Part shown: piece after piece, positions 1 through 64,000 of the stretch
Position numbering within the stretch: the first letter of the stretch is position 1
Layout of the letters: the number at the start of each line of letters is the position of its first letter
Origin: Escherichia coli
GTDB lineage: Bacteria > Pseudomonadota > Gammaproteobacteria > Enterobacterales > Enterobacteriaceae
Reading direction: 5' to 3' (one strand)
Assembly: GCF_022846255.1 (NCBI RefSeq)
Contig: NZ_AP025682.1
DNA: 64,000 nucleotides
The notes under the pieces: model-generated
Databases searched by the model: none
What the model was told of the DNA's origin: nothing
Seen by the model: only the letters and a program-made list of their open reading frames with translations
Position numbers and translations under genes: made by a program

Positions 1-1228
1 CGAGCCCGAAGCCAACCTGGCACTCATTTCTGTACCGGGAGACTACGCCGCCGCCGAAGCAATTAAAGCGTTAAACCTCGGAATGAACGTGATGATGTTC
101 AGCGATAACGTCAGTATCGTGCAGGAAAAATCCATCAAAACGCTTGCCCGAGAACGTCAGCGCATCGTAATGGGACCTGACTGTGGAACCGCCATTGTTA
201 ACGGCATTCCGTTAGGCTTCGCTAATGTGGTGAAACGCGGAGCAATTGGTGTTATTGGCGCGTCAGGCACCGGGCTACAGGAAGTGACTTGCCGAATCGA
301 CCAGCTCGGAGCGGGTATTTCTCAGGCGTTGGGAACAGGCGGACATGATCTCAGTGAAGAGATTGGTGGAATATCGATGCTCTTCGCTTTAGATGCGCTG
401 GCGCAAGACGATGAAACTCGCGTGATTGTGCTTATTTCAAAACCGCCTTCACCGATCGTTGCCCGGACTATTCTGGAGCGTGCCGAGGCTTGTGGAAAAC
501 CCGTGGTGGTGAATTTCCTCGGTGCGAATCCGCATGATCTGGCACGTCCCAATATCACCGCGGCCACCACACTTGCCAGCGCCGCAAATATCGCCGTGGC
601 GTTACTGAATGATCAACCACTTCCGACTATCGAGACCGAAATTTCCTGCGACGATCTCACAATGTTACAAAACGCCTGCCAGCGCCTGCCAGCCCATCGC
701 CAGGCGATACGCGGTGTTTTCGCCGGAGGAACCTTCTGCTACGAAGCGCAACTTATCTGCCAACAAAAGGGATTCATCGCAGCCTCCAATACGCCAGTTG
801 CGGGTAATCGTGCTCTGGCAAATATCTGGCAAATCGAAGATCACACGTTGATCGATATGGGCGACGATGATTTCACCCGTGGCAAACCGCATCCAATGAT
901 CGACCCGACTCTGCGCAATCAACGTCTGCTCAACGAACTCAACGACTCACACACTGCCGTCGTGTTATTCGACCTGGTACTTGGTTATGGCGCTTCCACG
1001 ACGCCTGCCAGCGAATTACTGGACCAACTTTCACACATCGACATGAATAACGCACCGTTGCTGATTGCGCACGTTTGCGGAACGGAAGCTGATCCGCAAA
1101 TACGCAGTCAGCAGATAAGCGCACTACAAAATGCAGGGGTCATCATCGCCAGCAGCAATGCACAGGCGGCGCTATGGGCCAGCACCGTTGCACAGACTCA
1201 GTTGCAGAAAAAGGGGCTAAACGCATGA
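1..1228 (+). CDS. FdrA-like protein (CoA-binding, NDP-forming acyl-CoA synthetase-like), 5'-truncated by window edge
   Basis: ORF 83..1228 stays open in frame back to position 2; Gly-rich GxIGxSGTG motif; stop overlaps next start (ATGA at 1225-1228). Confidence 0.65.
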   Translation, partial: EPEANLALISVPGDYAAAEAIKALNLGMNVMMFSDNVSIVQEKSIKTLARERQRIVMGPDCGTAIVNGIPLGFANVVKRGAIGVIGASGTGLQEVTCRIDQLGAGISQALGTGGHDLSEEIGGISMLFALDALAQDDETRVIVLISKPPSPIVARTILERAEACGKPVVVNFLGANPHDLARPNITAATTLASAANIAVALLNDQPLPTIETEISCDDLTMLQNACQRLPAHRQAIRGVFAGGTFCYEAQLICQQKGFIAASNTPVAGNRALANIWQIEDHTLIDMGDDDFTRGKPHPMIDPTLRNQRLLNELNDSHTAVVLFDLVLGYGASTTPASELLDQLSHIDMNNAPLLIAHVCGTEADPQIRSQQISALQNAGVIIASSNAQAALWASTVAQTQLQKKGLNA

Positions 1229-2649
1229 ATACCTTATTTAATCAGCCTTTGAAGGTCGTGAACGCGGGACTACACAGTTTTGCTGACAATATTCAACATG
1301 CCGGGGGAAGCGCAATTGCACTCAACTGGCAGCCACCAGCACAAGGCGATATTGACGCTGGATTGGATCTGGCATCGTTGCTACGTCATCCCCTGGTAGA
1401 AAATGCCAACCAAATCGCCATGACACGTTATCTCGAAGCACAGCCCGTGCTGGTGGATGTCATGCTCGCTAAAGAGGCCATTCCAGCAATGGCTGAACAA
1501 AAACGTATTTTGCACTCTGGCCCGCCGATTGCCTGGGAAGAGATGTGTGGTCCGGTAAAAGGGGCGATTATTGGTGCCATGCTGTACGAAGGTTGGGCCA
1601 CCAGCCAGCAAGACGCTGAAAACCAAATAAACGCAGGCGAAATCGACCTTGCCCCTTGTCATCATTATCACGCGGTTGGCCCAATGGCAGGCATCATCAG
1701 CCCGTCGATGCCGTTATGGGTGGTAGAAAACAAAACCAACGGCCATCGTACTTTTAGCAATTTCAATGAAGGGCTGGGTAAGGTTCTCCGTTTTGGCGCC
1801 AATAACGATGAAGTTCTCAATCGTCTGGCCTGGATGCGCGATGAACTGGCGCCGGCAATGAAAGCAGCAATCGCACAACACGGCGAGCTGGAACTCAAGC
1901 CATTAATGGCGCAGGCGCTGCATATGGGGGATGAAGTTCATAACCGCAATGCTGCCGCTACCGGTTTGCTGATTAAGCGCCTGCTCCCGGCATTGCTGGC
2001 CTGCTCTCTTCCACAGGAACATATCCAGCGCGTCGTGGCATTTATCACCGGTAACGATCACTTCTTCCTCAATCTTTCGATGGCCGCCTGTAAAGCAATG
2101 ATGGATGCCGCCGCCAATGTACCGTTCAGTTCAATGGTTACGGTGATGGCGCGTAACGGGGTGAATTTTGGTATTCGGCTTTCCGGTACTGGCGATCGCT
2201 GGTTCCAGGCTCCTGCCAATGCCGTTGAAGGTCTGTTCTTCCCCGGATTTGGCGTCGACGATGCCGCTGCTGACCTGGGTGATAGCGCAATTACTGAAAC
2301 CGCAGGTGTGGGTGGCTTCGCGATGGCGTCATCTCCAGCGATCGTCAAATTTGTGGGAGGCACCCCTGCCGATGCCACCAATAACAGCCGTAGGATGCAA
2401 GCAATCACCCTCGGTGGTAACCCCGCATTTACACTTCCTGCCCTCAATTTTGCCCCCACCGCAGCAGGGATTGATGCGCGTAAAGTGACCGATCGCGGCA
2501 TTTTACCGGTCATCAATACGGGTATCGCCCACAAACAAGCGGGGGTCGGGCAAATTGGTGCCGGGATCACCACTGCGCCGATGGCCTGTTTTGTCGCCGC
2601 TGTACGTGCACTGGCGGAGATCGTCGCAAAGGAGAACCATCATGGTTAA
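1225..2649 (+). CDS. DUF1116 family protein (YlbE/YahG-like)
   Basis: ATG at 1225 preceded by AAAAAGGGG; ORF-track product resembles E. coli YahG/YlbE; translationally coupled to neighbours. Confidence 0.7.
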   Translation: MNTLFNQPLKVVNAGLHSFADNIQHAGGSAIALNWQPPAQGDIDAGLDLASLLRHPLVENANQIAMTRYLEAQPVLVDVMLAKEAIPAMAEQKRILHSGPPIAWEEMCGPVKGAIIGAMLYEGWATSQQDAENQINAGEIDLAPCHHYHAVGPMAGIISPSMPLWVVENKTNGHRTFSNFNEGLGKVLRFGANNDEVLNRLAWMRDELAPAMKAAIAQHGELELKPLMAQALHMGDEVHNRNAAATGLLIKRLLPALLACSLPQEHIQRVVAFITGNDHFFLNLSMAACKAMMDAAANVPFSSMVTVMARNGVNFGIRLSGTGDRWFQAPANAVEGLFFPGFGVDDAAADLGDSAITETAGVGGFAMASSPAIVKFVGGTPADATNNSRRMQAITLGGNPAFTLPALNFAPTAAGIDARKVTDRGILPVINTGIAHKQAGVGQIGAGITTAPMACFVAAVRALAEIVAKENHHG

Positions 2650-3598
2650 GCCACTGGCTGTCGTCGCGGTTGGCGGCAATGCGCTCATTCAGGACGAGCA
2701 ACGCAATAGTATTCCCGATCAATATGTTGCAGTGATGGAAAGCGTGCAACATATCGTTGATATGGTTGAAGCCGGATGGGACCTGGTACTAACCCACGGT
2801 AATGGCCCGCAGGTGGGCTTTATTCTGCGCCGCTCTGAACTCGCCAGTAACGAAGTTTCTCCGGTTCCACTTGATTACGCCGTGGGTGATACACAAGGTG
2901 CAATTGGCTACATGTTCCAGAAAGCGCTGCATAACGAATTGGCTCGCCGTGGCATAAACAAACCGGTAATTGCCCTGGTGACACAAACGCGAGTCAGCCC
3001 ACATGACGATGCTTTCGCCAGCCCCAGTAAACCAATTGGCGCGTTTCTCGATGAAGCAACGGCCCAACAACGCCAACAACAACTCGGCTGGACGCTGATG
3101 GAGGACGCCGGGCGTGGTTGGCGGCGTACAGTTCCCTCTCCTGCACCACTGGAAATTATTGAGCACGACACCATCGCTCACCTGGTGCGCCAGGGATATC
3201 TGGTTATTGCCTGCGGCGGCGGCGGTATTCCGGTGGTGCGAGACGGGCAACAACTGAAAGGTGTGGAAGCCGTGATCGATAAAGATCTGGCCTCCGCGCT
3301 GCTCGCCAGTCAGTTAGGCGCAGATCTGCTGGTGATCCCCACCGGTGTAGAAAAAGTAGCGATTAACTTTGGTACACCACAACAACAGTGGCTCGACGCT
3401 ATCAGCGTTGCCGAAGCGCAAACGCTGTTGCGGGAAGGTCAGTTTGGTGTCGGCAGTATGCAACCCAAAGTGGAAGCCATTGTTGATTTCATCAATGCCA
3501 GCCAGCAACAAGGCAAACAGGCCAGCGGCCTGATTACTTCACCGCAAACCATAAAAGCAGCCCTGGCGCATCAGAGCGGTACATGGATAACCCTTTAA
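2642..3598 (+). CDS. carbamate kinase (ArcC/YahI/YqeA-like paralog)
   Basis: MVKPLAVVAVGGNALI N-terminus, THGNGPQVG and CGGGGIPVV motifs typical of carbamate kinase; ATG 2642 overlaps upstream stop by 8 nt. Confidence 0.85.
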   Translation: MVKPLAVVAVGGNALIQDEQRNSIPDQYVAVMESVQHIVDMVEAGWDLVLTHGNGPQVGFILRRSELASNEVSPVPLDYAVGDTQGAIGYMFQKALHNELARRGINKPVIALVTQTRVSPHDDAFASPSKPIGAFLDEATAQQRQQQLGWTLMEDAGRGWRRTVPSPAPLEIIEHDTIAHLVRQGYLVIACGGGGIPVVRDGQQLKGVEAVIDKDLASALLASQLGADLLVIPTGVEKVAINFGTPQQQWLDAISVAEAQTLLREGQFGVGSMQPKVEAIVDFINASQQQGKQASGLITSPQTIKAALAHQSGTWITL

Positions 3599-3614
3599 TT
3601 CTCTGGAGAACACA

Positions 3615-4004
3615 ATGACTACAACGCTTTTAGCCGTTAACGGAACGCTGATGCGCGGCCTGGAACTCAACCCAAATATGCAAAAAGCGGGCGGTATTTT
3701 TGTCCGTGAAGACCGAACTGACGCCCATTACCGGTTGTGGAGTATTAATGATCGCCATCCGGGAATGATTCGCGTGAATGAAGGAGGAACACACGTCGAC
3801 GTAGAAATTTGGCAATTACCGCTGGCCAGTTTTGCCGCTCTGTTAATGAGCGAACCCGCTGGGCTGGCAATTGGCAAAATCAAACTTGCCGATGGTAGCG
3901 AAGTGCTGGGCGTACTGGCAGAAAACTGGCTGACCGAAGGCCAACGGGAAATTACAGAACTGGGTAGCTGGCGCAAATACACCGGGCATTTTCATACTGT
4001 GTAA
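3615..4004 (+). CDS. small hypothetical protein, possibly gamma-glutamyl-cyclotransferase-like fold
   Basis: 129-aa ORF with GGAGA Shine-Dalgarno 8 nt upstream; weak resemblance to AIG2/GGCT-like N-terminus; in operon context. Confidence 0.45.
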   Translation: MTTTLLAVNGTLMRGLELNPNMQKAGGIFVREDRTDAHYRLWSINDRHPGMIRVNEGGTHVDVEIWQLPLASFAALLMSEPAGLAIGKIKLADGSEVLGVLAENWLTEGQREITELGSWRKYTGHFHTV

Positions 4005-4029
4005 CGCGCATTTATAAAGGGAACATACT

Positions 4030-5253
4030 ATGCGTAAAAAAGAAGAGAATCTGAATACGGCATCAGGATTGCGTATTGCCATGATTTTGCTGGGTATTGC
4101 CGTCACACCTGTGCTGTTGTCATCCTCAAGCCTCGGCAATCAACTTTCCAGCGGCAGTTTAATTAGCGTCGTATTGTTAGGCGGCGTCATTCTGACCTTA
4201 CTTTCAGCCATCACCATTAGCGTGGGAGAAAAAGCCCGCCTGCCAACGTATGGCATTGTGAAATATTCGTTTGGCGAAAAAGGGGCCATCGCCATTAACA
4301 TTTTGATGGCGATAAGTCTGTTCGGCTGGATTGCCGTTACCGCCAATATGTTTGGTCATTCGGTACATGACTTACTGGCTCAACATGGACTGGAAGTTCC
4401 ACTGGCACTGTTAGTGGCGGCTGGCTGTGTCATTTTTGTCGCCTCTACGGCATTTGGCTTTGCCGTTCTGGGAAAAATTGCCCAGGTTGCCGTGCCGGTT
4501 ATCGCGCTGGTGCTGTGTTACATCCTCTATGTGGCAACCCATACCGAAGTGGCAGTACCAGCGGCGATTGTGGAGATGAATACAGGTGTCGCCGTTTCCA
4601 CCGTTGTTGGCACCATTATTGTGCTGGTTGCCACACTGCCTGATTTCGGTAGTTTTGTGCATAACCGCAAACATGCGCTGATTGCCGCAGGCGTGACGTT
4701 TCTGGTTGCCTACCCTCTGCTCTACTGGGCGGGTGCAACGCCGAGCGCCATTAGTGGTCAGGGATCTTTACTGGGTGCGATGGCGGTATTCGGTGCGGTT
4801 CTGCCTGCGGCGCTGTTGTTGATTTTCGCCTGCGTCACCGGTAACGCGGGCAATATGTTCCAGGGCACGCTGGTGGTTTCCACACTGCTTACCCGCTTTC
4901 CCAAATGGCAGATTACCGTGGCGCTGGGTATCCTTTCCGCCATCGTAGGCAGTATGGATATTATGGCGTGGTTTATTCCGTTTCTGCTGTTCCTGGGTAT
5001 CGCCACGCCACCCGTTGCCGGAATTTATATCGCTGACTTTTTCCTTTATCGCCGTAATGGCTATCAAGAGTCAGTGTTAGCCCAGGAGTCACAGATTAAA
5101 GTGCTGACATTCGCAGCATGGATCATAGGCGCAGCGGTTGGCTTTATGACCGTAAAAGGCTTATTCACCCTGACGACGATCCCTTCGGTAGACTCGATTC
5201 TGGTGGCATGTATCGCGTATGCGATTCTCAGTCGGGCAAGTCAACACCGCTAA
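4030..5253 (+). CDS. NCS1-family permease (cytosine/purine/allantoin permease-like)
   Basis: 407-aa polytopic membrane protein with CodB-like sequence; AAGGGA Shine-Dalgarno. Confidence 0.75.
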   Translation: MRKKEENLNTASGLRIAMILLGIAVTPVLLSSSSLGNQLSSGSLISVVLLGGVILTLLSAITISVGEKARLPTYGIVKYSFGEKGAIAINILMAISLFGWIAVTANMFGHSVHDLLAQHGLEVPLALLVAAGCVIFVASTAFGFAVLGKIAQVAVPVIALVLCYILYVATHTEVAVPAAIVEMNTGVAVSTVVGTIIVLVATLPDFGSFVHNRKHALIAAGVTFLVAYPLLYWAGATPSAISGQGSLLGAMAVFGAVLPAALLLIFACVTGNAGNMFQGTLVVSTLLTRFPKWQITVALGILSAIVGSMDIMAWFIPFLLFLGIATPPVAGIYIADFFLYRRNGYQESVLAQESQIKVLTFAAWIIGAAVGFMTVKGLFTLTTIPSVDSILVACIAYAILSRASQHR

Positions 5254-5330
5254 TTCCTGGGTATACTCAGGCAATGATTACGGCTGAATCTGGAGAGATT
5301 CAGCCACTTTACCACTGACCAGGGAGCCTT

Positions 5331-6227
5331 ATGTTCATCTCAGACGAAACGCTTCGTGTTATTCATCTGGTCGCCAGACACCAGAGCATTACCACCGCAG
5401 CCGAGCAGTTAAATAAAGTCCCTTCCGCCATCAGTTACACCATCAAGAAAGCGGAAGAGAGCCTGGGCGTTGAACTGTTCATTCGTAAGGGACGCTATAT
5501 TGAATTATCGCCAGCGGGAAGTTACTTCATCGAACATAGCAAAACTATTCTTGGCGACCTGGAAGCATTAAAGCGCAACACAGTGCTGATTCACGATGGT
5601 ATTGAGCGTGAACTGACAATAGCGGTAAACAATATTATTCCTGGTGATTTGCTGGTGGCATTTATTCGAGATTTTGAACGGCAATTCACATCAACAACAC
5701 TGACGGTAGATCTTGAGGTATACAACGGCTGCTGGGATGCGCTGTACAGTAAGCGTGCTGATCTGGTCTACGGTGCTCCTCATGCAGTACCAAGCAGTGA
5801 AGGCATCATTAGCGAACCGGTCGGACAAATGGAATGGGATTTTGTCGTCAGCCCACTCCACCCACTGGCAGCGAAGCGGCATCCATTAGAAAACAGTGAA
5901 TTGCGTCATTATCCAGCGGTTTGTATCCGCGATACCTCCGTTAACTTCCCCCCGATGCAAGCCTGGTTGTTGGAAGGACAAAAACCCATTTTTGTTCCTG
6001 ACTTCGCTACGGCAATCGCCTTAATAGAACAAAACGTCGGTATTGGTTATATTCCACATCATCTGGCATTGCCGTTATTGAACAGCGGTAAATTGCTTAA
6101 AAAGCCAATGCGCGAACATAAACACGCCACCAAGTTATTTCTTGCCGCTCGTTCCGATGGTATGGGCAAAGCCTGTCAGTGGTGCATAGAATATTTAAGA
6201 AATCCGCAATTAATTTTCTGTTCCTGA
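5331..6227 (+). CDS. LysR-family transcriptional regulator
   Basis: N-terminal helix-turn-helix (ITTAAEQLNKVPSAISYTIKKAEESLGVELF) and LysR substrate-binding domain length. Confidence 0.85.
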   Translation: MFISDETLRVIHLVARHQSITTAAEQLNKVPSAISYTIKKAEESLGVELFIRKGRYIELSPAGSYFIEHSKTILGDLEALKRNTVLIHDGIERELTIAVNNIIPGDLLVAFIRDFERQFTSTTLTVDLEVYNGCWDALYSKRADLVYGAPHAVPSSEGIISEPVGQMEWDFVVSPLHPLAAKRHPLENSELRHYPAVCIRDTSVNFPPMQAWLLEGQKPIFVPDFATAIALIEQNVGIGYIPHHLALPLLNSGKLLKKPMREHKHATKLFLAARSDGMGKACQWCIEYLRNPQLIFCS

Positions 6228-6256
6228 AGATCCACATCATACCTGGCATACATAGC

Positions 6257-6286
6257 AAAATGGCTTCCGGTGTTGGAAGCCATTAT
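6257..6286. terminator. bidirectional hairpin between LysR gene and metE 3' ends
   Basis: 10-bp perfect inverted repeat AATGGCTTCC / GGAAGCCATT with 6-nt loop, A-run on one side and T-rich on the other. Confidence 0.45.
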
Positions 6287-6320
6287 TGTGCTGCAATTTA
6301 CAATGACTCGTTAATACTCA

Positions 6321-8582
6321 TCATCCCCGACGCAAATTCTGCGCCGCCTGCACCATGTTCGCCAGTGCCGCGCGGGTTTCTGGCCAGCCGCGCGTTTTCA
6401 GGCCACAGTCCGGGTTGACCCACAGACGCTCTGCCGGAATGCGTTTTGCCGCTTTCTTCAGCAAGGCTTCAATCCATTCCACGCTCGGTACGTTTGGCGA
6501 GTGAATGTCATAGACGCCAGGACCGATTTCATTTGGATAATCAAACTCTTCAAACGACTCCAGCAACTCCATGTCGGAACGCGAGGTTTCGATGGTGATG
6601 ACGTCTGCGTCCAGCGCCGCAATCGAATCCATGATGTCGTTGAACTCGCAGTAACACATGTGAGTGTGGATTTGTGTGTCATCTTTCGCCACGGCGGCGT
6701 TGATACGGAAAGCCTCCACGCCCCACTGGAGATAGGCATCCCAGTCGCTGCGACGCAGTGGTAAACCTTCGCGCAATGCCGGTTCGTCAATCTGAATGAT
6801 GCCAATTCCAGCGGCTTCCAGGTCCGCCACTTCATCACGCAGCGCCAGCGCAATTTGTTTGGCGATGGTTTCACGGCTGACATCTTCACGCGGGAACGAC
6901 CAGCAGAGAATAGTCACCGGGCCGGTCAACATCCCTTTCACCGGTTTATCAGTCAGGGATTGCGCATATTTTGCCCACTCCACGGTAATCGGTGCCGGGC
7001 GGCTAACGTCACCAATAACAATCGGTGGCTTCACGCAGCGGGAACCGTAGCTCTGTACCCAACCGTTTTGCGTAAAGACAAAGCCATCCAGATGCTCGCC
7101 AAAGTATTCCACCATGTCATTACGCTCGGCCTCGCCATGTACCAGCACATCCAGTCCCAAACGTTCCTGCTCAACAATGGCCTGCTTGATATGTTCCGCA
7201 ATGCCCGTGCGGTAGTTATTGGCGTCGAGATTACCCTTTTTGAAATCCAGACGCAGGGTACGAATCTCCGTGGTTTGCGGGAAGGAACCAATCGTGGTGG
7301 TCGGCCACGCGGGCAGTTTAAAACGCGCACGCTGGGCTTCAGCACGCACTTCATAGACATTCGCACGCTGACTGTCCTGAGCGGTGATCGCCGCCAGACG
7401 CTTTTCTACTGCCGGATTATGTACACGAGTAGAGTGACGACGCGCCTGAATCGGAGCGCTCCACTCTGCCAGAGCTGCCGTATCACCACTGTTCAGCGTA
7501 TCGCGCAGCAATGCCAGTTCATGACATTTTTGCAGGGCGAAGGCAAACCAGCTTTTCACTTCTGCATCAAGACGCGTTTCCACGCTCAGGTCGATGGGGC
7601 TGTGCAGCAACGAGCAGGAAGATGCCACCCACAAATCGCGTTTGCCGACAATGTCCTTAATTTGCGCATATTTCTCGGTAAGATCGGCGCGCCAGACGTT
7701 ACGACCATTGATAAGACCCGCAGACAGCAGCCAGTCAGAAGGCAGACGCTTGTGCAGTTCAGCAACGTCATCTTTACCATGTACGAGATCGACATGCAGA
7801 CCCTGAACAGGCAGCGCAGTAATCGTGTCGAGGTTTGGCGTTACGCCTTCAAAATAGGTAGTCAGCAGCAGTTTCACCTGCCCCTGCAGAGCATCGTAAG
7901 CGGGTTTGTACGCATCCAGCCACGCCTGCGGCAGTTCCAGAACCAGCGCGGGTTCATCAATCTGTACCCACTCGATGCCGCGTTTTGCCAGTTCTGCCAG
8001 CACTTGCTGATAAACCGGCAGAATGTCGTTCAGCAGGCTCAGGCGATCAAACTGTTCACCTTTCACTTTACCCAGCCACAGGTAGGTAACCGGCCCCAGC
8101 AGCACAGGTTTCACCTTGTGGCCCAGCGCCAGCGCCTCGTCCACTTCCTCCAGCAGCTGCGTCCAGGTCAGTTTGAACTGTTGGCCTTTAACGAACTCCG
8201 GCACCATGTAGTGATAGTTGGTGTTAAACCATTTGGTCATTTCCGCTGCCGCCGCAGGTTCGCCAGTCGGTGCACGTCCACGACCAATACGGAACAGGGT
8301 GTCGATATCTACCGAACCATCTTTGTTCTGGTGACGCGCCGGAACGTTACCCAGCAGCAGGCTGGTGGTCAGGACATGATCGTACCAGGCAAAATCACCC
8401 ACCGGCAGCAGGTCGATACCTGCTTGCTTTTGTTGATCCCAGTGACGAGCACGCAGTTCACGCCCTACCGCCAGCAGTTCTTCACGCGTGGAGTTCCCCG
8501 CCCAATAACTCTCTTGCGCTTTTTTCAGCTCGCGACGCAGGCCAACGCGAGGGAAACCGAGGGTGTGATTAAGAATTGTCAT
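6321..8582 (-). CDS. metE: cobalamin-independent methionine synthase
   Basis: 753-aa product matching E. coli MetE ([29 protein letters not shown]...). Confidence 0.97.
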
Positions 8583-8687
8583 TATATGCCCCTTATGGAA
8601 TTTTTAGTATTTAGCCGTCCAGATGTTTACACATCCATAATTGGCGGTTACTGTATATTCCTCAAGCGCAAATTATTCATGCCGAAG

Positions 8688-8700
8688 TGAAGGACTTTCA
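8688..8700. promoter_or_regulatory. candidate MetR box (TGAA-N5-TTCA) in the metE-metR divergent control region
   Basis: TGAAGGACTTTCA matches the MetR consensus as I recall it; adjacent degenerate tandem met-box-like octamers at 8621-8636. Confidence 0.35.
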
Positions 8701-9653
8701 TGATCGAAGTAAAACACCTGAAAACGCTACAAGCGTTGCGGAACTGCGGCTCACTCGCAGCCGCTGCGGCGACGTTGCATCAAACGCAATCCGCCCTGTC
8801 TCACCAGTTTAGCGATCTGGAACAACGCCTTGGCTTCCGGCTATTTGTGCGTAAGAGCCAGCCGCTACGCTTTACACCGCAGGGAGAAATCCTGTTGCAA
8901 CTGGCAAACCAGGTACTGCCGCAAATTAGCCAGGCACTGCAAGCCTGCAATGAACCGCAGCAGACGCGTCTGCGCATTGCCATAGAGTGCCATAGCTGTA
9001 TTCAGTGGCTGACGCCCGCATTAGAAAGTTTCCATAAGAACTGGCCGCAGGTGGAGATGGATTTTAAATCGGGCGTAACGTTTGATCCGCAGCCTGCGTT
9101 GCAACAGGGCGAGCTGGATCTGGTGATGACGTCCGATATTCTGCCGCGCAGTGGCCTGCATTATTCGCCGATGTTCGACTATGAAGTGCGTCTGGTGTTA
9201 GCACCTGACCATCCACTGGCGGCAAAAACGCGTATTACACCGGAAGATCTCGCCAGCGAAACGCTGTTGATTTATCCGGTGCAGCGTAGCCGACTGGATG
9301 TCTGGAGGCATTTTCTTCAGCCAGCAGGCGTCAGCCCGTCACTGAAAAGCGTCGATAACACCTTATTGTTGATTCAGATGGTTGCCGCACGGATGGGTAT
9401 TGCCGCACTACCGCATTGGGTGGTGGAGAGTTTTGAACGCCAGGGTCTGGTGGTCACCAAAACCCTGGGCGAAGGCTTGTGGAGCCGACTGTACGCCGCC
9501 GTGCGCGATGGCGAGCAGCGTCAGCCGATTACAGAAGCGTTTATTCGTTCAGCGCGCAATCACGCCTGCGATCATCTGCCGTTTGTGAAGAGCGCGGAGC
9601 GACCCACTTACGATGCACCCACAGTGAGGCCAGGATCACCAGCGCGCCTGTAA
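8700..9653 (+). CDS. metR: LysR-family methionine regulator MetR
   Basis: 317-aa product matching MetR ([45 protein letters not shown]...). Confidence 0.95.
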
Positions 9654-10440
9654 TAAACGTTGGCCAGTGCGGCTGTTGGTGCCAGATAGCCAGGTTTACC
9701 AGCAGCCCTGCCGGAACGTGCATATTATTCATAATGCCCAGCGTTCCGGCGTCCACCTGCGTCGCGCCGTAGTTCCACATAAAGTAGCCAATCCCGGAAG
9801 CCACCACGCCAAGAAACACCAGAATGCCCCATTGCAACGTGGTTTGCGGCATTTTCTGCGCATTTCCCAGCAAGAACCATGCAATCACTGCCACCAGGAA
9901 CGCGCCAAGATAGAACCACGCAAAGGCGTTATGCTGCGGCATCGGGCGAGTTTCCATCAGACGTTTGTAACCCACCATGCCGATGGCAAAAGTGATATTG
10001 GAGAGTTGCACCAGCAATAAGCCAGTCCAGAAATGGTCGGTGACCTGATCATAGCGAATAATCCCGGCACCAATCACCGCCAACAAGGCGCTAAAAGCAT
10101 AGCCCCAGCGCAGACGGCGCTTACTCATGATGTCATAAATCAGCGTGATGTAGAGCGGCGTCAGTACGGTGAACAGCAACAGTTCGGAGACCGTCAGGTA
10201 GAGATAGGCGCGGAAACTCAGCATATACATCACACCGAGCTGCATCGCGCCCACCAGCATACACAGGCCAACCGTTTTCAGGCTATTGCCACGGGTGCGC
10301 AGAAACGGCAGAAAAACGAGTGCCGCCAGACCAACGCGCACCAGCACCGCAAAATAGCTATCGACGTGCCCCGCAAGGTACTCGCCATAAAAGCTAAAGG
10401 AGAAGGCCCACAGAATCGTGGTGATGATAAGTAGCGCCAC
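9541..10440 (-). CDS. yigM: EamA/DMT-family inner membrane transporter YigM (biotin transporter BioP)
   Basis: ORF 9541..10515; start placed at in-frame GTG giving about 299 aa as I recall for K-12; 3' end overlaps metR 3' end convergently. Confidence 0.8.
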
Positions 10441-10515
10441 AATGGAAAACTCTTTGATTAACGAGTATCCATTGTAGCGAAGTATCAGGTTGACAACTGA
10501 CCAAATAAAGAACAA

Positions 10516-11316
10516 TTACGATAAATAGAGCTTACGCAGATAATGCGGCACTGCGTCTTCGGCGTTAGTACCAATCACTTCCAGCTCTGGATGCAGATCT
10601 TTCAGCCGTTGATGCGCGCTGCCCATAATGCAGCCTTTCCCCGCCATCGACAGCATTTCGGCATCGTTCATTCCATCGCCAAAGGCAATACAATCTTGCA
10701 GGCTGTAGCCCAGTTTCTTCGCCACCGCTTCCAGCGCATGGCCTTTTGAAACGCCGCCCGCCATCACTTCCAGGCAGGTTAAGGTAGAGAAACTGACATT
10801 GACGCGATCTCCCCAGCGAGCGTTAATCGCCTGCTCCAGTGGCAGAAGTTTTTCATGGGAATCGCAGGTGAAGAACACTTTGCTGACGCCTTCCGGCTCC
10901 AGCAATCCCGGCTCATACAGCGCATATTTGAACACCGCTTCTTTAAAAAAGCGCATCTCTTCCGGGCGATGGCGATTCATAAACCATTCGTCGTCGCGAT
11001 AAACGTTAGTAATGATGTCCGGATTGTCGTTGACTACGCCAAACAGGTCACTGGCAATGTCGCGATCCAGGTTATGAGCAAAAATCAGGTTGCCATCGAG
11101 GTCGTGAACGCGCGCGCCATTGGAGGTAATCATGTAAGACTTAATCTCCAGATTATCGCGAATTTGCCCCACATCAACGTGGTGACGACCGGTCGCAAAC
11201 ACAAAGTTGATGCCGCGCGCGGTGAGCAGCTTCAGAGTTTCTTTGGCGTAAGGGGATAACGTATGGTCGGGAGAAAGTAACGTGCCATCTAAATCAGACG
11301 CAACAACCTGGTACAT
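10516..11316 (-). CDS. yigL: HAD-family sugar phosphatase YigL
   Basis: MYQVVASDLDGTLLSPDH... 266 aa from internal ATG of ORF 10516..11442; 7 nt downstream of pldB stop. Confidence 0.9.
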   Translation of the reverse strand: MYQVVASDLDGTLLSPDHTLSPYAKETLKLLTARGINFVFATGRHHVDVGQIRDNLEIKSYMITSNGARVHDLDGNLIFAHNLDRDIASDLFGVVNDNPDIITNVYRDDEWFMNRHRPEEMRFFKEAVFKYALYEPGLLEPEGVSKVFFTCDSHEKLLPLEQAINARWGDRVNVSFSTLTCLEVMAGGVSKGHALEAVAKKLGYSLQDCIAFGDGMNDAEMLSMAGKGCIMGSAHQRLKDLHPELEVIGTNAEDAVPHYLRKLYLS

Positions 11317-11323
11317 AAGAAAT

Positions 11324-12346
11324 TTAAACCTCTGTAGAGCGGTTTCCGCTGGGTGAGTTATGCCTGTTGAAAAAATCAACGATAGCGTGGAGCGCGACTG
11401 AGCGCATTGCGTCCTTTTCAAAAAGGATCTCATGGTACGCACCTTTAATTACCAACGGCCGTCCTCCTTCGACAGGATGGCCCGCAGCGGTGCGTAGTTC
11501 ACAAAAACGGTCGTGCATGCGGTTATCCACCACGCGTTCCTCTTCAGCTTGTAAGAGAAGCGTTGGCGTGGCGTCATCACCCGCACCGGCTAACACCTGT
11601 TCGCCAGCCAGAATACTTTCGCGTACCCAATGGTAGGTCGGCCCACCGACGCGAATCGTTGGGTCATCAGCATAGAAACGTAAGTTACGTCGATATCGCT
11701 GTCTGCTGTGGGTCAGTACGTTGATAGCAAACGGCAACGCGCGCCAGCGCCCGGTGCCTATCGCATAGCCATCACGGAAACGTGGATGCGCTTCGGCCCA
11801 GTTAAGGATCTGCCGTGCCATAAATGACGGCATACGAATCACAATCCCAAACATTGGCGCAGTTAGCGCAATGGCGTCACATACACCTGGATGGCGTTGC
11901 AGAAATAATGTGGAGATCGCACCGCCCATCGAATGTGCCAGTATATAGCGTTTACGCCACGGACCGGGCTGAACCTCCTGTTGCCAGAATGCCGCCAGAT
12001 CATCAACATAATCATTAAAGCGATTAACATGCCCGAGATGTGGATCGGCTAACAGGCGACCGGAACGTCCCTGCCCGCGATGGTCGATGATTAAAACATC
12101 AAACCCCAAATGGAACAGGTCGTAGGCCAGTTCCGCATATTTTACGTAGCTCTCAATACGCCCCGGACAGATGACTACCACCCGGTCATGGTGCTGTGCG
12201 CGAAAACGGACAAAGCGAACCGGAATGTCATCCACACCAGTAAATTCTGCTTCATCACGCTGACGCCAGAAATCAGTCAGCGGTCCCATGGTAAAAGCAG
12301 CAAACGCGTTTTCTCTTGTTTCCCAGTCTTTTTGCTGCTGAAACAT
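11324..12346 (-). CDS. pldB: lysophospholipase L2
   Basis: 340-aa product with alpha/beta-hydrolase HSMGG motif matching PldB. Confidence 0.9.
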   Translation of the reverse strand: MFQQQKDWETRENAFAAFTMGPLTDFWRQRDEAEFTGVDDIPVRFVRFRAQHHDRVVVICPGRIESYVKYAELAYDLFHLGFDVLIIDHRGQGRSGRLLADPHLGHVNRFNDYVDDLAAFWQQEVQPGPWRKRYILAHSMGGAISTLFLQRHPGVCDAIALTAPMFGIVIRMPSFMARQILNWAEAHPRFRDGYAIGTGRWRALPFAINVLTHSRQRYRRNLRFYADDPTIRVGGPTYHWVRESILAGEQVLAGAGDDATPTLLLQAEEERVVDNRMHDRFCELRTAAGHPVEGGRPLVIKGAYHEILFEKDAMRSVALHAIVDFFNRHNSPSGNRSTEV

Positions 12347-12456
12347 CGGGTAATCTGCCTCTTAAACCACGTAAAATCGTTTTTTTAAGCGTGCCTGACA
12401 CAACGCTGCGACAGTAGCGTATTGTGGCACAAAAATAGACACACCGGGAGTTCATC

Positions 12457-13077
12457 ATGACCTTAGAATGGTGGTTTGCCTACCTGCTGACATCGATCAT
12501 TTTAAGCCTGTCGCCAGGCTCTGGCGCAATCAACACCATGACCACCTCGCTCAACCACGGTTATCGCGGCGCGGTGGCGTCTATTGCTGGGCTTCAGACC
12601 GGACTGGCGATTCATATTGTGCTGGTTGGCGTGGGGTTGGGGACGCTATTTTCCCGCTCAGTGATTGCGTTTGAAGTGTTGAAGTGGGCAGGCGCAGCTT
12701 ACTTGATTTGGCTGGGAATACAGCAATGGCGCGCCGCTGGCGCAATTGATCTTAAATCGCTGGCCTCTACTCAATCGCGCCGACATTTGTTCCAGCGCGC
12801 AGTTTTTGTGAATCTCACCAATCCCAAAAGTATTGTGTTTCTGGCGGCGCTATTTCCGCAATTCATCATGCCGCAACAGCCGCAGCTGATGCAGTATATC
12901 GTGCTCGGCGTCACCACTATTGTGGTCGATATTATTGTGATGATCGGTTACGCCACCCTTGCTCAACGGATTGCTCTATGGATTAAAGGACCAAAGCAGA
13001 TGAAGGCGCTGAATAAGATTTTCGGCTCGTTATTTATGCTGGTGGGAGCGCTGTTAGCATCGGCGAGGCATGCTTAA
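12457..13077 (+). CDS. rhtB: homoserine/homoserine-lactone efflux protein (LysE family)
   Basis: 206-aa LysE-family membrane protein matching RhtB. Confidence 0.9.
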
Positions 13078-13106
13078 AACTGGAATAAAGCTCACGTAAA
13101 TTAATG

Positions 13107-13141
13107 TGCCTCGAGAGATTGTTACATCCGCGCTCGAGGCA
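13107..13141. repeat. inverted repeat at the left edge of the rhtB-rhtC insertion
   Basis: TGCCTCGAG ... CTCGAGGCA, 9-bp perfect stem with 17-nt loop, no T-run. Confidence 0.4.
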
Positions 13142-13235
13142 TCTCGTAATAAGCGTAATCTGTTAATTTATTTACTATTTACTTCTCTTTGTTAGTGCCA
13201 GAATGCCGCCATATTTCACCCACGGATGATGAAAA

Positions 13236-14096
13236 ATGACGGAAGCAACGACACCACATGACGCAATCTTTAAGGCTTTTTTATCCCGACCAGAAACGGC
13301 CCGTGACTTTATTGAAATTCATCTGCCGCCTTCTTTAGTTAAACTCTGCAATCTTGATACGCTCCATCTCGAGTCCAGCAGTTTTGTAGAGGAAAACCTA
13401 CGCCAGTATTACAACGACGTACTTTATTCAGTAGAGACGACGAAAGGGTGCGGATATATCTATGTGTTGATTGAGCATCAAAGTTCACCTGATGAAAATA
13501 TGGCGTTCCGTATGCTTCGCTATGCTATTGCCACCATGCAGCGGCATCTTGAAGCGGGACATGATTATCTGCCTCTGGTGATCCCCATTCTTTTTTACCA
13601 GGGAAAGCGTAGCCCATATCCATGGTCAACAAACTGGCTCGATGGTTTTCCGGATCCGGACATTGCACGCGATCTCTATTTCCATGCTTTTCCGCTGGTT
13701 GATATTACGCTAATTCCTGATGACGAAATCATGCAACACCGCAGCATGGCCGCCTTTACGCTGGTACAGAAGCATATCCGTCAACGGGATATGACAACGC
13801 TGTTAGATAAGTTATCCCGCTTAATGATTCTGGGGCAGATGAGCGGACAGCAAATACGCATGTTGATAAACTACATGGCGCTGGTAGGTGAAGCACAGGA
13901 TGTACGAACATTAGTACATGGTCTGGCACAACGAGTGCCTCAACAAGGAGAGGAACTGATGACTTTAGCGGAAGAACTTCGGCGCGATGCCCTTCTCAAT
14001 GTCGCAAAAGCAATGCTACAGCGTGGCTTTGATTTGCAGTTGATTATGGAAATGACCGGGCTTTCTCAGGAAGACCTTTATCAATTGCAATCCTGA
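13236..14096 (+). CDS. Rpn-family recombination-promoting nuclease (YhgA-like, PD-(D/E)XK, transposase_31 family)
   Basis: 286-aa product closely resembling E. coli RpnA/YhgA N-terminus (TPHDAIFK..., LHLESSSF, VLIEHQS, MAFRMLRY, LPLVIPILFYQG, PLVDITLIPDDEIMQHR); lower GC than flanks. Confidence 0.85.
   Translation: MTEATTPHDAIFKAFLSRPETARDFIEIHLPPSLVKLCNLDTLHLESSSFVEENLRQYYNDVLYSVETTKGCGYIYVLIEHQSSPDENMAFRMLRYAIATMQRHLEAGHDYLPLVIPILFYQGKRSPYPWSTNWLDGFPDPDIARDLYFHAFPLVDITLIPDDEIMQHRSMAAFTLVQKHIRQRDMTTLLDKLSRLMILGQMSGQQIRMLINYMALVGEAQDVRTLVHGLAQRVPQQGEELMTLAEELRRDALLNVAKAMLQRGFDLQLIMEMTGLSQEDLYQLQS
13959..14096 (+). CDS. candidate nested in-frame small ORF (45 aa, RpnS-like) inside the Rpn-family gene
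   Basis: consensus AAGGAG at 13945-13950, 8-nt spacer, in-frame ATG at 13959; would express the C-terminal 45 residues separately. Confidence 0.4.
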   Translation: MTLAEELRRDALLNVAKAMLQRGFDLQLIMEMTGLSQEDLYQLQS

Positions 14097-14103
14097 TGTT
14101 ATT

Positions 14104-14126
14104 CCCCCTGATAGCGTATCAGGGGG
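14104..14126. terminator. strong hairpin between convergent Rpn-like gene and rhtC
   Basis: CCCCCTGATA gcg TATCAGGGGG, 10-bp perfect stem with 3-nt loop. Confidence 0.5.
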
Positions 14127-14132
14127 AAGTGC

Positions 14133-14753
14133 TTAACGCGAAATAATCAAATGAATGCCAAATCCGGCAAATAACGCCCCGGCAAAACCATCAATCCACT
14201 TCGCCAGACGCTGATAACCACGGCGCATTTGCGGCAGGGCAAACAGGCTGGCAACGACGGTAAACCACGCCAGTGTTTCGACAATAATCAACGCGAAAAT
14301 GCCCCAGCGTTCGGTGGTGCCAACGTTATCGCCGACAAACAGCGAGAATACCGAACCAAAGTAGATAATCGCTTTCGGATTGGCGAGATTGGTCAGTAAG
14401 CCTTTCAGGAAACTGCGCCCGCTTTTTGCCAGCTCAACCTGTGGTGCAGGCGCAGAAACCGCCTCTTTTTTCAGTGCACCGCGTAGCATCTGGTAACCCA
14501 TCCAGCAGAGATACAGGCCACCGCCCACCATAATCAGCGTATGCAGCCAGGCCATTTTTTCGATAATCAAATGCAGGCCAAGCAACGCAATCCCAGCCCA
14601 AACCATTACGCCGCAGGTAATGCCCAGCACGCCCATCATCGCTTCTTTACGGGAACGACTGACAGCGGTCTGAGAGACAAAAAAGAAATCGGGACCGGGG
14701 CTCATAAGCGCCACAATGTGCACCATGGCGACGGTGAGGAATAACATCAACAT
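14133..14753 (-). CDS. rhtC: threonine efflux protein (LysE family)
   Basis: 206-aa LysE-family protein matching RhtC. Confidence 0.9.
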   Translation of the reverse strand: MLMLFLTVAMVHIVALMSPGPDFFFVSQTAVSRSRKEAMMGVLGITCGVMVWAGIALLGLHLIIEKMAWLHTLIMVGGGLYLCWMGYQMLRGALKKEAVSAPAPQVELAKSGRSFLKGLLTNLANPKAIIYFGSVFSLFVGDNVGTTERWGIFALIIVETLAWFTVVASLFALPQMRRGYQRLAKWIDGFAGALFAGFGIHLIISR

Positions 14754-14816
14754 ACATTAGACTCGCGGGGGAAACGTTTACGGAGTCTTCATCCTGGCAC
14801 TTTTTTATCCTGCTGA

Positions 14817-16652
14817 CTACTCTTCGTCATCGCCATCGACATGCGCACGAATCAGCGCCATAAACGGTTTGCCAAAGCGTTCCAGCTTGCGCATCCCAAC
14901 GCCGTTAACGCTGAGCATTTCGCTGGCAGTGATCGGCATCTGTTCCGCCATCTCAATCAAGGTTGCGTCGTTAAATACCACGTACGGCGGGACATTGCTT
15001 TCATCGGCAATCGATTTACGCAGTTTGCGTAATTTGGCGAACAGTTTGCGATCATAGTTGCCGCCGAACGATTTCTGCATCGCTTTCGGTTTGAGCGCCA
15101 CGATACGCGGCACGGCAAGTTGCAAAGAGGATTCGCCGCGCAGCACCGGACGCGCAGCCTCTGTCAGTTGTAGGGCAGAATGCTGGGCAATATTTTGCGT
15201 CACCAGGCCGAGGTGAATCAGCTGGCGGATCACGCTCACCCAATGTTCATGGCTTTTATCACGGCCCATGCCATAGACTTTCAGTTTGTCATGACCATAG
15301 TCGCGGATACGCTGGTTATTAGCGCCACGAATCACTTCCACCACATAACCCATCCCAAACCGCTGATTCACCCGACCAATGGTGGAAAGGGCAATCTGAG
15401 CATCGGTTGAACCATCGTATTGTTTCGGCGGATCGAGGCAGATATCGCAGTTCCCGCACGGCTCCTGCCGCCCTTCGCCAAAGTAGTTCAGCAGCACCAG
15501 ACGACGGCAAGTTTGCGCTTCGGCAAACGCGCCCATCGCATTGAGTTTATGGCGCTCGATATCCTGCAATTGCCCCTGCGGCTTCTCTTCCAGACAACGG
15601 CGTAGCCACGCCATATCGGCCGGATCGTAAAACAGCATCGCTTCCGCGGGCAGGCCATCACGCCCGGCGCGTCCAGTTTCCTGATAATAGGATTCGATAT
15701 TGCGCGGAATATCAAAGTGGACCACGAAGCGGACGTTAGGCTTGTTGATGCCCATGCCAAACGCCACGGTCGCCACCACAATTTGCAGGTCATCGCGCTG
15801 GAATTTTTCCTGCACATCGGCGCGAACATTATTTTCCAGCCCGGCATGATAGGCCGCCGCGCTAATTCCCTTGCTTTGCAGGCGCGCAGCGGTGTCTTCT
15901 ACTTTCGCGCGGCTGTTGCAGTAGATAATGCCTGACTTACCGCGCTGTTCCTGCACGTAGCGCATCAACTGATCGAGCGGTTTGAATTTCTCCATCAGCA
16001 TGTAGCGAATGTTCGGACGGTCAAAACTGCTAATTTGAATCAGCGGATCGTTCAGCCCCAGCAGGCGCACGATATCCTGCCGCGTGGTGTCGTCGGCGGT
16101 GGCAGTCAGCGCCATAAACGGCAGCGTCGGAAAACGCTGACGCAGCTGACCGAGGGCAGCGTATTCCGGGCGGAAATCGTGCCCCCATTGGGAGATACAG
16201 TGCGCTTCATCAACGGCTAATAACACCGGATTCCAGTGCGCCAGATGCTCAAGGAAGTTATCCAGCATCAGGCGTTCCGGCGCGATATACAGCAGGCGGA
16301 TTTGCCCGGTGCGACAGCCTGTCATCACGTCAAGTTGCTGCTCGCGGGTTTGCGTCGAGTTAAGGCACGCCGCCGCCACGCCGTTGGCTTGCAGTTGATC
16401 CACCTGATCTTTCATCAACGAAATCAGCGGTGAGACAACCACGGTAAGGCCGTTTAGCAATAAGGCAGGGATTTGATAGCAAAGGGATTTTCCGCCACCA
16501 GTGGGCATGACGACCAGGCAATCGCGACCGGAAAGTACGGTGTCGATAATCTCTTCCTGGCCGGGGCGAAACTGTTGGTAGCCAAAGGTTTCTTGTAAAA
16601 CCTGTTTAGCCCCGGACTCCAGATTCAACACTTCCGCCTGCGCCACATTCAC
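14817..16652 (-). CDS. recQ: ATP-dependent DNA helicase RecQ
   Basis: product matches RecQ ([29 protein letters not shown]...); annotated start may be the GTG two codons downstream of the ORF start. Confidence 0.95.
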
Positions 16653-16660
16653 CCCGATTG

Positions 16661-16695
16661 CCTGAAATAAAAACAGGCGCTATTTTCAGCGCCTG
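16661..16695 (-). terminator. rho-independent terminator downstream of pldA
   Basis: CAGGCGCT / AGCGCCTG 8-bp stem with 6-nt loop, followed on the minus strand by TTTTTATTT. Confidence 0.55.
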
Positions 16696-16770
16696 CGCGA
16701 GAAACTGCAATGCTTTTAGTCTCTGAGAGGGTAATCCTGGATGCTGGATTCCAGATTTGCCAACCATTCA

Positions 16771-17640
16771 TCAAAACAGGTCGTTTAGCATAACTCCCAC
16801 ACCAACGCGGGTCTGGTTGAAGTTATAGTCGATGAGCGATTCGCCGTAACCACTGTAAACCTGAGTATAAAGGCGCACATGTTTGGTGATCGGGTAACTT
16901 AAGCCTAACTCCGCACCACCGTAACCGGTGTTCCAGTTGTACTGCCCTTTCGCGCTCAGTACCGCATCACCGAGGTGATAGCCGATTTTAAGCTGGTAAT
17001 AGCCCATATATTTGGTGATATCCGGGTTATCGTCAGTATTACCCACCACATACCACGGCTTCACCTCTACCAGCCAGTTACCGTTTTCTGCCATCAGGCG
17101 GGTATAAAGGCGGTTCCAGCTGCGGGAAGTCGGGTCAGAACGCCCGTTTGAGTCGTGGTTGTAGCCCATTTCCACATCGCGCAGCGTCCAGCCAGCAAAG
17201 TTGTAATCCGTGGCAAAACCGAGGAACAATTGCGGTTCGTAGTTGGTTTCACGAAACGGTGAAGACTCTTCGCTATTGGACAGTTGCCACCAGGATTTTT
17301 GCGTGTAAGACGCACCCAATACCGAGTTCGGGCCTAAAATCCCACGCCACAGCGGAAATGCCAGGCTCAACTGAAACTTTACTTCATCCTTACGCGCATT
17401 TTCCGCCCAGTCGTAACTGGCAATCGCTTCTTTATTCAGATCGCTGGTTTGGGTGTAGATGATGTAGTTGGTGTCATAAGGATAAAGGGTGAACGGATTG
17501 TCATGCTCCTGCAGCATATTCGCAATAATACTGCCACGCACCGCAGGCGCGTCATGCACCTCTTTTACCGTTGCCTCTTGCGCATACACTGCCATTGGCA
17601 ACATAAACACCGGCAACAACCAGCCCTGCAGAGTCCGCAT
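16771..17640 (-). CDS. pldA: outer membrane phospholipase A
   Basis: 289-aa product with signal peptide, matching PldA. Confidence 0.95.
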   Translation of the reverse strand: MRTLQGWLLPVFMLPMAVYAQEATVKEVHDAPAVRGSIIANMLQEHDNPFTLYPYDTNYIIYTQTSDLNKEAIASYDWAENARKDEVKFQLSLAFPLWRGILGPNSVLGASYTQKSWWQLSNSEESSPFRETNYEPQLFLGFATDYNFAGWTLRDVEMGYNHDSNGRSDPTSRSWNRLYTRLMAENGNWLVEVKPWYVVGNTDDNPDITKYMGYYQLKIGYHLGDAVLSAKGQYNWNTGYGGAELGLSYPITKHVRLYTQVYSGYGESLIDYNFNQTRVGVGVMLNDLF

Positions 17641-17804
17641 CGGTCGTGTTCTCCGTAACGAATTATTGATTAGATGAATATTTTTCTGCGGGCTATTTTA
17701 CATACTTAACTCCTTTGCCGTTAGTTATCCCTTCCTAAAGTAGAAAACCACAATTAAGAAGCATAAAATCAACATTTCATTAACCAATGAGGTGTAAGGA
17801 TGAT

Positions 17805-18272
17805 ATGTCTGCCGTACTGACCGCTGAACAAGCCCTGAAATTAGTGGGTGAGATGTTTGTTTATCACATGCCATTTAACCGCGCATTGGGGATGGAACTG
17901 GAGCGTTACGAAAAAGAGTTCGCACAGCTGGCCTTTAAAAATCAGCCAATGATGGTGGGTAACTGGGCGCAAAGCATTTTGCACGGCGGGGTCATTGCGT
18001 CGGCGCTGGATGTCGCCGCAGGTCTGGTGTGCGTGGGAAGTACCTTAACCCGCCACGAAACCATCAGTGAAGATGAACTACGCCAGCGGCTATCGCGGAT
18101 GGGGACCATTGATCTTCGCGTCGATTATCTGCGCCCAGGCAGGGGCGAGCGTTTTACTGCTACCAGTAGCCTGTTGCGGGCAGGCAATAAAGTCGCCGTC
18201 GCCCGCGTTGAATTACACAATGAAGAACAGCTTTATATTGCCAGCGCTACCGCCACCTATATGGTAGGTTGA
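17805..18272 (+). CDS. yigI: PaaI-like thioesterase YigI
   Basis: 155-aa hotdog-fold thioesterase from internal ATG of ORF 17787..18272. Confidence 0.8.
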
Positions 18273-18323
18273 TAACGTAAAAGCAGGTAAACTGCTGTTA
18301 CCAATTAAAAATGAGTATTCCCG

Positions 18324-19211
18324 ATGGATGCAAAACAAACGCGGCAAGGCGTATTACTCGCTCTTGCCGCTTATTTTATTTGGGGTATTGCGCCAGCGTA
18401 CTTCAAGCTGATTTACTACGTGCCCGCCGATGAGATCCTGACGCATCGCGTGATCTGGTCGTTTTTCTTTATGGTGGTGCTGATGAGCATCTGCCGCCAG
18501 TGGTCCTATTTAAAAACGCTGATTCAGACGCCACAGAAAATTTTTATGCTGGCAGTCTCTGCCGTGCTGATTGGTGGCAACTGGCTACTGTTTATCTGGG
18601 CGGTGAACAATCACCATATGCTGGAAGCGAGTCTTGGTTACTTTATTAACCCGCTGGTGAACATTGTGCTGGGGATGATTTTCCTCGGCGAGCGATTCCG
18701 CCGGATGCAATGGCTGGCGGTGATTCTGGCGATATGTGGAGTGCTGGTTCAGTTGTGGACTTTTGGTTCACTGCCGATCATCGCGCTGGGGCTGGCGTTT
18801 AGTTTTGCTTTCTATGGCCTGGTGCGCAAGAAGATTGCTGTTGAAGCGCAAACCGGCATGTTAATCGAAACTATGTGGTTGCTGCCCGTGGCGGCGATTT
18901 ACCTGTTTGCTATTGCCGACAGCTCAACCAGTCATATGGGGCAAAACCCGATGTCGCTGAATTTACTGCTGATCGCCGCCGGTATTGTCACTACCGTACC
19001 GCTGTTGTGTTTTACTGCGGCTGCGACACGCCTGCGTCTCTCAACGTTAGGCTTTTTTCAGTACATTGGCCCGACGCTGATGTTCCTGCTGGCTGTGACG
19101 TTTTATGGTGAAAAACCGGGTGCCGATAAGATGGTGACCTTCGCCTTTATTTGGGTGGCGCTGGCAATTTTTGTGATGGATGCGATTTATACGCAGCGTA
19201 GAAAAAGTTAA
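18324..19211 (+). CDS. rarD: EamA-family transporter RarD
   Basis: 295-aa 10-TM DMT protein matching RarD. Confidence 0.9.
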   Translation: MDAKQTRQGVLLALAAYFIWGIAPAYFKLIYYVPADEILTHRVIWSFFFMVVLMSICRQWSYLKTLIQTPQKIFMLAVSAVLIGGNWLLFIWAVNNHHMLEASLGYFINPLVNIVLGMIFLGERFRRMQWLAVILAICGVLVQLWTFGSLPIIALGLAFSFAFYGLVRKKIAVEAQTGMLIETMWLLPVAAIYLFAIADSSTSHMGQNPMSLNLLLIAAGIVTTVPLLCFTAAATRLRLSTLGFFQYIGPTLMFLLAVTFYGEKPGADKMVTFAFIWVALAIFVMDAIYTQRRKS

Positions 19212-19257
19212 GCATTAACATGGGTAGGCCGTTTAAAGAGCCTACCCACTGACTTAT

Positions 19258-19575
19258 TTATCTTTTTTTGAAAAAAATTAAGATAAGAAAAAGAACAATA
19301 TTTGTTACAGGAAATACCCCCAAAGCTCCCCAGTACTTACTCCATCCTAGAGACATCGTATATCTACCAAGGATTTGACAAAATCCAAAACTTAACCCTA
19401 TACCTATACTTCTTAAATTTAATGTCGTAGTCAGGCTTAAAATAAATAGAACAAGGATGGTAATAGCCCACCACAATAACCACGCCTTAACAAAATCAGA
19501 TTTTTTGCTGTAAGGTTCTTTACCCAAGAACAACTGCCAAAAGTTACTATTTTCCATATAGAATACATTCACCAA
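19258..19575 (-). CDS. small hypothetical inner membrane protein in AT-rich islet (position of yigG in the K-12 layout)
   Basis: 105-aa ORF with two hydrophobic segments; about 30% GC; start codon uncertain. Confidence 0.4.
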   Translation of the reverse strand: MVNVFYMENSNFWQLFLGKEPYSKKSDFVKAWLLWWAITILVLFILSLTTTLNLRSIGIGLSFGFCQILGRYTMSLGWSKYWGALGVFPVTNIVLFLILIFFKKR

Positions 19576-19772
19576 AAATATTATTCATAGAAACAAATAT
19601 TATTTAATTATATTTAATTAAATATAGTTCCCCTCAATAAAAACTTATACACTCTAAATTACTACTGTATAGTTATCAATACAAAGGCTGTCATATTGCA
19701 TGGATATAACAAGCTATATGTTCTAAATAATGTATATACACTTAAACCAATCATATACAAAACAATATAAAA

Positions 19773-20159
19773 ATGTTTAAATCATCTATTAGAAATATAT
19801 TATACCCATCCAGGCTTAAGCATTTATCACGTTTGCAGTTTATAATCTACACATTAACATCATGGACAATATTAATAACTTTGAATGATATCAACCTGGC
19901 TTTGAGTTTCATTCTGGTCATCACTAATACGTATGTGAATATCAATATCGGAGCTAAAAGAATAAGAGATACTGGATGTAAGGCAATCTATTTTGTATTG
20001 ATTTCATTGGGTTTGACACTTTTTTCTATTATCTCGGCAGTAATTGAAGGGGTGAGATGTGATTCATTAAGCGTCCAACTCAACGTAGCATGGATATTAT
20101 TCACAACAATTATGTTATCTGCGATTCCCTCGGCTAAAATGTCGCTGTCAGCACACTAA
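19773..20159 (+). CDS. small hypothetical inner membrane protein in AT-rich islet (position of yigF in the K-12 layout)
   Basis: 128-aa ORF, hydrophobic segments; about 30% GC. Confidence 0.4.
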   Translation: MFKSSIRNILYPSRLKHLSRLQFIIYTLTSWTILITLNDINLALSFILVITNTYVNINIGAKRIRDTGCKAIYFVLISLGLTLFSIISAVIEGVRCDSLSVQLNVAWILFTTIMLSAIPSAKMSLSAH

Positions 20160-20183
20160 CTTACTCACAGCGACATCGTAAAG

Positions 20184-21134
20184 TTACAACCAGTTCTTCC
20201 GCTTAAAGTAGAGATACGGTGCCAGGCCCGCGAGGATCATAAAGATAATCGCGCCTGGGTAGCCGAAGCTCCACTTCAGTTCTGGCATAAACTCAAAGTT
20301 CATCCCGTAGCTGGAAGCAACCAGCGTCGGCGGCAGGAACACGACGGATACCACCGAGAAGATTTTGATGATGCGGTTCTGCTCGATATTGATAAAGCCC
20401 ATCGCCGCCTGCATCAGGAAGTTCACCTTCTGGAACAGGGATTCGTTATGCGGCAGCAGGGATTCGATATCTCGCAGGATTTCACGCGCCTGCTCCAGTT
20501 GCCCACCCGGTAAACGCGCCTTGCGTACCAGGAAGTTGAGCGCACGCTGGGTATCCATCAGACACAGGCGAACTTTCCAGCCGATATCTTCCAGTTCCGC
20601 CAGCGTAGAGAGCGCTTCGTCATACTCATCGCCCTGATGCCCTTCCATAATCACCCGGCTCAACTGCTCCAGGTCGCTATAGATATTTTCAATTTCATCT
20701 GCCAGCTGTTCGATTTTGGTTTCGAACAGATCCAACAGCAGCTCGTAGGCGTTACCGTCTACCATCGACTGGCTACGGGCACGCATACGATACAGACGAA
20801 AAGCGGGCAGTTCACGCTCACGCAAAGTAAACAGACGACCATCACGGATGGTAAATGCCACAGTGGAGTTACCGGCGTGATCTTCCGCATCTTCAAAGAA
20901 GAAGAAGGAGTGAATATGCAGGCCGTCATCGTCTTCAAAGAAACGTGCCGATGCTTCGATGTCTTCCAGTTCCGGGCGGGTTGCCAGGCTCTGGCCAAGT
21001 TCAGATTGTACGCGCAGTCGCTCGTCGTCGTCCGGTTCGACAAGATCAATCCATACTGCATTTACAAGGGGTTGTGACTCTTCGACTTCCAGCCGGGTCA
21101 GTCGGTTATTTTCCAGTTGAAATGCGCTCAGCAT
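20184..21134 (-). CDS. corA: magnesium/cobalt transport protein CorA
   Basis: [17 protein letters not shown]... 316 aa with the GMN motif ([11 protein letters not shown]); start at the internal ATG of ORF 20184..21149. Confidence 0.97.
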
Positions 21135-21503
21135 GACCGGGACTCCCAATGCTTAAAATATCGGACAGTTCGGTGGGCACACAGAAACAAATTGGGTTTC
21201 AGACCATTAAACAGCCTGACTCAGCGCGACGGGAAAAATTGAGGTCGCTGACAACCGCTAAGGCTATCAGCAAAAAGGGATAGCCTTAGGAGTTGATCCT
21301 GGATGACAGGATAGTGAGCCAGTATCTACTGGGTGTGTCCAAGGCGAATGTCCTCTTAGAGTGATCGTGCGCGCATGTTACGCCAGCAAAATTTTGCCGT
21401 CAACACGCAACAGAACACCACAGAACAATAGTTGAACTTCGCGCTTTTTGGTACTCGTCAAGGTCGCTAACAGGATAAAAAAATCCCACATCCAGGACCT
21501 ATA

Positions 21504-22268
21504 ATGGCGCATCGGCTACTCATTGGTAAAGGAATGATCACCTTGAATCTCAAACGGATTTTTCTCGCCCTCACCTTACTTCCCTTGTTTGCTGTTGCCG
21601 CTGATGATTGCGCACTCTCAGATCCGACGCTGACCGTACAGGCGTATACCGTTAATACTCAAACAGAGCGGGTGAAAATGTACTGGCAAAAAGCCAATGG
21701 CGAAGCGTGGGGAACGTTACATGCGCTGCTGGCGGATATGAATAGTCAGGGTCAGGTGCAGATGGCGATGAACGGCGGCATCTATGATGAAAGCTATGCG
21801 CCGCTCGGTTTGTACATCGAAAACGGTCAGCAGAAGGTGGCGTTAAATCTCGCTTCAGGTGAAGGGAATTTCTTTATTCGTCCTGGCGGCGTGTTTTATG
21901 TCGCGGGAGATAAAGTCGGCATCGTTCGTCTGGATGCCTTTAAAACCAGTAAAGAGATTCAGTTTGCGGTGCAGTCAGGGCCATTGTTGATGGAAAACGG
22001 TGTAATTAATCCGCGTATTCATCCCAACGTCGCCTCACGTAAAATTCGTAACGGTGTTGGGATTAATAAACATGGGAACGCCGTGTTTTTGTTGAGCCAG
22101 CAGGCGACAAATTTTTATGATTTTGCCTGTTATGCCAAAGCAAAACTGAACGTTGAGCAGCTGCTTTATCTTGATGGCACAATTTCACATATGTATATGA
22201 AAGGCGAGGCAATCCCGTGGCAACGCTATCCTTTTGTCACCATGATTTCCGTCGAGCAGAAAGGTTAA
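21504..22268 (+). CDS. yigE: DUF2233 (phosphodiester glycosidase-like) protein YigE
   Basis: 254-aa ORF with N-terminal signal-like segment; length and position match K-12 yigE as I recall. Confidence 0.75.
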   Translation: MAHRLLIGKGMITLNLKRIFLALTLLPLFAVAADDCALSDPTLTVQAYTVNTQTERVKMYWQKANGEAWGTLHALLADMNSQGQVQMAMNGGIYDESYAPLGLYIENGQQKVALNLASGEGNFFIRPGGVFYVAGDKVGIVRLDAFKTSKEIQFAVQSGPLLMENGVINPRIHPNVASRKIRNGVGINKHGNAVFLLSQQATNFYDFACYAKAKLNVEQLLYLDGTISHMYMKGEAIPWQRYPFVTMISVEQKG

Positions 22269-22350
22269 ACATTGTACACTCGAGGAGGCCAGACAAACTG
22301 GGGCTGGCTACACAGCTGGAAAATCATCAGATAAATGAAGGGAAACAAAA

Positions 22351-23253
22351 ATGAAAAAAACGCTCGCAACATTATTTTTATTAACCTGTCTGGGGTCATC
22401 ATCCGCTTATGCGGATAACGCTTTGATTTTACAAACGGATTTTAGCCTGAAAGATGGTGCCGTCTCGGCGATGAAAGGGGTCGCTTTCGGCGTTGACCAT
22501 AATCTTAAAATATTTGATTTAACACACGAAATTCCACCGTATAACATCTGGGAAGGCGCTTACCGCCTGTATCAGACTGCCAATTACTGGCCGCAAGGTT
22601 CGGTGTTTGTTAGCGTGGTCGATCCTGGTGTTGGTACAGAGCGTAAATCGGTAGTGCTGAAAACCAAAAATGGTCAGTACTTCGTTTCACCAGATAACGG
22701 TACGCTCACGTTGGTGGCGGAATCGCTGGGTATTGAGAGCGTCCGGCAAATCGATGAAAAAACCAACCGTCTGAAAGGTTCCGAAAAGTCATATACCTTC
22801 CACGGTCGTGACGTGTATGCCTACACCGGTGCACGTCTGGCTTCCGGGGCGATCACGTTCGAGCAGGTGGGGCCAGAGCTTCCTGCAAAAGTTGTCGAAC
22901 TTTCTTATCAGAAAGCCAAAGCAACAAAAGGTGAAGTGAAGGGCAATATCCCGATTCTCGATATTCAGTACGGCAACGTCTGGAGCAATATCAGCGACGA
23001 GTTGCTGAATCAGGCAGGAATCAAACTCAACGACACGTTGTGTGTGACCATTTCCGAAGGTTCCCAGCAAAAATACGCAGGGAAAATGCCGTATGTCGCA
23101 AGCTTCGGCGATGTGCCGGAAGGCCAGCCGATGGTGTATCTGAACAGCTTATTGAATGTTTCCGTGGCGCTGAATATGGATAATTTCGCGCAGAAACATC
23201 AGGTTGCGTCTGGTGCTGACTGGAATATTGATGTGAAGAAGTGCGCTAAGTAA
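22351..23253 (+). CDS. DUF62 / SAM hydroxide adenosyltransferase-like protein with Sec signal peptide
   Basis: MKKTLATLFLLTCLGSSSAYA signal peptide with AxA cleavage site; ILQTDFS...MKGV and VVDPGVGTERK motifs characteristic of the SAM hydrolase/fluorinase-like family. Confidence 0.75.
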   Translation: MKKTLATLFLLTCLGSSSAYADNALILQTDFSLKDGAVSAMKGVAFGVDHNLKIFDLTHEIPPYNIWEGAYRLYQTANYWPQGSVFVSVVDPGVGTERKSVVLKTKNGQYFVSPDNGTLTLVAESLGIESVRQIDEKTNRLKGSEKSYTFHGRDVYAYTGARLASGAITFEQVGPELPAKVVELSYQKAKATKGEVKGNIPILDIQYGNVWSNISDELLNQAGIKLNDTLCVTISEGSQQKYAGKMPYVASFGDVPEGQPMVYLNSLLNVSVALNMDNFAQKHQVASGADWNIDVKKCAK

Positions 23254-23262
23254 GTTACTGAT

Positions 23263-23293
23263 GCCGGATGCGGTGTGGCGCACCGCATCCGGC
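23263..23293. repeat. REP-like palindrome between convergent DUF62 gene and uvrD
   Basis: GCCGGATGCGGTG tggcg CACCGCATCCGGC, 13-bp perfect stem. Confidence 0.6.
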
Positions 23294-23307
23294 AACGGAA
23301 TCGTAAA

Positions 23308-25470
23308 TTATACCGTCTCCAGTCGGGCGTAAGCCGCCACCAGCCATTTAATACCCTGGCCCTGGAACGCCACCTGCAAACGGCTATGCTCACCGCTGCC
23401 TTCCATATTGACGATGGTGCCTTCACCAAACTTAGCGTGGCGTACGCGCTGGCCGAGCTTGTAGCCGCTGTCGTTCTCGACCATCGGCGTACCCATCCGT
23501 TGATGGCTGACCGGGCGGCTTACCGTGGCGCGCAGGCGCACCTCTTCCACACACTCTTCCGGCAACTCACCGATAAAGCGCGACGGGCGATGGTAAACCT
23601 CTTTGCCATATAGACGGCGGGTTTCCGCGTAGGTCAGCGTCAGTTTCTGCATCGCGCGGGTTACGCCAACGTAGGCCAGACGGCGTTCTTCTTCCAGACG
23701 CCCGCCTTCATCCAGCGACATCTGGCTTGGGAACATGCCCTCTTCCATACCAACGATAAACACCTGCGGGAATTCCAGACCTTTCGCCGAGTGTAGCGTC
23801 ATCAACTGCACAGCATCCTGCCAGGTATCCGCCTGCCCCTCGCCCGCTTCCAGCGCCGCATGGGAGAGGAATGCCTGCAGCGGCATTAAATCTTCGTCTT
23901 CTTCGTTGTAGCTGAACTGGCGCGTTGCCGTCACCAGTTCCTCTAAGTTTTCGATACGCGTCTGACCTTTTTCGCCCTTCTCCTGCTCGTACATGGTGCG
24001 CAGGCCGGAGTCTTTAATTACCCGGTCAGTCTGTACATGCAGCGGCATATCGGCAGTTTCCTGCGCTAAGGCGTCGATTAATTCCATAAATCGCTGTAAG
24101 GCGCTGGCAGCACGTCCGGCGAGGGCTTTTTCCTGCAACAGTTCACGGCACGCTTGCCACAGCGTTAACTGTCGATCGCGCGATGCCTGACGTACCACGT
24201 CCAGCGTCCGGTCACCAATACCCCGCGTTGGCGTATTCACCACACGCTCAAAGGCCGCGTCGTCGTTACGGTTGGCAATCAGGCGTAAATACGAGAGCGC
24301 ATCTTTGATTTCCTGGCGTTCGAAGAAGCGCATCCCGCCGTAAATACGGTACGGCATACTCGCCTGCAACAGTGCTTCTTCCAGCACGCGCGACTGGGCG
24401 TTGCTGCGGTAGAGAATGGCGCACTCGGCAAGCGCCCCACCATTGTCCTGCCAGGTTTTGATGCGGTTAACGACAAAACGCGCTTCGTCGAGTTCGTTAA
24501 AAGCGCAATAGAGGGAAATCGGCTCACCGTCCGCGCCATCGGTCCACAACTTTTTACCCAAACGCCCGTTGTTGTTTTCAATCAGGGCGTTAGCGGCGCT
24601 CAGAATGTTGCTAGTGGAGCGGTAGTTTTGCTCCAGACGAATGGTTTCGGCACCGGGGAAATCATTGAGGAAACGCTGAATATTCTCTACCTGCGCCCCA
24701 CGCCAGCCGTAGATTGACTGGTCGTCATCGCCAACGATCATCACTTTGCCAGTATCGCCCGCCAGCAGGCGGATCCACGCGTACTGAATGTTGTTGGTAT
24801 CCTGGAATTCGTCCACCAGGATGTTAGTAAAACGTTCGCGGTAGTGTTGCAGGATATGCGGCTTGTTAAGCCACAGTTCGTGGGCGCGTAGCAGTAGTTC
24901 AGCGAAGTCTACCAGGCCCGCGCGGTCGCACGCTTCCTGATACGCCTGGTACACCTTCTGCCAGGTCTGCTCCACCGGATTACCGTAGCTTTGAATATGA
25001 TGCGGACGCAGCCCTTCATCTTTCTGGCTGTTGATGTACCACATTGCCTGGCGCGGCGGCCACTGCTTCTCGTCGAGGTTCATGGCTTTGATCAGACGCT
25101 TAAGCAGGCGCAACTGGTCTTCGCTGTCGAGGATCTGGAAATCCTGCGGCAGGTTGGCGTCCATATGGTGCGCACGCAGCAGACGGTGTGCCAGCCCGTG
25201 GAAAGTGCCGACCCACATACCGCCCTGGCTGGTACCCATCAGTTGCCCGATACGATGGCGCATTTCCGCCGCCGCTTTGTTGGTAAATGTCACCGCCATA
25301 ATCGAGTACGGCGAGCAGTTTTCCACGCTCATCAGCCAGGCGATACGATGCACCAGTACGCGCGTCTTACCACTGCCCGCGCCCGCCAGCACCAAAAGGT
25401 TGCTGCGTGGCGCGGCCACCGCTTCGCGCTGTTTGTCATTAAGGCTGTCGAGCAGGTAAGAAACGTCCAT
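23308..25470 (-). CDS. uvrD: DNA helicase II
   Basis: MDVSYLLDSLNDKQREAVAAPRSNLLVLAGAGSGKTRVLVHRIAWL... 720 aa from internal ATG of ORF 23308..25656. Confidence 0.97.
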   Translation of the reverse strand: MDVSYLLDSLNDKQREAVAAPRSNLLVLAGAGSGKTRVLVHRIAWLMSVENCSPYSIMAVTFTNKAAAEMRHRIGQLMGTSQGGMWVGTFHGLAHRLLRAHHMDANLPQDFQILDSEDQLRLLKRLIKAMNLDEKQWPPRQAMWYINSQKDEGLRPHHIQSYGNPVEQTWQKVYQAYQEACDRAGLVDFAELLLRAHELWLNKPHILQHYRERFTNILVDEFQDTNNIQYAWIRLLAGDTGKVMIVGDDDQSIYGWRGAQVENIQRFLNDFPGAETIRLEQNYRSTSNILSAANALIENNNGRLGKKLWTDGADGEPISLYCAFNELDEARFVVNRIKTWQDNGGALAECAILYRSNAQSRVLEEALLQASMPYRIYGGMRFFERQEIKDALSYLRLIANRNDDAAFERVVNTPTRGIGDRTLDVVRQASRDRQLTLWQACRELLQEKALAGRAASALQRFMELIDALAQETADMPLHVQTDRVIKDSGLRTMYEQEKGEKGQTRIENLEELVTATRQFSYNEEDEDLMPLQAFLSHAALEAGEGQADTWQDAVQLMTLHSAKGLEFPQVFIVGMEEGMFPSQMSLDEGGRLEEERRLAYVGVTRAMQKLTLTYAETRRLYGKEVYHRPSRFIGELPEECVEEVRLRATVSRPVSHQRMGTPMVENDSGYKLGQRVRHAKFGEGTIVNMEGSGEHSRLQVAFQGQGIKWLVAAYARLETV

Positions 25471-25553
25471 TGGCACCGCCGCGTAAAAATAGGTTGGGCG
25501 GAGAAGCGCAACGCCCTCCGCCAAAAAGCTGGGTATATATACAGATTTGCTGA

Positions 25554-26270
25554 TTATATCAGCGAGGTCAGAGATGCCAACCGGGAAATTTCCAGATGCG
25601 GGAGTAAACGGCTGTCCCAGGTTTGCATCAGATCGCCATTTTCCGGTCTGATCCAACAGGCCTGCATTCCGCTTCGAATTGCCCCACCCACGTCAGTGGT
25701 GAGATCGTCCCCAACATGTAAGATCTTGCCGATCGGCACGTTGAGTTTTTCCGCCGCCAGGAAGTACATATCGCTGAACGGTTTTGAGCGCCCGTGCGGG
25801 CCAGCACGCAGCACAAACTCAAAATAATCCCCCAAACCAAACAGCTCCGGCTGGGCGTTACCGTTGGTGATCGCCACCAGCGGCCATTTCTTCGCCAGCT
25901 GTTTTAAGGTGTCGTGCGTTTGCTGCGGAACGTCGATCCGGCTACGCCATTTGGCAAAGTTGATCATTGCCGCGTGTGCGCCTGCACTGGCTTCTTCTGC
26001 GCTCAGCCCGGCGTCGAGCATCGCTTGTTCTATTGAGCGAAAACGCCAGCGCGTCACATCATGATAAATCTCGGGTTCCGCTTCCCGTACCGCCTGACGC
26101 AGACGTTGCAGATCTTCATTCTGGAAGCTGCGCAGCGCCGGATGGTAATTTTGCACAAAGGTAAGCGCCTCCTGCTCAGTGCGCAAAATCACCGGACGGT
26201 TATCGTAAAGGGTATCATCCAGGTCAAAGGTGAGCGCCGAGATGCGCCCCAAAGGCCGGTAAAAACGCAT
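25554..26270 (-). CDS. yigB: HAD-family phosphatase YigB
   Basis: 238-aa HAD hydrolase ([12 protein letters not shown] motif). Confidence 0.9.
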
Positions 26271-27166
26271 TATTTCCCCCGTTTGGCGCGTGGATGCGCC
26301 GCATCGTACACCGAGGCAAGGTGTTGAAAATCAAGATGAGTATAGATTTGCGTGGTAGAAAGGTTGGCATGACCCAGCAGCTCCTGTACACCACGAAGAT
26401 CACCGCTCGACTCCAGCATATGCGTAGCGAACGAGTGACGTAATTTATGCGGGTGAACGTGATTATTCAGCCCTTGTTTGATGCCCCATTCGGCAAAGCG
26501 TTTCTGCACATTACGCGCGGAGATACGCTTGCCCAGTTTCGACAGAAAAAGCGCGTCGTCTTCGCTACCAAACAGGTCGCGCAAATCAAGCCAGTGCTCA
26601 ATCCACGCCACAGCGTTGCGACCAATCGGCAGGCGGCGCTCTTTGCTGCCTTTCCCCATCACCCACACTTCGCCGGACTCCAGGTCGAGGTGTTTGATAT
26701 CGAGCCCCACCAGTTCGGAAAGACGCAGACCCGCACCGTACATTACTTCCAGCATTGCCCGATCGCGCACGGCGAGGGGATCGTTGATATCAATATCCAG
26801 CAGCCGATTTATATCATCGACGTCGATATTTTTCGGCAGATGACGCGGCGCTTTCGGTGCCGAAACACCTTTCGCCGGGTTAGCTTTGAGTTCGTTCTGG
26901 CTGACCAGCCAGTCAAAAAAGCTACGTAGCGCAGAAAGCCGTAACGCCAGACTTGCTGCTCCCAGCCCTTTACGGCGACTGCGTACAGCAAAATTGCGTA
27001 CCATCGTCACATCACATTGCTGCCAGCTTTGCAGGCCGTTTTCGCTGGCAAAATGGATGATCGCCTCAAGCTGTCGCTGGTAGTTAAGCAGGGTTATCGG
27101 GCTAAGCTGGCGCTCCACACTCAGATAACGTAGGTAGCGTTCTACATCGGTGTGTAAATCGGTCAT
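26270..27166 (-). CDS. xerC: site-specific tyrosine recombinase XerC
   Basis: 298-aa product, [33 protein letters not shown]...; catalytic R-H-R-Y context. Confidence 0.95.
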
Positions 27167-27870
27167 ACGCGTTCAATCCAACGCGCCAGAAGCTCCGGCA
27201 ACATCAGTGCAATTTCATGAAGTAACTGCGTTCCCTGCCCTTGTTGATAGTGACTGGCATCGCGACTGGTAAACAGCACAACACCCAAATCAGCATCGCT
27301 TCCCAGCATCGACATCGCCACCGATCCCACCGCTTTCGCTTCCGGTAGCACCACCAGAAGCTCCGGTCCGTTAAGCGGCCCCAGATAGTGCTGTTCCTGC
27401 CCCAGACGCTGAATACGCAGCGGTTCGAAAGACTGACGGCTTAATGCCAGATGAGTGTAGTTCGACGGCGCACCTAAGCGCCAGCGATCCGGAAACAGGC
27501 GCAGACTCGCACCTGCCAGGCCGAGATCGCGCGCCCAGCGGTGAAAGCGCATCAGCATATCATCGAGACTGCTGGCGGCGGTGAGACTGCGCTGCAGGTA
27601 GAGTAGACGATAAAACAGGCCTTCGTTGGCGATTGCCTGTTCCATCAACAGCGCCATGTTCTCTTCCAGAACATGAATATGATTACGTGCGCGGGCCATG
27701 TGCCACTCGACCAACGAAACGGTGCCGCGTACCGGATGCGGCACACGTATCGCTTCTACTGCGCGCGCATTGCGGATAAAAAACTCAGGATTTTTAATCA
27801 GATAATCGACAACCGCCCGGTCATCAAGCTCCGTGAGTGTTTCCTGCAGTTCTTCCCCTGGTTGCTTCAT
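27163..27870 (-). CDS. yigA: DUF484 protein YigA
   Basis: 235-aa ORF overlapping dapF and xerC by 4 nt each (operon dapF-yigA-xerC-yigB). Confidence 0.85.
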
Positions 27871-28691
27871 AGATGAATAAATCCGTCGTAGACATGTACC
27901 GCCGGGCCAGTCATATATAACGGGTGACCCGGACCTTTCCAGGCGATATCAAGACGACCGCCGGGGAGTTCCACGCGTACTTCTTCGGCCAGCAAACCTT
28001 GCTGAATCCCTACCGCCACCGCCGCACATGCGCCGCTGCCGCAGGCCTGGGTTTCTCCTGCCCCACGCTCATAAACGCGTAAACGAATATGCTCGCGCTT
28101 AACCACTTGCATAAAACCGATATTGGCGCGCTCCGGGAAACGTTCGTGGCTTTCCAGAACAGGACCAAGCGTTTCTACCGCCGCGGTATCGACATCATCG
28201 ACCTGAATCACGCAATGCGGATTTCCCATCGACACCACGCCGCATAAGATTGTCTGCTCGGCGGCGCGCATAATATAGGTCTTTTCCGCTTTGTTAGCGC
28301 GAAACGGCACGGCAGAAGGTTCGAAGTTGGGTTCGCCCATATTTACGCGGACCAGATCATCATCGGTGACGGTAAGAACCATCCGCCCGTTGGCGGTGCT
28401 GACGCGGATATCGCGCTTATTGGTCAGCCCTTTCAGACGCACAAAACGGGCAAAGCAGCGTGCTCCGTTGCCACACTGCGCCACTTCACTGCCATCAGCA
28501 TTGAAAATGCGATAGTGAAAATCCAGTTCAGGATCATACGGCGGCTCAACCACCAGCAGTTGGTCAAACCCTACCCCCAGGTGCCGATCAGCCAGGCGAC
28601 GAATCAGCTCCGGTGAAAAAAAGACATTCTGCGTTACCGCGTCGACGACCATAAAATCGTTGCCAAGGCCATGCATTTTCGAGAACTGCAT
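27867..28691 (-). CDS. dapF: diaminopimelate epimerase
   Basis: [21 protein letters not shown]... 274 aa from second ATG of ORF. Confidence 0.95.
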
Positions 28692-28727
28692 CATTTACTC
28701 CAATCACGCGGGTACAGAAACTGACTT

Positions 28728-28931
28728 TTAGTAATTCACCTGGGATGGACCATCGCCAGTGGCGCGGTCGTTTTTATCCGGCACCGTGGATTGCGTTTGC
28801 GTCTCTACCGGTTTGGTCGGCGGCGGTGCGTTTTTATCTGCAGGCGGGAAATAGAGCGGACCTTTCAGACCGCAGCCCGTCAGGCTGAAGAGAGTAAGTA
28901 ATACAGTGAGTGCCTTAAACACGTTTTTCAT
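28728..28931 (-). CDS. yifL: small lipoprotein YifL (LptM)
   Basis: 67 aa with lipobox LTGC and Pro-rich tail. Confidence 0.85.
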   Translation of the reverse strand: MKNVFKALTVLLTLFSLTGCGLKGPLYFPPADKNAPPPTKPVETQTQSTVPDKNDRATGDGPSQVNY

Positions 28932-29119
28932 TATGGATTGCCTGTAAAGTTCATCGCTTTCTGCTTTCTATCATCGCAGGAGAAGGCGTAAAAGCAAGCG
29001 TTTAGCGACTCTTTATGAAGTCTGAAAAGTGAGGAAATGCTGCGAGTATAACGCTTACTCGTGGCGATTTATGTTTTGCTGGTAGTTTCGTGATCGGCAC
29101 CTCGCGCCAGGATGGCTTT

Positions 29120-31147
29120 ATGCACTATCGCAATGTGGTTTGTTTGTTGGCTTGTTCGTTGTTTTTATCGTCGGCATGGGGATGTCGGCTTTCCGCGCCT
29201 GAACATAATATTTACCAGAAACAGGGAAAAGGCGTGGTGTACCTGCGCCCTTATCAGAAAACAAATCTTTCTCTACCTGACGTGAAATACAAGAGATTGC
29301 GTCGTTTACCCAATTTATTAATAGACCCAACAACACTAGACGAATGGGATAAAGAACCTCCTCTGACCGATCTGACAACCGACTACCTCTATGAAGGCGC
29401 ACAAGCCTGGTATCCTCATTATTCCTGGCATAGCGATGGTCGCTATATCCTCTACGCAGGTGAAGTTGTGCAAAACCCTCCCGGCACTCCTCCCGTCGAT
29501 GTCGCCTCGTTCAAGGCATGGGGTGATTTTGCCGCAGATAAACACAGTCTCTATTTCGAAGGCAAGCGCACCGATGACAATGGCGGGGGAAATAGCTTAG
29601 ATATCAAAACACTGCATCAGGTGAAATTCCGTTTCCCCTGGAAACCTGACGTTCTGGGGCTGATATTACGTGACGCTAATTTCTTATATGTTGATGGACA
29701 TCGCCTCGCTGACCCCGAGAGTTTTCGCGTGCTGGCGCAAAAATCCTGGGATCAGCGAGGAAAGTTTTCCACCACGTTTAACCCCTGCGTTGCCGTACCA
29801 TTTGGCCCCTGGGATACATTAGCCCGTACACACACGGAAATGATGATCAACGGCGAACAGCTTGATGCCGACCCGGAGACATTTACTGTCGTACGCTGGA
29901 TGCCCGGTTCGTTATTAACCTGGCGAGATAAAAGCGGCCTGCACCGGAAGGTGCTGAATCAGGGAAATCTGGACAAAGATAGGGCAAATAGCTGCGCGGC
30001 GTTCAATTTGCAGGAACACTCTGTTTCATGGCGCAAAGGGCCTGAATGCCAGCAAGAAGTCCTACCCGGCCTCGATCCAGAACAATTTCACCCTCTTAGT
30101 AATACCGTCGCGCAGTATCAGGACAAACTGTACACCATCAAAAAAACAGAATTTGGCGAAAACAGGCTGGATATCGTCACGCTGGATAATCCTGCTTTGG
30201 TGATTAATAAACGCTTTAACGCGGGAAGAACTCACGGCTATTTACTGACCAAATTACAAGTTCGTGGTGAAGAAGAAGATGGTCTCCAGGTATTCGAGTC
30301 TTCCGGGCCGCTTATCCTGATGGATTATCGTGTTCCTGACGAGCGTGAGGCTCACCTTAGCGATAGCTCCCATTACAAGAAATGGTATGCACACGACGAT
30401 CGTTATGTTTACGCATTCGATGGCTCACAGCTTTGGCGCTACCCAACACCCAATACCAGGGCCGTGCGGGTGAACTGGAAAACCGGACATTCAGGATATG
30501 GCTATTGGGCAGACTACCGTAGTGGAGAGTTAGACGGCAGACTTCTTGAGGATGGTGCGTTTATTCCAACGGGAATCCCCTATAACTCATCCGTTAACAT
30601 TGCTCAATATTCTGCTGGCGAGAGCGCTTTTCTCGTCGGCGAAACCGATGTTAGCTGGCGTAAGCTTCGCTCTACAGACCAGCAATGGAGTCAATGGGGG
30701 AAACTCCGCGATATTGACCCAAAAGCATTTCACCCCATCACCGATCGTATCGCGCAGTACAAAAATACTCTGTACATTGCGAAATTGTCTCCTTTTGGTG
30801 AAGACATCCTGGAAACCCTAACGCTCGACTCTTCTGCACCTTTCCTGAACCAACGCATTAACGCAGGGAAAGACCATGGCTACTTTATGCGCTCTTCCCG
30901 ATTACGCGACGATATTCAAATTTTTGCCATTGATGGACCATTGAAGACCACCGAACGCTTCGCTTATGACAATCGCTATGTTTATACCTGGATCGGTAGC
31001 CAACTTTATCGAACCGCGTCGCCCTGTCCGGCAAAGACACGTAATCTGGATCAGAACATGTTTTCATCCAATGATGACATCATCATCCTGAAGACGGATG
31101 AAGAGTGCCGCAAAGCACCAGACATTGAGCAAACTTTGAAGCCCTGA
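29120..31147 (+). CDS. DKNYY-repeat family secreted protein
   Basis: ORF 29090..31147 begins at GTG; ATG at 29120 has an AGGA Shine-Dalgarno 7 nt upstream; signal-peptide-like N-terminus; repeated DK.(S/T)LY / D.RYVY motifs and a duplicated internal module. Confidence 0.7.
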   Translation: MHYRNVVCLLACSLFLSSAWGCRLSAPEHNIYQKQGKGVVYLRPYQKTNLSLPDVKYKRLRRLPNLLIDPTTLDEWDKEPPLTDLTTDYLYEGAQAWYPHYSWHSDGRYILYAGEVVQNPPGTPPVDVASFKAWGDFAADKHSLYFEGKRTDDNGGGNSLDIKTLHQVKFRFPWKPDVLGLILRDANFLYVDGHRLADPESFRVLAQKSWDQRGKFSTTFNPCVAVPFGPWDTLARTHTEMMINGEQLDADPETFTVVRWMPGSLLTWRDKSGLHRKVLNQGNLDKDRANSCAAFNLQEHSVSWRKGPECQQEVLPGLDPEQFHPLSNTVAQYQDKLYTIKKTEFGENRLDIVTLDNPALVINKRFNAGRTHGYLLTKLQVRGEEEDGLQVFESSGPLILMDYRVPDEREAHLSDSSHYKKWYAHDDRYVYAFDGSQLWRYPTPNTRAVRVNWKTGHSGYGYWADYRSGELDGRLLEDGAFIPTGIPYNSSVNIAQYSAGESAFLVGETDVSWRKLRSTDQQWSQWGKLRDIDPKAFHPITDRIAQYKNTLYIAKLSPFGEDILETLTLDSSAPFLNQRINAGKDHGYFMRSSRLRDDIQIFAIDGPLKTTERFAYDNRYVYTWIGSQLYRTASPCPAKTRNLDQNMFSSNDDIIILKTDEECRKAPDIEQTLKP

Positions 31148-31194
31148 CACCATGCCGCTATACTGCCGCCATCACTTAAAAACAGGATACAACA

Positions 31195-31515
31195 ATGAAC
31201 GACAGTGAATTTCATCGCCTGGCTGATCAACTGTGGCTGACCATTGAAGAACATCTGGACGACTGGGATGGCGACAGCGATATCGACTGTGAAATCAACG
31301 GCGGTGTACTAACCATTACCTTTGAGAACGGCAGCAAAATCATTATCAACCGCCAGGAACCACTGCACCAGGTGTGGCTGGCAACCAAACAGGGTGGCTA
31401 CCATTTTGATCTGAAAGGCGACGAGTGGATTTGCGATCGTAGCGGTGAAACCTTCTGGGATTTGCTGGAACAGGCGGCGACGCAGCAGGCGGGTGAAACA
31501 GTTAGTTTCCGCTAA
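31195..31515 (+). CDS. cyaY: frataxin homolog CyaY
   Basis: 106-aa product [33 protein letters not shown]... matching CyaY. Confidence 0.95.
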
Positions 31516-31554
31516 GATTGCATGCCGGATAAGCCTCGCTTTCCGGCACGTTCA

Positions 31555-34101
31555 TCACGAAAAATACTGCTGCAACAGCGGCGCGTCATGCTCCTGATTG
31601 GCAGGTGGCATGTTACCGATAGATTTGGTGCGAAACGGAATCACCTGTTCACGACCATCAACCTTCACAATCTGATAGAACTGCGGCAGGTTGAAGTTGA
31701 TGAAGCTTGAGCCGTAGGTGAAACGGTCGTGCGAAGACGAGTAGAAGCGACTGACGTCACGCACCAGTTCCTCTTTGCTGCCTTCGCAGTGGTGATACAC
31801 CTCAACCCGGTTGCTTTCGTCGAGAATGTAGATATTAAAGCCATTCTCGTCTTGCGTTTCTTCGAAGAAAAACTGGATGATCCCTTCGCTGGCAAAGCCG
31901 TCCACCACCGCCGGTAATTTGACGTGATTGGTTTCAACCTGCACTGACAGGCCGTGCAGTTTGTTATGCGAAATAGCGCCATAAAACTCGATGGCGTTTT
32001 CCAGTTTCTGTACCGAGACATTCAGCCGTTCGAAGAACAAGCCCCAGGTTTGACCGGAGACGCGCAGCGCCTTGAAGCGCCCGGTTTCCTGGCGGGTGCT
32101 GGAAAGACGCAGTTCAATACACTCAGAAACCAGTTGCTGCACGCGAGTACGGATTAACCCGCGCAGATGCTGGCTATAACAGAAGACTTCCACACTATCT
32201 GGCGGTGCGGCGTCCTGATGCATTTTGCCGAGAATGGTTTTCAGGGCTTCAATCATCGACTGCTCACCGTTGAAGTGCAGCGTACGCACTTCGTTCCACG
32301 AGTTGCGATACAGCAGGTCAACGCTACCCACCAGGCAATTTTGATTCTCGCCAAAGCTGAAGACATCCAGCTTACGGAAATCAAAATGCACCACCTGATT
32401 GCGGAAGGCTGCCGTCGGGTCATATTCCAGGTTAACGATAATCGCCAGATGGCGGATCTCACACGGGCTGTAGAGCGCCTTCGGTGTCGGTGCAGGTAAG
32501 CGCAGCGGGAAATGGTGCGACACGTCGGCGACCATCTCCTGCAACTTAGGCAAATCGACAATGCCGTTACCTTTAATATACAAGCGGGTGCGCGAGGTCA
32601 GCAGGCCGTTAAACCATGCCCACGCCACCAGTTTATTCAGGTAACGGTTATATTCCAGCGGCTGATGGCTGATGATCGACTCAATATTTGGCGCGCGGTT
32701 ATACAGATACCAACCTGAACGGTTAGCCCGGCCCGGCGGCACATAAATAAAGGTCAGATTCGGTTCCGAGAGATCGGGTGAAATCTGCGGGTTTACCAGC
32801 GTCACTTTACCCGGTAACGCTTCAAACGCGGCGTACAGTTTACGTGTCAGAACACCGATATCCTGCGGGCTGGCGGAAACGCTAAGGTTATTGCGACGCG
32901 CAAAGCGGATCAGATTGCGGTAGCTCTGCATCATCGCGTCGAGCAACTCGTTGTGCGCCTCACGCACCTGATCAATCTTCCAGTTAGCGCGATTATCAAG
33001 CATTGCCAGACGAGAATCGTCCCATTCCCACTCTTTCACCAACTGGCTTAACACTTCACGACGCCAGCCTACGCAGGCGCGTTCACGGCTGAGTTTTTCG
33101 CAAACTTTTAAATAGAAGCATCGGCGAACTAAATCCAGACGAGTAAAATCTTCGATCGCCGTCAGATATTCAGTGACGCGCTCCAGCATCATGCAATACG
33201 GGTCGAGACCAAACGACACTATTTCGCCGTCGTGCAAACGCTGTTTGATATCTTTCGCCAGCAGACGTGGGTTCGGGTATTCCCAGGAATAGGCTTCCAG
33301 CAGCAGTGTTTTCAGCACCGCTTTGTATGGGGAATCGATACTCTTGTAGAGCTGCCAAAGGCTGGCACCAAAGTACTCTTCAGCAGAAAGCGAGCTTAAG
33401 CCACCAAGATCCAGCCATTCATTTGGCGTCAACACGCCCTGCGCGTAAAGCGTCATCACATAGTCGTCGTAATGCTCTTCTTCGTCGCACGGCACCATAT
33501 TCCACAGAATACGCTTACCGGCGAGACGCACGGCGGTACGATAAAATTCGTCAAGCAGCAGTATATGCTGGGTGGAGCCACAATCTTCGCCCCCCAGGCT
33601 GCCGCTTTCATTATGACGGAAGCGGTTTTCATCAATCAGGAAGAAGCTGACTTCCACACCCAGCGAGGCGGCCCAGCTTTCCAGCAGACTACATTTACGT
33701 TGTAGCAACTGGCGCTCTTCGCTATCGAGCCAGGATTGATGACAGACCCAGATATCCAGGTCAGAGGAACAACTTTGCCCTACGGACGAGGTGCTGCCCA
33801 TGGTGTATACACCAGTAATTGGAAGCTCACCTTTCGGTGGGTCCTGTACTGACATTCCACGATACAGTTCAAGCTCGTTCAGGTAGTGGCGTTGAGTTTC
33901 ATCAGGCGTGTAAAGGCAAATGCCTTTGGGAACGTTACCATCAAGGTAACCCGGCATTAGCGGATGGTGATAGTGCAACAATGTCGGCAGTAGACTGTAG
34001 ACCTGTTGGAATGCAGGCCCCATAGCAGCAAGCGCGCGATCCACACGCAATTGATTTATGGCATCCAGTCTCTGTTTCAGAGTCTCAATATAGAGGTACA
34101 A
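31555..34101 (-). CDS. cyaA: adenylate cyclase (class I)
   Basis: 848-aa product matching CyaA; initiation codon at 34099-34101 reads TTG on the minus strand. Confidence 0.97.
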
Positions 34102-34487
34102 GACGTATCGCCTGATTTGCTACCCGTCATGACTGTGATTCCGCCAACATCAACGGTAACACGCGGCATTCGGGATATTTCGTATGTCAAAGGTAACCGT
34201 TACCACTTTTCGCGCCTGGTTTTTTTAGTTTCACGACGAAAAAATGGTCTAAAACGTGATCAATTTAACACCTTGCTGATTGACCGTAAAGAAAGATGCG
34301 CTACATACAAGTGTAGCACCGTTTATTCTCTGTAAATTCCTTATTACGAAGGCTCAAAGCGCCTGTCAGGATCCACTGCCAGACCTCATTTTACGGTTTG
34401 CGCAGGCGTCTACGTTTCACCACAACACTGACATCGCTCTGGCAAGGATGTTAGGATGGACCACGGATGATAATGACGGTAACAAGC

Positions 34488-35429
34488 ATGTTAGACAATG
34501 TTTTAAGAATTGCCACACGCCAAAGCCCACTTGCACTCTGGCAGGCACACTATGTCAAAGACAAGTTGATGGCGAGCCATCCGGGCCTGGTCGTTGAACT
34601 GGTACCGATGGTGACGCGCGGCGATGTGATTCTTGATACGCCGCTGGCGAAAGTAGGCGGAAAAGGCTTATTTGTGAAAGAGCTGGAAGTCGCGCTCCTC
34701 GAAAATCGCGCCGATATCGCCGTACATTCAATGAAAGATGTGCCGGTTGAATTCCCGCAAGGTCTGGGGCTGGTCACCATTTGCAAGCGCGAAGATCCCC
34801 GCGATGCCTTTGTATCCAACACCTATGACAGTCTGGATGCGTTACCGGCAGGCAGTATCGTCGGGACGTCCAGTTTACGTCGCCAGTGCCAACTGGCTGA
34901 ACGCCGCCCGGATCTGATTATCCGCTCCCTGCGCGGCAACGTCGGCACTCGTCTGAGCAAACTGGATAACGGCGAATATGATGCCATCATTCTTGCCGTA
35001 GCCGGACTAAAACGTTTAGGTCTGGAGTCCCGCATTCGCGCCGCGTTGCCACCCGAGATTTCTCTTCCGGCGGTAGGGCAAGGTGCGGTGGGCATTGAAT
35101 GCCGCCTTGATGATGCACGCACTCGCGAGCTGCTCGCCGCGCTGAATCACCACGAAACTGCACTGCGCGTTACCGCCGAACGCGCCATGAATACCCGTCT
35201 CGAAGGCGGATGTCAGGTGCCAATTGGTAGCTACGCCGAGCTTATTGATGGCGAAATCTGGCTGCGTGCGTTGGTTGGCGCGCCGGACGGTTCGCAGATT
35301 ATTCGCGGTGAACGCCGCGGTGCGCCGCAAGATGCCGAACAAATGGGGATTTCGCTGGCAGAAGAGCTACTGAATAACGGCGCGCGCGAGATCCTCGCTG
35401 AAGTCTATAACGGAGACGCCCCGGCATGA
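34488..35429 (+). CDS. hemC: porphobilinogen deaminase (hydroxymethylbilane synthase)
   Basis: [20 protein letters not shown]... 313 aa from internal ATG of ORF 34467..35429. Confidence 0.95.
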
Positions 35430-36166
35430 GTATCCTGGTCACCCGTCCGTCTCCCGCAGGAGAAGAGTTAGTGAGCCGTCTGCGCACACTGGGGCAGGTG
35501 GCCTGGCATTTTCCGCTGATTGAGTTTTCTCCGGGTCGACAATTACCGCAACTTGCTGATCAACTGGCAGCGCTGGGAGAGAGCGATCTGTTGTTTGCCC
35601 TCTCGCAACACGCGGTTGCTTTTGCCCAATCACAGCTGCATCAGCAAGATCGTAAATGGCCCCGACTACCTACTTATTTCGCCATTGGACGCACCACCGC
35701 GCTGGCACTACATACCGTAAGCGGACAGAAGATTCTCTACCCGCAGGATCGGGAAATCAGCGAAGTCTTGCTACAATTACCTGAATTACAAAATATTGCG
35801 GGCAAACGTGCGCTGATATTACGTGGCAATGGCGGTCGTGAGCTAATTAGGGATTCCCTGACGGCGCGCGGTGCTGAGGTCACTTTTTGTGAATGTTATC
35901 AACGATGCGCAATCCATTACGATGGTGCAGAAGAAGCGATGCGCTGGCAATCCCGCGAGGTGACGACGGTCGTTGTTACCAGCGGTGAAATGTTGCAGCA
36001 ACTCTGGTCGCTGATCCCACAATGGTATCGTGAGCACTGGTTACTACGCTGTCGACTATTAGTCGTCAGTGAGCGTTTGGCGAAACTCGCCCGGGAACTG
36101 GGCTGGCAAGACATTAAGGTCGCCGATAACGCTGATAACGATGCGCTTTTACGGGCATTACAATAA
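35426..36166 (+). CDS. hemD: uroporphyrinogen-III synthase
   Basis: 246 aa; start overlaps hemC stop (ATGA). Confidence 0.95.
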
Positions 36167-36187
36167 CTCTCATAACAGGAAGCCATA

Positions 36188-37423
36188 ATGACGGAACAAG
36201 AAAAAACCTCCGCCGTGGTTGAAGAGACCAGGGAGGCCGTGGACACCACGTCACAACCTGTCGCAACAGAAAAAAAGAGTAAGAACAATACCGCATTGAT
36301 TCTCAGCGCGGTGGCTATCGCTATTGCTCTGGCGGCGGGCGTCGGTTTGTATGGCTGGGGTAAACAACAGGCCGTCAATCAGACTGCCACCAGCGATGCC
36401 CTGGCTAACCAACTTACGGCACTGCAAAAAGCCCAGGAGAGCCAAAAAGCCGAGCTGGAAGGCATTATCAAGCAACAAGCTGTACAGCTTGAGCAGGCGA
36501 ATCGTCAGCAAGAAACGCTGGCAAAACAGCTGGATGAAGTCCAACAAAAGGTCGCCACCATTTCCGGCAGCGATGCTAAAACCTGGCTGCTGGCCCAGGC
36601 CGATTTTCTGGTGAAACTCGCCGGACGGAAGCTGTGGAGCGATCAGGACGTCACGACCGCTGCAGCGTTGCTGAAAAGTGCAGACGCCAGCCTGGCGGAT
36701 ATGAATGACCCGAGTCTGATTACCGTTCGCCGGGCAATTACCGATGATATCGCCAGCCTTTCTGCGGTATCGCAGGTGGATTATGACGGTATCATCCTTA
36801 AGCTTAATCAGCTTTCAAATCAGGTAGATAATCTGCGTCTGGCCGATAATGACAGCGATGGTTCGCCGATGGATTCCGACGGTGAAGAGCTTTCCAGTTC
36901 CATCAGCGAATGGCGTATCAATCTGCAAAAAAGCTGGCAGAACTTTATGGACAACTTCATTACGATTCGCCGTCGTGATGACACCGCCGTACCGCTGTTA
37001 GCGCCAAATCAGGATATCTATCTGCGCGAAAATATTCGCTCTCGCCTGCTGGTCGCAGCACAAGCTGTACCGCGTCACCAGGAAGAGACTTATCGCCAAG
37101 CGCTGGAGAACGTCTCCACCTGGGTACGTGCTTACTACGATACTGATGATGCCACCACCAAAGCGTTCCTCGACGAGGTGGACCAGTTAAGCCAGCAAAA
37201 TATCTCGATGGATCTTCCGGAAACCCTGCAAAGCCAGGCGATGCTGGAAAAATTGATGCAGACCCGCGTGCGTAACCTGCTGGCACAACCGGCAGCAGGG
37301 ACAACGGAAGCTAAACCTGCACCTGCACCTGCACCTGCACCTGCACCTGCACCTGCACCTGCACCTGCACCTGCACCTGCACCGCAAGCTGATGCTCCGG
37401 CAGCCGCGCCGCAAGGAGAATAA
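36188..37423 (+). CDS. hemX: HemX (uroporphyrinogen-III C-methyltransferase-like membrane protein)
   Basis: 411-aa product with a single N-terminal TM segment, coiled-coil region and a C-terminal (PA)n repeat. Confidence 0.9.
37316..37381 (+). repeat. hexanucleotide tandem repeat (CCTGCA)x11 encoding (Pro-Ala)11 within hemX
   Basis: 11 perfect tandem copies counted directly in the sequence. Confidence 0.95.
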
Positions 37424-37425
37424 CC

Positions 37426-38622
37426 ATGCTAAAAGTGTTATTGCTCTTTGTGTTGCTGATTGCGGGGATCGTGGTTGGCCCGATGATTGCCGGCCATCAG
37501 GGTTACGTGCTGATCCAGACCGACAACTACAATATTGAAACTAGCGTCACGGGCCTCGCGATTATTTTGATTCTGGCGATGGTAGTGCTGTTTGCCATTG
37601 AGTGGCTACTGCGGCGAATCTTCCGCACAGGCGCGCACACCCGTGGGTGGTTTGTCGGACGTAAGCGTCGCCGTGCACGTAAGCAGACCGAACAGGCGCT
37701 GCTGAAACTGGCGGAAGGCGATTATCAGCAAGTTGAAAAGTTGATGGCGAAAAATGCCGATCACGCTGAACAACCGGTGGTGAACTATCTACTGGCAGCC
37801 GAAGCCGCGCAACAACGTGGTGATGAAGCACGCGCCAACCAACATCTGGAACGCGCAGCGGAGCTGGCCGGCAATGACACCATTCCGGTAGAAATCACCC
37901 GTGTACGTCTGCAACTGGCCCGTAATGAAAACCATGCAGCACGTCACGGCGTGGATAAGCTGCTGGAAGTTACGCCACGCCATCCGGAAGTATTACGTCT
38001 GGCGGAACAGGCGTATATCCGCACTGGTGCATGGAGTTCGCTGCTGGATATCATCCCATCAATGGCGAAAGCCCATGTTGGTGATGAAGAACATCGTGCA
38101 ATGCTGGAACAACAGGCATGGATTGGCCTGATGGATCAGGCGCGTGCCGATAACGGTAGTGAAGGTTTGCGTAACTGGTGGAAAAACCAAAGCCGGAAAA
38201 CGCGTCATCAGGTGGCCTTGCAGGTGGCAATGGCGGAACATCTTATTGAGTGTGACGATCATGATACTGCCCAGCAAATTATCATCGATGGCCTGAAACG
38301 CCAGTATGACGATCGCCTGCTGCTGCCGATCCCGCGTCTGAAAACCAATAACCCGGAACAGCTGGAAAAAGTGCTGCGCCAACAGATCAAAAACGTGGGC
38401 GATCGCCCGCTGTTGTGGAGCACACTGGGTCAGTCGCTGATGAAACACGGAGAATGGCAGGAAGCATCGCTCGCCTTCCGCGCAGCGCTGAAACAACGTC
38501 CGGACGCCTACGATTACGCATGGCTTGCCGACGCGCTGGACAGACTGCACAAGCCGGAAGAAGCCGCAGCGATGCGTCGCGACGGTTTGATGTTAACGTT
38601 GCAGAACAACCCGCCACAGTAG
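37426..38622 (+). CDS. hemY: HemY (TPR-containing heme biosynthesis-associated membrane protein)
   Basis: 398-aa product matching HemY; begins 3 nt after hemX stop. Confidence 0.95.
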   Translation: MLKVLLLFVLLIAGIVVGPMIAGHQGYVLIQTDNYNIETSVTGLAIILILAMVVLFAIEWLLRRIFRTGAHTRGWFVGRKRRRARKQTEQALLKLAEGDYQQVEKLMAKNADHAEQPVVNYLLAAEAAQQRGDEARANQHLERAAELAGNDTIPVEITRVRLQLARNENHAARHGVDKLLEVTPRHPEVLRLAEQAYIRTGAWSSLLDIIPSMAKAHVGDEEHRAMLEQQAWIGLMDQARADNGSEGLRNWWKNQSRKTRHQVALQVAMAEHLIECDDHDTAQQIIIDGLKRQYDDRLLLPIPRLKTNNPEQLEKVLRQQIKNVGDRPLLWSTLGQSLMKHGEWQEASLAFRAALKQRPDAYDYAWLADALDRLHKPEEAAAMRRDGLMLTLQNNPPQ

Positions 38623-38632
38623 CTCTTTCTCA

Positions 38633-38654
38633 CCCGGAGGCAAGCACCTCCGGG
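38633..38654 (+). terminator. hairpin downstream of hemY
   Basis: CCCGGAGG caagca CCTCCGGG, 8-bp stem, followed by a pyrimidine-rich tract. Confidence 0.4.
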
Positions 38655-38670
38655 GCCTTTCTGATATATA

Positions 38671-38876
38671 AAAAAACGCCTGCTCTTATTACGGAGCAGG
38701 CGTTAAAACAGGTCTGTATGACAACAAGTGGGTGCTTCACTCAACGTTGTGTCCATGGTGTCTGATGAGGCATAAGCGACATCTGTCAGTGGACGATAAG
38801 CACCGTAAACGGCTCTGCGTCATTCCGGAGTTTATGAGGCACTAAGGCGAACATAAGAGATGGAATGAGCATCTAC
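38671..38876 (-). ncRNA. glmZ: GlmZ small regulatory RNA (SraJ/RyiA)
   Basis: minus-strand sequence GTAGATGCTCATTCCATCTCTTATG ... AACGCCTGCTCCGTAATAAGAGCAGGCGTTTTTT matches GlmZ as I recall it; terminator hairpin plus U-run at the 3' end; lies in the hemY-aslA intergenic region. Confidence 0.8.
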
Positions 38877-39300
38877 TCGTTTATTATGCCACAGAGAACC
38901 GGGAAATAACATCCCTTAACACTTGTTATGAGATAATTCTGTAATCCTCTTTGCTTCCTGAGTAATAACTTCCTGAGTGAATATTTCTCCTGCGCACAAT
39001 TCTACACATATATATAATGAATAATAAAAGTCATTCAATTAATAACATATATATTAATTGCCGTTAAAACTAAAAACAGCATCAATAATCAACGCGATAT
39101 AACATCACCGCCTTACATATCACCTGCGCCAGAGGTAGGATTGCAAACGCTCTCCTGATTTTCCAATTCATTTTCTGGATAAATAAATAATTTATTTTTA
39201 TCACTATTATTTATGCAATCATCCTGTCAGGGAGAGGGATCTCAATTATCAATGCTTAATTACGTCATCATTTTGACGACATGAAACCGGAGCATTTTGC

Positions 39301-40956
39301 ATGGAATTTTCGTTTTCACCCAAACTTCTTGTTGTTGCTGTCGCCGCAGCTCTTCCTCTCATAGCCAGCGCAGCAGATACCCCGTCAACCGCCACCGCAC
39401 GCAAAGGCTTTGCCGGATACGATCACCCAAACCAGTATCTGGTTAAACCGGCGACCACTATTGCCGACAACATGATGCCGGTGATGCAGCATCCTGCACA
39501 AGACAAAGAAACCCAGCAGAAACTGGCGGAACTTGAGAAAAAAACCGGTAAGAAACCGAACGTGGTTGTTTTCTTGCTGGATGATGTGGGCTGGATGGAC
39601 GTTGGCTTTAACGGCGGCGGCGTGGCGGTGGGTAACCCTACACCAGATATCGACGCCGTTGCCAGCCAGGGGCTGATTTTAACTTCGGCGTATTCTCAAC
39701 CGAGTTCTTCCCCAACCCGCGCCACGATTCTCACCGGACAATACTCCATCCACCACGGCATTCTGATGCCGCCAATGTACGGGCAACCGGGCGGTCTGCA
39801 AGGGTTAACCACGCTGCCGCAGTTGCTGCACGATCAGGGCTACGTCACTCAGGCCATCGGGAAATGGCATATGGGGGAAAACAAAGAGTCGCAGCCGCAG
39901 AACGTTGGCTTTGATGATTTCCGCGGCTTTAACTCGGTATCCGATATGTATACCGAATGGCGTGATGTTCACGTCAACCCGGAAGTCGCCCTGAGCCCGG
40001 ATCGTTCTGAATACATCCAAAAACTGCCGTTCAGCAAAGATGACGTTCATGCCGTGCGCGGCGGTGAACAGGAAGCCATTGCCGACATTACGCCGAAATA
40101 TATGGAAGACCTGGATCAACGCTGGATGGAATATGGCGTTAAGTTCCTCGACAAGATGGCGAAGAGTGATAAGCCTTTCTTCCTCTATTACGGCACTCGC
40201 GGCTGTCACTTCGATAACTACCCAAATGCGAAATATGCGGGTAGCTCTCCGGCGCGCACCTCTTACGGCGACTGCATGGTGGAGATGAACGATATCTTCG
40301 CCAATCTGTATAAAGCACTGGAGAAAAACGGTCAGCTTGATAACACGCTGATTGTGTTCACCTCTGATAACGGTCCGGAAGCCGAAGTTCCGCCGCACGG
40401 TCGCACGCCGTTCCGCGGTGCGAAAGGTTCTACATGGGAAGGCGGCGTTCGTGTGCCAACCTTCGTTTACTGGAAAGGCATGATCCAACCGCGTAAATCT
40501 GACGGCATTGTCGATCTGGCGGATCTCTTCCCTACGGCACTGGATCTGGCGGGGCACCCTGGGGCGAAAGTAGCGAATTTAGTACCGAAAACCACCTTTA
40601 TCGATGGTGTGGACCAGACATCTTTCTTCCTGGGAACAAATGGTCAGTCTAACCGTAAGGCCGAGCACTACTTCCTCAACGGCAAACTTTCTGCTGTGCG
40701 TATGGATGAGTTCAAGTATCACGTCCTGATCCAGCAACCGTACGCGTATACCCAGAGCGGGTATCAGGGTGGATTCACCGGCACAGTAATGCAAACGGCG
40801 GGATCGTCGGTGTTTAACCTGTACACCGATCCGCAGGAAAGCGACTCCATCGGCGTGCGCCATATCCCAATGGGTGTACCGCTACAGACCGAAATGCACG
40901 CGTATATGGAGATCCTGAAAAAATATCCACCACGCGCGCAGATTAAATCTGATTAA
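39301..40956 (+). CDS. aslA: arylsulfatase
   Basis: 551-aa product with signal peptide and sulfatase motif region ([13 protein letters not shown]). Confidence 0.9.
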
Positions 40957-40984
40957 GCCGGCGCTATCGCTGAGATCTACCTTT

Positions 40985-41010
40985 GCCGGATGCGATGCTG
41001 ACGCATCCGG
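40985..41010. repeat. REP-like palindrome downstream of aslA
   Basis: GCCGGATGCG atgctga CGCATCCGGC. Confidence 0.55.
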
Positions 41011-41023
41011 CAATCAACCGCAG

Positions 41024-41048
41024 GCGGCCACAAAATGGCCGCTTTTTT
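41024..41048 (+). terminator. rho-independent terminator of aslA
   Basis: GCGGCCA caaaa TGGCCGC followed by TTTTTT. Confidence 0.6.
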
Positions 41049-42282
41049 ACTTATTCACCACCAGCAAATGCGCCTGCATAATGTCGCTGGCCGGACGACC
41101 GTGCGCCAGTAAATCAACCATTGCTTTAAGATATGGCGGTAGATGGCGGAAATAACGCTGATACCCGGCACACAAATAATTCAGCCCGGGTTTGCCGCTG
41201 GCATCGAGCATAAAGCGGTGTTTCGGGCAGCCTCCCCAGCACGCTTTTAACACGTTGCAACTGCGACACTGTGCCGGTAACTGCTTGAATTTATCTTCAC
41301 CAAATGCCTGCTGTTGCGGGGAATCAATCATTTCTGCAATCATCTGCTGAAGCATATTCCCTAGTCGATACTGCGGATAAACATAGTGATCGCAGGCATA
41401 AACGTCACCGTTGTGCTCAACAATCACCGAGCGCCCACAGGTTGGCTGATGATGGCAAACCGCGCCCGGTGCGCCGACAAAATTGGCGAACGCCCATTCG
41501 ATATTCATTACGAAAATCTTGCCGACGTCGCGCTTAATCCAGTGGTCGAAAATCGCCACCAGAAACTCACCGAACTCTTGCGGGCACACCGACCATTCCG
41601 TCAGTTCGCCCTGAATATCGCCGGGAGCATGTAGCTTAAGTCCAGCATGAGCAGCCGTTTCATCAGCCAGGCGCTCGACCACCGGAATAAACTGGATGAA
41701 CTCAACACCTGCATCACACAGAAAATCATAGACTTGCAAAGGTTGTAACGCACTGGTGCGATTGACGCAGACCAGCACGTTATAGTCGACATGATGTTTT
41801 TGCAGGAGCGTCAGAGCACGCATCACCAGCTTATGCGTTGGTCTGCCACCTTTGGTCACGCGATATTGATTGTGGATCTCAGCCGGACCATCCAGCGATA
41901 ACCCTACAAGAAAATGATTTTCTGCCAGAAATGCACACCATTCGTCATCGAGCAGCACGCCGTTAGTCTGGAAGCTATTACTTATCTTCCTGCCAGCACC
42001 ATATTTCGCCTGTAGCGCCACGGCACGGCGGTAAAAATCCAGCCCGAGTAACGTTGGTTCGCCGCCCTGCCAGGTAAAAGCCACTTCGTTTTGGGTTTCG
42101 CTGGCAGCGATATAGTGACGGACATACGCTTCCAGCGTGTCATCGTCCATATGCGTGACTGGCTTTTCGTGGTAAAGGGATTGTTTTTCGAGATAAAAAC
42201 AGTAGTCACAGTTCAGATTACAATCAGAACCGCTCGGTTTCGCCATCACATGAAAAGCACGCGTTGGAACCTGTTGCTGCAT
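41047..42282 (-). CDS. aslB: anaerobic sulfatase-maturating enzyme homolog (radical SAM)
   Basis: CxxxCxxC radical-SAM motif (CNLNCDYCFY); 411 aa from internal ATG of ORF 41047..42312. Confidence 0.9.
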   Translation of the reverse strand: MQQQVPTRAFHVMAKPSGSDCNLNCDYCFYLEKQSLYHEKPVTHMDDDTLEAYVRHYIAASETQNEVAFTWQGGEPTLLGLDFYRRAVALQAKYGAGRKISNSFQTNGVLLDDEWCAFLAENHFLVGLSLDGPAEIHNQYRVTKGGRPTHKLVMRALTLLQKHHVDYNVLVCVNRTSALQPLQVYDFLCDAGVEFIQFIPVVERLADETAAHAGLKLHAPGDIQGELTEWSVCPQEFGEFLVAIFDHWIKRDVGKIFVMNIEWAFANFVGAPGAVCHHQPTCGRSVIVEHNGDVYACDHYVYPQYRLGNMLQQMIAEMIDSPQQQAFGEDKFKQLPAQCRSCNVLKACWGGCPKHRFMLDASGKPGLNYLCAGYQRYFRHLPPYLKAMVDLLAHGRPASDIMQAHLLVVNK

Positions 42283-42395
42283 GGTCGCTCCTTGCCTGAA
42301 GTCATCCTTCAATAAGTTAAGGGCGAAATCATACCGTGGCGCAATACGTTATTACGGGCGTTTATTGCGAAGGGAAAGTGACGAAATGCACAGAA

Positions 42396-42420
42396 AACAA
42401 AAAACCCCGCCGAAGCGGGG
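42396..42420 (-). terminator. terminator of the argX-hisR-leuT-proM tRNA operon
   Basis: CCCCGC cgaa GCGGGG hairpin followed on the minus strand by a T-run. Confidence 0.6.
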
Positions 42421-42428
42421 TTCAAAAT

Positions 42429-42505
42429 TGGTCGGCGAGAGAGGATTCGAACCTCCGACCCACTGGTCCCAAACCAGTTGCGCTACCAAGCTGCGCTACT
42501 CGCCG
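42429..42505 (-). tRNA. proM: tRNA-Pro (anticodon UGG)
   Basis: reverse complement folds as a 77-nt tRNA with ...TTTGGGA... anticodon loop and encoded CCA. Confidence 0.9.
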
Positions 42506-42547
42506 AAATACTGCTTTTTGAATTTTTAGTTCAATTCTTTAAAGTCG

Positions 42548-42634
42548 TGGTGCGAGGGGGGGGACTTGAACCCCCACGTCCGTAAGGACACTAACACCTG
42601 AAGCTAGCGCGTCTACCAATTCCGCCACCTTCGC
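42548..42634 (-). tRNA. leuT: tRNA-Leu (anticodon CAG)
   Basis: 87-nt type II tRNA with long variable arm, anticodon loop CTTCAGGT, encoded CCA. Confidence 0.9.
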
Positions 42635-42654
42635 ATTGTCACAACTTCTAATAA

Positions 42655-42731
42655 TGGGGTGGCTAATGGGATTCGAACCCACGACAACTGGAATCACAAT
42701 CCAGGGCTCTACCAACTGAGCTATAGCCACC
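42655..42731 (-). tRNA. hisR: tRNA-His (anticodon GUG)
   Basis: 77 nt including the extra 5' G(-1); anticodon loop ATTGTGA; encoded CCA. Confidence 0.9.
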
Positions 42732-42788
42732 ACTACAAATCTTGTTACGCGGTATTACTACCACCGCAGCTCAAGCGCCGGGACTAAA

Positions 42789-42865
<77 letters not shown>

Positions 42866-42886
42866 TTAGCGCCGTTGCGGGGGTGG

Positions 42887-42935
42887 ATAATACGGACTTC
42901 CCACCCCTCTGTCTAGTCCCTTTTTAAATAAATTG
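42887..42935 (-). promoter_or_regulatory. candidate sigma70 stable-RNA promoter of the tRNA operon
   Basis: minus strand: -35 TAGACA, 17-bp spacer, -10 TATTAT, GC-rich discriminator CCACCCCC, A/T-rich upstream tract. Confidence 0.5.
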
Positions 42936-42967
42936 CGCGTTTGGTTACGGTTTGTGCGTTTTGCTGC

Positions 42968-44353
42968 TTATTCCTCCAGTTTATGCGCTTTACCGTGGCG
43001 ATTAAGCCCAAAAACTTTATAAATCGCCGTCACCACCAGCATAAAGATGATGCCGACAAACAGCGACATACGCGTATCTTCATTAAAGTACATGCCGATC
43101 AAAACGCAAATCAGGAATGCCATTGTTACGTAGTTGGCCCAAGGGAACAGGATTGAGCGGAACGGATGGCTGGCAATTGCTGCTTTATGCGCACGACGAA
43201 AACGCAGCTGGCTTATCAATATCACAAACCATGGCACCATCCCCGGAAGCACGCTGGCACTGTAGACGTAAACAAACACACGCTGCGGATTGGGAATGAT
43301 GTAGTTCAGGCATGAGCCAATTAGCAGAATAGCAATAGATACTGCCACACCCGCAACCGGTACGCCGTGACGGGAAACTTTCGCCATTGCCGCCGGTAAC
43401 TGACGGTTTTTCGCCAGTGCATAGAGCATACGTCCGCAACTGTACATGCCGCTGTTACAGCCAGAGAGCGCAGCCGTCAGCACCACAAAGTTGATAATGC
43501 CCGCCGCTGCGGTAATGCCGATTTTGGCGAAAGTCAGTACGAACGGGCTACCGTTGCTGCCTATTTCATTCCACGGGAAGATAGTAACGATAACGAAAAT
43601 CGCGCCAACGTAGAAAATCAGGATTCGCCACAGCACCTTGCCTACGGCACTGCGCAGCGTCACCTGCGGATTCTTCGCTTCACCGGCAGTAATGCCAATC
43701 AGCTCCACGCCCTGGTAGGACGCCACCACAATACACAATGCGGTCAGGAACCCTTTCCAGCCACCAGCAAAGAAACCGCCATGCTCTGTGAGATTGCTAA
43801 AACCAATCGACTGCCCGCCATTGCCAAAGCCAAAGAAAATCACACCCAGGCCAATGACAATCATCACGATAATCGTGGTGACTTTGATCATCGCGAACCA
43901 GAACTCGATTTCGCCGTACAACCTCACCGCAGCCAGATTCGCCAACGCCACCAGCGCCACCGCGATCAATGCGGGTATCCACTGCGCCATCTCCGGGAAC
44001 CAGAACTGGACATAAACGCCAATGGCGGTGATTTCTGAGATCCCCACCGCCATCCACATAAACCAGTAAGACCAGGCGGTGAGATAACCAAAGAACGGGC
44101 TCATATAACGATGCGCGTAAACGGCGAACGAACCGGTAACCGGTTCGAGGAACAACATTTCGCCCATTGAACGCATGATGAAAAAGACGAACAGCCCGGC
44201 GATGATATAGGCCAACAATACGGATGGCCCGGCCCATTTCAGGGTACTGGCGGCCCCCATAAACAGGCCGACGCCAATGGTGCCCCCCAGGGCGATGAGT
44301 TCGATATGTCGAGCTTCCAGCCCACGCTGTAGCTCTGGTTTGTTATCTGCCAT
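42968..44353 (-). CDS. yifK: APC-family amino acid permease YifK
   Basis: 461-aa 12-TM amino-acid permease matching YifK. Confidence 0.9.
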
Positions 44354-44543
44354 AAATCCTCGTGTTGTGTTTGCATGCTTTCCGGTGTTACCGGTTATCG
44401 TTATGGGTACATCGAGTGTTGCGAATGTTTTCGTAATTCAGGAGAAATGGCAAATAAAGCATTAAAAATTTGAATGCTTTGTGTAATAAAAAAGCAGACA
44501 GGCGACGAAGTGACCACTCCGTCGCTTTACAAAGAGAGGAAAA

Positions 44544-45284
44544 TCAGAGGTTGCCGGTGTAATGCCAGCGTAAATAACGCAGCAAACGAAGCTGACGCTT
44601 AATGCGGCTCGGCTGCGAAAGCAGGCGGTAGAGCCACTCCAGCCCCAGCGTTTGCCAGATTTTCGGTGCGCGTTTTACGTGACCGGTGAAAACATCGTAG
44701 GTCCCGCCAACGCCCATATACAGCGCATCTGGATGCACCAGACGGCAGTCGCGCATGAAGATCTCCTGCTTTGGCGATCCCATCGCAACGGTGACGATTT
44801 GCGCTCCGCTGGCATGAATGCGTTCAAACAGCGCCTGACGCTGCTCGGGTTTAAAATAACCATCCTGACTGCCAACGATATTCACATTCCACTGGTTGCG
44901 CAGTTTAGCTTCAGTTTGCGCCAGCACTTCAGGTTTACCGCCCACAAGAAATACCGGTGTCCCTTCTTTGCCTGCGCGCGCCATCAGCTCTTCCCAGAGA
45001 TCGGCACCGGCAACGCGGGAAACCTGCGCCTGCGGGTACTTTTTACGTACTGAACGTACAACGCTGATGCCATCCGCATATTTAAATTCGGCAGCGTTAA
45101 TTAGCTCCCTGACCTCAGCATTATCTTCAATGGTCAGCATTTTTTCGGCATTAATGGCAACCAGCGTTCCCTGCTTAAGCTGCCCGTCAGCGAACAGATA
45201 ATCGAGGGCGTGCTGCATATCACGCCAACCGATCAACTGTAAGCCACGCAGCGTATAGGTCGGTGCCGTGGTGTTGTTATTCAT
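44544..45284 (-). CDS. wecG: UDP-N-acetyl-D-mannosaminuronic acid transferase (ECA biosynthesis)
   Basis: 246-aa product; last gene of the wec cluster. Confidence 0.92.
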
Positions 45285-45286
45285 TG

Positions 45287-46639
45287 TTATCCTTCAACCT
45301 GCGTCCGGAGCGATGATTTTGTACGTTTATGAATGAGTCCGGCGCTTTCAAAAAGCCAGTACAACAGTTTTGCGATCATCAGACATGCGCCGAAGACCAC
45401 GATAAAAAAGACCACGCGTGAGACAAACGAATCCAGCCCTTCACGCGCCAGCACGATCATATTGAAGATCGCCCCGAAGCAGAAACTGTGCAATATCGCA
45501 GCCTTATAGCGATTAGTCTCGCGGTTGCCCAGCTCATACAGCCAGTCGAACCATTTGATAATCAGTCCAACCACAATCGCCCCGAGCGGGATGAACAACG
45601 CGCCGCCCATCACCACCAGTGAGCCTATAAGCGTAGGCGAGATCGCCAGTCCGGAGTGGTTATTCAGCACTTCCCAGGTAAAGTAGTTGGCGGAGTTCAG
45701 CACCATACTCGGGCGACCCGGCCACAGCCAGGAAGGGATAAAGACATAGAAATCGCGGACAATGGGAGCCAGGCCCTGGAAGTCGATGTTGTCGTAGTTC
45801 TGCAACAGCAACGCCAGATTCTCCCACGGCGAGAAGGTGTCGCGAGTGAGATAGAGAAACGTATAGAACGCTTCATCGCCGCTCACATTCATTCCATAGC
45901 GTTTTAGCGCCAGCCAGAACATGCCCACAATCCCCAGCACGCCCGCCGCCGCCAGCATCCACAACGAAATCCAGCCGCGAATAATGCCAATAAAGAGGAA
46001 GATAGCGAATGCGATAATGATATTGGCGCGAGTGCCGCCGACAATCATGTAAGTCAACAAGCCAAAGGCAACCGTGCTGACGAGGAAAAACAGCCACGCT
46101 TTGCTGTCCTGGCGCAGAAAGTAGACCACCAGCATCGCCGGGATGAAAAAGTAAAAGAAGCGTTTTAACGCCACGCCGGAGACTTCACTGGAGAAGATCT
46201 GACTGTAGGAGTTAAGCCGGAACAGCAAAAAGCCGTTGTGCATGAAGAAGATGCCGACGCTTACCAGCGCGATGCCCATCAGGATCACCCACGTGAGATT
46301 GGTTTCCACGCGGTTCATGGTAAACAGCGGACGGCGCGGTACATCAGCAACGCGTTTGCGTAGGCGGGTTTTGTAGGTGACGTAGTAAACCGCGTAGAAG
46401 CAGCCCGCAGAAAGCAACGCCTGCAACAAGATTTCTGGCGGCGCGACACCAACATCAAAGCGAAAAACCAGCACGCTGGTCAGCGGGAAGCCGAAGAAAA
46501 AGGTGAGCAAAAACAGCAATGAAAAGAAGACATTGAAGTTAAAGCGCACACGGCGAAACTCAAACCAGGTCAGCGTGGCAATAAACAGCGTGCAGAGCAG
46601 CCAGACAACAAACAGGCCACTGAATTGCAGCAGACTCAT
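45287..46639 (-). CDS. wzyE: ECA polysaccharide polymerase
   Basis: 450-aa polytopic membrane protein. Confidence 0.9.
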
Positions 46640-47715
46640 GCGACCTCCCCGGCGGCAATCGCCAACGCCCGCTGCCAGCCTTGTAGATAGTTAGGGCTAA
46701 AGAAGGCAATGGTGTTTTTATCCACCGACGCCAACTGGCGCTGCGCTTCACGCACAATATCCTCGTTGAGATCGTCGGTAGTAAACAGCACTGGCAAATG
46801 CTGTTCCGTCATATCCTGCCAGAACGGATTTTCCCGGTTAAGCACACAAGGAATGCCCGCCTGAATCAGTAAGCACAGCGTACCAATGCCCTGCTGGCGG
46901 GCAAAAATAAAGTAACCAAGATCGCACTGACGAAGTAGCGTCAGATAGGCGTCAAATTCCAGTTTTTCGCTCAGAACTTGCAGATTTTCTTCGCTGAATA
47001 ACTCCAGCCCCGCCTGACGAACTTCCTCAATGTACGCTTCGTTATTGGGCGGATATCCCATCGGCACCACCACTTTTACCGTATCGCCAAATTGCTGATG
47101 AACGGCACGTAAGGCGGCGACATGCTCATTGCTGCGGTCGCCGGAGTTCCCCACCAGAATGGTCATTTTCCCTTCACGTTGCCGATCGTTCGCCATCGTA
47201 TTAAGAGAAGGGTCCATCCGCGTCGGGAAGTACAGCAGTTCTCCCCGCACCTTTGGATGCGTTTTGGCAAAAAAGCTCAAATCACCGCGGGTGGCAAATA
47301 CACAGCCGACTCTCTTTTGCGCCAGGCGGCGTAGCGGGTAAAAAAGCTTATATCTCAAGCCACTGGAAAGCTCATACAGGTCTGCTCCCCAGATATGCCA
47401 GAAAAACTGGCTGGGCTTAATGCCACCACTCAGCAGAGCCAGCCACAGTTTGGGATTGAACTGACCGTGGAAAAAAAATCGCTGCTGACGGTTAGCTTTT
47501 GCTTTCGCGATGACCGCTTCCGCCAGCGATTTTTTCCCAGGGAAAAATTGCACAGAAAGCGCCGGACAGCTATCACTTAAGCCGTCGTCCTTGCCAACAA
47601 CCATAAACTCGCGCGCGTGCTCGCTCGTCGCGGCCAGCGCGTCGTTGAAAAACCGCAGAACGGTTCGGTTATGGTGAGGGATATCCGATCCCAGTACGTG
47701 AATCAGTACAGTCAT
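46636..47715 (-). CDS. wecF: TDP-Fuc4NAc:lipid II 4-alpha-L-fucosyltransferase
   Basis: 359 aa; 4-nt overlaps with both neighbours. Confidence 0.9.
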
Positions 47716-48962
47716 GCCCGCCTACGCCAGAGTAAAAACACGCCACAACAAAGAGAAAAATAGACGATATAGGTTGCCATATAGGCCTGTGCTGCGCCCA
47801 GTGCGCCATGCGCAGGGATTAGCCAGTGGGCAAATACCATCAATAAAGTGAACTGGCTGATTTCCGCCAGAATATAAAACCGCAGTGACGCTTTGGCGAT
47901 CACCAGATAACCAAAGACATAAGCGCCCACTTTTAACACATCACCCACTAACTGCCAGGCAAAGAGATCGCGCATAGCGGTAAATTTATTCGACAACAGC
48001 AGCCAGATAGCAAAATCACGCAGCAACCAGACGGTAAAACTCGCCGCCGCCACTGCCGGTAAGACGAATTTTAGCGATTTAACCACTTCCCGGGTGATAT
48101 CGCGCTTTTCCGTTAGCCGCGACAACGTGGGCAGCAAATATACGCTGAACGATGCCGTAATAAATTGCAGGTAGGCATCGGAAATACTGCTCACCCCTTG
48201 CCAGATCCCCACCTCATCCCAGCTATACTGCGCCGCCAGCAGTTTACGCATCATGATGTAAGCAACAGGCAAGGTCACCGACGTAATCAACGCCATGAGC
48301 GTAAATTTGCTCAACTGCCCTGCCAGACCGTTATCCCAGCTGGGTTTCAGATAGCTTAACGGGATGACACCACGTTTGATCAACATGATGGCGGCAGGAA
48401 TTACCACCAGCGCGGGAATCAGCGCCAGACCCAGCAACGCCCCTTCATAACCGCCCAAACGGTAACTGACGTAGTACGCGAGAACGCCAATCAAGCTGCC
48501 GACAATCAGCGATAACGCATTACCTGCGGCATCGCGAAAGCCTTTCATCAGCGCCAGTAACAGGTTGCCCCAGGCGATCCCCATTTGCACCAGCGCCACT
48601 AAACGCACCAGCCCCTGATAGTCGGTATTACCAAACAATCCCTGGCTGATTGGCGCAGCTGCCAGCACAAAAACCAGCGCCATCAGCGTAGAGAAACCAA
48701 GTACCATCGCTGATGAAGTGCCGACCACGCGGCGCAGCTGTTGCGGATTATCATGGTACTGGGCAACGTATTTGGTTACACCGTTAAAGATGCCAGCCCC
48801 GGCAAGCACGCCGAGCACGGTAATCAACTGGCGGAAATTTGCCGCCAGCCCAAGCCCCGCCGGACCAAATGACACTGCCAGCAACTTACCGACCAGTAAC
48901 CCGGCACCAATCTTGACCAGTGTACTGGCCGCCGTCCACAAGGACGCTTTTGCCAACGACAT
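47712..48962 (-). CDS. wzxE: ECA lipid III flippase
   Basis: 416-aa polytopic membrane protein. Confidence 0.9.
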
Positions 48963-48963
48963 A

Positions 48964-50094
48964 TCAGGAGAAGTAGTTCAACAAGGTCGCAATTACCGTA
49001 CGCTGATTGACGGGCGACAGGTTGTAGAACAACGGCAGGCGCAGCAGGCGCTCGCTCTCTTTGGTGGTGTAGCGATCTTCACCGTGGAACTCACCAAAGC
49101 GTTCCCCCGCAGGGCAACCGTGCAGCGGAATGTAATGGAACACCGCCATGATTTCCGCTTCTTTCAGAAAGTTAATCAATGCGCTCCGGTCATCAATATC
49201 CCGCAGTTTAATGTAGAACATATGCGCGTTCTGCACGCAGCCATCGGGAATCGACGGCAGCTCGATACGCCCGGCTTTCGCCAGAGGTGCTAACGCATCG
49301 TAGTAGTTTTGCCACAGCGCCAGACGCTGCTGATTGATACGATCCGCTGCTTCCAGTTGCGCCCACAGGTACGCAGCTTGCAGATCGGACATCAAATAGC
49401 TGGAGCCAATATCGCGCCAGGTATATTTATCGACCTGACCACGGAAGAACTGGCTGCGGTTTGTGCCTTTTTCACGGATGATCTCTGCTCGTTCGATCAA
49501 CGCTTTATCGTTAATCAGCGTCGCGCCGCCTTCACCACCCGCCGTGTAGTTTTTGGTTTCATGGAAGCTAAAGCAGCCAATATGACCAATGGTTCCCAGC
49601 GCACGCCCTTTGTAAGTGGACATCACGCCCTGAGCGGCATCTTCCACCACAAACAGATTATGCTTCTTCGCCAACGCCATAATGGTGTCCATTTCGCAGG
49701 CCACACCCGCGTAATGGACCGGCACGATAACGCGCGTTTTGTCGGTGATCGCCGCTTCAATCAGCGTTTCGTCGATGTTCATGGTGTCCGGGCGAACATC
49801 CACAAAGACGATTTTCGCGCCACGCAGCACAAAGGCATTGGCGGTGGAGACAAAGGTGTAGCTCGGCATGATCACTTCATCGCCAGGCTGGATATCGAGC
49901 AGCAGCGCCGCCATCTCCAGCGAAGCGGTGCAGGATGGCGTCAGTAACACTTTGGCGCTGCCAAAACGTTGCTCCAGCCACTGCTGGCAGCGACGGGTAA
50001 AACCGCCATCGCCACACAGTTTGCCGCTACCCATTGCCGACTGCATATAGTCGAGTTCGGTTCCCACCACCGGCGGTGCGTTAAATGGAATCAT
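48964..50094 (-). CDS. wecE: dTDP-4-amino-4,6-dideoxygalactose transaminase
   Basis: 376-aa DegT/DnrJ/EryC1-type PLP aminotransferase. Confidence 0.93.
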   Translation of the reverse strand: MIPFNAPPVVGTELDYMQSAMGSGKLCGDGGFTRRCQQWLEQRFGSAKVLLTPSCTASLEMAALLLDIQPGDEVIMPSYTFVSTANAFVLRGAKIVFVDVRPDTMNIDETLIEAAITDKTRVIVPVHYAGVACEMDTIMALAKKHNLFVVEDAAQGVMSTYKGRALGTIGHIGCFSFHETKNYTAGGEGGATLINDKALIERAEIIREKGTNRSQFFRGQVDKYTWRDIGSSYLMSDLQAAYLWAQLEAADRINQQRLALWQNYYDALAPLAKAGRIELPSIPDGCVQNAHMFYIKLRDIDDRSALINFLKEAEIMAVFHYIPLHGCPAGERFGEFHGEDRYTTKESERLLRLPLFYNLSPVNQRTVIATLLNYFS

Positions 50095-50098
50095 GTGA

Positions 50099-50773
50099 TC
50101 ACCTGTATAACCAGTACGCGGTGCTTTCTACATTCGCACCACTTTGTATGTATCGTTTAAGCGCGGCGGTGTTGCCCATCTGGGTCGCCACCCGCAAAGT
50201 TGTTTTACCGCGAGCATACGCCCAGTTTAGCGCTGTTTGCATTAGCTCAGCACCTGCACCGCGTCCAGCCAGCAGGCCAATTCGCGCATCTGTCGCATTG
50301 AGTTCCCGTAAAGAGACATAGCCGCGAATATCGCCGGACGCCGCACGTAAAATCAGACATTGATGATCAAAGGTGCCGCGCACGGCATTTTCAATCCACT
50401 GCGCATAAAAGCGACCGCTGGCGTCAGGCGCATACCATGGCGCACGAAAACGGCTTTGCGCAAATGCGGCGCTGGCTAACTGACGTAATGCGGGAATATC
50501 GGTCTCTTGTGCCACTACAGCACCGCTATCACTGACATTGTTCACGGGTAGCGCCAAATCAACTTCACCTTCTACCAGGGAGAATCCCAGCTGTTGCAGG
50601 GCATCCAGTTCACCCGTATTTGATGCCGCAATTTTGGCCTGCACCCGTGACCACGGCGCTAACGCGTCTGGCGTCAGGAGCGGTGCTTCAGACGTAATGC
50701 GCACAATGGCACTGTTAACACCAAAGAAGGCGTTTTCCCAGGTTAGTGGCTCAATACTGGCGCGGACGGGCAC
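50099..50773 (-). CDS. wecD: dTDP-fucosamine acetyltransferase
   Basis: 224-aa GNAT-like ORF between rffH and wecE. Confidence 0.85.
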
Positions 50774-51632
50774 GAAGTAACTCCAGCAGATATTGGCCGT
50801 AGCCAGTTTTCGCCAGCGAGCTGGCGGCGCGCTTCACGCCTTCGTCATCAAGCCAGCCGTTACGCCAGGCGATCTCTTCCAGGCAGGCAATCTTAAAGCC
50901 CTGGCGTTTTTCCACCGTCTGTACAAAGGTGCTGGCTTCAATCAGGCTGTCGTGAGTGCCAGTGTCCAGCCAGGCAAATCCGCGCCCGAGCAGTTCAACG
51001 GTCAGGTTGCCCGCCTCGAGGTACATCTGGTTGATGGAGGTAATCTCCAGTTCACCACGCTCCGACGGCTTCACCTGCTTTGCGTACTCCACAACTTTAC
51101 TGTCGTAGAAATAAAGCCCGGTCACCGCCCAGTTTGATTTTGACTGTTTTGGCTTTTCTTCCAGAGAGATAGCGCGGAAATTGTCGTCAAACTCCACGAC
51201 GCCAAAGCGTTCTGGATCCATTACCTGATAGCCAAATACCGTCGCCCCTTGCGTGCGCGCCGCAACATGACGCAGCTTCGGACTGAAGCCCTGACCGAAG
51301 AAGATGTTATCGCCCAGCACCAGACAAGATGGCTCACCATTAAGGAAGGTTTCACCGATGATAAATGCCTGCGCAAGACCGTCCGGGCTGGGCTGTTCGG
51401 CATATTCCAGCTGGATACCGAACTCACTACCATCGCCCAGCAGGCGCTGGAAATAACCTTTGTCTTCCGGCGTAGTGATGATGAGAATTTCGCGGATACC
51501 GGCCAGCATCAGCACCGACAGCGGATAGTAAATCATTGGCTTATCGTAAATCGGCAACAGTTGCTTCGATACGCCGCGCGTAATCGGATGCAATCGGGTG
51601 CCGGAACCGCCCGCCAGGATAATACCTTTCAT
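50751..51632 (-). CDS. rffH: glucose-1-phosphate thymidylyltransferase
   Basis: [18 protein letters not shown]... 293 aa. Confidence 0.95.
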
Positions 51633-51650
51633 GTTTGCCTCCGCTGAGAA

Positions 51651-52718
51651 TTAGCCGTTCAGACCTAAACGCTCGCCCTGATAGCTGCCGTCCTGCACCT
51701 GCTTCCACCAGCTTTCATTAGCCAGATACCACTGAACCGTTTTACGCATTCCACTTTCAAAGGTTTCCTGCGGCAGCCAGCCAAGTTCACGGGCAATTTT
51801 CGAAGCATCAATGGCATAGCGTAGGTCATGCCCTGGACGGTCAGCGACAAAGGTGATCAGATCGCGATAGTGCACCACGCCGTGCGGCTTGTTCGGAGCC
51901 AGTTCTTCCAGCAGCTCGCAGATGGTTTCCACAACCTCGAGATTCTTACGCTCGTTGTGACCGCCAATATTATAGGTTTCACCGACTTTCCCGGTGGTCG
52001 CCACGCAATACAGCGCGCGGGCATGATCTTCAACATACAGCCAGTCACGGATTTGCTGCCCGTTGCCATATACCGGCAGCGGTTTACCCGCCAGCGCGTT
52101 GAGGATCATCAGCGGGATCAGTTTTTCCGGAAAGTGGTAAGGACCGTAGTTATTCGAGCAGTTGGTGATAAGCGTCGGCAAACCATAGGTCCGCAGCCAG
52201 GCGCGCACCAGATGGTCGCTGCTGGCTTTTGACGCGGAATAAGGGCTGCTCGGCGCATACGGCGTGGTTTCGGTGAAGAAATCATCCGTCGAGTGCAGGT
52301 CACCATATACTTCGTCGGTGGAGATATGATGAAAACGGAACGCTGATTTTTTATCTTCCGTCAGCGCAGTCCAGTAAGCCCGCGCCGCTTCAAGCAGTGT
52401 ATAAGTCCCGACAATGTTGGTTTCAATAAACGCTGCCGGGCCGTCAATAGAACGGTCAACATGGCTTTCGGCTGCCAGATGCATGACACAGTCTGGCTGA
52501 TACTCAGTGAATACGCGCGCCAGTTCTGCCCGATCGCAGATATCAACTTTCTCAAAGGCAAAGCGCTCGCTTTGCGCGACCGGTGCCAGCGACATCAGGT
52601 TTCCGGCGTAGGTCAGCTTATCGACCACCACCACCGCGTCGCTCGTTTCGTTGATGATATAACGCACCAGCGCCGAGCCAATAAACCCGGCACCACCTGT
52701 TATCAGAATCTTTCTCAT
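51651..52718 (-). CDS. rffG: dTDP-glucose 4,6-dehydratase
   Basis: [19 protein letters not shown]... 355 aa. Confidence 0.95.
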
Positions 52719-53980
52719 CAGCGCCAGACTCCTTTGGCATCGACGACATACTGCTGATGGACGTTGTCGCCATTGATAACTTTGAACTGACTATGATCGA
52801 CCAGCATCACCAGCACATCTGCCGTTGCCAGCGCCTCGTCAAGCTGCGCCAGAGTACAAAGCCCGGTCAGTTTCTTCGGCAACTGGTGGATGTTAGGCTC
52901 AACAACCAGCGTTTCGCCGCTGTGCCACTGGGCGATCAGTTCAGCGATTTCCATCGCAGGGCTTTCACGCAGGTCATCAATATTCGGTTTAAACGCCAGA
53001 CCAAAGCAGGCGATTTTCAGTTCACTGGCGCGTTTATCGGTAGCAGCAAGGCAGTCGGCAACCGCCGCTTTCACCTGATCGATAACCCAGAACGGTTTGT
53101 GATCGTTCACTTCGCGCGCGGTACGGATAAGCCGCGCCTGCTGCGGGTTCTGTGCCACGATAAACCACGGATCAACAGCAATGCAGTGACCGCCCACGCC
53201 AGGACCAGGCTGAAGAATATTAACGCGAGGGTGACGATTCGCCAGGCGAATCAGTTCCCAGACGTTAATTCCCTGATCGGCACAAATCAGCGACAGTTCG
53301 TTAGCAAAAGCGATATTCACATCGCGGAAGCTGTTTTCGGTGAGCTTACACATTTCCGCCGTCCGCGAGTTAGTGACGACACACTCACCTTCGAGGAAAA
53401 TTTTGTACAGTTCGCTGGCGCGGGCCGAACAAACCGGCGTCATACCACCAATCACGCGATCGTTTTTAATCAGCTCGACCATAACCTGGCCCGGTAACAC
53501 GCGTTCCGGGCAGTAAGCAATGTTGACGTCCGCCAACTCGCCCACCTGCTGTGGGAAAGTGAGATCTGGACGCATCTCTGCTAACCATTCTGCCATCTTC
53601 TCGGTTGACCCCACCGGCGAGGTGGATTCAAGGATCACCAGCGCGCCTTTTTTCAGCACTGGCGCAATGGAGCGAGCAGCCGATTCAACGTAGGTCATAT
53701 CTGGCTCATGATCGCCTTTAAACGGCGTGGGTACAGCAATCAGCCAGGCATCCGCTTCAACCGGCGTCGTGCTCGCTCGTAAAAAACCGCCTTCTACGGC
53801 AGTTTTTACTACGCTCGCCAAATCAGGCTCGACGATATGGATTTCGCCACGATTGATGGTATCAACTGCGTGTTGGTTGATATCGACACCAATCACCTGT
53901 TTTTGCCGAGAGGCAAACGCAGCTGCTGTAGGCAGCCCGATGTAACCCAGTCCGATAACAGAAATGGTCGCAAAACTCAT
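52718..53980 (-). CDS. wecC: UDP-N-acetyl-D-mannosamine dehydrogenase
   Basis: 420 aa with NAD-binding Rossmann N-terminus ([16 protein letters not shown]). Confidence 0.95.
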
Positions 53981-55107
53981 AGTGATATCCGATTATTTTT
54001 TAACGCTTCCAGAATGCGAGAGCATGCCTGACCATCACCATACGGGTTATGGGCGCGGCTCATAGCTTGATATTCGTTTTCGTCTTTTAAAAGACGCGTC
54101 ACTTCCTCGACAATTCGCTGCTTATCCGTGCCTACCAGACGCACCGTACCCGCCGTCACCGCTTCCGGACGCTCAGTGGTATCGCGCATTACCAGCACCG
54201 GTTTCCCCAGCGAAGGCGCTTCTTCCTGAATGCCGCCTGAGTCGGTCAAAATCAGCCAGGCGTGGTTCATCAGCCAGACAAACGGTAAATACTCCTGGGG
54301 ATCGATCAGAATGACATTTTTCACGTGCCCCAGAATGCGATTGACCGGCTCTCTGACGTTCGGGTTGAGATGCACCGGATAGACAATCTGGATGTCCTGG
54401 TGCGTGGTGGCGATGTCTGCCAGTGCATGGCAGATTTCTTCAAAACCACGACCAAAGCTCTCACGCCTGTGACCGGTCACCAGAATCATTTTTTTATCAG
54501 GGTCGATAAACGGATAATTTGCCGCCAGTTCTGAACGCAGCGTATCGCTGCTCATCACCTGGTCACGCACCCATAACAGTGCATCAATAACGGTATTACC
54601 GGTAATGAAGATTCGGCTGTCAGCAACGTTTTCACGCAGCAAGTTTTGCCGGGAAGTTTCGGTTGGAGAGAAGTGATACATCGCCAGATGCCCGGTCAAT
54701 GTACGGTTAGCCTCTTCCGGCCACGGCGAATAGAGATCGCCCGTGCGCAGACCAGCCTCAACGTGACCAACAGGAATACGCTGATAAAACGCCGCCAGGC
54801 TGGTTGCCAGCGTTGTAGTAGTATCACCGTGAACCAGCACGACGTCTGGTTTGAACTCGGCAAGAATTGGTTTTAGCCCTTCCAGAATCCGACAGGTTAT
54901 CTCTGTCAGGCCCTGTCCTGGCTGCATTATGTTGAGATCGTAGTCAGGTACAATGGAAAAGAGTTTCAGCACCTGATCGAGCATCTCCCGATGCTGCGCA
55001 GTGACGCAAACTTTAGCCTCAAAAAAAGGATCTTTTGCCAACGCATGCACCAACGGAGCCATCTTGATGGCTTCCGGGCGCGTACCAAATACAGTCAGTA
55101 CTTTCAC
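53977..55107 (-). CDS. wecB: UDP-N-acetylglucosamine 2-epimerase
   Basis: 376 aa from GTG at 55107 ([20 protein letters not shown]...), matching the K-12 N-terminus as I recall; an upstream in-frame ATG at 55149 would give 390 aa. Confidence 0.9.
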
Positions 55108-55162
55108 ATCGATTCTCTTCGAATAAGCGGCGAGCGCCTTTGCGCTCACCGCAGCAGTGTTG

Positions 55163-56209
55163 CTATTTCGAGCAACGGCGGGTTAATGCGACACCAGCCC
55201 CGATCAGCCCCCCGACAATGCCCCACATAATCATCAGGAAGGCACGACGTGGGCTATCGCGTTTTACCGGTTCTTCCGGCGTACGCAAATAGCGATAGGT
55301 CTGAAAACGCGGATCCAGGGTTGGACCAACATTCAGGGTGTTTAACATGGCCCGATTCTGATCATAGTCGAGATCAAAGGCCGGACCGACGGCCTGTAAA
55401 TTTTCCAGTCGAGCCTGGAGCATTGGACGTCCAAGCAGGAACATTTCTGAATCAGGTAGCTCCTCGGCAGGCACATCTGTCGCACTGCGCGAAATATTAT
55501 GCTGCTCAGCAATTTTCAGCGCCTGTTCAATACTGTTCATCCGGCGATCGTAGATGGCTTTCGCCACCTCTTCCTGACGCTTCACCTGAGCTTTCATCTG
55601 GATGGTGCGTGCCGCCCATGCGCCTTTCAGCTCATCATTCAGATGGCTGGCTGCACGCTGGCTGGCAAAAGCAACATACTGACGTAACAGGTTATTAGCG
55701 TCAGGCGCAGTTTCGGCAATCAGCTTCACGCTGTCATTGACCGCGCGGGTGAAGTCACCGGGAATAAACACGATGTTGTTGATCATTTCATCCAGCAACG
55801 CCGCATCGGCTTTGCTATTGCCCACCATCCGCTGTTTGTAATAGTCGGTTTGCAGCCAGAACTCTCTGCGGGTATCCCACGAGGCCAGTTGCATAACAAA
55901 CTCTTTATAGGCTTCGTCCATGACCGATGGTTGGTCGGCAGAAGCCATGTTTGAACGGACATCCAGGTTACGCAAAAATTGCTGCTGTGAGTAATATCCC
56001 CCCAGCATATTCACCGTTGGACGATCGGTAATCGCTGTCGAGCTCCACTCCTGGCGAGCAAAAAAAGTATACGCCAGCGCGATTAACGCAAACGCCAGCC
56101 CCATGCCAATAATCCACAGCTTCCCAGCCCACAAGGTACGAAACAACCCACGAATATCCAGTTCATTTTCAGCGTCTTCGGCCGGTTTCCCAGGCATTGG
56201 TTGTGTCAT
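55163..56209 (-). CDS. wzzE: ECA polysaccharide chain-length modulator
   Basis: [23 protein letters not shown]... 348 aa from second ATG of ORF. Confidence 0.9.
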
Positions 56210-56220
56210 CACATCCTCAT

Positions 56221-57324
56221 TTATTTGGTTAAATTGGGGCTGCCACCACGATTTCTACGCAGTCTGCGTTTTACGCGCTTAATAAAGCGAGCAACTTTCC
56301 AGGCACGCTTAATGCAATATCCATAGAGGAAGAATGCTAGTAAAAAGAGCACCAGCATGACCCACTCCGGGACAAAATGAGAATATTCTGCCAGCACCCC
56401 AATGGAGGCGAGCAGAGCTGCGGCAAGGGTAATCAGCACAAACGCCTGGCGGGAAGTAAACCCGGCACGCATGATCAAATGGTGAATATGCTGACGGTCA
56501 GGAGAGAATGGGCTCATGCCTTTACGCAGGCGACGGTACATAATCGCCACCATATCCATTAGTGGAATGGCGATTATCCACAAAGCGGTAACCGGGCTGA
56601 TGGGATGAGTTTTGCCCTGGGTCGTTTCGAGCAGGATCCAGATAACGGTAAAACCAATCAGCGTACTGCCCGCATCCCCCATAAAGACTTTGTAGCGGCG
56701 ACCCAGGATACCAAGGTTAAGCATGATGTATGGCAGGATGGCGGCGATCATCGCAAAGCACCAGATTGCGAGACTGGTTTGCCCGTCGAACCACAAAATC
56801 ATACCGATTGCTGCAAACGAGACGCAGGACAACCCGCCCAGCAAGCCATCAATGCCATCAACCATGTTGAACGCATTAATGGCCGCCCAGACGGCAAATA
56901 GCGTCAGGAAGTAACCAAACGGTCCGAGCACCATCTCCCAGGAGCCAAAGATATAACCCAGGCTACTGAGATAAAGTTTGCCGAACACCATCATAACAAT
57001 GCCAACAGCGGCCTGTATGGTGGCACGGATTTTTACGCTGATATCAAAACGGTCATCCAGCGCGCCAATGAAAACAAGCACACCAGCACAAGCGAGATAG
57101 AGAGATGCATGCGGAATATAGTAATCAACAATTCCGAACGTGAAGCAAATCCCTGCGTAAACCGAAATCCCCCCAACGAGAGGTATCAATCCCTGGTGAC
57201 GTTTGCGGAAGTTTGGTTTATCCACTAAACCGACTTTTTTTGCCACCTTACGGGCAAAAAACAGAAACAGTGTCGTGAATAAAAAAATACTGATGAGATC
57301 AGTACTCACTGTCAGTAAATTCAC
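56221..57324 (-). CDS. wecA: UDP-GlcNAc:undecaprenyl-phosphate GlcNAc-1-phosphate transferase
   Basis: 367-aa polytopic MraY/WecA-family protein; first gene of the wec cluster. Confidence 0.95.
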   Translation of the reverse strand: MNLLTVSTDLISIFLFTTLFLFFARKVAKKVGLVDKPNFRKRHQGLIPLVGGISVYAGICFTFGIVDYYIPHASLYLACAGVLVFIGALDDRFDISVKIRATIQAAVGIVMMVFGKLYLSSLGYIFGSWEMVLGPFGYFLTLFAVWAAINAFNMVDGIDGLLGGLSCVSFAAIGMILWFDGQTSLAIWCFAMIAAILPYIMLNLGILGRRYKVFMGDAGSTLIGFTVIWILLETTQGKTHPISPVTALWIIAIPLMDMVAIMYRRLRKGMSPFSPDRQHIHHLIMRAGFTSRQAFVLITLAAALLASIGVLAEYSHFVPEWVMLVLFLLAFFLYGYCIKRAWKVARFIKRVKRRLRRNRGGSPNLTK

Positions 57325-57520
57325 AATGCATGCTCTCAGAGAAAATTATTAGCAGAAGTATAACCACGAAGACCTTTATTCAGAAGGGAAAGTCCGTTCC
57401 GAACCCACCAGCCCTGTGCAAAAATTAACCATTTGATATGCAAATTGCATAACACACCAGCAAATTCCAGGAATTTTCCTAGCATCGCCAGCGCGGCATT
57501 AAGATTACAGATATAAAAGC

Positions 57521-57549
57521 AAAACGCCACGTAAACACGTGGCGTTTTT
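57521..57549 (-). terminator. rho-independent terminator downstream of rho
   Basis: perfect palindrome AAAACGCCACGT aaac ACGTGGCGTTTT. Confidence 0.6.
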
Positions 57550-57563
57550 GGCATAAGACAAAT

Positions 57564-58823
57564 TTATGAGCGTTTCATCATTTCGAAGAAATCGTCATTG
57601 GTCTTGGTCATTGCCAGTTTATTAATGAGGAATTCCATTGCATCGATTTCGCCCATCGGGTGAATGATTTTGCGCAGGATCCACATTTTCTGCAGTTCTT
57701 CCTGAGTCGTGAGCAGCTCTTCTTTACGGGTACCGGAACGGTTGTAGTCGATAGCCGGGAAGACGCGTTTTTCAGCGATCTTACGAGAGAGGTGCAGTTC
57801 CATGTTGCCTGTACCTTTAAACTCTTCGTAGATAACTTCGTCCATTTTAGAACCGGTATCGATAAGCGCCGTCGCGATAATGGTCAGGCTGCCGCCCTCT
57901 TCCACGTTACGCGCCGCACCAAAGAAGCGTTTCGGACGATGCAGAGCATTGGCATCCACACCACCGGTCAACACTTTACCTGACGCCGGAACAACGGTGT
58001 TGTAAGCGCGCGCCAGACGAGTGATGGAGTCGAGCAGAATGATAACGTCTTTCTTGTGCTCAACCAGGCGTTTCGCCTTCTCGATCACCATTTCCGCAAC
58101 CTGAACGTGGCGAGATGCGGGTTCGTCAAAGGTAGAAGCAACAACTTCACCTTTTACCAGACGCTGCATCTCGGTTACTTCTTCCGGACGTTCGTCGATC
58201 AGCAGAACCATCAGCACACAATCCGGGTGGTTGTAAGCAATGCTCTGAGCAATGTTCTGCAGCAGCATGGTTTTACCGGCTTTCGGCGGTGCCACAATCA
58301 GACCACGCTGACCACGACCGATAGGTGATGCCAAGTCCAGTACGCGAGCGGTTAAATCTTCAGTAGAACCGTTACCACGTTCCATGCGCAGACGAGAGTT
58401 TGCGTGCAGCGGGGTTAAGTTCTCAAAGAGGATTTTGTTGCGGGCGTTTTCAGGTTTGTCGAAGTTAACTTCGTTAACTTTCAGCAGCGCAAAATAGCGT
58501 TCACCTTCTTTCGGCGGGCGAATCTTACCAGAGATGGTATCACCAGTGCGGAGGTTGAAACGGCGGATTTGGCTAGGGGAAACGTAGATGTCATCAGGAC
58601 CGGCGAGGTAGGAGCTGTCTGCGGAACGGAGGAAACCAAATCCATCCTGCAATATCTCCAGTACGCCATCACCAAAGATATCTTCGCCACTCTTTGCGTG
58701 CTGCTTCAGGATGGCAAAAATAATGTCCTGCTTACGCATACGAGCCAGGTTTTCCAGCCCCATATTTTCGCCGAGAGTGATCAGCTCAGAAACCGGCGTA
58801 TTCTTTAATTCGGTAAGATTCAT
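57564..58823 (-). CDS. rho: transcription termination factor Rho
   Basis: [44 protein letters not shown]... 419 aa from internal ATG of ORF 57564..58895. Confidence 0.98.
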
Positions 58824-58907
58824 AGTGGTGTGAGTTCTTAAACTTGGGGTAAATCTCGAACTTAATGTTGTGAATGGTATGGCAGGATCATCCATGCCTG
58901 TTTACGG

Positions 58908-59009
58908 TCATCGACTCATGTCTTTTCGCTGCCTGGTCACAGGAGAGTACGCAGAACTGAAACGACAAGACGGATTGAGTGACGAGCCAGAAATCTGTTC
59001 ACTTCGCAT
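58908..59009 (-). CDS. rhoL: rho operon leader peptide
   Basis: 33-codon ORF MRSEQISGSSLNPSCRFSSAYSPVTRQRKDMSR immediately upstream of rho. Confidence 0.7.
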   Translation of the reverse strand: MRSEQISGSSLNPSCRFSSAYSPVTRQRKDMSR

Positions 59010-59051
59010 TTAAGATAAAACGGGAAGCGTTGGAAATTACAAGATTCAAAC

Positions 59052-59080
59052 TTAATAAGGTATGTTTAATACGAAGTCAA
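59052..59080 (-). promoter_or_regulatory. candidate sigma70 promoter of rhoL-rho
   Basis: minus strand: -35 TTGACT, 17-bp spacer, -10 TATTAA, about 40 nt upstream of rhoL. Confidence 0.5.
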
Positions 59081-59149
59081 CACTAAGTTAGCATGACTCA
59101 CGCCGGGCGTCCAGTTTTTAGCGACGGGGCACCCGAACATGAAATTCCC

Positions 59150-59479
59150 TTACGCCAGGTTAGCGTCGAGGAACTCTTTCAACTGACCTTTAGACAGTGC
59201 GCCCACTTTGGTTGCCGCCACTTCACCGTTTTTGAACAGCAGCAGAGTCGGGATACCACGGATGCCATATTTCGGCGCAGTGCCAGGGTTTTGATCGATG
59301 TTCAGTTTTGCAACGGTCAGTTTGCCCTGATATTCGTCAGCGATTTCATCCAGAATCGGGGCGATCATTTTGCACGGACCGCACCACTCTGCCCAGAAAT
59401 CGACGAGGATCGCCCCGTCCGCTTTGAGTACATCCGTGTCAAAACTGTCGTCAGTCAGGTGAATAATTTTATCGCTCAT
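59150..59479 (-). CDS. trxA: thioredoxin 1
   Basis: [41 protein letters not shown]... 109 aa with WCGPC active site. Confidence 0.97.
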
Positions 59480-59609
59480 ATATAACTCCACAGGAATAAG
59501 CCTGGCGTGTTGGTTTCGTTGTTGGTGTAACATTAACCAACTAAAGGTTGACTTTATTTCACCGGATACGCTTTCGTAAAGCAATAGTAAGCTGATATTC
59601 TACCACACT

Positions 59610-60875
59610 ATGAGCAAAACACATTTAACAGAACAGAAGTTTTCCGACTTCGCCCTGCATCCGAAGGTTGTAGAAGCCCTTGAAAAAAAAGGGTTTCATA
59701 ACTGTACGCCCATTCAGGCACTGGCCCTTCCGCTGACGCTGGCGGGTCGTGACGTAGCCGGGCAGGCGCAAACCGGTACCGGGAAAACGATGGCGTTTCT
59801 TACGTCAACGTTTCATTATCTTCTCTCTCATCCCGCGATTGCCGATCGCAAGGTGAATCAGCCGCGTGCCTTAATTATGGCACCGACGCGTGAACTTGCC
59901 GTGCAGATCCACGCCGACGCGGAACCGCTGGCGGAAGCTACCGGCCTGAAGCTGGGTCTGGCTTACGGTGGTGATGGCTACGACAAACAGCTGAAAGTGC
60001 TGGAAAGCGGCGTTGACATTCTGATTGGCACCACGGGTCGTTTAATTGACTACGCCAAGCAGAACCACATTAACCTCGGTGCCATTCAGGTGGTGGTACT
60101 GGACGAAGCCGATCGCATGTACGATCTGGGCTTTATTAAAGATATCCGCTGGCTGTTCCGCCGTATGCCGCCTGCAAACCAGCGCCTCAACATGCTGTTC
60201 TCCGCCACGCTTTCGTACCGGGTACGTGAACTGGCGTTCGAGCAGATGAACAATGCCGAATATATTGAAGTGGAACCGGAACAGAAAACGGGCCACCGTA
60301 TTAAAGAAGAGCTTTTCTACCCTTCTAACGAAGAAAAAATGCGTTTGCTGCAAACGCTGATCGAAGAAGAGTGGCCAGACAGAGCGATTATTTTCGCCAA
60401 CACCAAACACCGTTGTGAAGAGATCTGGGGCCACCTGGCGGCAGATGGTCATCGTGTCGGTTTGTTGACAGGCGATGTCGCGCAGAAAAAACGTCTGCGT
60501 ATTCTTGATGAATTTACCCGTGGTGATTTGGATATTCTGGTTGCCACCGATGTTGCCGCGCGTGGCCTGCATATCCCGGCTGTGACGCACGTCTTTAACT
60601 ACGATTTACCCGATGACTGTGAAGATTACGTTCACCGTATTGGTCGTACAGGTCGCGCTGGCGCAAGTGGTCATTCCATCAGCCTGGCATGTGAAGAGTA
60701 TGCATTGAATTTGCCTGCTATTGAGACCTATATTGGTCACTCAATTCCGGTAAGCAAATACAATCCGGACGCATTGATGACCGATCTGCCAAAACCGCTG
60801 CGCCTCACGCGCCCGCGTACAGGCAATGGTCCGCGTCGTACTGGTGCTCCGCGTAATCGTCGTCGTTCAGGTTAA
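59610..60875 (+). CDS. rhlB: ATP-dependent RNA helicase RhlB (DEAD-box)
   Basis: 421 aa with Q-motif, GTGKT and DEAD (VLDEADRM) motifs and Arg-rich C-terminus. Confidence 0.97.
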
Positions 60876-61008
60876 ATAAAATGTCATACTCAAAATCATT
60901 CAAACTGTATCAAGATGGCAAGAGAATGAATCCCGATGCGCATGCTGTAGTAAGTGATTTGGGTGAAAGAACGCAGCCAACACAGAGACAGATTGAAGGA
61001 TGAAGAGT

Positions 61009-62493
61009 ATGGGTTCCACCTCGTCGCTGTATGCAGCCATTGATCTCGGTTCGAATAGTTTTCATATGCTGGTTGTGCGCGAGGTGGCTGGAAGCATCCA
61101 GACGCTGACGCGAATTAAACGCAAAGTGCGTCTGGCTGCTGGCCTGAATAGCGAAAATGCCCTGTCTAATGAAGCAATGGAGCGCGGTTGGCAATGTCTG
61201 CGCCTGTTTGCTGAACGTCTGCAAGATATCCCTCCCTCGCAAATTCGCGTTGTCGCTACGGCGACATTACGACTAGCCGTCAATGCGGGTGATTTTATCG
61301 CCAAAGCACAGGAAATCCTTGGCTGCCCGGTACAAGTCATCAGCGGTGAAGAAGAAGCCCGCCTGATTTATCAGGGGGTGGCCCACACAACAGGCGGTGC
61401 CGATCAGCGCCTGGTGGTGGATATAGGCGGTGCCAGTACTGAACTGGTAACCGGCACGGGTGCACAAACCACCTCGTTGTTCAGCCTGTCGATGGGCTGC
61501 GTCACCTGGCTGGAACGCTATTTTGCCGATCGTAATCTGGGGCAGGAAAATTTTGATGCTGCAGAAAAAGCGGCACGCGAAGTGTTACGTCCGGTTGCCG
61601 ATGAATTACGGTATCACGGCTGGAAAGTGTGCGTTGGCGCTTCCGGCACCGTGCAGGCGTTACAGGAAATCATGATGGCACAGGGGATGGATGAACGCAT
61701 TACCCTGGAAAAGTTGCAGCAACTGAAACAGCGAGCCATTCATTGCGGTCGGCTGGAGGAACTGGAGATTGACGGGCTGACGCTGGAACGTGCGTTAGTG
61801 TTCCCGAGTGGTCTGGCAATCCTGATAGCCATTTTTACCGAACTGAATATTCAGTGTATGACCCTGGCGGGTGGTGCGCTGCGTGAAGGCCTGGTCTACG
61901 GCATGTTGCATCTGACCGTCGAGCAGGATATTCGCAGCCGTACGCTGCGTAATATTCAGCGCCGCTTTATGATCGATATTGATCAGGCACAGCGCGTAGC
62001 CAAAGTTGCGGCTAACTTCTTCGATCAGGTGAAAAACGAATGGCATCTTGAAGCAATAAGCCGCGATTTGCTCATCAGCGCCTGCCAGCTTCATGAAATC
62101 GGCCTGAGCGTTGACTTCAAACAAGCGCCGCAACACGCTGCTTATCTGGTACATAATCTGGATCTTCCCGGTTTTACCCCCGCACAGAAAAAACTGCTGG
62201 CGACGCTACTGCTCAACCAGACTAACCCGGTCGATCTCTCATCGCTGCATCAGCAAAATGCCGTACCGCCGCGCGTCGCAGAACAACTCTGCCGTTTACT
62301 CCGCCTGGCCATCATTTTTGCCAGCCGTCGTCGTGACGATCTCGTGCCAGAGATGACATTACAGGCTAACCATGAACTGTTGACCTTGACGCTTCCGCAA
62401 GGTTGGTTAACCCAACATCCGCTGGGTAAAGAGATTATTGCTCAGGAAAGCCAGTGGCAGAGCTATGTCCACTGGCCGCTGGAAGTGCATTAA
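61009..62493 (+). CDS. gppA: guanosine pentaphosphate phosphohydrolase / exopolyphosphatase
   Basis: [25 protein letters not shown]... 494 aa from internal ATG of ORF 61000..62493. Confidence 0.95.
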
Positions 62494-62502
62494 TGAGTAA
62501 GT

Positions 62503-62525
62503 GCCGGATGCGATGCTGACGCATC
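62503..62525. repeat. REP-like palindrome between gppA and rep
   Basis: GCCGGATGCG atgctga CGCATC, same palindrome family as at 40985 and 23263. Confidence 0.5.
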
Positions 62526-62539
62526 TTTTCCGGCCTTGA

Positions 62540-64000
62540 TTATTTCCCTCGTTTTGCCGCCATCATAGCTTTCAGATTCGCCAGATGGCTTTGCCCTTTC
62601 TGCATCCGTTCTTCGGCGCTGACCACTTTGCGCTCCTGTTCCCAAATCAGATCATCCTGCGGCAGCTCCAGCAAAAAGCGGCTCGGCTCCGGGCGCACCA
62701 GTTCGCCGTACTGACGGCGTTCTTTACACAGCGTAAAGGTCAATTCCTTCTGGGCGCGGGTAATGCCGACATAGGCCAGCCGCCGCTCCTCATCGATATT
62801 ATCTTCATCGATGCTGCTCTGGTGCGGCAAAAACCCCTCTTCCATACCGACCATGTAGACATAAGGAAACTCCAGCCCTTTCGACGCGTGGAGAGTCATC
62901 AGTTGCACCTGATCCAGCTCTTCTTCACTCTCACCACGCTCCATCATGTCGCGCAAAGTAAAGCGCGTCACCACCTGGGTGAGCGTCATCGGCTCATCCA
63001 GTTCGCTGCCTTCCAGCATCTCCGTCATCCAGCTAAACAGTTGGTTGACGTTCTTCATGCGCATTTCGGCGGCTTTCGGGCTGGGCGATGTTTCGTACAG
63101 CCAGGATTCATAATCCATGCCGTGGATCAGATCACGCACCGCGGCAATCGGCTCCCGCTCCGCCAGACGCTGGATTTCTGCCAACCAGTGAGTGAAGCGG
63201 GTCAATGCTTCATAACCACGTCCGCTAAGCGTCTGACTCAGGCCCATATCAAAGCTGGCGGTAAACATGCTTTTATTGCGCGTCATCGCCCATTCACCCA
63301 ACTTTTTCAGCGTCGCCGGGCCAATCTCTCGCTTCGGCGTGTTAACGATACGCAGGAACGCACTATCATCGTCCGGGTTAGTCAGCACGCGCAGATAAGC
63401 CAGCAAGTCCTTGATTTCAGGACGAGAGAAAAACGACGTACCACCAGAAATTTTGTACGGGATGCGGTTTTGCATCAGGAATTTTTCAAACACCCGCGAC
63501 TGATGGTTACCGCGATAAAGAATGGCGTAATCTTTGTACTGCGTTTTATTGACGAAGTGATGGGCGATCAGCTCGCCGGTGACGCGCTCGGCTTCATGTT
63601 CCTCGTTATTCGCGCTTAAAACTTTTAGCTCTGTGCCGTAACCCAGTTCGGAGAACAGACGCTTTTCAAAGACGTGCGGATTATTGGCGATCAGGATGTT
63701 CGCCGCTTTCAAAATACGTCCGGAAGAGCGGTAGTTCTGCTCAAGCTTAATCACCTTCAGCGCCGGAAAATCCTGACTCAGCAGCACCAGGTTTTGCGGA
63801 CGTGCGCCGCGCCAGGAGTAGATCGACTGGTCATCGTCACCCACCACGGTAAAGCGCGCGCGGCTGCCCACCAGCAGTTTCACCAGCTCATACTGGCTGG
63901 TGTTGGTGTCCTGATATTCGTCCACCAGCAGGTAGCGAATTTTGTTCTGCCAGCGCTCGCGGACTTCTTCATTGCGTTGCAGAAGTAGCGTCGGCAATAA
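62540..64000 (-). CDS. rep: ATP-dependent DNA helicase Rep, 3' portion (N-terminus beyond window edge)
   Basis: UvrD/Rep-family C-terminal helicase motifs; frame stays open to the window end. Confidence 0.93.

Follow-up and report, generated by a model that had tools for sequence, protein, structure and literature searches.

The corA-yigE locus

Within the window (the whole 64-kb stretch of E. coli DNA analysed here), an inverted repeat and a 13-nt direct repeat lie in the spacer that separates two divergently oriented genes:

20184..21134, minus strand: corA coding sequence, the regulated gene (open reading frame and RefSeq annotation)
21504..22268, plus strand: yigE (open reading frame and RefSeq annotation)

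A region of 701 bp around this spacer was matched in 5,425 of 5,426 complete E. coli genomes, at 100% in strain D8, and the locus is single-copy, with a median of one place per genome for the 701-bp region among the 5,425 genomes. The spacer itself (21135-21503) is identical in the K-12 derivative RR1, and the differences found within 21000-21700 are confined to yigE.

The surroundings of corA were compared by a scan anchored on the CorA protein, which covered 80 Enterobacterales species from Escherichia to Pantoea, Dickeya, Yersinia and Edwardsiella. Beside corA, yigE was found in just 3 of the 80 species, all three being other Escherichia representatives, and uvrD lies directly upstream of corA in the same orientation in 76 of them, at a median distance of 362 nt. 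The corA leader and the hairpin within it are kept whether the upstream neighbour is yigE or uvrD, and yigE appears, from this synteny, to be a lineage-specific insertion next to a leader that is maintained regardless of its neighbour.

A gene of the SAM hydrolase/halogenase family (22351-23253) adjoins yigE, and it is only in Escherichia that the two separate corA from uvrD. The window and strain D8 both have the SAM-hydrolase gene, which K-12 RR1 lacks, and the stretch 21504-23253 as a whole looks like a lineage- and strain-specific insertion beside a deeply conserved leader. The spacer on the other side, between rarD and corA (about 19212-20183), is likewise strain-variable: K-12 carries yigG and yigF at this place, D8 carries a YPO3983-family gene and a DUF943 gene, and the window has two other small open reading frames at 19258-19575 (minus strand) and 19773-20159 (plus strand).

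Promoter, leader and conservation

A promoter scan of the corA-yigE spacer returned TTGACG/TAACAT as the sole promoter-like site, and the corA leader follows it:

21375..21403, minus strand: corA promoter, with the -35 box TTGACG at 21403..21398, a 17-nt spacer and the -10 box TAACAT at 21380..21375
21135..21368, minus strand: corA 5' leader of about 234 nt, with the probable +1 at 21368, possibly at 21366-21367

Position 21368 lies 7 nt downstream of the -10 box, and leader nucleotides are numbered from it throughout (nt n = 21369 - n). With this choice the bases are identical at all published Salmonella mutation positions through nt 123, namely G24 C25 C26, G84 G85 C86, U97, C99, G105 C106 C107, G121 and G123 (positions from PMC5314796), and the Salmonella mutants whose sites match by base are M1*, M7, M1, M2 and M5, which cover stems A, B and C; as the Salmonella sequence is not among the 80 loci, the numbering was transferred via these base identities and Citrobacter-like relatives only. 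The oligonucleotide names of the E. coli study place +1 up to 2 nt further downstream, and its termination sites show an offset of 1 nt (PMC11552253). We infer from these correspondences that transcription starts within 21366-21368.

Between the -35 box and the corA ATG the sequence is very highly conserved, and this conservation is lost abruptly upstream of the -35 box; each promoter hexamer exceeds 90% conservation in Enterobacterales, in contrast to the DNA upstream of the two. Over nt 14-125 the leader shows a mean identity of 87.4% to E. coli, compared with 87.6%, 91.3% and 61.5% for corA codon positions 1, 2 and 3, which means that the leader evolves as slowly as the first codon positions of the gene it precedes. 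The conservation analysis of the spacer proposed in the earlier note therefore came out positive for the leader and the hairpin across Enterobacterales; of the elements that it had named, the hairpin and the first copy of the direct repeat are kept, and the second copy is not kept beyond E. coli and E. albertii. As an observation on the promoter region, a block just upstream of the -35 box, GTTCYGTTGCGTG (21404-21425, minus strand), is conserved in Escherichia, Citrobacter and Enterobacter, unlike the rest of the DNA upstream of the -35 box, and could be an UP-element-like or factor-binding candidate sequence.

The hairpin and stem-loop C of the corA leader

The inverted repeat had been described as a hairpin with a perfect 11-bp stem, and this is borne out exactly: the arms CTAAGGCTATC (21258-21268) and GATAGCCTTAG (21279-21289) enclose a 10-nt loop. 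A repeat search extends the arms to 17 nt with 88% complementarity (21252-21268 / 21279-21295), and the extended hairpin amounts to 16 bp, composed of the 11-bp core and an outer helix of 5 bp. We calculate that chance would produce a perfect 11-bp stem with a short loop about 0.002 times in 354 nt. The corA-sense RNA of the hairpin folds at -21.1 kcal/mol (z = -6.5), with 0 of 200 shuffles folding as well, and the whole leader also folds more stably than expected (z = -3.6), its minimum free energy (MFE) fold containing long-range duplexes. On the corA-sense strand the hairpin occupies leader nt 80-111, 124 nt upstream of the corA ATG.

Stems A-D of the corA leader were reportedly defined by Kriner & Groisman in 2015. 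In both Salmonella and E. coli this leader is a Rho-dependent attenuator, in which stems A and B constitute the OFF state, with the rut site exposed, and stems C and D, which exclude A and B, the ON state, with the rut site sequestered; there is an additional stem E (PMC5314796, PMC11552253, PMC12360218). The position of the inverted repeat corresponds to one of these structures:

21252..21295, minus strand: stem-loop C, the ON or antiterminator structure, with core pairing nt 80-90/101-111 (21289..21279 / 21268..21258) and outer pairing nt 74-78/113-117

In Salmonella, M1 (G84 G85 C86) pairs with M2 (G105 C106 C107) within stem-loop C (PMC5314796), and in the window these sites are 21285-21283 and 21264-21262, in the middle of the 11-bp hairpin. 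The supplementary oligonucleotides of the E. coli study are exact window sequence; those for its 'ON' mutant carry a CAACT/GGTTG swap (nt 74-78/113-117) that disrupts stem B but leaves the outer helix of stem C intact, and the 'OFF' oligonucleotide rewrites nt 103-107 in the 3' arm of the hairpin and keeps the complementarity of stem B (PMC11552253). Expression was 'severely decreased' in the E. coli OFF-state mutant (PMC11552253). The base matches at the mutation sites, together with the targets of the E. coli oligonucleotides, lead to the identification of the hairpin as the 11-bp core of stem-loop C. Of the possibilities raised in the earlier note, a structured corA 5' leader was thus the right one, since the hairpin is stem-loop C of the published leader; that note had missed ysgD/corL, an annotated upstream open reading frame (uORF) whose stop codon lies inside the hairpin. 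Our overall reading, which we hold with high confidence, is that the hairpin is stem-loop C of the corA leader, a translation-coupled Rho-dependent attenuator, and that the 13-nt repeat is coincidental.

Among 78 distinct sequences, 96.6% of cells in stem C are paired and four pairs change on both sides. The pair U87-A104 is U-G in 23 sequences and C-G in two, and U89-A102 is C-G in two; after the frequent change of A104 to G, pairing is maintained in stem C (U87·G104) as well as in stem B (G104·U116). The pair U81-A110, at the foot of the hairpin, is open in about 24 species. Most pairs of stems C and A are invariant and covariation in the core is limited to a few lineages, which makes the covariation support for the hairpin core, as judged from these alignments, real but thin. 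Part of the extreme conservation could stem from other constraints, such as corL coding, contacts with Rho or RNA polymerase (RNAP), or RNase III.

Alternative stems of the leader

The remaining stems of the published switch can be located in the same transcript, two of them using nucleotides of the hairpin:

21275..21357, minus strand: stem A, a three-way junction enclosing corL (nt 24-30/80-86, 16-18/89-91 and 12-14/92-94)
21245..21273, minus strand: stem-loop B, OFF state with the rut site exposed (nt 96-107/113-124, 12 bp)
21226..21248, minus strand: stem-loop D, which forms with C (GCGAC nt 121-125 / GUCGC nt 139-143; probable register, present in the MFE fold)
21199..21219, minus strand: stem-loop E (nt 150-158/162-170; from local folding)

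Stem A and hairpin C use one and the same 5' arm. M1* (G24 C25 C26) pairs with M1 in Salmonella (PMC5314796), and the corresponding core helix of stem A is almost invariant, with 99.1% of cells paired. Stem B, which draws on nt 101-107 and 113-117 of stem C, has a folding energy of -17.4 kcal/mol (z = -4.9) and 93.7% of its cells paired; U97-G123 and C99-G121, as published, fit into it (PMC5314796). For stem D, 100% of cells are paired and a triple compensatory change occurs in Yersinia aldovae. A register of nt 118-123/143-148 had also been considered for this stem and was replaced by 121-125/139-143, as only 85.5% of its cells are paired and one pair is open in 42 of 77 sequences. Stem E, the counterpart of the Salmonella hairpin 152-172, has 90.1% of cells paired, with six of nine pairs changing on both sides.

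Stems A to E thus show pairing above 90% across species, with some compensatory changes. Taken as complete structures, the ON state has 92.5% of cells paired and 15 pairs changing on both sides (78 distinct sequences), and the OFF state 92.2% and 13 pairs, compared with 20-48% of cells paired overall, and 20-43% for the ON structure, in a control with slid partners. In simple constrained folds, blocking nt 66-97, as a ribosome at the corL stop would, gave stem B, and C+D+E resulted when the leader was left free or when corL was blocked at its start or middle, in agreement with the published model.

A small hairpin inside corL, UCCUGUCAUCCAGGA (21296-21312, minus strand; nt 57-73), forms an arm of the stem-A three-way junction. 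Its covariation across Enterobacterales is clear: four of its six pairs change on both sides, and in about 30 sequences, for example, a U-A pair is replaced by A-U. The variability of the corL peptide at this place suggests that selection at nt 57-73 acts on the RNA rather than on the peptide.

The upstream reading frame corL

The uORF that overlaps stem A ends in the hairpin itself:

21286..21342 (nt 27-83), minus strand: corL (= ysgD), UUG start, 18 codons, MDTPSRYWLTILSSRINS, UAA at 21288..21286

RefSeq names its product 'protein YsgD' or 'YsgD/CorL family protein', and the translation agrees. Translation of YsgD in E. coli has been detected by blots of tagged protein and by PIRT-seq. The start codon is TTG in all 80 species and the length is 18 aa in 75 of them; the N-terminus MDTPSR(Y/C)WL is conserved and the C-terminal half is variable. 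As the 18-aa peptide of E. coli is too short for a profile scan, the family match rests on the 25-aa orthologue of Yersinia aldovae, which scored 31.2 bits against the 30-bit cut-off of NCBIfam NF041266 (YsgD_CorL). The UAA (nt 81-83) coincides with nucleotides 2-4 of the stem-C 5' arm, and the stop falls on these same nucleotides of the arm in 79 of the 80 Enterobacterales species.

The locus therefore displays the parts of a leader/corL attenuator: a corA-sense position between promoter and start codon, a uORF with UUG start and conserved N-terminus that overlaps stem A, and mutually exclusive sets of stems, A+B versus C+D, with the published partners. This anatomy, the mutual exclusivity of the stems, their conservation and the fixed position of the stop codon are all shown by the present analysis.

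A translation-coupled attenuator

For Salmonella and E. coli it has been reported that corL overlaps stem A, that its efficient translation favours stem B and termination, and that impaired translation favours C+D and the expression of corA (PMC5314796, PMC11552253). In E. coli a corA promoter fusion was unregulated and regulation mapped to the 5' UR (PMC11552253). In the window, transcription probably starts at about 21368 on the minus strand and yields the leader of about 234 nt, in which stem A (through nt 24-30) and stem C (through nt 101-111) compete for nt 80-90, and in which nt 101-107 and 113-117 can alternatively pair within stem B. When corL is translated efficiently, as expected at higher cytoplasmic Mg2+, a ribosome at the UAA would cover the 5' arm of stem C, a step that we derive from the likely footprint of the ribosome. 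With this arm covered, stem B would form and the pyrimidine-rich rut segments that flank it would be exposed, so that Rho would terminate transcription near the corA start. When translation of corL is inefficient or absent, stems C and D would form instead, the rut segments would be sequestered and RNA polymerase would read into corA. For the dependence on Rho, the response to Mg2+ and the inverse coupling of corL and corA, this scheme draws on the published experiments with Salmonella and with E. coli K-12, whose leader is identical in sequence to that in the window. As for the route by which Mg2+ acts, the literature considers translation of corL, direct folding of the RNA, or both (PMC11552253).

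One could also suppose that the hairpin, or the longer duplexes of the leader, serve mainly as a site of RNase III processing or decay that sets the stability of corA mRNA, which seems very unlikely to us as their principal role. Control of corA mRNA degradation by RNase III in E. coli was reportedly described by Lim et al. in 2012, and the MFE fold of the full leader contains long-range duplexes. A Rho mutant of E. coli moreover keeps residual Mg2+ regulation, to which ribonucleases were suggested to contribute (PMC11552253). Stem C, however, comprises 11+5 bp with a bulge, compared with the roughly 22 bp quoted for RNase III substrates, and ON, OFF and corL start-codon mutants behave as attenuation predicts (PMC5314796, PMC11552253). 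Roles in RNase III processing and in antitermination are compatible with each other, so that the former would be at most an added function, and RNase III control could represent an additional role of the leader duplexes.

A perfect 11-bp palindrome with a 10-bp spacer, which folds equally well on either strand in silico, could in principle represent a DNA operator for a dimeric repressor acting as a roadblock at +80 to +111, a REP-like element or an intrinsic terminator, yet this group of explanations is extremely improbable. Variation at the hairpin is strand-specific and of the RNA type: A104G, found in 23 sequences, gives U-G on the corA-sense RNA and a C-A mismatch on the opposite strand, and since this wobble at 87/104 pairs on the corA-sense RNA alone, it counts against a DNA operator as well as against an antisense structure. 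The C-G compensations preserve pairing rather than sequence, and the nucleotides of the hairpin serve the alternative stems A and B as well. Published data on mutants and compensatory mutants, in addition, assign the effect to RNA pairing (PMC5314796). A palindrome of the REP/BIME type is rejected by the single-copy nature of the region (median one place per genome in 5,425 genomes) and by the exact hairpin occurring once per locus, always upstream of corA.

As for termination, the earlier note had pointed out that no T-run adjoins the hairpin and had considered a terminator unlikely, and it was correct on both counts, with hairpin C being followed by CGGUUGUC, which lacks a U-run, and not being flagged by the terminator scan; an intrinsic terminator is ruled out for hairpin C on these grounds. 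A U5 run does occur on the corA-sense strand 20 nt downstream of the hairpin, beyond the overlapping stem B. Stem B was the only stem flagged by the terminator scan, with 5-6 nt between it and the U-run, and hits were no more numerous than in shuffles.

The 13-nt repeat

The second feature of the spacer is a pair of similar 13-nt segments about 219 bp apart:

21242..21254, plus strand: repeat copy 1, AGGTCGCTGACAA, in RNA UUGUCAGCGACCU (nt 115-127), equal to the stem B 3' arm and the stem D 5' arm
21461..21473, plus strand: repeat copy 2, AGGTCGCTAACAG, between the corA -35 box and the yigE ATG, 31 nt from the latter

Both copies are found where the earlier note had placed them and match at 11 of 13 positions; their similarity, on which the claim of a direct repeat depended, is at chance level. 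In 300 dinucleotide-preserving shuffles of the 354-nt region, at least one pair of 13-mers with at least 11 matches occurred in 29% (mean 0.64 pairs), and an equally good, unrelated 13-nt repeat exists in the same stretch (21115-21127 / 21430-21442). Copy 1 is conserved as part of the stem B/D switch. The intact form of copy 2 is confined to E. coli and E. albertii; one further mismatch is seen in two other Escherichia lineages, and the 76 other genera or species lack this copy altogether.

It had been suggested that the two copies form a pair of regulator binding sites, and the corresponding explanation, a transcription factor (TF) that co-regulates the divergent corA and yigE genes, for instance by looping over about 219 bp, is of minimal probability. 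Both copies do exist, they are the sole matches to the degenerate pattern in the 64 kb (the pattern having been derived from the copies themselves, and a motif search yielding no further copies in the window), and copy 2 is only 31 nt upstream of the yigE ATG. Against a TF pair stand the match of 11/13, equalled in 29% of shuffles and by an unrelated repeat in the spacer, and the poor conservation of copy 2 beyond E. coli and E. albertii; the two copies are neither both conserved nor similar above chance, and the notion of a binding-site pair is not supported. Copy 1, moreover, is fully explained as an arm of stems B and D at +115 to +127, inside the transcript, and the corA promoter fusion was unregulated (PMC11552253). 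With yigE beside corA in just 3 of 80 species and conservation ending upstream of the -35 box, the idea of a divergent control region shared by corA and yigE is not supported either, and co-regulation of yigE is rejected on the basis of synteny. The 13-nt repeat is best read as a coincidence between the switching segment of stems B and D and unrelated, non-conserved upstream DNA.

Comparison with known leaders

The hairpin and the corA attenuator are already known. Relative to the Salmonella and E. coli corA leaders with corL (Kriner & Groisman 2015, 2017; Vézina Bédard et al. 2024), the window carries the same locus, identical to K-12; the uORF (UUG, MDTPSR...), the alternative sets of stems (A/B versus C/D, plus E) and the bases at the mutation sites all agree. 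Compared with Salmonella, the E. coli leader is about 4 nt shorter (AUG at nt 235 versus 239) and the numbering drifts by 2 nt from the stem-D loop on; nothing substantive differs.

The mgtA/mgtL leader resembles the corA leader in having a uORF within a three-way junction, mutually exclusive stems (A+B versus C), a response to Mg2+ and, in Salmonella, Rho-dependent termination (PMC11552253). Differences are found in the peptide, as corL contains a single proline and is not proline- or acid-rich, and in the promoter, which in the case of corA is not PhoP-regulated (PMC11552253). A further difference is that the corA leader has no match to the Mg_sensor family (RF01056) in an Rfam covariance scan of 20900-21800 with E up to 10, which returned four weak hits far below the gathering scores (mir-76, AaHKsRNA54 and two snoRNA models) and thus no Rfam family for the corA leader.

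As in the classical ribosome-mediated attenuators (trp, his and tna leaders), which of the alternative RNA hairpins forms is decided by where the ribosome stands on a leader peptide ORF, and as in tnaC the output is the access of Rho to a rut site (PMC12360218). What differs in the corA leader is that efficient translation of corL to its stop favours termination, the terminator is Rho-dependent rather than intrinsic, and no run of regulatory codons is evident in corL.

The attenuator that contains the hairpin tunes CorA, the main Mg2+ channel, and its recovery here illustrates that a functional element of an RNA switch can be picked out by reading the sequence. The comparative data may modestly extend published alignments with respect to the fixation of the corL stop codon, the evolutionary rate of the leader and its neighbour-independent conservation, and they leave the published attenuation model unchanged.

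An open frame overlapping corL

In the +1 frame relative to corL, the leader is open from upstream of the transcription start to a UGA at nt 100-102 (21267-21365, minus strand; nt 4-102). This UGA lies where the stem-C loop meets the 3' arm, which is also where the stem-B 5' arm begins. The open stretch measures 28-36 or more codons, and in 67 of 80 species it is closed by a stop at nt 99-103. A PIRT-seq study proposed an overlapping 'CDS177' with an AUC start and found Ribo-seq and PIRT-seq signal past the ysgD stop. The AUC start of CDS177 is not conserved, as most species have AUU in its place or an in-frame stop ahead of it, and the open frame is plausibly a by-product of extreme nucleotide conservation. 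That the frame is genuinely translated is unlikely in our view; if it truly were, a ribosome terminating at its UGA would be a second influence, independent of the first, on whether stem B or stem C forms.

Follow-up and report, generated by a model that had tools for sequence, protein, structure and literature searches.

Does the chromosome of Escherichia coli encode an enzyme that cleaves SAM outside the cytoplasm? The question is raised by a gene in the window, the 64,000-nucleotide stretch of E. coli DNA analysed here, whose product joins a DUF62 catalytic fold to an apparent signal peptide. The only role proposed for this family, the removal of epimerised SAM in the cytoplasm, leaves such an exported branch unexplained. 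No exported enzyme acting on SAM is known to us or was met in the literature searched, and in that literature we found no functional study of an exported or periplasmic DUF62 protein or of its Helicobacter pylori relative HP0709.

The gene is an intact open reading frame with an ATG start, encoding 300 amino acids followed by a stop codon, and is already annotated in RefSeq (WP_000751610.1, "SAM hydrolase/SAM-dependent halogenase family protein"). It lies between yigE and uvrD, where the preliminary description had placed it. The locus is composed as follows.

21504..22268, + strand: yigE, the upstream neighbour, exported NAGPA/phosphodiester glycosidase family (same strand, 82 nt from the DUF62 gene)
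22325..22350, + strand: leader segment ahead of the start codon, including the ribosome-binding site GAAGGGA (E. coli-H. pylori blastn match)
22351..23253, + strand: complete CDS of a predicted exported DUF62 / SAM hydroxide adenosyltransferase family protein (open reading frame, Pfam, structure matches)
23251..23305, no strand: REP-type palindrome separating the DUF62 gene from the convergent uvrD (inverted repeat, K-12 junction alignment)

The Shine-Dalgarno sequence GAAGGGA, a good match, stands 8 nt upstream of the ATG. A promoter and terminator scan of the locus gave nothing exceeding the shuffled expectation and no terminator-like site between yigE and the DUF62 gene, and co-transcription of these two genes is possible. 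yigE is kept in genomes with and without the DUF62 gene. On the other side, uvrD runs convergently, with its stop at 23308, and the REP-like palindrome that the two genes had been said to share was found as an inverted repeat with an arm of 25 nt and 80% complementarity (core GCCGGATGCGGTG/CACCGCATCCGGC). This palindrome is likely a shared 3' stabiliser or terminator of both genes. It also forms the right border of a presence/absence polymorphism, as the K-12 junction alignment has the two REP halves parted by other sequence in K-12. The corA-uvrD interval, suspected earlier of being larger than in K-12, indeed measures about 2.17 kb here versus 1.28 kb in K-12, and the DUF62 gene is the difference. 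No biosynthetic cluster surrounds the gene, which stands alone. A role in anti-phage defence was rejected, as PADLOC gave zero matches, for YigE as well as for the DUF62 protein.

The assignment of the product to DUF62 by its hallmark motifs withstood examination: the quoted motifs occur in the 300-residue product, and an HMM search matched Pfam PF01887 (SAM_HAT_N) to residues 26-174 (E 3.8e-53, model positions 2-145 of 145) and PF20257 (SAM_HAT_C) to residues 198-291 (E 3.9e-18). Sequence matches to the PDB ranged from E 1e-43 to 1e-34. Foldseek recovered the two-domain fold of the solved DUF62 members in the AlphaFold model of the monomer (pLDDT 94.2), with target-normalised TM-scores of 0.92 for 2zbu (E 1.9e-32), 0.90-0.92 for SalL and 0.87-0.88 for PH0463. 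The closest solved structure, 2zbu of Thermotoga maritima, was deposited as uncharacterised. Members of the superfamily form homotrimers in which the active sites lie where subunits meet. Family and fold are thus established, and the residues expected of an active site are located as follows.

22414..23250, + strand: predicted mature enzyme, residues 22-300, N-terminal alpha/beta and C-terminal beta domain (Pfam, AlphaFold, Foldseek)
22621..22623, + strand: Asp91 codon, first member of the catalytic triad, equivalent to PH0463 Asp68 (alignment to 1wu8/2wr8)
22642..22644, + strand: Arg98 codon, second member, equivalent to PH0463 Arg75 (alignment to 1wu8/2wr8)
22801..22803, + strand: His151 codon in the motif TFHGRD, third member, equivalent to PH0463 His127 (alignment to 1wu8/2wr8)

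In the alignment with 1wu8, D91, R98 and H151 match D68, R75 and H127 of PH0463 residue for residue. Among 80 homologues with predicted signal peptides, Asp91 and Arg98 are each kept in 79 and His151 in 74; SalL has Tyr at the last position. The water-activating Asp-Arg-His triad is reported to be specific to SAM hydrolases and absent from halogenases (PMC10491745, PMC4859513). Binding of adenosine and SAM in the superfamily involves an Asp equivalent to D16 of FlA, a PxNG motif and an xxxGN motif whose Asn is equivalent to N215 of FlA (PMC4859513). These elements are present as well, D30 being invariant and P114-D115-N116-G117 and Y207-G208-N209 conserved in the 80-sequence alignment. With the triad kept, the active site is of the hydrolase rather than the halogenase type, and we predict that this SAM hydroxide adenosyltransferase (DUF62) family protein is catalytically competent.

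Names of the UniProt/Prokka style given to HP0709, "adenosyl-chloride synthase" and "salL" (PMC6090961, PMC6212823), imply instead a SAM-dependent halogenase that converts SAM and chloride to 5'-chloro-5'-deoxyadenosine. SalL and the chlorinase ClA1 are indeed among the best structural matches, and the niche of H. pylori is rich in chloride. We nevertheless consider this reading very improbable, as the complete water-activating triad occupies positions where SalL has Tyr, Thr and Tyr, and Val89 aligns with the halide-site Tyr70 of SalL (PMC10491745, PMC4859513). In addition, the fluorinase model TIGR04507 scored 84.7 bits against a cut-off of 400, the central motif region was nearer to hydrolases (1e-21 to 1e-28) than to chlorinases and fluorinases (1e-7 to 1e-12), and no genes of a halometabolite pathway flank the locus. 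The NCBIfam equivalogs for (R)-SAM hydrolases, NF058624 and NF053629, scored 132.2 bits (cut-off 350) and 115.8 bits (cut-off 470), respectively. By these profile scores, the window protein is related to the characterised (R)-SAM hydrolases and is not their equivalog; its substrate or stereo-preference may therefore differ.

The product had also been described as beginning with a classical Sec signal peptide, and the residues concerned bear this out.

22351..22413, + strand: predicted Sec signal peptide, codons 1-21 (sequence inspection, fold alignment, pLDDT)

Residues 1-21, assigned as a leader by inspection, a hydropathy heuristic and comparative evidence, comprise an n-region with K2 and K3, the h-region TLATLFLLTCLG and the c-region SSSAYA with Ala at -3 and -1. 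Cleavage is predicted between A21 and D22 (A19-Y20-A21, then D22), at the junction of MKKTLATLFLLTCLGSSSAYA with DNALILQTDF. These residues stand outside the catalytic fold, as the solved cytoplasmic homologues start aligning at residue 24-28 of the query, and the pLDDT, about 55 over residues 1-20, exceeds 90 from residue 21 onwards. Leaders of equal physicochemical type, some with lipoboxes, were found in 80/80 of the nearest genome homologues, drawn from Proteobacteria, Bacteroidota, Verrucomicrobiota, Synergistota, Fusobacteriota, Tissierellia and Thermotogota, and the leader sequences themselves are unrelated. Of the 150 nearest 50%-identity cluster representatives, 41 were not assessable; the other 109 comprised 56 with signal-like leaders, 44 without a leader and 9 ambiguous proteins. 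The exported branch thus makes up about half of the nearest relatives of the window protein. By this predicted topology, exported DUF62 proteins are a large multi-phylum clade and not an E. coli oddity. The clade has near-invariant residues of its own, K42, Y148, Y207, N209 and N265-S266 (73-79 of 80), which vary in leaderless relatives.

In the comparison of the E. coli gene with that of H. pylori, omega was 0.37 for the leader and 0.05 for the mature part, values indicating relaxed but not neutral selection on the former and strong purifying selection on the latter. The leader is open and signal-like in both species despite a dS of about 1. Translation might alternatively start internally, for instance at codon 25, a TTG directly ahead of the first strand, or the extension might be neither cleaved nor exporting, and the protein would then be a cytoplasmic enzyme for housekeeping removal of (R,S)-SAM, in keeping with the cytoplasmic location of all characterised family members (PMC10491745; bioRxiv 10.1101/2025.08.29.672840) and with leaderless close relatives at 45-52% identity. 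This appears improbable to us: the ATG is preceded by a good GAAGGGA within the sole flanking segment that E. coli and H. pylori have kept in common, leaders alike in type but unrelated in sequence recur in all 80 nearest homologues, the leader has stayed open and signal-like over this divergence, and a conserved cysteine pair is confined to leader-bearing sequences. Anchoring as a lipoprotein through Cys13 was rejected, as Thr at -1 breaks the lipobox rule and Cys13 is missing in H. pylori SA213A. Taken together, the leader and its conservation suggest that the window protein is probably exported and works outside the cytoplasm.

The cysteine pair just mentioned is encoded at the following positions.

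23041..23043, + strand: Cys231 codon, proposed disulfide partner of Cys298 (co-occurrence; model strand 229-236)
23242..23244, + strand: Cys298 codon in a conserved C-terminal KKC motif, proposed partner of Cys231 (co-occurrence)

Cys298 lies directly past the last strand of the model (291-297). Among the window protein and 79 homologues, 33 had both cysteines, 47 had neither and none had a single one, whereas 15/15 leaderless representatives were without both. Within the proteobacterial clade, the two are always jointly present or jointly absent, which suggests a periplasmic disulfide between Cys231 and Cys298. Because the pair is confined to a single clade, its co-occurrence may represent one evolutionary event.

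A survey of the kind proposed in the preliminary description found the gene in 2413 of 5426 complete E. coli genomes (approximately 44%), always at the yigE-uvrD locus and in single copy. Carriers include B2 and O157-type pathogens (E2348/69, CFT073, O157:H7 and O55:H7), while K-12 is without the gene; this absence may be the reason why it was never studied. In distant Escherichia lineages, the identity of the DUF62 gene (92.4-93.5%) is in step with that of the flanking core genes yigE (89.9-93.2%) and uvrD (92.9-94.5%), and a recent insertion into this E. coli was rejected on that ground. Carriage on plasmids or mobile elements was likewise rejected, as near-identical "plasmid" matches were only records of about 4.9 Mb, a chromosomal size, and no true plasmid copies were found. 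Loss from K-12 was most likely by deletion, and we propose that the gene is an old but dispensable part of the E. coli chromosome that was deleted in K-12-like lineages.

The closest relative outside Escherichia is HP0709 of H. pylori, with 88.7% amino acid and 83% nucleotide identity, a dS of about 1 and an omega of 0.06. HP0709 branches within an enterobacterial clade, and the gene was therefore transferred horizontally between classes; the partners would be an Escherichia-like enterobacterium and the common ancestor of H. pylori and H. acinonychis, with Helicobacter most likely the recipient. An identity of 89% makes this an unusually clear transfer between bacteria of different classes, one from the human gut and one from the stomach. 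The blastn homology extends from 22325 to 23254 of the window, the upstream leader at 22325-22350 being the only flanking DNA homologous to the HP0709 locus, with CATCAGATAA..GGAAA..ATG conserved. HP0709 (jhp0648) is an orthologue of 300 residues with the same leader type, triad and cysteine pair. It differs in context, being flanked by HP0708 and the homA/homB site in the vicinity of uvrA and rpoN instead of by yigE and uvrD, in its GC content (42.9%, versus 47.8% for the E. coli gene) and in being conserved across a very large number of H. pylori genomes (two clusters, with 2579 and 1500 members), in contrast to the accessory E. coli gene. The protein is uncharacterised and carries automatic names such as "adenosyl-chloride synthase" and "acetolactate synthase".

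H. pylori is unable to make methionine. It is auxotrophic for purines as well and salvages nucleosides (PMC13328217, PMC13280913). In H. pylori biofilm, the HP0709 transcript was up 2.9-fold and that of the methionine permease gene metI 2.2-fold (PMC6212823). HP0709 protein was detected in outer membrane vesicle preparations, a listing that is no proof of export because the same proteome includes ribosomal proteins (PMC8756444). Patients form antibodies to HP0709 that track gastric lesions (PMC11394471), and HP0709 alleles are associated with gastric cancer in a genome-wide association study (PMC6090961).

What might such an enzyme do in the periplasm? We propose, as a reading whose chances we judge to be evenly balanced, that it is an exported, active and disulfide-stabilised SAM hydrolase that converts SAM to adenosine and methionine for uptake, encoded by an old accessory gene that was transferred to Helicobacter. 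A cleavable Sec signal peptide would bring the protein to the periplasm, where the Cys231-Cys298 disulfide would probably stabilise it. SAM released from lysed cells or host tissue would enter the periplasm through porins, would not cross the inner membrane and would be bound by the enzyme. Asp91, Arg98 and His151 would then activate water for an SN2 attack on C5' of the adenosyl group, yielding adenosine and L-methionine, both of which could be imported by existing nucleoside and methionine transporters. After its transfer, the gene would have become the conserved HP0709 of purine-auxotrophic H. pylori. SAM as the in vivo substrate and scavenging as the purpose are, like export itself and the disulfide, inferred.

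Neither genomic context nor riboswitch scans gave a clue to the function. Clustering of the ORFs within 4.5 kb in 78 loci revealed no conserved neighbours other than synteny internal to Aeromonas, and 20 tightly linked same-strand neighbours, annotated by HMMs, were unrelated housekeeping genes such as glgA, fldB, xseA, sbcB, tpx, dnaJ, ligA, hemW and one for a GGDEF protein. No methionine or nucleoside transporter was linked to the gene in any locus examined, and an Rfam search of 23 loci, including ones from Firmicutes, Fusobacteriota and Bacteroidota, where SAM/Met riboswitches are common, found none. An NCS1 nucleobase permease and a generic amidohydrolase each appeared once among the neighbours, in Synergistota, and are not recurrent. 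Extracellular concentrations of free SAM are low. Characterised DUF62 enzymes are slow, and one is strongly salt-inhibited, its authors doubting SAM hydrolysis as the physiological role (PMC12120602).

A rather unlikely, though serious, alternative is that the protein is exported and active for a purpose other than SAM scavenging. It may act on another 5'-activated adenosine, for example (R,S)-SAM that has epimerised spontaneously outside cells, a 5'-halo-5'-deoxyadenosine, decarboxylated SAM or a toxin of the sulfonium nucleoside type, or the adenosine product may itself be the point, for example to dampen host immunity at the mucosa. Scores under the (R)-SAM hydrolase equivalog cut-offs and the near-invariant residues peculiar to the exported clade (K42, Y148, Y207, N209, N265-S266) would fit such a purpose, as would fusions to a tyrosine-phosphatase-family domain in Fervidobacterium and the links of HP0709 to gastric cancer (PMC6090961) and gastric lesions (PMC11394471). 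However, the residues of the triad and of the adenosine site are the ones found in SAM hydrolases, and substitution at C5' requires a good leaving group, rare in natural adenosine derivatives besides SAM (PMC10491745). A host-directed general function is further opposed by the abundance of the clade in free-living soil and water bacteria (Chitinophaga, Verrucomicrobiota, Aeromonas).

Returning to the proposed periplasmic SAM hydrolase, we put forward, more tentatively, a wider hypothesis: exported DUF62 proteins may be a large class, so far unrecognised, of enzymes that cleave SAM outside the cytoplasm, ranging from Bacteroidota of the soil to Proteobacteria of the gut and stomach. Bacteria unable to import SAM would use them to harvest it from the environment in the form of adenosine and methionine, and one member, moved between an Escherichia-like enterobacterium and the H. 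pylori lineage, would supply H. pylori with purines and methionine. The function of these enzymes, if shown, would add a new extracellular step to the economy of SAM, methionine and purines, would account for an H. pylori protein that is conserved, elicits antibodies and is associated with cancer, and would give a role to an accessory gene of B2/O157-type pathogenic E. coli.

Among known systems, the DUF62 (R)-SAM hydrolases (PH0463 of Pyrococcus horikoshii, MJ1651 of M. jannaschii and StDUF62 of Salinispora) share with the window protein the two Pfam domains and the fold (TM-score 0.87-0.92; 30-34% identity in structural alignments with solved DUF62 structures), together with the Asp-Arg-His triad, the adenosine-binding Asp, PxNG and xxxGN. 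They differ in being leaderless and cytoplasmic, whereas the window protein has a 21-residue predicted Sec signal and the cysteine pair of its clade, and their proposed role in removing epimerised SAM from the cytoplasm is inapplicable in the periplasm. The halogenases SalL, ClA1/ClA2 and FlA belong to the same superfamily, with the same fold, and carry out SN2 chemistry at C5' of SAM (PMC10491745), but they are without the triad and have other halide-site residues (Y70/G131 in SalL, T80/S158 in FlA), in contrast to the triad and the Val at the Y70 position found here; they are also cytoplasmic and encoded in biosynthetic clusters, unlike the stand-alone window gene. The periplasmic or surface scavenging hydrolases UshA (5'-nucleotidase), CpdB, RNase I and H. 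pylori NucT convert nucleotide-type compounds that are not importable into importable nucleosides. Their folds and chemistry are unrelated to those of the window protein, and what they share with it is the proposed logic of scavenging, for which NucT and NupC provide a cited example in H. pylori (PMC13328217).

The preliminary description had placed a 300-codon gene between yigE and uvrD, ending at a REP-like palindrome shared with uvrD. We found the locus to be organized in this way, with an ORF that is intact and identical in sequence to the one quoted:

21286-21342, minus strand: ysgD, small ORF upstream of corA encoding a YsgD/CorL family leader peptide (coordinates carried over from an identical locus annotated in RefSeq)
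21504-22268, plus strand: yigE, same strand as the DUF62 gene, ending 82 nt upstream of its ORF
22351-23253, plus strand: DUF62 gene, 300 uninterrupted codons with an ATG start
23251-23305: REP-type palindrome with a 25-nt arm, between the stop codons of the DUF62 gene and uvrD
23308-25470, convergent with the DUF62 gene: uvrD, with its stop at 23308

A Shine-Dalgarno sequence, GAAGGGA, lies 8 nt upstream of the DUF62 ORF. Strain FEX669, which carries an identical locus, has the RefSeq order corA - ysgD - yigE - DUF62 gene - uvrD, and the product is named 'SAM hydrolase/SAM-dependent halogenase family protein' (WP_000751610.1). K-12 lacks the gene and has REP/BIME sequence, 146 bp long, between yigE and uvrD. 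The uvrD-corA interval, suspected earlier of being larger here, measures 1.28 kb in K-12 and about 2.17 kb in the window. The uvrD gene of the window is only 94.7-96.4% identical to that of K-12, a degree of divergence that is unusual in a core gene of E. coli; the corresponding values are 98.2% for yigE and 97.6% for corA. The uvrD value points to a separate haplotype block at the presence/absence site, or to recombination there in the past.

A survey of complete E. coli genomes detected the gene in 2413 of 5426, always as a single chromosomal copy with identical annotation, and no genuine plasmid copies were found. Identity to the window copy is 100% in EPEC E2348/69, 99.1% in CFT073 and 95.8% in O157:H7 and O55:H7; K-12 and many other strains lack the gene. 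The same yigE-uvrD slot is occupied in the divergent Escherichia sp. MOD1-EC7003 and E. coli SCPM-O-B-8794, where the gene (93.5% and 92.4% identity, respectively) has diverged in step with the flanking yigE (93.2% and 89.9%) and uvrD (92.9-94.5%), and on these sequence comparisons we regard it as an old resident of the locus. Most likely, K-12-type genomes have lost it. The breakpoints lie immediately after the yigE stop codon on the left and inside the REP element on the right, and no remnant was found in K-12. An independent partial deletion is seen in E. coli HS-02 (NZ_CP172818.1), where just the 3' part remains, 43% of the gene (query 519-903 at 93.3% identity), under the annotation 'SAM hydroxide adenosyltransferase'. 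A genome scan relying on shared 8-residue words, in a collection incomplete by species, gave no match in E. albertii, E. fergusonii, Salmonella or other enteric representatives; Aeromonas homologues of 72-76% identity were readily found in the same scan.

The best database matches after Escherichia/Shigella are proteins of H. pylori and H. acinonychis, exactly 300 aa long and 88-89% identical, seen in complete genomes and as clusters of 2579 and 1500 member sequences. The H. pylori gene, HP0709 (jhp0648; PMC6083042), is flanked by uvrA/hopE/rsmH/HP0708 on one side and by the homA/B site, an HD-domain gene and rpoN on the other. The E. coli and H. pylori genes align without gaps at 83% nucleotide identity (64% at third codon positions; dS 0.99, dN 0.062, omega 0.06), and the homology begins some 26 nt before the ATG, taking in the ribosome-binding site, and ends at the stop codon. 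GC content is intermediate in both hosts: the E. coli gene has 47.8% in a window of 52%, and the H. pylori gene 42.9% in a locus of 38%. Neighbour-joining trees grouped Escherichia with Helicobacter (100% bootstrap) and then with Edwardsiella (89%), followed outward by Pasteurellaceae, Thorsellia, Neisseriales and Aeromonas; a long-branched Neisseriaceae MAG locus (L038) was left out of the bootstrap analysis. Its gene (6001-6899) appears frameshifted or mis-assembled near codon 37, where ...TDFGLKDG runs into VRFQ. The simplest reading of these sequence data is one transfer from an Escherichia-like enterobacterium to the ancestor shared by H. pylori and H. acinonychis, after which both lineages kept the gene under purifying selection for a long time. 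With dS close to saturation, such a transfer is not recent. Transfer in the reverse direction, from Helicobacter to an Escherichia-like lineage, is formally possible, as the two groups are reciprocally monophyletic.

The literature searched yielded no paper on this transfer or on HP0709 function, and gives only indirect information on the protein. HP0709 SNPs are among the top gastric-cancer GWAS associations, in a study remarking on the conflicting annotations (PMC6090961); the protein has been found in OMV preparations (PMC8756444), and anti-HP0709 antibodies are a serological marker (PMC11394471). In biofilms, its transcript is up 2.9-fold and that of the methionine permease metI 2.2-fold (PMC6212823). 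A prophage study reports integrations adjoining HP0709 (PMC11321410). The gene directly downstream differs between strains, this being the homA/homB site: some strains (loci L003, L005 and L006, 7129-9114) encode a protein of about 660 aa without Pfam match, which one strain (L004) lacks.

Residues 1-21 of the E. coli protein, MKKTLATLFLLTCLGSSSAYA, combine two lysines with a hydrophobic core of 12 residues, and Ala occupies -3 and -1. The Sec-type signal peptide with an AxA site noted in the preliminary description is thus recognizable by inspection, with cleavage predicted before Asp22. Three independent lines, drawn from sequences and a structural model, argue for an export leader. Firstly, the segment is an addition to the DUF62 fold, as cytoplasmic homologues of known structure align only from residue 24-28 and the AlphaFold model shows no structure, at low confidence, before residue 21. 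Secondly, what is conserved is the type of leader and not its sequence. We took the 80 homologues closest to the protein in species-representative genomes (56-96% identity), which span Proteobacteria, Bacteroidota, Verrucomicrobiota, Synergistota, Fusobacteriota, Tissierellia, Thermotogota and Planctomycetota. The full ORF of each begins with a basic-hydrophobic-small-residue leader, in some with a lipobox, directly preceding an almost invariant ALVxQTDFGLKDGAVSAMKGVA. For the nearest 150 representatives of 50%-identity clusters, taken from a set of 1.8 billion proteins, a signal-like leader is seen in 56, including 16 with a lipobox, and is missing from 44; 9 more are ambiguous, and 41 are too fragmentary or otherwise unsuitable to be assessed. 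Thirdly, C231 and C298 occur together in 33 sequences, are both missing from 47 and never occur singly, and all 15 leaderless relatives examined lack them. Disulfides form in the periplasm, not in the cytoplasm, and the all-or-none pattern fits a structural disulfide, although the 33 sequences are essentially one clade and the pair may reflect a single evolutionary event. The comparative evidence makes a cytoplasmic protein with a spurious leader very improbable.

Cys13 of the leader was rejected as a lipobox cysteine, since Thr at -1 is off rule and conservation of the Cys breaks down in one H. pylori lineage. Codon 25 (22423-22425), immediately ahead of the first beta-strand, is a TTG and offers a conceivable start for a cytoplasmic isoform without the leader; the sequence upstream of it has no more than a weak GGA. 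In two Fervidobacterium MAGs (loci L067, 6001-7920, and L081) an exported DUF62 protein is fused to extra domains (639-640 aa in total), in the order signal peptide, SAM_HAT_N, two SAM_HAT_C and Y_phosphatase3, a tyrosine-phosphatase family with HCxxGxxR. By eye, the C-terminal tails of two further representatives resemble a VanX/M15 peptidase (P0205) and an alpha/beta-hydrolase (P0159).

The HMM search confirmed DUF62 membership (PF01887, 3.8e-53; PF20257, 3.9e-18), and the protein matches all solved family members (2zbu, 1e-43; SalL, 2e-36; MJ1651, 1e-34; PH0463, 3e-34). The AlphaFold model, built from a 57-sequence alignment, has a mean pLDDT of 94.2 and superposes on the solved structures with target-normalised TM-scores of 0.87-0.92. 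The water-activating Asp-Arg-His triad is strictly conserved in the family hydrolases, not in fluorinase/chlorinase, and in PH0463 comprises D68, R75 and H127 (PMC10491745, PMC4859513). D91, R98 and H151 align exactly with these residues (HMMER alignment to 1wu8), whereas SalL has Tyr, Thr and Tyr there and its halide-site Tyr70 aligns with Val89. The adenosine-binding Asp (D30) and the PDNG and YGN motifs are all present and conserved. Because the triad and adenosine-binding residues are present and SalL-type residues are not, the protein is assigned by sequence to the hydrolase type. The halogenase activity suggested by automatic names is hardly credible, given this triad and the absence of halide-site residues.

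Sequence comparison thus shows an intact, strongly constrained, hydrolase-type enzyme with a conserved export-type leader. We propose that Sec would export the protein, that cleavage would follow Ala21 and that the mature protein would be oxidised to form a C231-C298 disulfide. Water attack at C5' of SAM is established family chemistry (PMC10491745). In the periplasm, attack by triad-activated water would yield adenosine and L-methionine. E. coli is not known to take up SAM; transporters exist for adenosine and for methionine, and H. pylori needs methionine. H. pylori also lacks purine synthesis and relies on salvage via NupC and related systems (PMC13328217, PMC13280913). By cleaving SAM in the periplasm, an enzyme of this kind would make two compounds that the cell can use out of one that it cannot. 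The clade extends widely among free-living bacteria of soil and water, which fits general scavenging better than a host-specific role. No link to methionine or purine uptake was found in gene neighbourhoods or riboswitch scans, and extracellular SAM is scarce. The DUF62 enzymes that have been characterised work slowly, and one of them is sensitive to salt (PMC12120602). In 13 Aeromonas loci (within L010-L036), an exported RNase T2/RNase I-like protein (HGLWPQ motif, signal peptide) is encoded about 5 kb downstream; this is another periplasmic nucleic-acid-scavenging enzyme, and the synteny, confined to Aeromonas, may be coincidental.

The gene itself is not new, because its family membership was already annotated. 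New with respect to the literature searched are the apparent large multi-phylum exported branch of the family and the near-identity of a gene that is accessory in E. coli to one that is conserved in H. pylori. The only proposed family function, cytoplasmic repair of epimerised SAM, cannot hold for such an exported branch, which offers a clearly testable lead on the purpose of DUF62 enzymes, tied to a medically relevant H. pylori protein. While we prefer SAM scavenging, it is plausible, if less likely, that the exported enzyme has a different substrate or role, for instance epimerised SAM, halo-adenosines or adenosine directed at the host; the exported clade has invariant residues of its own, and the protein falls below the equivalog cut-offs. 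With 132 and 116 bits against the NCBIfam (R)-SAM hydrolase models (cut-offs 350 and 470) and, for the fluorinase model, 85 bits (cut-off 400), it is below all three and does not qualify as an equivalog of the characterised enzymes.

Follow-up and report, generated by a model that had tools for sequence, protein, structure and literature searches.

Degenerate REP-derived palindromes at three convergent gene junctions of an Escherichia coli genome segment

Introduction

Descriptions of repetitive extragenic palindromic (REP) sequences and BIME elements go back to the 1990s and include their polymorphism among strains, their link to strain-specific DNA and the insertion of IS1397 into them. In a stretch of 64,000 nucleotides of Escherichia coli DNA (contig NZ_AP025682.1 of assembly GCF_022846255.1; hereafter the window), a preliminary description placed closely related palindromes built on GCCGGATGCG...CGCATCCGGC at 23263-23293 (site 1), 40985-41010 (site 2) and 62503-62525 (site 3). 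It proposed that these palindromes resemble REPs, which serve as terminators and as targets for REP-associated transposases, and that they may mark recombination hot spots. The question that these loci raise is whether the palindromes are REPs in the sense in which those of the species are defined and, where they are not, what they derive from.

Two features define the REPs of E. coli, a 5′ GTAG that is essential and tolerates no mutation and a stem with an AA-GC bulge; when the stem is made perfect, the activity of TnpA_REP is lost (PMC8266576; PMC3333891). In agreement with this, the binding of TnpA_REP is abolished in a “no bulge” REP that carries A12G/A13C (PMC3479197). A BIME-1 occurs as a single copy and consists of two inverted REPs joined by a long, conserved L linker in which an IHF site is located (PMC3333891).

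Results

Architecture of the three sites

Site 1 (23263..23293, no strand assigned) was found exactly where it had been placed. It is formed by perfect 13-bp arms, GCCGGATGCGGTG-TGGCG-CACCGCATCCGGC, with the loop TGGCG at 23276-23280, and both the reading of the sequence and the fold revealed neither GTAG/CTAC nor a bulge. Site 2 is also a real palindrome, but its core, GCCGGATGCG-ATGCTGA-CGCATCCGGC, occupies 40985-41011 and thus ends at 41011 instead of 41010, and its arms extend to 40983-41013. The complete element (40983..41013, no strand assigned) has perfect 12-bp arms, TTGCCGGATGCG and CGCATCCGGCAA, around the loop ATGCTGA.

Site 3 is REP-like, as had been proposed, but it runs to 62538 instead of 62525 and holds no GCCGGATGCG...CGCATCCGGC palindrome. 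It bears the left motif arm only, and its right side reads CGCATC-TTTT-CCGGC-CTTG up to 62538. This site is a lone full-length REP on the minus strand (62503..62538), CAAG-GCCGGAAAAGATGCGTCAGCATCGCATCCGGC in REP orientation, which folds into an outer stem (62503-08/62529-34), a 3x3 internal loop (UGC/UUU), an inner stem (GATGC/GCATC) and the apical loop TGAC (62517-62520). The AA/GC bulge is kept, whereas GTAG has become CAAG and GGATAAG has become GGAAAAG; the comparison with the aslA-proximal REP of K-12 gives 4 mismatches in 37 positions. All three sites are extragenic stem-loops, with lengths of 27-36 nt, which fall inside the range of 20-40 nt for E. coli REPs.

Chance does not account for the palindromes. 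In the window, 5 copies of the 10-mer GCCGGATGCG were counted against 0.40 expected, a number that none of 100 shuffles reached, and the full gapped palindrome GCCGGATGCG...CGCATCCGGC occurs twice against 0.00 expected. One-mismatch variants of GCCGGATGCG showed no enrichment in the window (13 versus 8.6 expected). An ungapped scan of the 64 kb for REP tails, tags, z-type heads (z1 and z2 consensus sequences) and linker found no REP-related sequence beyond the three sites. Throughout the window GGCCTAC is absent, as are the L-linker motifs CAATTTATTG and CAATAAATTG, and none of the 3 matches to GTAGGCC lies at any site. Rfam at gathering thresholds gave no match at sites 1-3, and the RefSeq record of K-12 MG1655 (NC_000913.3) has no annotated REP features in the orthologous 42 kb.

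The orientation of the window is reversed with respect to K-12 (corA ... uvrD ... aslA/aslB ... gppA/rep). The RNAs that Rfam returned in the window are the GlmZ sRNA (38670-38876, minus strand), the TrxA 5′-UTR thermometer (59450-59549, minus strand) and four tRNAs (42432-42865, minus strand), a set that is as expected given the synteny with K-12.

Neighboring genes

All three sites lie between the stop codons of convergent open reading frames, in keeping with the convergent or intergenic junctions that had been described. Site 1 is flanked by the stop codons of a SAM hydrolase gene (at 23253) and of uvrD (at 23308), with gaps of 9 and 14 nt, respectively, between hairpin and stop. The SAM hydrolase gene (22351..23253, plus strand) belongs to the SAM hydroxide adenosyltransferase family and encodes SAM_HAT_N and SAM_HAT_C, formerly DUF62. 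It lies between yigE and uvrD; about 2,410 of 5,426 genomes (44%, complete E. coli) have the gene, which is missing from K-12. Site 2 follows the stop codon of aslA (39301..40956, plus strand) by 28 nt and is 35 nt away from that of aslB (at 41047). At site 3, the hairpin is 9 nt from the stop of gppA (62493) and 1-5 nt from that of rep (62540).

Between site 1 and the uvrD stop, a 10-nt indel at window positions 23297-23307 (GAATCGTAAA or GAGTTGTAAA) is strain variable and shifts the distance from the hairpin to the uvrD stop from 14 to 4 nt.

The window is 100% identical to strain E2348/69 over 1,350 bp at uvrD and 96-98% identical overall. Among complete genomes, there was no perfect 601-bp match at the site 2 and site 3 junctions. 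The homology between the window and E2348/69 is interrupted over 30249-31093, where E2348/69 has two other hypothetical genes and K-12 only yzcX. An open reading frame of 685 aa on the cyaY-dapF side (29090-31147, plus strand) gave no Pfam or PADLOC match, and this region looks like a strain-variable island.

GTAG and bulge

No GTAG or CTAC stands beside any of the sites, whose flanks are TGAT and AACG (site 1), CTTT and AATC (site 2), and AAGT and CTTG (site 3). The AA-GC bulge is absent at sites 1 and 2, where GC is opposite GC, and is kept at site 3 alone. Sites 1 and 2 carry the natural equivalent of the A12G/A13C correction, GGATAAGG to GGATGCGG. No window site contains two inverted REPs, each having one hairpin. 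With GTAG at no site and the bulge missing from two of them, the palindromes do not match the REP consensus of the species. The suggestion that they are targets of REP-associated transposases lacks support for the same reasons, given that the correction at sites 1 and 2 is the one that abolishes binding. Since GTAG and the bulge are both needed by TnpA_REP and the linker is lost, sites 1-3 are probably immobile and no substrate of the transposase, and they would bind no IHF, as the linker is absent.

Two-REP elements at the orthologous loci

The aslA/aslB junction of K-12 contains, in order, a REP (GCCGGATGCGATGCTGACGCATCTTATCCAGCCTAC), a 34-nt linker (AGAACGCTGCAATTTATTGAATTTGCACGATCAT) and an inverted REP (GTAGGCCGGATAAGGCGTTTACGCCGCATCCGGC). 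An equivalent doublet of a y-REP, a linker and a GTAG-REP occupies the yigE/uvrD junction in K-12 and in the divergent strain AST85. Overall, two-REP alleles at the loci of sites 1 and 2 were seen in K-12, ETEC1720, AST85 and 2020CK-00188. The linker of the long alleles, and of these only, contains ATTCAATAAATTG, which matches the IHF consensus WATCAANNNNTTR at 12 of 13 positions. When the K-12 element was used as the query, at least 40 matches per genome were obtained in all 5,425 genomes, which shows that it is a true member of a high-copy family.

Of each doublet, nothing but the pair of outermost head arms is left at sites 1 and 2 of the window, and it is because these outer arms are mutually complementary that both sites are perfect palindromes. 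The resemblance to REPs that had been noted is thus borne out by arms that are REP head arms, by K-12 orthologues that belong to a family of at least 40 copies and, at site 3, by an IS1397 insertion. The identity of the arms with REP heads, together with the intact orthologous elements of K-12, places the sites in the REP family. Judged by their sequences, sites 1-3 are REP derived, and none of them is a canonical E. coli REP.

Alleles at site 2

Six allele types were recovered at the aslA/aslB junction. The long element occurs in the K-12 orientation and, in 2020CK-00188, inverted and on a different left-flank haplotype. The short alleles comprise the window-type palindrome and two that belong to the inverted haplotype, namely, a lone y REP without CTAC and a perfect palindrome whose loop, TCAGCAT, mirrors the ATGCTGA of the window. 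In the sixth, SE11-type allele, 1,578 bp of aslA and most of the adjacent REP are deleted.

Site 2 of the window corresponds exactly to the long allele minus 77 bp, with the direct repeat CGCATC at both boundaries. The short alleles of the inverted haplotype were reconstructed with the same exactness, as the loss of 73 bp (ATCCGGC repeats) and of 76 bp (GATGCG repeats). The 6-7-nt direct repeats that flank the collapses come from the REPs themselves. Three independent and exactly reconstructable deletions favor collapse over insertion.

The window-type short allele was found in 851 genomes and the intact element in the K-12 orientation in about 2,200, including Nissle 1917. Each flank haplotype was found with both long and short alleles, and at this junction the long allele of Nissle 1917 stands against the short allele of E2348/69, two strains that we take to be of phylogroup B2. 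The element of 2020CK-00188 is identical to that of K-12 at 97/104 positions in reverse complement versus 83/109 in direct orientation. The two flank haplotypes also differ by a left segment of 13 versus 21 nt, a difference for which a simple inversion does not account. Most short alleles at site 2 carry a one-sided G-to-A change that breaks a pair, and the perfect form of the window was found in 9 genomes only. This one-sided loss of pairing points to drift rather than to selection on the hairpin.

The SE11-type deletion of 1,578 bp starts past window position 39439 and ends in the tail/CTAC of the neighboring REP, with its right end beside a TATC microhomology. Strains of this type (SE11, HH97) are left with about 46 codons of aslA and keep aslB, the linker and the y REP. 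The loss of these 1,578 bp of aslA was observed in about a third of the sampled E. coli genomes.

The 5′ end of aslA (39408-39423, CTTTGCCGGATACGAT) and the left edge of site 2 (40981-40996, CTTTGCCGGATGCGAT) are identical at 15 of 16 positions. By a rough estimate, the chance expectation of such a look-alike is approximately 0.0015 per window. Homologous recombination between the REP edge and this 16-mer of aslA was considered as the origin of the SE11 deletion and rejected, given that the junction lies 16 nt further on.

Alleles at site 1

Comparison with K-12 and AST85 indicated that the left arm and flank of site 1 come from the head of the distal REP and that the right arm and flank come from the head of the uvrD-proximal REP. 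Over its left 20 nt, which comprise flank and arm, site 1 agrees with the context of the distal REP at 19/20 positions, versus 13/22 for that of the proximal REP. A model with a 72-bp deletion gives the right length of 31 nt, with 3 mismatches in the loop. In the global alignment, which was run with near-free gap extension, the scattered blocks are spurious, and the two terminal blocks were the only ones used.

The preliminary description had suggested that the junctions be compared with those of strains that lack the adjacent accessory gene. All of the approximately 2,410 genomes with the SAM hydrolase gene have the short form of site 1, and the two gene-negative genomes that were read (K-12 and AST85) have the long two-REP form. 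The right boundary of the SAM hydrolase insertion/deletion is 9 nt from site 1. Because the long and short forms never share a background, the polarity of the change is less secure here than at site 2.

Six distinct alleles of site 1 were found, in which pair 3 is C-G, A-T or G-C and pair 5 is G-C or A-T. One-sided intermediates are among them, and 95% of cells are paired overall. In shuffles of the covariation, the observed values were reached in 27-37 of 500. The paired stem changes, which keep the palindrome, are suggestive of covariation, and the same pattern would equally be given by hairpin-templated copying or by conversion from other REPs.

Conservation of site 3 and insertion of IS1397

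Site 3 is identical in K-12, and its junction is covered to at least 80% in 5,417 of 5,426 genomes. The site is near-fixed in E. coli, and both gppA and rep are core genes. In one isolate, strain JNE25-005, IS1397 was found in the apical loop TGAC of site 3, with TGAC duplicated; this insertion was not observed at sites 1 and 2. IS1397 is reported to insert specifically within E. coli REPs (PMC1525189), and its presence in the loop therefore marks site 3 as a member of the REP family. IS621 is another insertion sequence with REPs as its targets.

Hairpin stability and termination

On both strands, the RNA folds of sites 1-3 have energies of −21 to −33 kcal/mol, with z scores of −5 to −6. The values are −33.5 and −29.7 kcal/mol for site 1 (z of about −6) and −21.5 and −21.6 kcal/mol for the bulged fold of site 3. 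The sites had been expected to act as terminators, which the terminator scan does not bear out: it called none of them as an intrinsic terminator and no T-tract at any of the three. At site 3, the plus-strand tail TTGATTATTT is moderately T rich, and the scanner cannot model the bulged stem.

A terminator-like hairpin, AGGCGGCC-ACAAA-TGGCCGCTT followed by a T-run, lies 11 nt downstream of site 2 (41022..41050, plus strand), and the scan made its call there at 41022-41044. This hairpin is likely the true intrinsic terminator of aslA, located outside the repeat. The K-12 terminator lacks 9 nt (GCGGCCGCCGATTTC instead of GCGGCCACAAAATGGCCGCTTTTTT), which indicates that the 3′ end of aslA varies among strains independently of the repeat.

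Discussion

The reading that we favor, with a probability of roughly 0.78, is that sites 1-3 are degenerate members of the REP/BIME family, sites 1 and 2 being collapsed BIMEs and site 3 a lone REP without GTAG, and that all three are now immobile relics. The ancestor at sites 1 and 2 would have been a BIME-1-like doublet made of a REP, an L linker of about 34 nt with an IHF-like site, and an inverted REP. An internal deletion of 72-77 bp between 6-7-nt direct repeats supplied by the two inverted REPs, most likely through replication slippage across the hairpin-prone doublet, would have taken out the linker together with the tails of the two REPs, their two GTAG/CTAC tags and the halves that form the bulge. 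What remained would be the two outer head arms, which are perfectly complementary. Site 3 would be a lone REP that kept its bulge and lost GTAG by point mutation. The polarity from doublet to singlet is one that we infer from unrooted comparisons. For Pseudomonas fluorescens, Bertels and Rainey proposed, on the basis of unpublished work, that deletion of the sequence between REPs gives REP singlets with a long palindrome (PMC3116915).

The polarity could be reversed, with the short palindromes as the ancestral “empty” state and the doublets of the K-12 type as later BIME-1 insertions. Such a history would agree with the complete split of the short and long forms of site 1 by background and with the two orientations of the element at site 2, as independent insertions might give. 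We nevertheless regard it as quite unlikely: the short alleles already hold the upper stem or loop of the left REP that is found in the long allele of their own haplotype, so that the “inserted” piece would be an incomplete element (tail, linker and most of a REP) that completed a REP exactly, three times. Each would-be insertion is, moreover, flanked by a 6-7-nt repeat, and a truly empty site was found in 0 of 25 sampled genomes. Just as improbable is that TnpA_REP (RAYT), and not slippage, excised the BIME interior and left the collapses as its footprints, since the 6-7-nt direct repeats fully explain all three junctions. TnpA_REP does cleave and recombine BIMEs in vitro, and models of excision exist (PMC3333891); the excisions of REPINs in Pseudomonas leave asymmetric footprints with part of one REP (PMC3116915), and the left boundary of site 2 can be placed at C|T (GCATC|TTATCC). 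However, C|T is reported to be indispensable at cleavage sites (PMC3333891), and the right boundaries are C|C at site 2 and C|A and G|T at the others. As none of these right-hand boundaries offers a C|T, RAYT excision was rejected as the primary explanation. In addition, TnpA_REP is a monomer, which offers no clear mechanism for coordinated excision (PMC3479197).

For site 1, a different origin could be sought in the uvrD-proximal REP alone, through quasi-palindrome “correction” by template switching within the hairpin. End to end, site 1 and the proximal REP are 84% identical and differ in the tag, in the loop and in the bulge, where GC replaces AA, and the paired changes of the arms among strains fit hairpin-templated copying. 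This origin is very unlikely given the left flank and arm, which follow the distal REP (19/20) and not the proximal one (13/22), and it would also need a separate loss of the distal REP and the linker. There is scarcely any probability left for the view that all three sites are ordinary REPs that match the consensus and act as terminators and transposase substrates. In its favor are head arms that do not differ from REP heads, a position between convergent genes as is typical of REPs and, at site 3, the retained bulge and the recognition by IS1397. Against it, GTAG/CTAC is at no site, and the tests of tag and bulge contradict it. The stems of sites 1 and 2 have the GC that corrects the bulge and abolishes the binding of TnpA_REP, no T-tract was called by the scan, and a separate terminator adjoins site 2.

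The collapsed and degenerate REPs that we favor may still have an effect on the transcripts in which they lie. About 60% of E. coli REPs are located between convergent genes, and a correlation of their presence there with higher expression of the two partners is reported; REPs can be partial Rho-dependent terminators and blocks to decay, although no general effect of terminal REPs on mRNA half-life was found (bioRxiv 10.64898/2026.03.23.713779). According to Liang 2015 (cited in PMC12306157), ribosomes stall at REPs located no more than 15 nt from a stop codon. In the transcript of either convergent gene, the hairpins could block 3′-to-5′ exonucleases or attenuate read-through, and those that start no more than 15 nt from a stop (SAM hydrolase, uvrD, gppA and rep) could impede terminating ribosomes. 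A residual role of sites 1-3 as stable 3′-UTR hairpins is plausible on these grounds. A bolder proposal is that the collapsed hairpins are kept by selection as bidirectional RNA 3′-end structures, as the paired substitutions at site 1 might suggest, and that the aslA-aslB element is a recurrently remodeled expression switch for the convergent genes; we consider this unlikely.

The proposal that the palindromes mark recombination hot spots has partial support, from two of the three loci. At site 1, the presence of the SAM hydrolase gene is fully linked to the collapsed form, with the boundary 9 nt off, and site 2 has three collapses, an inversion and a 1,578-bp aslA deletion that ends in the REP tail. 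It has less support at site 3, which lies between the core genes gppA and rep at a junction that is nearly invariant apart from one IS1397. In K-12, about two-thirds of the BIME DNA and 71% of the BIME-1 length are in strain-specific loops (PMC1187871).

The kind of element described here is already known: the sites are decayed remnants of known REP/BIME elements, with little importance beyond annotation. For annotation, no perfect GCCGGATGCG...CGCATCCGGC palindrome ought to be counted among the active REPs, because both features needed by the transposase are missing from it. These loci are also clean natural examples, resolved to the base pair, of the conversion of a REP doublet into a single hairpin through short-repeat deletion, a route for which there was previously only an unpublished observation mentioned for Pseudomonas. 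For tests of how REPs affect convergent transcripts, natural variants are at hand in the alleles (long, short and inverted) of the aslA-aslB and yigE-uvrD junctions.

A scan of a genome collection for the perfect palindrome gave, among the matches listed, mostly chance occurrences in unrelated high-GC genomes. Citrobacter and Pluralibacter, also among the matches listed, have lone perfect GCCGGATGCG...CGCATCCGGC hairpins without GTAG/CTAC a few nucleotides past stop codons. This indicates that the collapsed or corrected form recurs in enteric bacteria and suggests that the bulge-less, tag-less form arises repeatedly.

When set against known systems, the sites are closest to the REPs, or palindromic units, of E. 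coli (y, z1 and z2; group-2), with which they share an identical head arm (GCCGGATGCG / CGCATCCGGC), the extragenic location between convergent genes and a GC-rich stem-loop of about 30-37 nt. Sites 1 and 2 differ from these REPs in being bulge-less and in having two head arms instead of a head and a tail. Site 3 shares with E. coli REPs the AA/GC bulge and the targeting by IS1397, and it has the length of 37 nt that is reported for z2; it departs from them in its tag, where CAAG replaces GTAG, and in its wider internal loop. Its foot is y-like (CCGGAT) on a body of z2 length, so that its class is ambiguous. With intrinsic terminators, the sites have in common a stable GC-rich hairpin just past the stop codons, readable on both strands; unlike them, sites 1 and 2 have no U-tract after the stem, and site 3 has only TTGATTATTT on the plus strand.

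The architecture of BIME-1 is shared, as single copies, by the alleles of K-12, ETEC1720, AST85 and 2020CK-00188, whereas the window lacks the linker and the second REP. In the K-12 elements themselves, the partner of the y REP is y-like or of z2 length and not the textbook z1 of BIME-1. The REPIN singlets of Bertels and Rainey (2011) are decayed and immobile remnants of a presumed mobile doublet, as these sites probably are. They differ in that they occur in Pseudomonas fluorescens, with unrelated REP sequences, whereas in E. coli the boundaries and the direct repeats are resolved. A derivation of the REPIN-singlet type is reconstructed here as an exact deletion at site 2 and in its two sister alleles and as an approximate one at site 1.

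What the first reader, a model, noticed from the sequence alone, without database searches (positions are those of the whole stretch)
34099..34101. cyaA initiates at TTG
The reading frame encoding the recognisable CyaA N-terminus ([16 protein letters not shown]...) begins with TTG on the minus strand, with no upstream in-frame ATG. A weak start codon is an established feature limiting adenylate cyclase translation. Annotation pipelines that require ATG would truncate the gene.
Basis: partly seen in the sequence, partly recalled or inferred. Interest (0 to 1): 0.2.

Follow-up and report, generated by a model that had tools for sequence, protein, structure and literature searches.

The report
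Known TTG start of E. coli cyaA
The adenylate cyclase gene cyaA in this E. coli window does begin with the rare, weak start codon TTG, but this is a textbook feature described in the 1980s and already annotated correctly in public genomes, so the finding is real and ordinary.

Summary
Confirmed and already known. The window is E. coli chromosome. An 848-codon minus-strand ORF (31555..34101) starts with TTG at 34101..34099. An in-frame TAG lies seven codons upstream (34122..34120), with no ATG, GTG or TTG in between.

The product matches the class I adenylate cyclase model NF006977 end to end (residues 1-848 on profile 1-848, 2048 bits). RefSeq/PGAP starts cyaA at exactly this TTG in all three records I inspected.

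The 61-nt initiation region is identical in 5418 of 5425 complete E. coli genomes and identical to K-12. In species-representative genomes the homologous codon is TTG in 62 of 63 Enterobacterales-like loci. It is also TTG in 13 of 17 mid-distance loci (Aeromonas, Tolumonas, Moritella, Aliagarivorans, Pasteurellaceae), always with an AGG at -12..-10.

Three-base periodicity of conservation starts at codon 2, so translation must begin at this codon. More distant gammaproteobacteria instead carry an N-terminal extension, mostly starting at ATG.

A held paper (PMC5499595) cites Reddy et al. 1985: UUG:GUG:AUG give adenylate cyclase at 1:2:6. It also notes that the UUG is conserved phylogenetically.

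An ATG-only gene caller would start at codon 27 and lose 26 conserved residues. Interest is low.

The parts
34099..34101 (-). TTG (UUG) translation initiation codon of cyaA
   Evidence: Sequence read directly. It is the first codon of the 848-aa ORF. RefSeq CDS starts here in ATCC 11775, N196 and K-12 GM4792. It is TTG in 62/63 Enterobacterales-like loci and 13/17 mid-distance gammaproteobacterial loci.
31555..34101 (-). cyaA coding sequence, 848 codons plus stop; class I adenylate cyclase
   Evidence: ORF listing and translation. NCBIfam NF006977 1-848/1-848, 2048 bits against a cutoff of 1761. Pfam PF12633 covers residues 5-200 and PF01295 covers residues 228-825.
34120..34122 (-). In-frame TAG stop seven codons upstream of the TTG, which closes the frame
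   Evidence: The six codons between it and the TTG are CAA ATC AGG CGA TAC GTC.
34107..34113 (-). Shine-Dalgarno-like AGGCGAT (-12..-6); AGG lies 9 nt before the TTG
   Evidence: Duplex with the 16S 3' end is -5.9 kcal/mol. This is the best of the in-frame candidates but only modest, since 17% of random window positions do as well. AGG at -12..-10 is kept in Enterobacterales and also in Aeromonas, Tolumonas, Moritella and Pasteurellaceae loci.
34102..34116 (-). Conserved initiation-region block ATCAGGCGATACGTC (-15..-1)
   Evidence: 90-100% column conservation in 63 Enterobacterales-like sequences, except -6 (46%) and -4 (78%). The alignment breaks down upstream of -18.
34021..34023 (-). First in-frame ATG (codon 27), where an ATG-only caller would start
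   Evidence: The 26 residues upstream of it are nearly invariant in Enterobacterales, and the region shows coding periodicity.
34252..34296 (-). Conserved upstream block (-195..-151) holding a CRP-like site TGTTA-N6-TCACG (34270..34255) that overlaps a -10-like TAAATT (34267..34262), with a -35-like TTTACG (34290..34285). Probably the CRP-repressed cyaA promoter. It is context for the start codon, not part of it.
   Evidence: Most columns are 90-98% conserved in 63 sequences. The motifs were read. PMC3050693 states that CRP represses cyaA in E. coli and binds over the cyaA -10 region in Y. pestis. Calling it promoter P2 rests on my memory of Aiba 1985 and was not tested. The consensus scan did not list it because it matches only 8 of 12 hexamer positions.

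Best explanation
This is the well-known UUG initiation codon of the E. coli adenylate cyclase gene cyaA. Ribosomes are positioned by a modest Shine-Dalgarno-like AGGCGAT 6-12 nt upstream. They start at UUG with initiator tRNA, so the protein begins Met-Tyr-Leu-Tyr-Ile-Glu. UUG pairs less well with the initiator anticodon than AUG, so the codon holds CyaA synthesis to roughly one sixth of what AUG would give. This adds a constitutive translational throttle on top of CRP-cAMP repression of the promoter and post-translational control of the enzyme. Shown here: the position of the start, the impossibility of an upstream start, coding signature from codon 2, conservation of TTG and of the -15..-1 block, and agreement with reference annotation. 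Taken from literature: the 1:2:6 expression ratio. Inferred: that purifying selection against higher CyaA output is what keeps the T at position 1.
For: TTG at 34101..34099 opens an 848-codon ORF with an in-frame TAG 7 codons upstream. NF006977 aligns residues 1-848 to profile positions 1-848. PGAP CDS features start at this TTG in three E. coli records. The 61-nt region -30..+31 is identical in 5418/5425 complete E. coli genomes, and the one variant inspected differs only at -25. The window is identical to K-12 from -246 to +260. Across species representatives the aligned codon is TTG in 62/63 Enterobacterales-like and 13/17 mid-distance loci. In codons 2-26, conservation at codon positions 1/2/3 is 0.94/0.99/0.67, while the TTG itself is 1.00/1.00/0.98 with no synonymous leucine codon ever seen. 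That is the behaviour of an initiator, not an internal Leu codon. Upstream in-frame starts exist in only 20/63 loci, at scattered positions, and the upstream region carries indels. The SD-like element is the best among in-frame candidates. Literature: UUG:GUG:AUG = 1:2:6, and UUG is conserved in cyaA of enterobacteria and other gammaproteobacteria (PMC5499595).
Against: I could retrieve no direct initiation-site measurement for cyaA (ribosome profiling with initiation inhibitors, or N-terminal peptide). The Ribo-RET supplement is not held, an N-terminomics data set has no CyaA entry, and the original 1983-1990 papers are not held. The expression ratio is therefore cited second-hand. The SD-like pairing is only modest. 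An in vitro data set lists a weak extra initiation peak at an out-of-frame ATG 37 nt inside the gene; this does not contradict the TTG start. One metagenome-assembled Enterobacteriaceae genome has TTT at the position (L050).
Confidence: 0.97

Rival explanations
1. The real start is downstream, at TTG codon 18, GTG codon 20 or ATG codon 27, and the first 17-26 codons are untranslated leader that merely happens to be open.
For: These codons exist in frame. ATG27 has a weak SD-like pairing of -4.9 kcal/mol.
Against: Codons 2-26 show clear coding periodicity (0.94/0.99/0.67) and an almost invariant peptide, [19 protein letters not shown], across 63 Enterobacterales-like loci. Family profiles cover residue 1 (NF006977) and residue 5 (PF12633). 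TTG18 and GTG20 are absent in many species. Mutating the UUG changes enzyme yield (literature).
Confidence: 0.01
2. Translation starts upstream of the TTG at a non-canonical codon, for example ATC five codons upstream, between the TAG and the TTG.
For: ATC at 34116..34114 is a near-cognate codon inside the six-codon open stretch.
Against: It sits upstream of, and partly within, the SD-like element, so it has no ribosome-binding site of its own. The -18..-1 stretch shows no codon periodicity. Reference annotation and the family profile start at the TTG. In other species the open stretch upstream varies from 5 to 65 codons, with indels.
Confidence: 0.01
3. The start site is the same, but the reason UUG is kept differs. 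UUG is retained not simply to lower output but because UUG-initiated translation is comparatively insensitive to cold, nutritional state and ppGpp, keeping CyaA synthesis running during starvation. This is the proposal of PMC5499595.
For: The paper reports that UUG mRNA competitiveness was hardly affected (about 12% reduction) under the tested stress-like condition, and it links this to cyaA and spoT. In my sample the codon is always TTG and never GTG in the clade that uses this start. Simple throttling alone would not obviously require that.
Against: The evidence in that paper comes from model mRNAs in vitro, not cyaA in vivo. One Pasteurellaceae species (Cricetibacter, L057) has ATG at the position. 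Nothing in my analysis separates the two selective explanations.
Confidence: 0.2

Closest known systems
E. coli K-12 cyaA (b3806) UUG start codon (Roy et al. 1983; Aiba et al. 1984; Reddy, Peterkofsky and McKenney 1985)
   Same: It is the same gene and the same nucleotides. The window is identical to K-12 from -246 to +260 around the start. It has the same 848-aa length and the same annotated start.
   Different: Nothing relevant differs. The window strain is closer to ATCC 11775 and Nissle 1917 (100% over 671 nt), and differs from K-12 only at scattered positions outside the initiation region.
cyaA of other Enterobacterales, Aeromonadales and Pasteurellaceae
   Same: TTG at the homologous codon, AGG at -12..-10, and a homologous N-terminal peptide. 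This agrees with the statement in PMC5499595 that UUG is conserved in cyaA of many gammaproteobacteria.
   Different: Leader sequence upstream of -18 is not conserved. E. coli carries about 59 nt (-76..-18) that are gapped in 44-58 of 63 aligned sequences.
Class I adenylate cyclases of Pseudomonas, Cellvibrio, Marinobacter, Methylococcaceae and relatives (NCBIfam PRK09450.2-type models, about 950 aa)
   Same: The same enzyme family and the same catalytic-domain motif SDLDIW(V/L)CH that was used to find them.
   Different: They have an N-terminal extension. The codon aligned to E. coli codon 1 is an internal Asp or other codon, and the likely start is usually an ATG about 15 codons upstream. 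Consistent with this, E. coli residue 5 aligns to position 20 of those profiles.
Other regulatory non-AUG starts in E. coli, such as the infC AUU start autoregulated through IF3
   Same: A non-AUG initiator that lowers translation and is phylogenetically conserved (general knowledge; discussed in PMC5499595).
   Different: For infC the codon is the target of a feedback loop. For cyaA only a constitutive reduction has been demonstrated, and no feedback acting through the UUG is known or shown here.

Membership tests
Class I adenylate cyclase (CyaA; NCBIfam NF006977, Pfam PF12633 + PF01295) | Full-length match to the equivalog model above its curated cutoff | tested here: met
   NF006977 scores 2048 bits against a cutoff of 1761, residues 1-848 on profile 1-848.
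Class I adenylate cyclase (CyaA; NCBIfam NF006977, Pfam PF12633 + PF01295) | Two-domain layout: N-terminal domain followed by the class-I cyclase domain | tested here: met
   PF12633 covers residues 5-200 (E 1.2e-82) and PF01295 covers residues 228-825 (E 5.3e-259).
Class I adenylate cyclase (CyaA; NCBIfam NF006977, Pfam PF12633 + PF01295) | Conserved genomic setting in E. coli: divergent from hemCDXY, followed by cyaY | tested here: met
   RefSeq features around the 100% identical match read hemY-hemX-hemD-hemC, then divergent cyaA, then cyaY.
Class I adenylate cyclase (CyaA; NCBIfam NF006977, Pfam PF12633 + PF01295) | Enzymatic synthesis of cAMP from ATP | not testable with these tools
   Inferred from identity with the characterised E. 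coli gene. No solved structure of any sequence relative was found.
Genes with a genuine UUG initiation codon | UUG is the first possible start of the conserved reading frame, with the frame closed just upstream | tested here: met
   TAG lies 7 codons upstream with no ATG, GTG or TTG between.
Genes with a genuine UUG initiation codon | Protein-coding constraint begins immediately after the UUG and not before it | tested here: met
   Conservation at codon positions 1/2/3 is 0.94/0.99/0.67 for codons 2-26. There is no periodicity in -18..-1, and indels occur upstream.
Genes with a genuine UUG initiation codon | The codon is conserved as UUG rather than drifting among leucine codons | tested here: met
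   TTG in 62/63 Enterobacterales-like and 13/17 mid-distance loci, with no CTN or TTA variant.
Genes with a genuine UUG initiation codon | Ribosome-binding site at a suitable distance | tested here: inconclusive
   AGGCGAT at -12..-6 gives -5.9 kcal/mol, which 17% of random positions match. However, the AGG at -12..-10 is conserved across orders.
Genes with a genuine UUG initiation codon | Experimental proof of initiation at the UUG (mutagenesis, N-terminal sequence, initiation profiling) | not testable with these tools
   Known only through literature: the 1:2:6 mutagenesis result cited in PMC5499595. The primary papers and the Ribo-RET tables are not held.

The most novel reading that the evidence does not exclude
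The exclusive retention of UUG (never GUG), together with the near-invariant -15..-1 block ATCAGGCGAnAyGTC across Enterobacterales, could mean the cyaA initiation region is the target of a dedicated, still undescribed control. Examples would be a trans-acting RNA or protein, or stress-robust UUG-specific initiation. In that reading it would not be a passive throttle.
Probability: 0.12. Interest if true: 0.4.

Novelty: already known. Interest (0 to 1): 0.06.

Why it matters
It matters only as a check on annotation quality. cyaA is a classic case where the rare UUG start (a few percent of E. coli genes, from general knowledge) is functional, and where an ATG-only caller would remove 26 conserved N-terminal residues. 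The weak codon is one layer that keeps adenylate cyclase, and therefore cAMP, low. Nothing here changes that picture. My analysis adds a small independent confirmation: the codon is invariant in about 99.9% of complete E. coli genomes and is kept as TTG across Enterobacterales, Aeromonadales and most Pasteurellaceae sampled. More distant gammaproteobacteria use an upstream ATG with a longer N-terminus.

Tried and rejected
(1) I tried to read the primary papers: Reddy 1985 (PMC390610), Roy 1983 (PMC555187) and Thorner 1990 (PMC1204097). None is held, so the 1:2:6 figure is cited through PMC5499595.

(2) I looked for direct initiation-site data.
- The Ribo-RET preprint has no supplement held as text.
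- The TRAINSPOTTER N-terminomics supplements have no cyaA or P00936 entry.
- INRI-seq Table S3 lists only an alternative out-of-frame ATG peak for cyaA. I found no table of annotated-start peaks that mentions cyaA.

(3) A sequence search of the PDB found no solved relative of the protein, so no construct boundaries could be compared.

(4) An Rfam scan of 33900..34520 at E<=1 found nothing, so there is no known leader RNA element.

(5) The sigma-70 consensus scan did not report the conserved promoter-like block. It reported only two 9/12 matches near hemC and a hairpin at 34319..34298. I located the CRP-like site and the hexamers by eye.

(6) I considered the out-of-frame 17-codon uORF (ATG 34130) as a possible translational coupling or occlusion element. 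I set it aside because the segment -76..-18 that holds it is gapped in 44-58 of the 63 aligned Enterobacterales-like sequences.

(7) The predicted local mRNA folding around the start includes a 4-bp GACG/CGUC stem that brackets the SD. Its 5' arm lies in the non-conserved segment, so I did not pursue it.

Identity with a characterised gene made them unnecessary.

Full report
**Observation**

On the minus strand, window positions 34101..34099 read TTG.

The mechanical ORF list gives 31555..34101 (-), 848 aa, start codon TTG. Reading upstream in frame gives GTC, TAC, CGA, AGG, ATC, CAA and then TAG at 34122..34120. No in-frame ATG, GTG or TTG can precede the TTG. Downstream, the next in-frame canonical starts are TTG at codon 18, GTG at codon 20 and ATG at codon 27 (34023..34021).

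**What the locus is**

- A 671-nt stretch around the start is 100% identical to E. coli ATCC 11775, Nissle 1917 and other strains. It is present in 5425 of 5426 complete E. coli genomes, annotated 'cyaA: class I adenylate cyclase'.
- In ATCC 11775 the neighbours are hemY-hemX-hemD-hemC on the divergent side and cyaY downstream.
- The cyaA CDS there begins at locus position 3370, which maps to window 34101, exactly the TTG.
- The translated product matches NCBIfam equivalog NF006977 over residues 1-848 on profile positions 1-848 (2048 bits, cutoff 1761).
- Pfam gives Adenyl_cycl_N over residues 5-200 and Adenylate_cycl over residues 228-825.

**Is the TTG really the start?**

Four independent lines say yes.

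1. The frame is closed seven codons upstream.
2. The reference annotation starts there in three separate RefSeq records, including a K-12 derivative.
3. Within E. coli, the 61 nt from -30 to +31 are identical in 5418 of 5425 genomes. The one variant I opened differs only at -25. The window equals K-12 from -246 to +260.
4. Conservation across species supports it, as follows.
   - I scanned one genome per species for the back-translated catalytic-domain motif SDLDIW(V/L)CH, about 113 codons downstream of the start. The motif says nothing about the N-terminus, so it does not bias the result.
   - For the 113 loci with enough upstream sequence, I aligned the open frame to E. coli residues 1-121.
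   - The codon aligned with E. coli codon 1 is TTG in 62 of 63 Enterobacterales-like loci. The exception is one metagenome-assembled genome with TTT.
   - It is also TTG in 13 of 17 loci at intermediate distance: Aeromonas, Tolumonas, Moritella, Aliagarivorans, Aggregatibacter and Bisgaardia. One Pasteurellaceae species, Cricetibacter, has ATG there.

**Coding signature**

In a MAFFT alignment of 63 sequences covering -200..+120, codons 2-26 show mean column conservation of 0.94, 0.99 and 0.67 at codon positions 1, 2 and 3. This is the same pattern as codons 27-40 (0.91, 0.94, 0.64). Translation therefore already covers codon 2.

The TTG itself scores 1.00, 1.00 and 0.98, and it is never replaced by another leucine codon. 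That is what is expected of an initiator and not of an internal Leu codon.

Upstream, positions -15..-1 (ATCAGGCGATACGTC) are 90-100% conserved except at -6 and -4, without three-base periodicity. Beyond -18 the alignment collapses into gaps.

In-frame upstream start codons occur in only 20 of 63 loci, at scattered positions. The open stretch upstream ranges from 5 to 65 codons. E. albertii, for example, has a one-base difference just upstream that shifts the frame relative to E. coli. All of this marks the upstream region as non-coding.

**Ribosome-binding site**

AGGCGAT at -12..-6 (34113..34107) pairs with the 16S rRNA 3' end at -5.9 kcal/mol. That is better than the regions before TTG18 (-3.1), GTG20 (-1.3) and ATG27 (-4.9). 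It is unremarkable in absolute terms, because 17% of random positions in the window do as well.

More telling is that an AGG at exactly -12..-10 accompanies the TTG even in Aeromonas, Tolumonas, Moritella and Pasteurellaceae, where the rest of the leader differs.

**Mechanism**

The mechanism is established in the literature rather than shown here. PMC5499595 reports, citing Reddy, Peterkofsky and McKenney (PNAS 1985), that UUG, GUG and AUG at this position direct adenylate cyclase synthesis at 1:2:6 (1:2:3 in a lacZ fusion). It also states that cyaA begins with UUG in many Enterobacterales and other gammaproteobacteria. The window is identical to K-12 through the whole initiation region, so the result transfers directly.

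The best explanation is that the weak initiator constitutively throttles CyaA synthesis. The same paper proposes that UUG is also kept because it is relatively insensitive to cold, nutritional state and ppGpp. My data cannot separate these two reasons. They only add that GTG was never seen at the position in the clade that uses this start.

**Wider phylogeny**

In Pseudomonas, Halopseudomonas, Cellvibrio, Marinobacter, Methylococcaceae, Chromatiales and similar genomes, the codon aligned to E. coli codon 1 is an internal codon, often GAC or GAT. The likely start is usually an ATG about 15 codons upstream. This agrees with E. coli residue 5 aligning to position 20 of the PRK09450.2-type NCBIfam models. 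The short N-terminus with a TTG start therefore looks like a feature of the Enterobacterales, Aeromonadales and Pasteurellales part of the family.

**Surroundings**

A block at -195..-151 (34296..34252) is mostly 90-98% conserved. It contains a CRP-like site TGTTA-N6-TCACG (34270..34255) that overlaps a -10-like TAAATT preceded by TGT, with a -35-like TTTACG 17 nt upstream (read).

PMC3050693 states that CRP represses cyaA in E. coli and binds over the -10 region of cyaA in Y. pestis. I take this block to be that promoter, but I did not test it. The name P2 comes from memory.

No Rfam family matches the leader. No solved structure of any sequence relative exists in the PDB copy.

**Annotation claim**

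An ATG-only caller would begin at codon 27 and give an 822-aa product lacking 26 residues that are almost invariant across Enterobacterales. Current RefSeq annotation does not make this mistake.

**Verdict**

The feature is already known in full: position, function and conservation. Interest is low (0.06).

The only mildly open point is why UUG specifically, and the adjacent 15-nt block, are so strictly kept. I give a 0.12 probability that this reflects a dedicated undescribed control rather than simple throttling plus ribosome-binding constraints.

Noticed in passing
window 34130..34077 (-): An out-of-frame ATG at -29 opens a 17-codon ORF ([17 protein letters not shown]) that runs across the cyaA TTG and stops at TGA inside codons 8-9. 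Its upstream region pairs with the anti-SD as well as the cyaA one does (-5.9 kcal/mol). The segment -76..-18 that holds it is gapped in 44-58 of 63 aligned Enterobacterales-like sequences, so it is probably not a conserved element.
   Followed up: partly
L066, L007, L038, L051, L063, L101, L060, L100, L004, L017, L029: position -6..-4 relative to the TTG: In at least 11 Enterobacteriaceae species the C at -5 is T. This creates an out-of-frame ATG (GATATGTCTTG) only 1 nt after the SD-like AGGCGAT and overlapping the TTG, opening a 9-codon ORF. E. coli has ACG there. Whether it competes with the TTG is unknown.
   Followed up: no
window 34064..34062 (-): INRI-seq Table S3 (PMC9825163) lists a weak in vitro initiation peak in cyaA at an out-of-frame ATG, 37 nt from the annotated start (peak 9.1, 4 peaks, not seen in Meydan 2019). 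In the window this is ATG CCA TAA, a two-codon mini-ORF.
   Followed up: partly
L050 (MAG, Enterobacteriaceae bacterium bran_bin.7): TTT replaces the TTG at the cyaA start, in an otherwise conserved initiation region (ATCAGGCGATACGTCTTT) followed by the normal peptide. This could be an assembly error or a start-codon loss.
   Followed up: no
L006, L013, L016, L024, L030, L042, L074, L089, L115 and others: Class I cyclases of Pseudomonas, Cellvibrio, Marinobacter and related genomes carry an N-terminal extension of about 15 codons, usually starting at ATG. The TTG start therefore goes with a shortened N-terminus in the Enterobacterales, Aeromonadales and Pasteurellaceae group (consistent).
   Followed up: partly
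window 34252..34296 (-): A strongly conserved block in the hemC-cyaA intergenic region has a CRP-like site (TGTTAAATTGATCACG, 34270..34255) overlapping a -10-like TAAATT. It is probably the CRP-repressed cyaA promoter. The consensus promoter scan missed it.
   Followed up: partly
window 34298..34319 (both strands): A terminator-like hairpin, GTGCTACACTTGTATGTAGCGC followed by a T-rich tail, is reported on both strands just upstream of the conserved promoter block, between hemC and cyaA. Its role is unknown.
   Followed up: no
window 34467..34490 (+): hemC has two in-frame ATGs seven codons apart. The longest ORF starts at 34467 (320 aa), but RefSeq annotates a 942-nt CDS (313 aa) that maps to a start at 34488.
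   Followed up: partly
whole cyaA product (window 31558..34101, -): The sequence search found no chain in the 2026 PDB copy related to this class I adenylate cyclase at E<=0.001. The family appears to lack an experimentally solved structure detectable by sequence.
   Followed up: no
E. coli genome search results: Of 5426 complete E. coli genomes, one has no match to the cyaA start region. At least one genome carries a second copy, and one copy lies on a plasmid.
   Followed up: no

Follow-up and report, generated by a model that had tools for sequence, protein, structure and literature searches.

The 3' end of hemX in the 64,000-nucleotide stretch of Escherichia coli DNA analysed here (hereafter the window) carries a perfect hexanucleotide array, (CCTGCA)x11, at positions 37316-37381 of the + strand, which encodes (Pro-Ala)11 as HemX residues 377-398. 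Our results reveal that this array is allele 11 of CVN014, a VNTR already used in E. coli MLVA typing. It is very probable that CVN014 is a slippage-driven and nearly neutral hexanucleotide microsatellite located in the C-terminal tail of HemX.

Direct reading of the window gives exactly 11 uninterrupted units at 37316-37381, and Tandem Repeats Finder calls an array at 37315-37383 with a period of 6, 11.5 copies, 100% matches and a score of 138. Every other array called by this program in the whole 64-kb window has 2.5 copies or fewer. An 18-nt probe made of three units has nine overlapping matches in the window, compared with none in 100 dinucleotide-preserving shuffles. Codon 377 begins at position 37316, which sets the reading frame as CCT-GCA, and 13 residues follow the tract to the HemX C-terminus. 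The initial annotation of this DNA had described a perfect, in-frame array of 11 units encoding (Pro-Ala)11 near the C-terminus of HemX, and the sequence reading and the Tandem Repeats Finder call agree with that description. It had also taken the greater length of HemX relative to K-12 as consistent with variation in repeat number. This is borne out by the hemX gene of K-12 DH1, which is 1182 nt long, encodes 393 aa and contains 2 units, compared with 411 aa and 11 units in the window; the 18-aa excess equals exactly nine units, so that repeat number accounts for the whole difference.

We then compared the array with published typing loci. The CVN014-R primer (GCAGCRGGGACAACGGAAGC; Table 1 of PMC8143711) has a single annealing site in the window at 37292-37311 (+ strand), with 0 mismatches and 0 matches expected by chance. 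The CVN014-F primer (TCCCCGCAATCAGCAAMACAAAGA; tabulated in the same paper) also has a single site with 0 mismatches, at 37445-37468 on the - strand and inside the start of hemY. The two primers converge around the array and delimit an in-silico amplicon of 177 bp. CVN014 alleles are calculated as (product size - 111)/6, where 111 bp is the offset outside the repeat and 6 bp is the unit; this gives (177-111)/6 = 11.0 for the window. The same formula returns integer alleles of 2 to 13 in all 12 fetched genomes with both primer sites matching; the other two fetched genomes, BL21 and NCTC11023, each have a variant in one CVN014 primer site. Because both published primers match exactly and the size formula gives the correct copy number, the hemX array is CVN014 and hence an already known typing VNTR. 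The primers of the other nine loci in the 10-locus scheme have no site in the window.

CVN014 belongs to the generic E. coli MLVA (Lindstedt et al. 2007), including the GECM-7 and GECM-10 schemes (Lobersli et al. 2012). Typing papers detected it in all isolates and rank its variability highest among the loci of the scheme, with alleles 2-12 (PMC5217547), with alleles 4-15 and a Nei diversity of 0.83 (PMC3519732), and with variation within ST131 (PMC3407997; PMC3877011). The locus described here is the same throughout, i.e. in primers, unit, offset and status as the most variable marker, and the published allele ranges fit those of complete genomes, although the complete genomes analysed here span a wider range (0-23 copies). 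The suggestion that the array might serve as a typing marker thus proves correct in a stronger form, since it already does so under the name CVN014. The typing papers cited here, all later than the 2007 description, name the locus but neither the gene nor the encoded (Pro-Ala)n tail. A full-text literature search with the hexamer, covering every rotation on either strand except two, returned nothing for E. coli, and the papers describing the Vhec, TR and O157-n schemes, which we inspected for the hemX array, give neither primers nor gene names. One literature match that linked hemX with tandem repeats in Salmonella was discarded; hemX is there merely a SNP-carrying gene.

The host gene, hemX, occupies 36188..37423 on the + strand (411 aa), is present in the ORF list and is assigned by Pfam (PF04375, E = 4e-108) and by the NCBIfam HemX equivalog. 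It is flanked by hemC, hemD and hemY. HemX is poorly characterised in the literature. It binds YhcB/ZapG in two-hybrid tests in three species, co-purifies with YciS and has been termed a distant Mic60 homologue without a mitofilin domain. Its RefSeq product name is uroporphyrinogen-III C-methyltransferase. We searched HemX with Pfam for a methyltransferase family and found none; the matches are PF04375 ('HemX, putative ...') and a sub-threshold match to Tweety. Pfam thus does not bear out the methyltransferase assignment, and the RefSeq name seems to be a legacy of a 1988 sequence paper. The HemX proteins of Bacillus and Staphylococcus, compared here by description only, share the name but have another described role as regulators of glutamyl-tRNA reductase.

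HemX of the window comprises an N-terminal hydrophobic helix (residues ~36-57), a long helical region, the PF04375 domain (130-363) and an unstructured tail (366-411). The tract starts 14 residues past the end of the Pfam HemX domain and stops 13 residues before the C-terminus. An AF2 model built from a shallow alignment of 13 sequences has a mean pLDDT of 44 and was used for the secondary-structure outline only; it places helices up to residue 365, followed by coil at pLDDT 25-32. Because this model is poor, the proposed disorder of the tail relies mainly on its composition and lack of conservation. We infer from the single N-terminal hydrophobic helix, which follows lysines, that the tail is probably periplasmic.

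The initial annotation had viewed the tract as a flexible Pro-Ala linker of varying length. The change in length is confirmed, but the linker is not: only 13 residues, predicted as coil, follow the tract. An interdomain linker is likewise rejected, because the tract (377-398) lies beyond the HemX domain end at 363 and no second domain comes after it. Pro/Ala-rich extended segments are known from other envelope and multidomain proteins of E. coli, such as the OmpA hinge, the AceF lipoyl-domain linkers and the Pro-rich rod of TonB. The hemX tract resembles them as an extended, little-structured segment of Pro dipeptides. However, each of those segments bridges two folded or functional parts, and none is a hypervariable microsatellite, whereas the hemX tract is followed by only 13 residues and is built from one codon pair.

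Among 132 diverse HemX homologues (representatives of clusters at 50% identity), tail length varies over 0-115 aa (median 12), and these tails are hydrophilic, of low complexity and not conserved. The HemX tails of Salmonella and Citrobacter are rich in P, A and T, but are shorter and differ in sequence; those of Citrobacter contain (PA)2-5. A six-unit CCTGCA array is also present in hemX of E. albertii and of Citrobacter sp. FP75. Two of the collected proteins carry internal duplications of another kind: in P0001 (485 aa, from one ENA contig), 74 aa that span the boundary between HemX domain and tail are repeated in tandem, and in the 413-aa P0080 of Salmonella Berta the tandem repeat is 24 aa long and surrounds the transmembrane helix. 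These duplications could be real or could be assembly errors.

The tail ends directly at the junction with hemY. The hemY gene (37426..38622, + strand, 398 aa; PF07219 HemY_N and TPR repeats) starts 2 nt past the hemX stop codon. Its Shine-Dalgarno sequence AAGGAG was read directly at 37413..37418 (+ strand), 7 nt before the hemY ATG at 37426, and is embedded in the last hemX codons Q-G-E (CAA GGA GAA). A QGE or QEG ending recurs among HemX homologues, including distant ones, probably because the hemY ribosome-binding site overlaps the end of hemX. This suggests that the HemX C-terminus may be constrained at the DNA level by initiation of hemY translation. In RNA folding, the tract pairs with itself, and the z values are -1.4 with 11 copies and +0.6 with the K-12 allele. 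We also looked for pairing between the tract and the hemY ribosome-binding site in the predicted RNA fold and found none; such pairing in the mRNA is accordingly rejected, the tract folding on itself with ordinary energies.

The hemX-hemY junction locus is found in 5,425 of 5,426 complete E. coli genomes. The one remaining genome has no junction match, some genomes contain two matching places, and one such place is on a plasmid. We determined the allele distribution from two systematic samples taken down the match ranking (n=119 of 5,425). In this sample, the median is 6 copies, Nei diversity is ~0.90 and alleles range from 0 to 21. Two copies are the most frequent state (19 genomes), followed by five and six copies (18 each), seven (10), nine (9), eight and ten (8 each), four and eleven (7 each), three (5), twelve (4) and thirteen (3), while 0, 15 and 21 copies occur in one genome each. 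The window allele of 11 thus represents ~6% of the 119 genomes. A synthetic probe of 30 copies retrieved at least 60 genomes with 14-23 copies, and sampled O157:H7 genomes contain 4 to 17 units. The overall range seen in complete genomes is therefore 0 to 23 copies, and this comparison of hemX alleles across E. coli genomes substantiates the variation in copy number between strains that the initial annotation had proposed.

Seventeen alleles were read at the sequence level. Perfect arrays of 2, 4, 5, 6, 7, 8, 9, 10, 11, 12, 13, 22 and 23 units were found, and one three-unit array holds a variant unit, CCTGTA. Sequence-checked length differences are whole units, except for an interrupted array in strain P276M and a deletion in NCTC11023. 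The hemX frame and stop codon are intact in all 17, as expected from the earlier claim that changes in copy number keep the frame. In P276M (NZ_CP044293.1), the array is (CCTGCA)7 ... (CCTGCA)4 with 3-nt indels and remains in frame. The hemX-hemY region of this strain is divergent (92% identical to the window), and its hemY is annotated as a frameshifted pseudogene that also contains an internal stop. NCTC11023 (NZ_LS483297.1) carries a natural null allele, in which the entire tract and more of the tail are deleted, 27 nt below K-12. A substitution to I in this strain falls in the CVN014-R primer site, because of which NCTC11023 would fail the CVN014 MLVA PCR.

Comparison of closely related genomes shows that copy number changes faster than the flanking sequence accumulates substitutions. 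Three O157:H7 strains have 4, 12 and 13 units, yet there are 0 SNPs in their 1,200-nt flanks (tract removed). Other groups with identical 1,200-nt flanks have 8, 9 and 13 units, or 7 and 11 units. Copy number varies over 6-11 units among 60 genomes that each match the 400-nt flanks of the window at 99.8% identity, and many of these genomes belong to ST131 or phylogroup B2. These 60 genomes were retrieved with a synthetic 0-copy probe that was meant to rank the shortest alleles first; its ranking tracked flank identity instead, because split alignments put no penalty on the gap. The strains ZH49 and ZH48 (pig, Zhengzhou) have 20 and 16 units, respectively, within 30.4 kb of identical flanks, and their difference reflects either a change that occurred very recently or a misassembled long repeat. 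Short alleles look stable, and all 19 two-copy genomes sampled, with named K-12 and laboratory strains among them, share one allele.

Several features of the tract bear on how it changes. Every one of the 11 Pro residues of the tract is encoded by CCT, a codon used for only 1 of 11 elsewhere in hemX. A single codon pair in the tract, with CCT rare outside it, points to amplification of one unit rather than to selection for amino-acid composition. Imperfect hairpins are predicted for both DNA strands of the tract (-12.2 kcal/mol, z = -4.9, and -14.8 kcal/mol, z = -2.6), and hairpins arising from the TGCA palindromes could stabilise slipped intermediates. Taken together, the whole-unit differences, the single codon pair and the hairpin potential make slipped-strand mispairing the likely mechanism.

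In these respects, CVN014 resembles other in-frame 6-bp VNTRs with which enterobacteria are typed, such as the Vhec, TR and O157-n loci of E. coli O157 and Salmonella STTR5, which are alike in their short unit, in whole-unit changes attributed to slippage and in speed. They are located in different genes, and 6-bp VNTR loci of O157 change at about 4e-5 to 2e-3 per generation in culture (PMC3777172). Like the contingency loci of Haemophilus, Neisseria and Campylobacter, CVN014 is a hypermutable intragenic tandem repeat that is probably changed by slippage. In those loci, however, a unit change shifts the frame or alters a promoter and thereby acts as an on/off switch, whereas every allele of the hemX array seen here leaves the gene intact. 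A phase-variable contingency locus is consequently rejected for hemX, where the 6-nt unit equals two codons and 17 of 17 alleles are in frame.

The explanation that we favour, and consider very probable as stated above, can be outlined as follows. Replication slippage would add or remove whole 6-nt units, and imperfect hairpins formed by the TGCA palindromes in the unit may assist it. Because the unit equals two codons, the frame would always be kept, and changes in copy number would merely lengthen or shorten (Pro-Ala)n in the unstructured HemX tail. The tail would act as a variable spacer between the conserved HemX domain and the codons that double as the hemY ribosome-binding site. As this spacer would be free to vary, copy number would drift fast and nearly neutrally, and such rapid drift would make CVN014 the most discriminating marker of the generic MLVA. 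Near-neutrality is suggested by the tolerance of the tail to change, as judged from sequence comparison. The further proposal in the initial annotation, that copy number tunes HemX function, is unsupported.

A possible alternative is adaptive length tuning, in which (Pro-Ala)n is a semi-rigid spacer whose length determines the reach of the HemX C-terminus across the periplasm and is selected according to lineage or niche. Pro-Ala repeats are extended, with a length of about 0.3 nm per residue, and a range of 0-23 units would change this reach by as much as about 14 nm, which is a considerable fraction of the width of the periplasm. The envelope partners of HemX (YhcB/ZapG and YciS) and the P/A-rich tail common to Escherichia, Citrobacter and Salmonella also speak for such a role. 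We nevertheless consider it unlikely. Of the mere 13 residues that remain after the tract, the final three are fixed by the hemY ribosome-binding site, which leaves no obvious functional end-piece to position. The tail is 12 residues or shorter in about half of the 132 HemX homologues, and the natural null allele of NCTC11023 dispenses with the tract altogether. Moreover, alleles in the sample are broadly distributed between 2 and 13 copies with no sharp optimum, and near-identical strains differ in copy number. Quite doubtful, too, is a broader version in which tail length is non-neutral because a slippage-adjusted spacer alters engagement with YhcB/ZapG or YciS/LapA, or alters the amount of HemY. 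If it were true, E. coli lineages would use slippage in hemX as an in-frame tuning knob of the envelope.

Another explanation places the effect in the mRNA: the repeat could affect expression of the translationally coupled hemY through RNA structure or through the transit of ribosomes across the CCT codons. The close spacing of the two genes (2 nt between the hemX stop and hemY), the hemY Shine-Dalgarno sequence within hemX and the position of the repeat 31-110 nt upstream of that Shine-Dalgarno sequence are compatible with this, as are the ability of the tract RNA to self-fold and the exclusive use in the tract of CCT, a Pro codon rare in hemX. Even so, we regard an effect on hemY as very improbable. 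The predicted RNA tract pairs only with itself and with ordinary energies, ribosomes translating hemX would unwind any structure anyway, and Pro-Ala is not known as a strong stalling motif. Finally, although some assemblies are error-prone at long perfect repeats, reading the array as a sequencing or assembly error or as a chance low-complexity run is refuted by its recurrence at the same site with whole-unit differences in 5,425 complete genomes, by the sizing of CVN014 by PCR in many laboratories and by the lack of matches in shuffled sequences.

The same hexamer also occurs outside hemX. The MLVA locus V5 of Yersinia enterocolitica has the same unit, written GGTGCA. In Yersinia aldovae ATCC 35236 (L017, 989-1024), six copies encode (PA)6 at the very C-terminal end of a DUF218 membrane protein, and this array may be the counterpart of Y. 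enterocolitica V5. We rejected V5 as a hemX homologue because the Y. aldovae array sits in the DUF218 (SanA-like) protein and not in hemX. In Escherichia albertii NBRC 107761 (L027, 689-760), an array of 12 copies, read on the opposite strand, encodes (Ala-Gly)12 within the central part of an enzyme of the DHDPS family (DapA/NanA-like), and this insertion divides the DHDPS-family Pfam match into two stretches.

The generic E. coli MLVA has relied on CVN014 as its most discriminating marker since 2007, and the array itself therefore carries little weight as a discovery. What is added here is that CVN014 is now explicitly tied to the (Pro-Ala)n tail of HemX, with consequences for genome-scale analyses of this gene. 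In a paper that applied PAML to 92 E. coli genomes from wastewater (PMC9110714), the main text, which names hemX just twice, ranks this gene far ahead of all others for positive selection, with a signal that lies below the significance threshold by more than 100 orders of magnitude. As far as it is described there, this signal plausibly stems from misalignment of hemX alleles that differ in CVN014 length, and length polymorphism in hemX probably corrupts codon alignments. The natural series of 0-23 units also provides ready material for work on the function of the tail in a poorly understood envelope protein.

Follow-up and report, generated by a model that had tools for sequence, protein, structure and literature searches.

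A full-length glmZ small RNA gene convergent with hemY in an Escherichia coli genome

The hemY-aslA spacer and its annotation

The window analyzed here, a 64-kb stretch of Escherichia coli DNA, carries between hemY and aslA a minus-strand sequence that, as the best explanation of the evidence presented below, is almost certainly the E. coli glmZ gene (Table 1). The gene is convergent with hemY, and 47 nt separate the GlmZ 3' end from the hemY stop codon; aslA is located upstream of glmZ beyond a 424-bp spacer. Both neighbors are annotated likewise in MG1655 and in E. coli records matching the window with 100% identity over 901 bp. This arrangement agrees with a preliminary description of the same DNA, which had placed a GlmZ gene in the hemY-aslA spacer, convergent with hemY and with its 3' end "about 50 bp" from the hemY stop.

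Table 1. Features of the glmZ locus (coordinates within the window)
Feature	Coordinates	Strand	Details
hemY, 398 aa, convergent neighbor	37426..38622	+	ORF; annotated HemY in identical E. coli records
G+C-rich hairpin, candidate hemCDXY terminator	38633..38654	+	8-bp stem, 6-nt loop, -15.8 kcal/mol
glmZ, primary GlmZ sRNA, 207 nt	38670..38876	-	5' end 38876, 3' end 38670; full-length RF00083 match and MG1655 identity
3' oligo(U) tail, 5 U	38674..38670 (GlmZ nt 203-207)	-	invariant in 15/15 aligned sequences
SL3, intrinsic terminator hairpin	38704..38675 (GlmZ nt 173-202)	-	11 bp, 8-nt loop
Single-stranded region CACUUGUUGUCAUACAGACCUGUUUU, 26 nt	38730..38705 (GlmZ nt 147-172)	-	glmS base-pairing and RNase E cleavage sites
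SL2	38804..38731 (GlmZ nt 73-146)	-	Rfam structure line, MFE fold
SL1	38876..38811 (GlmZ nt 1-66)	-	Rfam structure line, MFE fold, consensus fold with compensatory pairs
Putative extended -10 TGgCATAAT	38891..38883 (-10 hexamer 38888..38883, positions -12 to -7)	-	read from sequence
Putative -35 element ATGTTA	38912..38907 (positions -36 to -31)	-	3/6 matches to TTGACA; 18-nt spacer
aslA, 551 aa, divergent neighbor	39301..40956	+	ORF; annotated arylsulfatase AslA

The preliminary description had also anticipated that a gene-only annotation would miss glmZ, and indeed the PGAP-annotated E. coli records hold no feature over this stretch. A glmZ ncRNA feature does exist in the RefSeq record of MG1655 (3986432-3986603, that is, 4433-4604 of our locus L002), where it measures 172 nt and corresponds to 38876..38705 of the window. 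Its last base is also that of the single-stranded region, so that SL3 and the U-tail are missing and it is 35 nt too short with respect to the 207 nt supported by both the literature and the Rfam match. A real non-coding gene was thus recognized from raw sequence at a site where PGAP shows nothing and the K-12 RefSeq feature falls short. The RNA itself is already known and ordinary, and this copy shows nothing unusual; it adds no biology, and its use is that of a positive control for the scan.

Between the hemY stop codon and the GlmZ 3' end sits a further hairpin, identical in MG1655, which the preliminary description had named the hemY terminator. The hairpin and its position stand, but the name went beyond the data, since the tail that follows the stem, GCCTTTCT, contains only four T in eight positions, too few for the T-run that the terminator scan requires. 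On its sequence, this structure is a plausible candidate for the terminator of hemY. The weak T-tail, along with the lack of a T-run behind the GlmZ terminator on the plus strand, makes it conceivable that hemCDXY transcription reads through into the 3' part of glmZ, which would generate an antisense RNA to GlmZ including its glmS-pairing region. Such read-through, which we consider very unlikely, would couple transcription of the haem pathway to GlmZ activity.

Identity and anatomy of the encoded RNA

We scanned the whole window against all 4227 Rfam families. This search revealed a minus-strand match to RF00083 (GlmZ_SraJ) at 38876->38670, with 218.4 bits where the gathering score is 60 (E = 3.4e-56), which spans model positions 1-214 of 214 and carries no pair flagged as non-standard. 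The match recurred in a second search limited to 38300-39400. Given this E value for the whole window and a folding z-score of -3.3, chance is excluded as its origin. This second, more permissive search returned nothing besides GlmZ above threshold; two sub-threshold plus-strand candidates, ncr1175 (23.7 bits vs 60) and SNORA68 (21.6 bits vs 43), were dismissed as chance matches. Elsewhere in the window, a match to the TrxA 5' UTR thermometer (RF02773; 78.8 bits vs 58) lies at 59450-59549 on the minus strand, with several pairs flagged as non-standard.

The 207 nt of glmZ are identical to those of E. coli K-12 MG1655 (207/207) and, of 5426 complete E. coli genomes, 5424 carry them at 99% identity or more. 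The 901-bp region around the gene is just 95-99% identical in 4833 records, which indicates stricter conservation of the RNA than of the DNA beside it. K-12 GlmZ (SraJ/RyiA, RF00083) thus shares with the window the RNA itself, the divergent aslA and the convergent hemY, the promoter hexamers, the terminator, and the glmS-pairing region. The two differ at one base in the promoter spacer (-23) and at four bases in the 3' flank, from the terminator to the hemY stop, and at none within the RNA. The comparison with the RF00083 covariance model that the preliminary description had proposed as a check on its assignment gave a significant match, well over the gathering score, and supports that assignment, as does the identity with the experimentally characterized K-12 glmZ.

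On the minus strand, the RNA begins with 5' GUAGAUGCUCAUUCC from 38876 and terminates with ...GCAGGCGUUUUUUU at 38670, in agreement with the primary transcript of 207 nt that has been reported (PMC4152352). The preliminary description had given the same terminal sequences and was one U short at the 3' end (38671), a discrepancy that is trivial because RNA ends vary within the U-tract; its terminator hairpin at 38675-38704, followed by a U-run, was recovered as drawn. This hairpin, SL3, consists of 11 perfect pairs, 7 of them G-C, closed by an 8-nt loop and followed by a T-run (-19.3 kcal/mol); counting the last two residues of its stem, the U run extends to 7 U. SL1, SL2, and SL3 were all recovered both in the MFE fold and in a consensus fold. 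In the alignment used to score covariation, which comprises 15 Enterobacterales sequences, 12 of the 52 consensus pairs show compensatory changes. For example, a pair in SL2 (alignment columns 95/169) occurs as U-A in eight sequences and as C-G in seven, and 5/11 pairs of SL3 have changed in a compensatory fashion in relatives, while the loops carry indels. The succession of SL1, SL2, a 26-nt single-stranded region, and SL3 is that of the published GlmZ, in which RapZ contacts SL1 (PMC9841335), the function of SL2 has been described (PMC4737144, PMC9841335), and the U-tail is an Hfq-binding determinant (PMC4737144).

Promoter, relatives, and alternative readings

As a feature of family membership, we examined the gene's own promoter, with transcription starting at the G of GUAGAUG (a single sigma-70 promoter in E. 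coli). A putative -35 element and an extended -10 motif are found at the right distance upstream of this G and are the same as those of the mutagenized K-12 promoter. A generic sigma-70 scan upstream of glmZ did not detect this promoter, whose -35 element matches the consensus at just three of six positions, and hence its assignment rests on the published K-12 mutagenesis. In that work, substitution of the three consensus-matching -35 bases drastically lowered expression and mutation of the -10 motif abolished it (PMC3045617). Deletions and point mutations further traced K-12 glmZ expression to one constitutive sigma-70 promoter that needs neither GlrR nor sigma-54 (PMC3045617). The two minus-strand hits that the scan gave at 39245-39203 are no more than chance would yield (2 vs 2.1 expected).

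The aslA-glmZ spacer includes an AT-rich block at 38900-39200, with 29-30% G+C as compared with 50-60% in the flanking genes, in which an imperfect direct repeat of 19 nt occupies 38997-39015 and 39036-39054. A tandem 15-nt direct repeat (38954-38983; CTTCCTGAGTAATAA / CTTCCTGAGTGAATA) precedes the glmZ start by approximately 80-105 nt and reads ACTCAGGAAG twice on the glmZ-sense strand. Since published deletions showed that the glmZ promoter does not need sequence upstream of -40, this 15-nt repeat may relate to aslA or be fortuitous.

Homologs were collected by scanning species-representative genomes with a pattern derived from GlmZ SL2, which identified many Enterobacterales loci, and 15 of these were chosen. 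Rfam recognized full-length GlmZ in 14 of them, at 144-219 bits, the fifteenth being GlmY. The 18-base pattern scan also matched contigs from outside Enterobacterales (Acidobacteriota, Deltaproteobacteria, and others), probably by chance for a 16-base pattern in 298 Gb. In all 14 relatives hemY is convergent with glmZ, a context next to hemCDXY that has been reported before (PMC3045617). GlmZ of Salmonella, Yersinia, and most other Enterobacterales likewise shares with the RNA described here the fold into three stem-loops, the GACCUG/UGUUGUC core, and the U-tail.

These relatives depart from the window in their promoter and in their upstream neighbor. A sigma-54 motif, TGGCA-N7-TGC starting at -27, is present in 11 of the 14 relatives and absent from the window and from E. 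albertii, where TCCCGG/TCCCTG replaces the -24 element and only the putative sigma-70 promoter is kept. Its absence here agrees with the single sigma-70 promoter mapped in K-12; in Yersinia, the GlrR/QseF-controlled sigma-54 promoter drives glmZ alone, whereas in Salmonella it overlaps a sigma-70 promoter (PMC3045617). As for the neighborhood, E. albertii is the only one of the 14 relatives with aslA beside glmZ, and other genera have the argX-hisR-leuT-proM tRNA cluster as upstream neighbor instead. In the loci compared for this trait (L005, L016, L028, L046, L053, L077, and L079), from Citrobacter, Salmonella, Pluralibacter, Kosakonia, Serratia, Proteus, and Mangrovibacter, the four-tRNA cluster lies upstream of glmZ at a distance of ~150-700 bp. 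In the window (39301-42865) and in E. albertii, aslA-aslB intervenes between glmZ and the tRNA cluster, which in the window appears as four consecutive minus-strand tRNA genes (42432-42865) and corresponds by position to the argX-hisR-leuT-proM cluster of MG1655. It looks as if aslA-aslB were an insertion of the Escherichia lineage, coinciding with loss of the sigma-54 glmZ promoter.

Assignment to glmZ has to be weighed against the paralogous decoy sRNA GlmY (RF00128), which would sequester RapZ without pairing with glmS. In favor of GlmY, the two families are members of one Rfam clan (CL00011), of which an overlapping match with a lower score was suppressed here, and the SL2-based pattern also caught an Erwinia GlmY. 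GlmY has a similar SL1 and SL2 and, like GlmZ, is bound by RapZ. It differs in that its single-stranded region comprises 12 nt, as opposed to the 26 nt of GlmZ (PMC4737144), and lacks complementarity to glmS, in that it is not cut by RapZ/RNase E but acts by sequestering RapZ, and in that it is encoded at a different locus (PMC4737144, PMC4152352). The RNA described here has a single-stranded region of 26 nt that is complementary to glmS, and its gene is linked to hemY, as is typical of glmZ. The GlmZ model won the clan competition with 218 bits over its full length, and this outcome, together with identity to the annotated K-12 glmZ, refutes GlmY, whose probability we regard as negligible. 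Extremely unlikely, too, is a reading in which the RNA-family match is incidental and the DNA encodes a short protein or belongs to the 3' UTR of an adjacent gene. Three mechanical ORFs do overlap it (38630-38740, minus strand, 36 aa with a GTG start; 38732-38845, plus strand, 37 aa; and 38415-38765, plus strand, 116 aa), but ORFs that small are expected by chance, annotations place no CDS here, and GlmZ has its own terminator and a promoter mapped in K-12. What favors an RNA over these ORFs is the pattern of variation among relatives, which follows the paired stems with compensatory changes, and the loop indels, which would break any reading frame.

The glmZ gene could, on the other hand, be present and behave differently in this strain, its level being altered by the promoter change at -23 or by read-through from hemY. 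One base of the promoter spacer does differ from MG1655 (38899; G here, A in MG1655), and the weak T-tail of the 38633-38654 hairpin would allow transcripts of hemCDXY to enter glmZ in antisense. Against this, the -23 change falls outside the -35 and -10 hexamers and the TG motif, the G allele recurs within an identical 901-bp sequence in many unrelated E. coli isolates, and the mature RNA is unchanged with respect to MG1655. We consequently hold a deviating behavior of glmZ in this strain to be very unlikely.

Pairing with glmS and the proposed regulatory circuit

We then turned to the complementarity of GlmZ with the glmS leader, which was taken from MG1655 because glmS lies outside the window; of 5426 E. 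coli genomes, 5424 carry the glmU-glmS leader. Unrestricted RNAduplex pairing of full-length GlmZ with the whole glmU-glmS spacer returned an end-to-end duplex that is meaningless, as 224 of 300 shuffles scored equal or better, and the test was then restricted to the single-stranded region. Two blocks make up the pairing of this region with positions -41 to -21 of the leader, UUGUUGUC with GACAACGA and CAGACCUG with CAGGUUG. The energy, -19.2 kcal/mol, is by itself weakly better than the chance level (reached by 46/1000 shuffles). The pairing falls in the part of GlmZ that publications name as the glmS site. Across the 15 aligned sequences the GACCUG core is invariant and most of UGUUGUC is conserved. 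This complementarity to glmS is shown for this copy, as are its identity, anatomy, conservation, and synteny.

Transcription, the action of Hfq, RapZ, and RNase E, and the regulatory outcome are carried over from published work on K-12, whose sequence is identical, and by that analogy would proceed as follows. A constitutive sigma-70 promoter with a weak -35 and an extended -10 would direct synthesis of the 207-nt GlmZ. Hfq would bind the single-stranded region and the U-tail, and the former would pair with the glmS leader ~20-40 nt upstream of the start codon. Pairing would open the hairpin that hides the ribosome-binding site, so that GlmS (glucosamine-6-phosphate synthase) would be made and the glmS mRNA stabilized; in K-12, GlmZ does open, with Hfq, the inhibitory hairpin over the glmS ribosome-binding site (PMC4152352, PMC4737144, PMC9841335). 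When glucosamine-6-phosphate is plentiful, the adaptor RapZ would bind SL1 and SL2 and present GlmZ to RNase E, whose cut inside the single-stranded region would leave an inactive species of ~151 nt, as documented in K-12 for RapZ binding to SL1/SL2, recruitment of RNase E, and processing of the 207-nt RNA to a ~151-nt product that is inactive (PMC4152352, PMC4737144, PMC9841335). When the metabolite is scarce, the homologous decoy RNA GlmY would sequester RapZ, with the consequent accumulation of full-length GlmZ; low glucosamine-6-phosphate has been reported to cause titration of RapZ by GlmY in K-12 (PMC4152352, PMC4737144, PMC9841335).

GlmZ is a textbook example of a translation-activating sRNA whose activity is set by regulated decay through RapZ, RNase E, and the decoy GlmY, and it controls the first committed step in the synthesis of cell-envelope amino sugars. 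The glmS ribozyme of Gram-positive bacteria serves the same purpose, that is, feedback of glucosamine-6-phosphate on GlmS synthesis (PMC4152352). The ribozyme is a cis-acting, metabolite-activated, self-cleaving element within the glmS leader, whereas GlmZ is a trans-acting sRNA of unrelated sequence.
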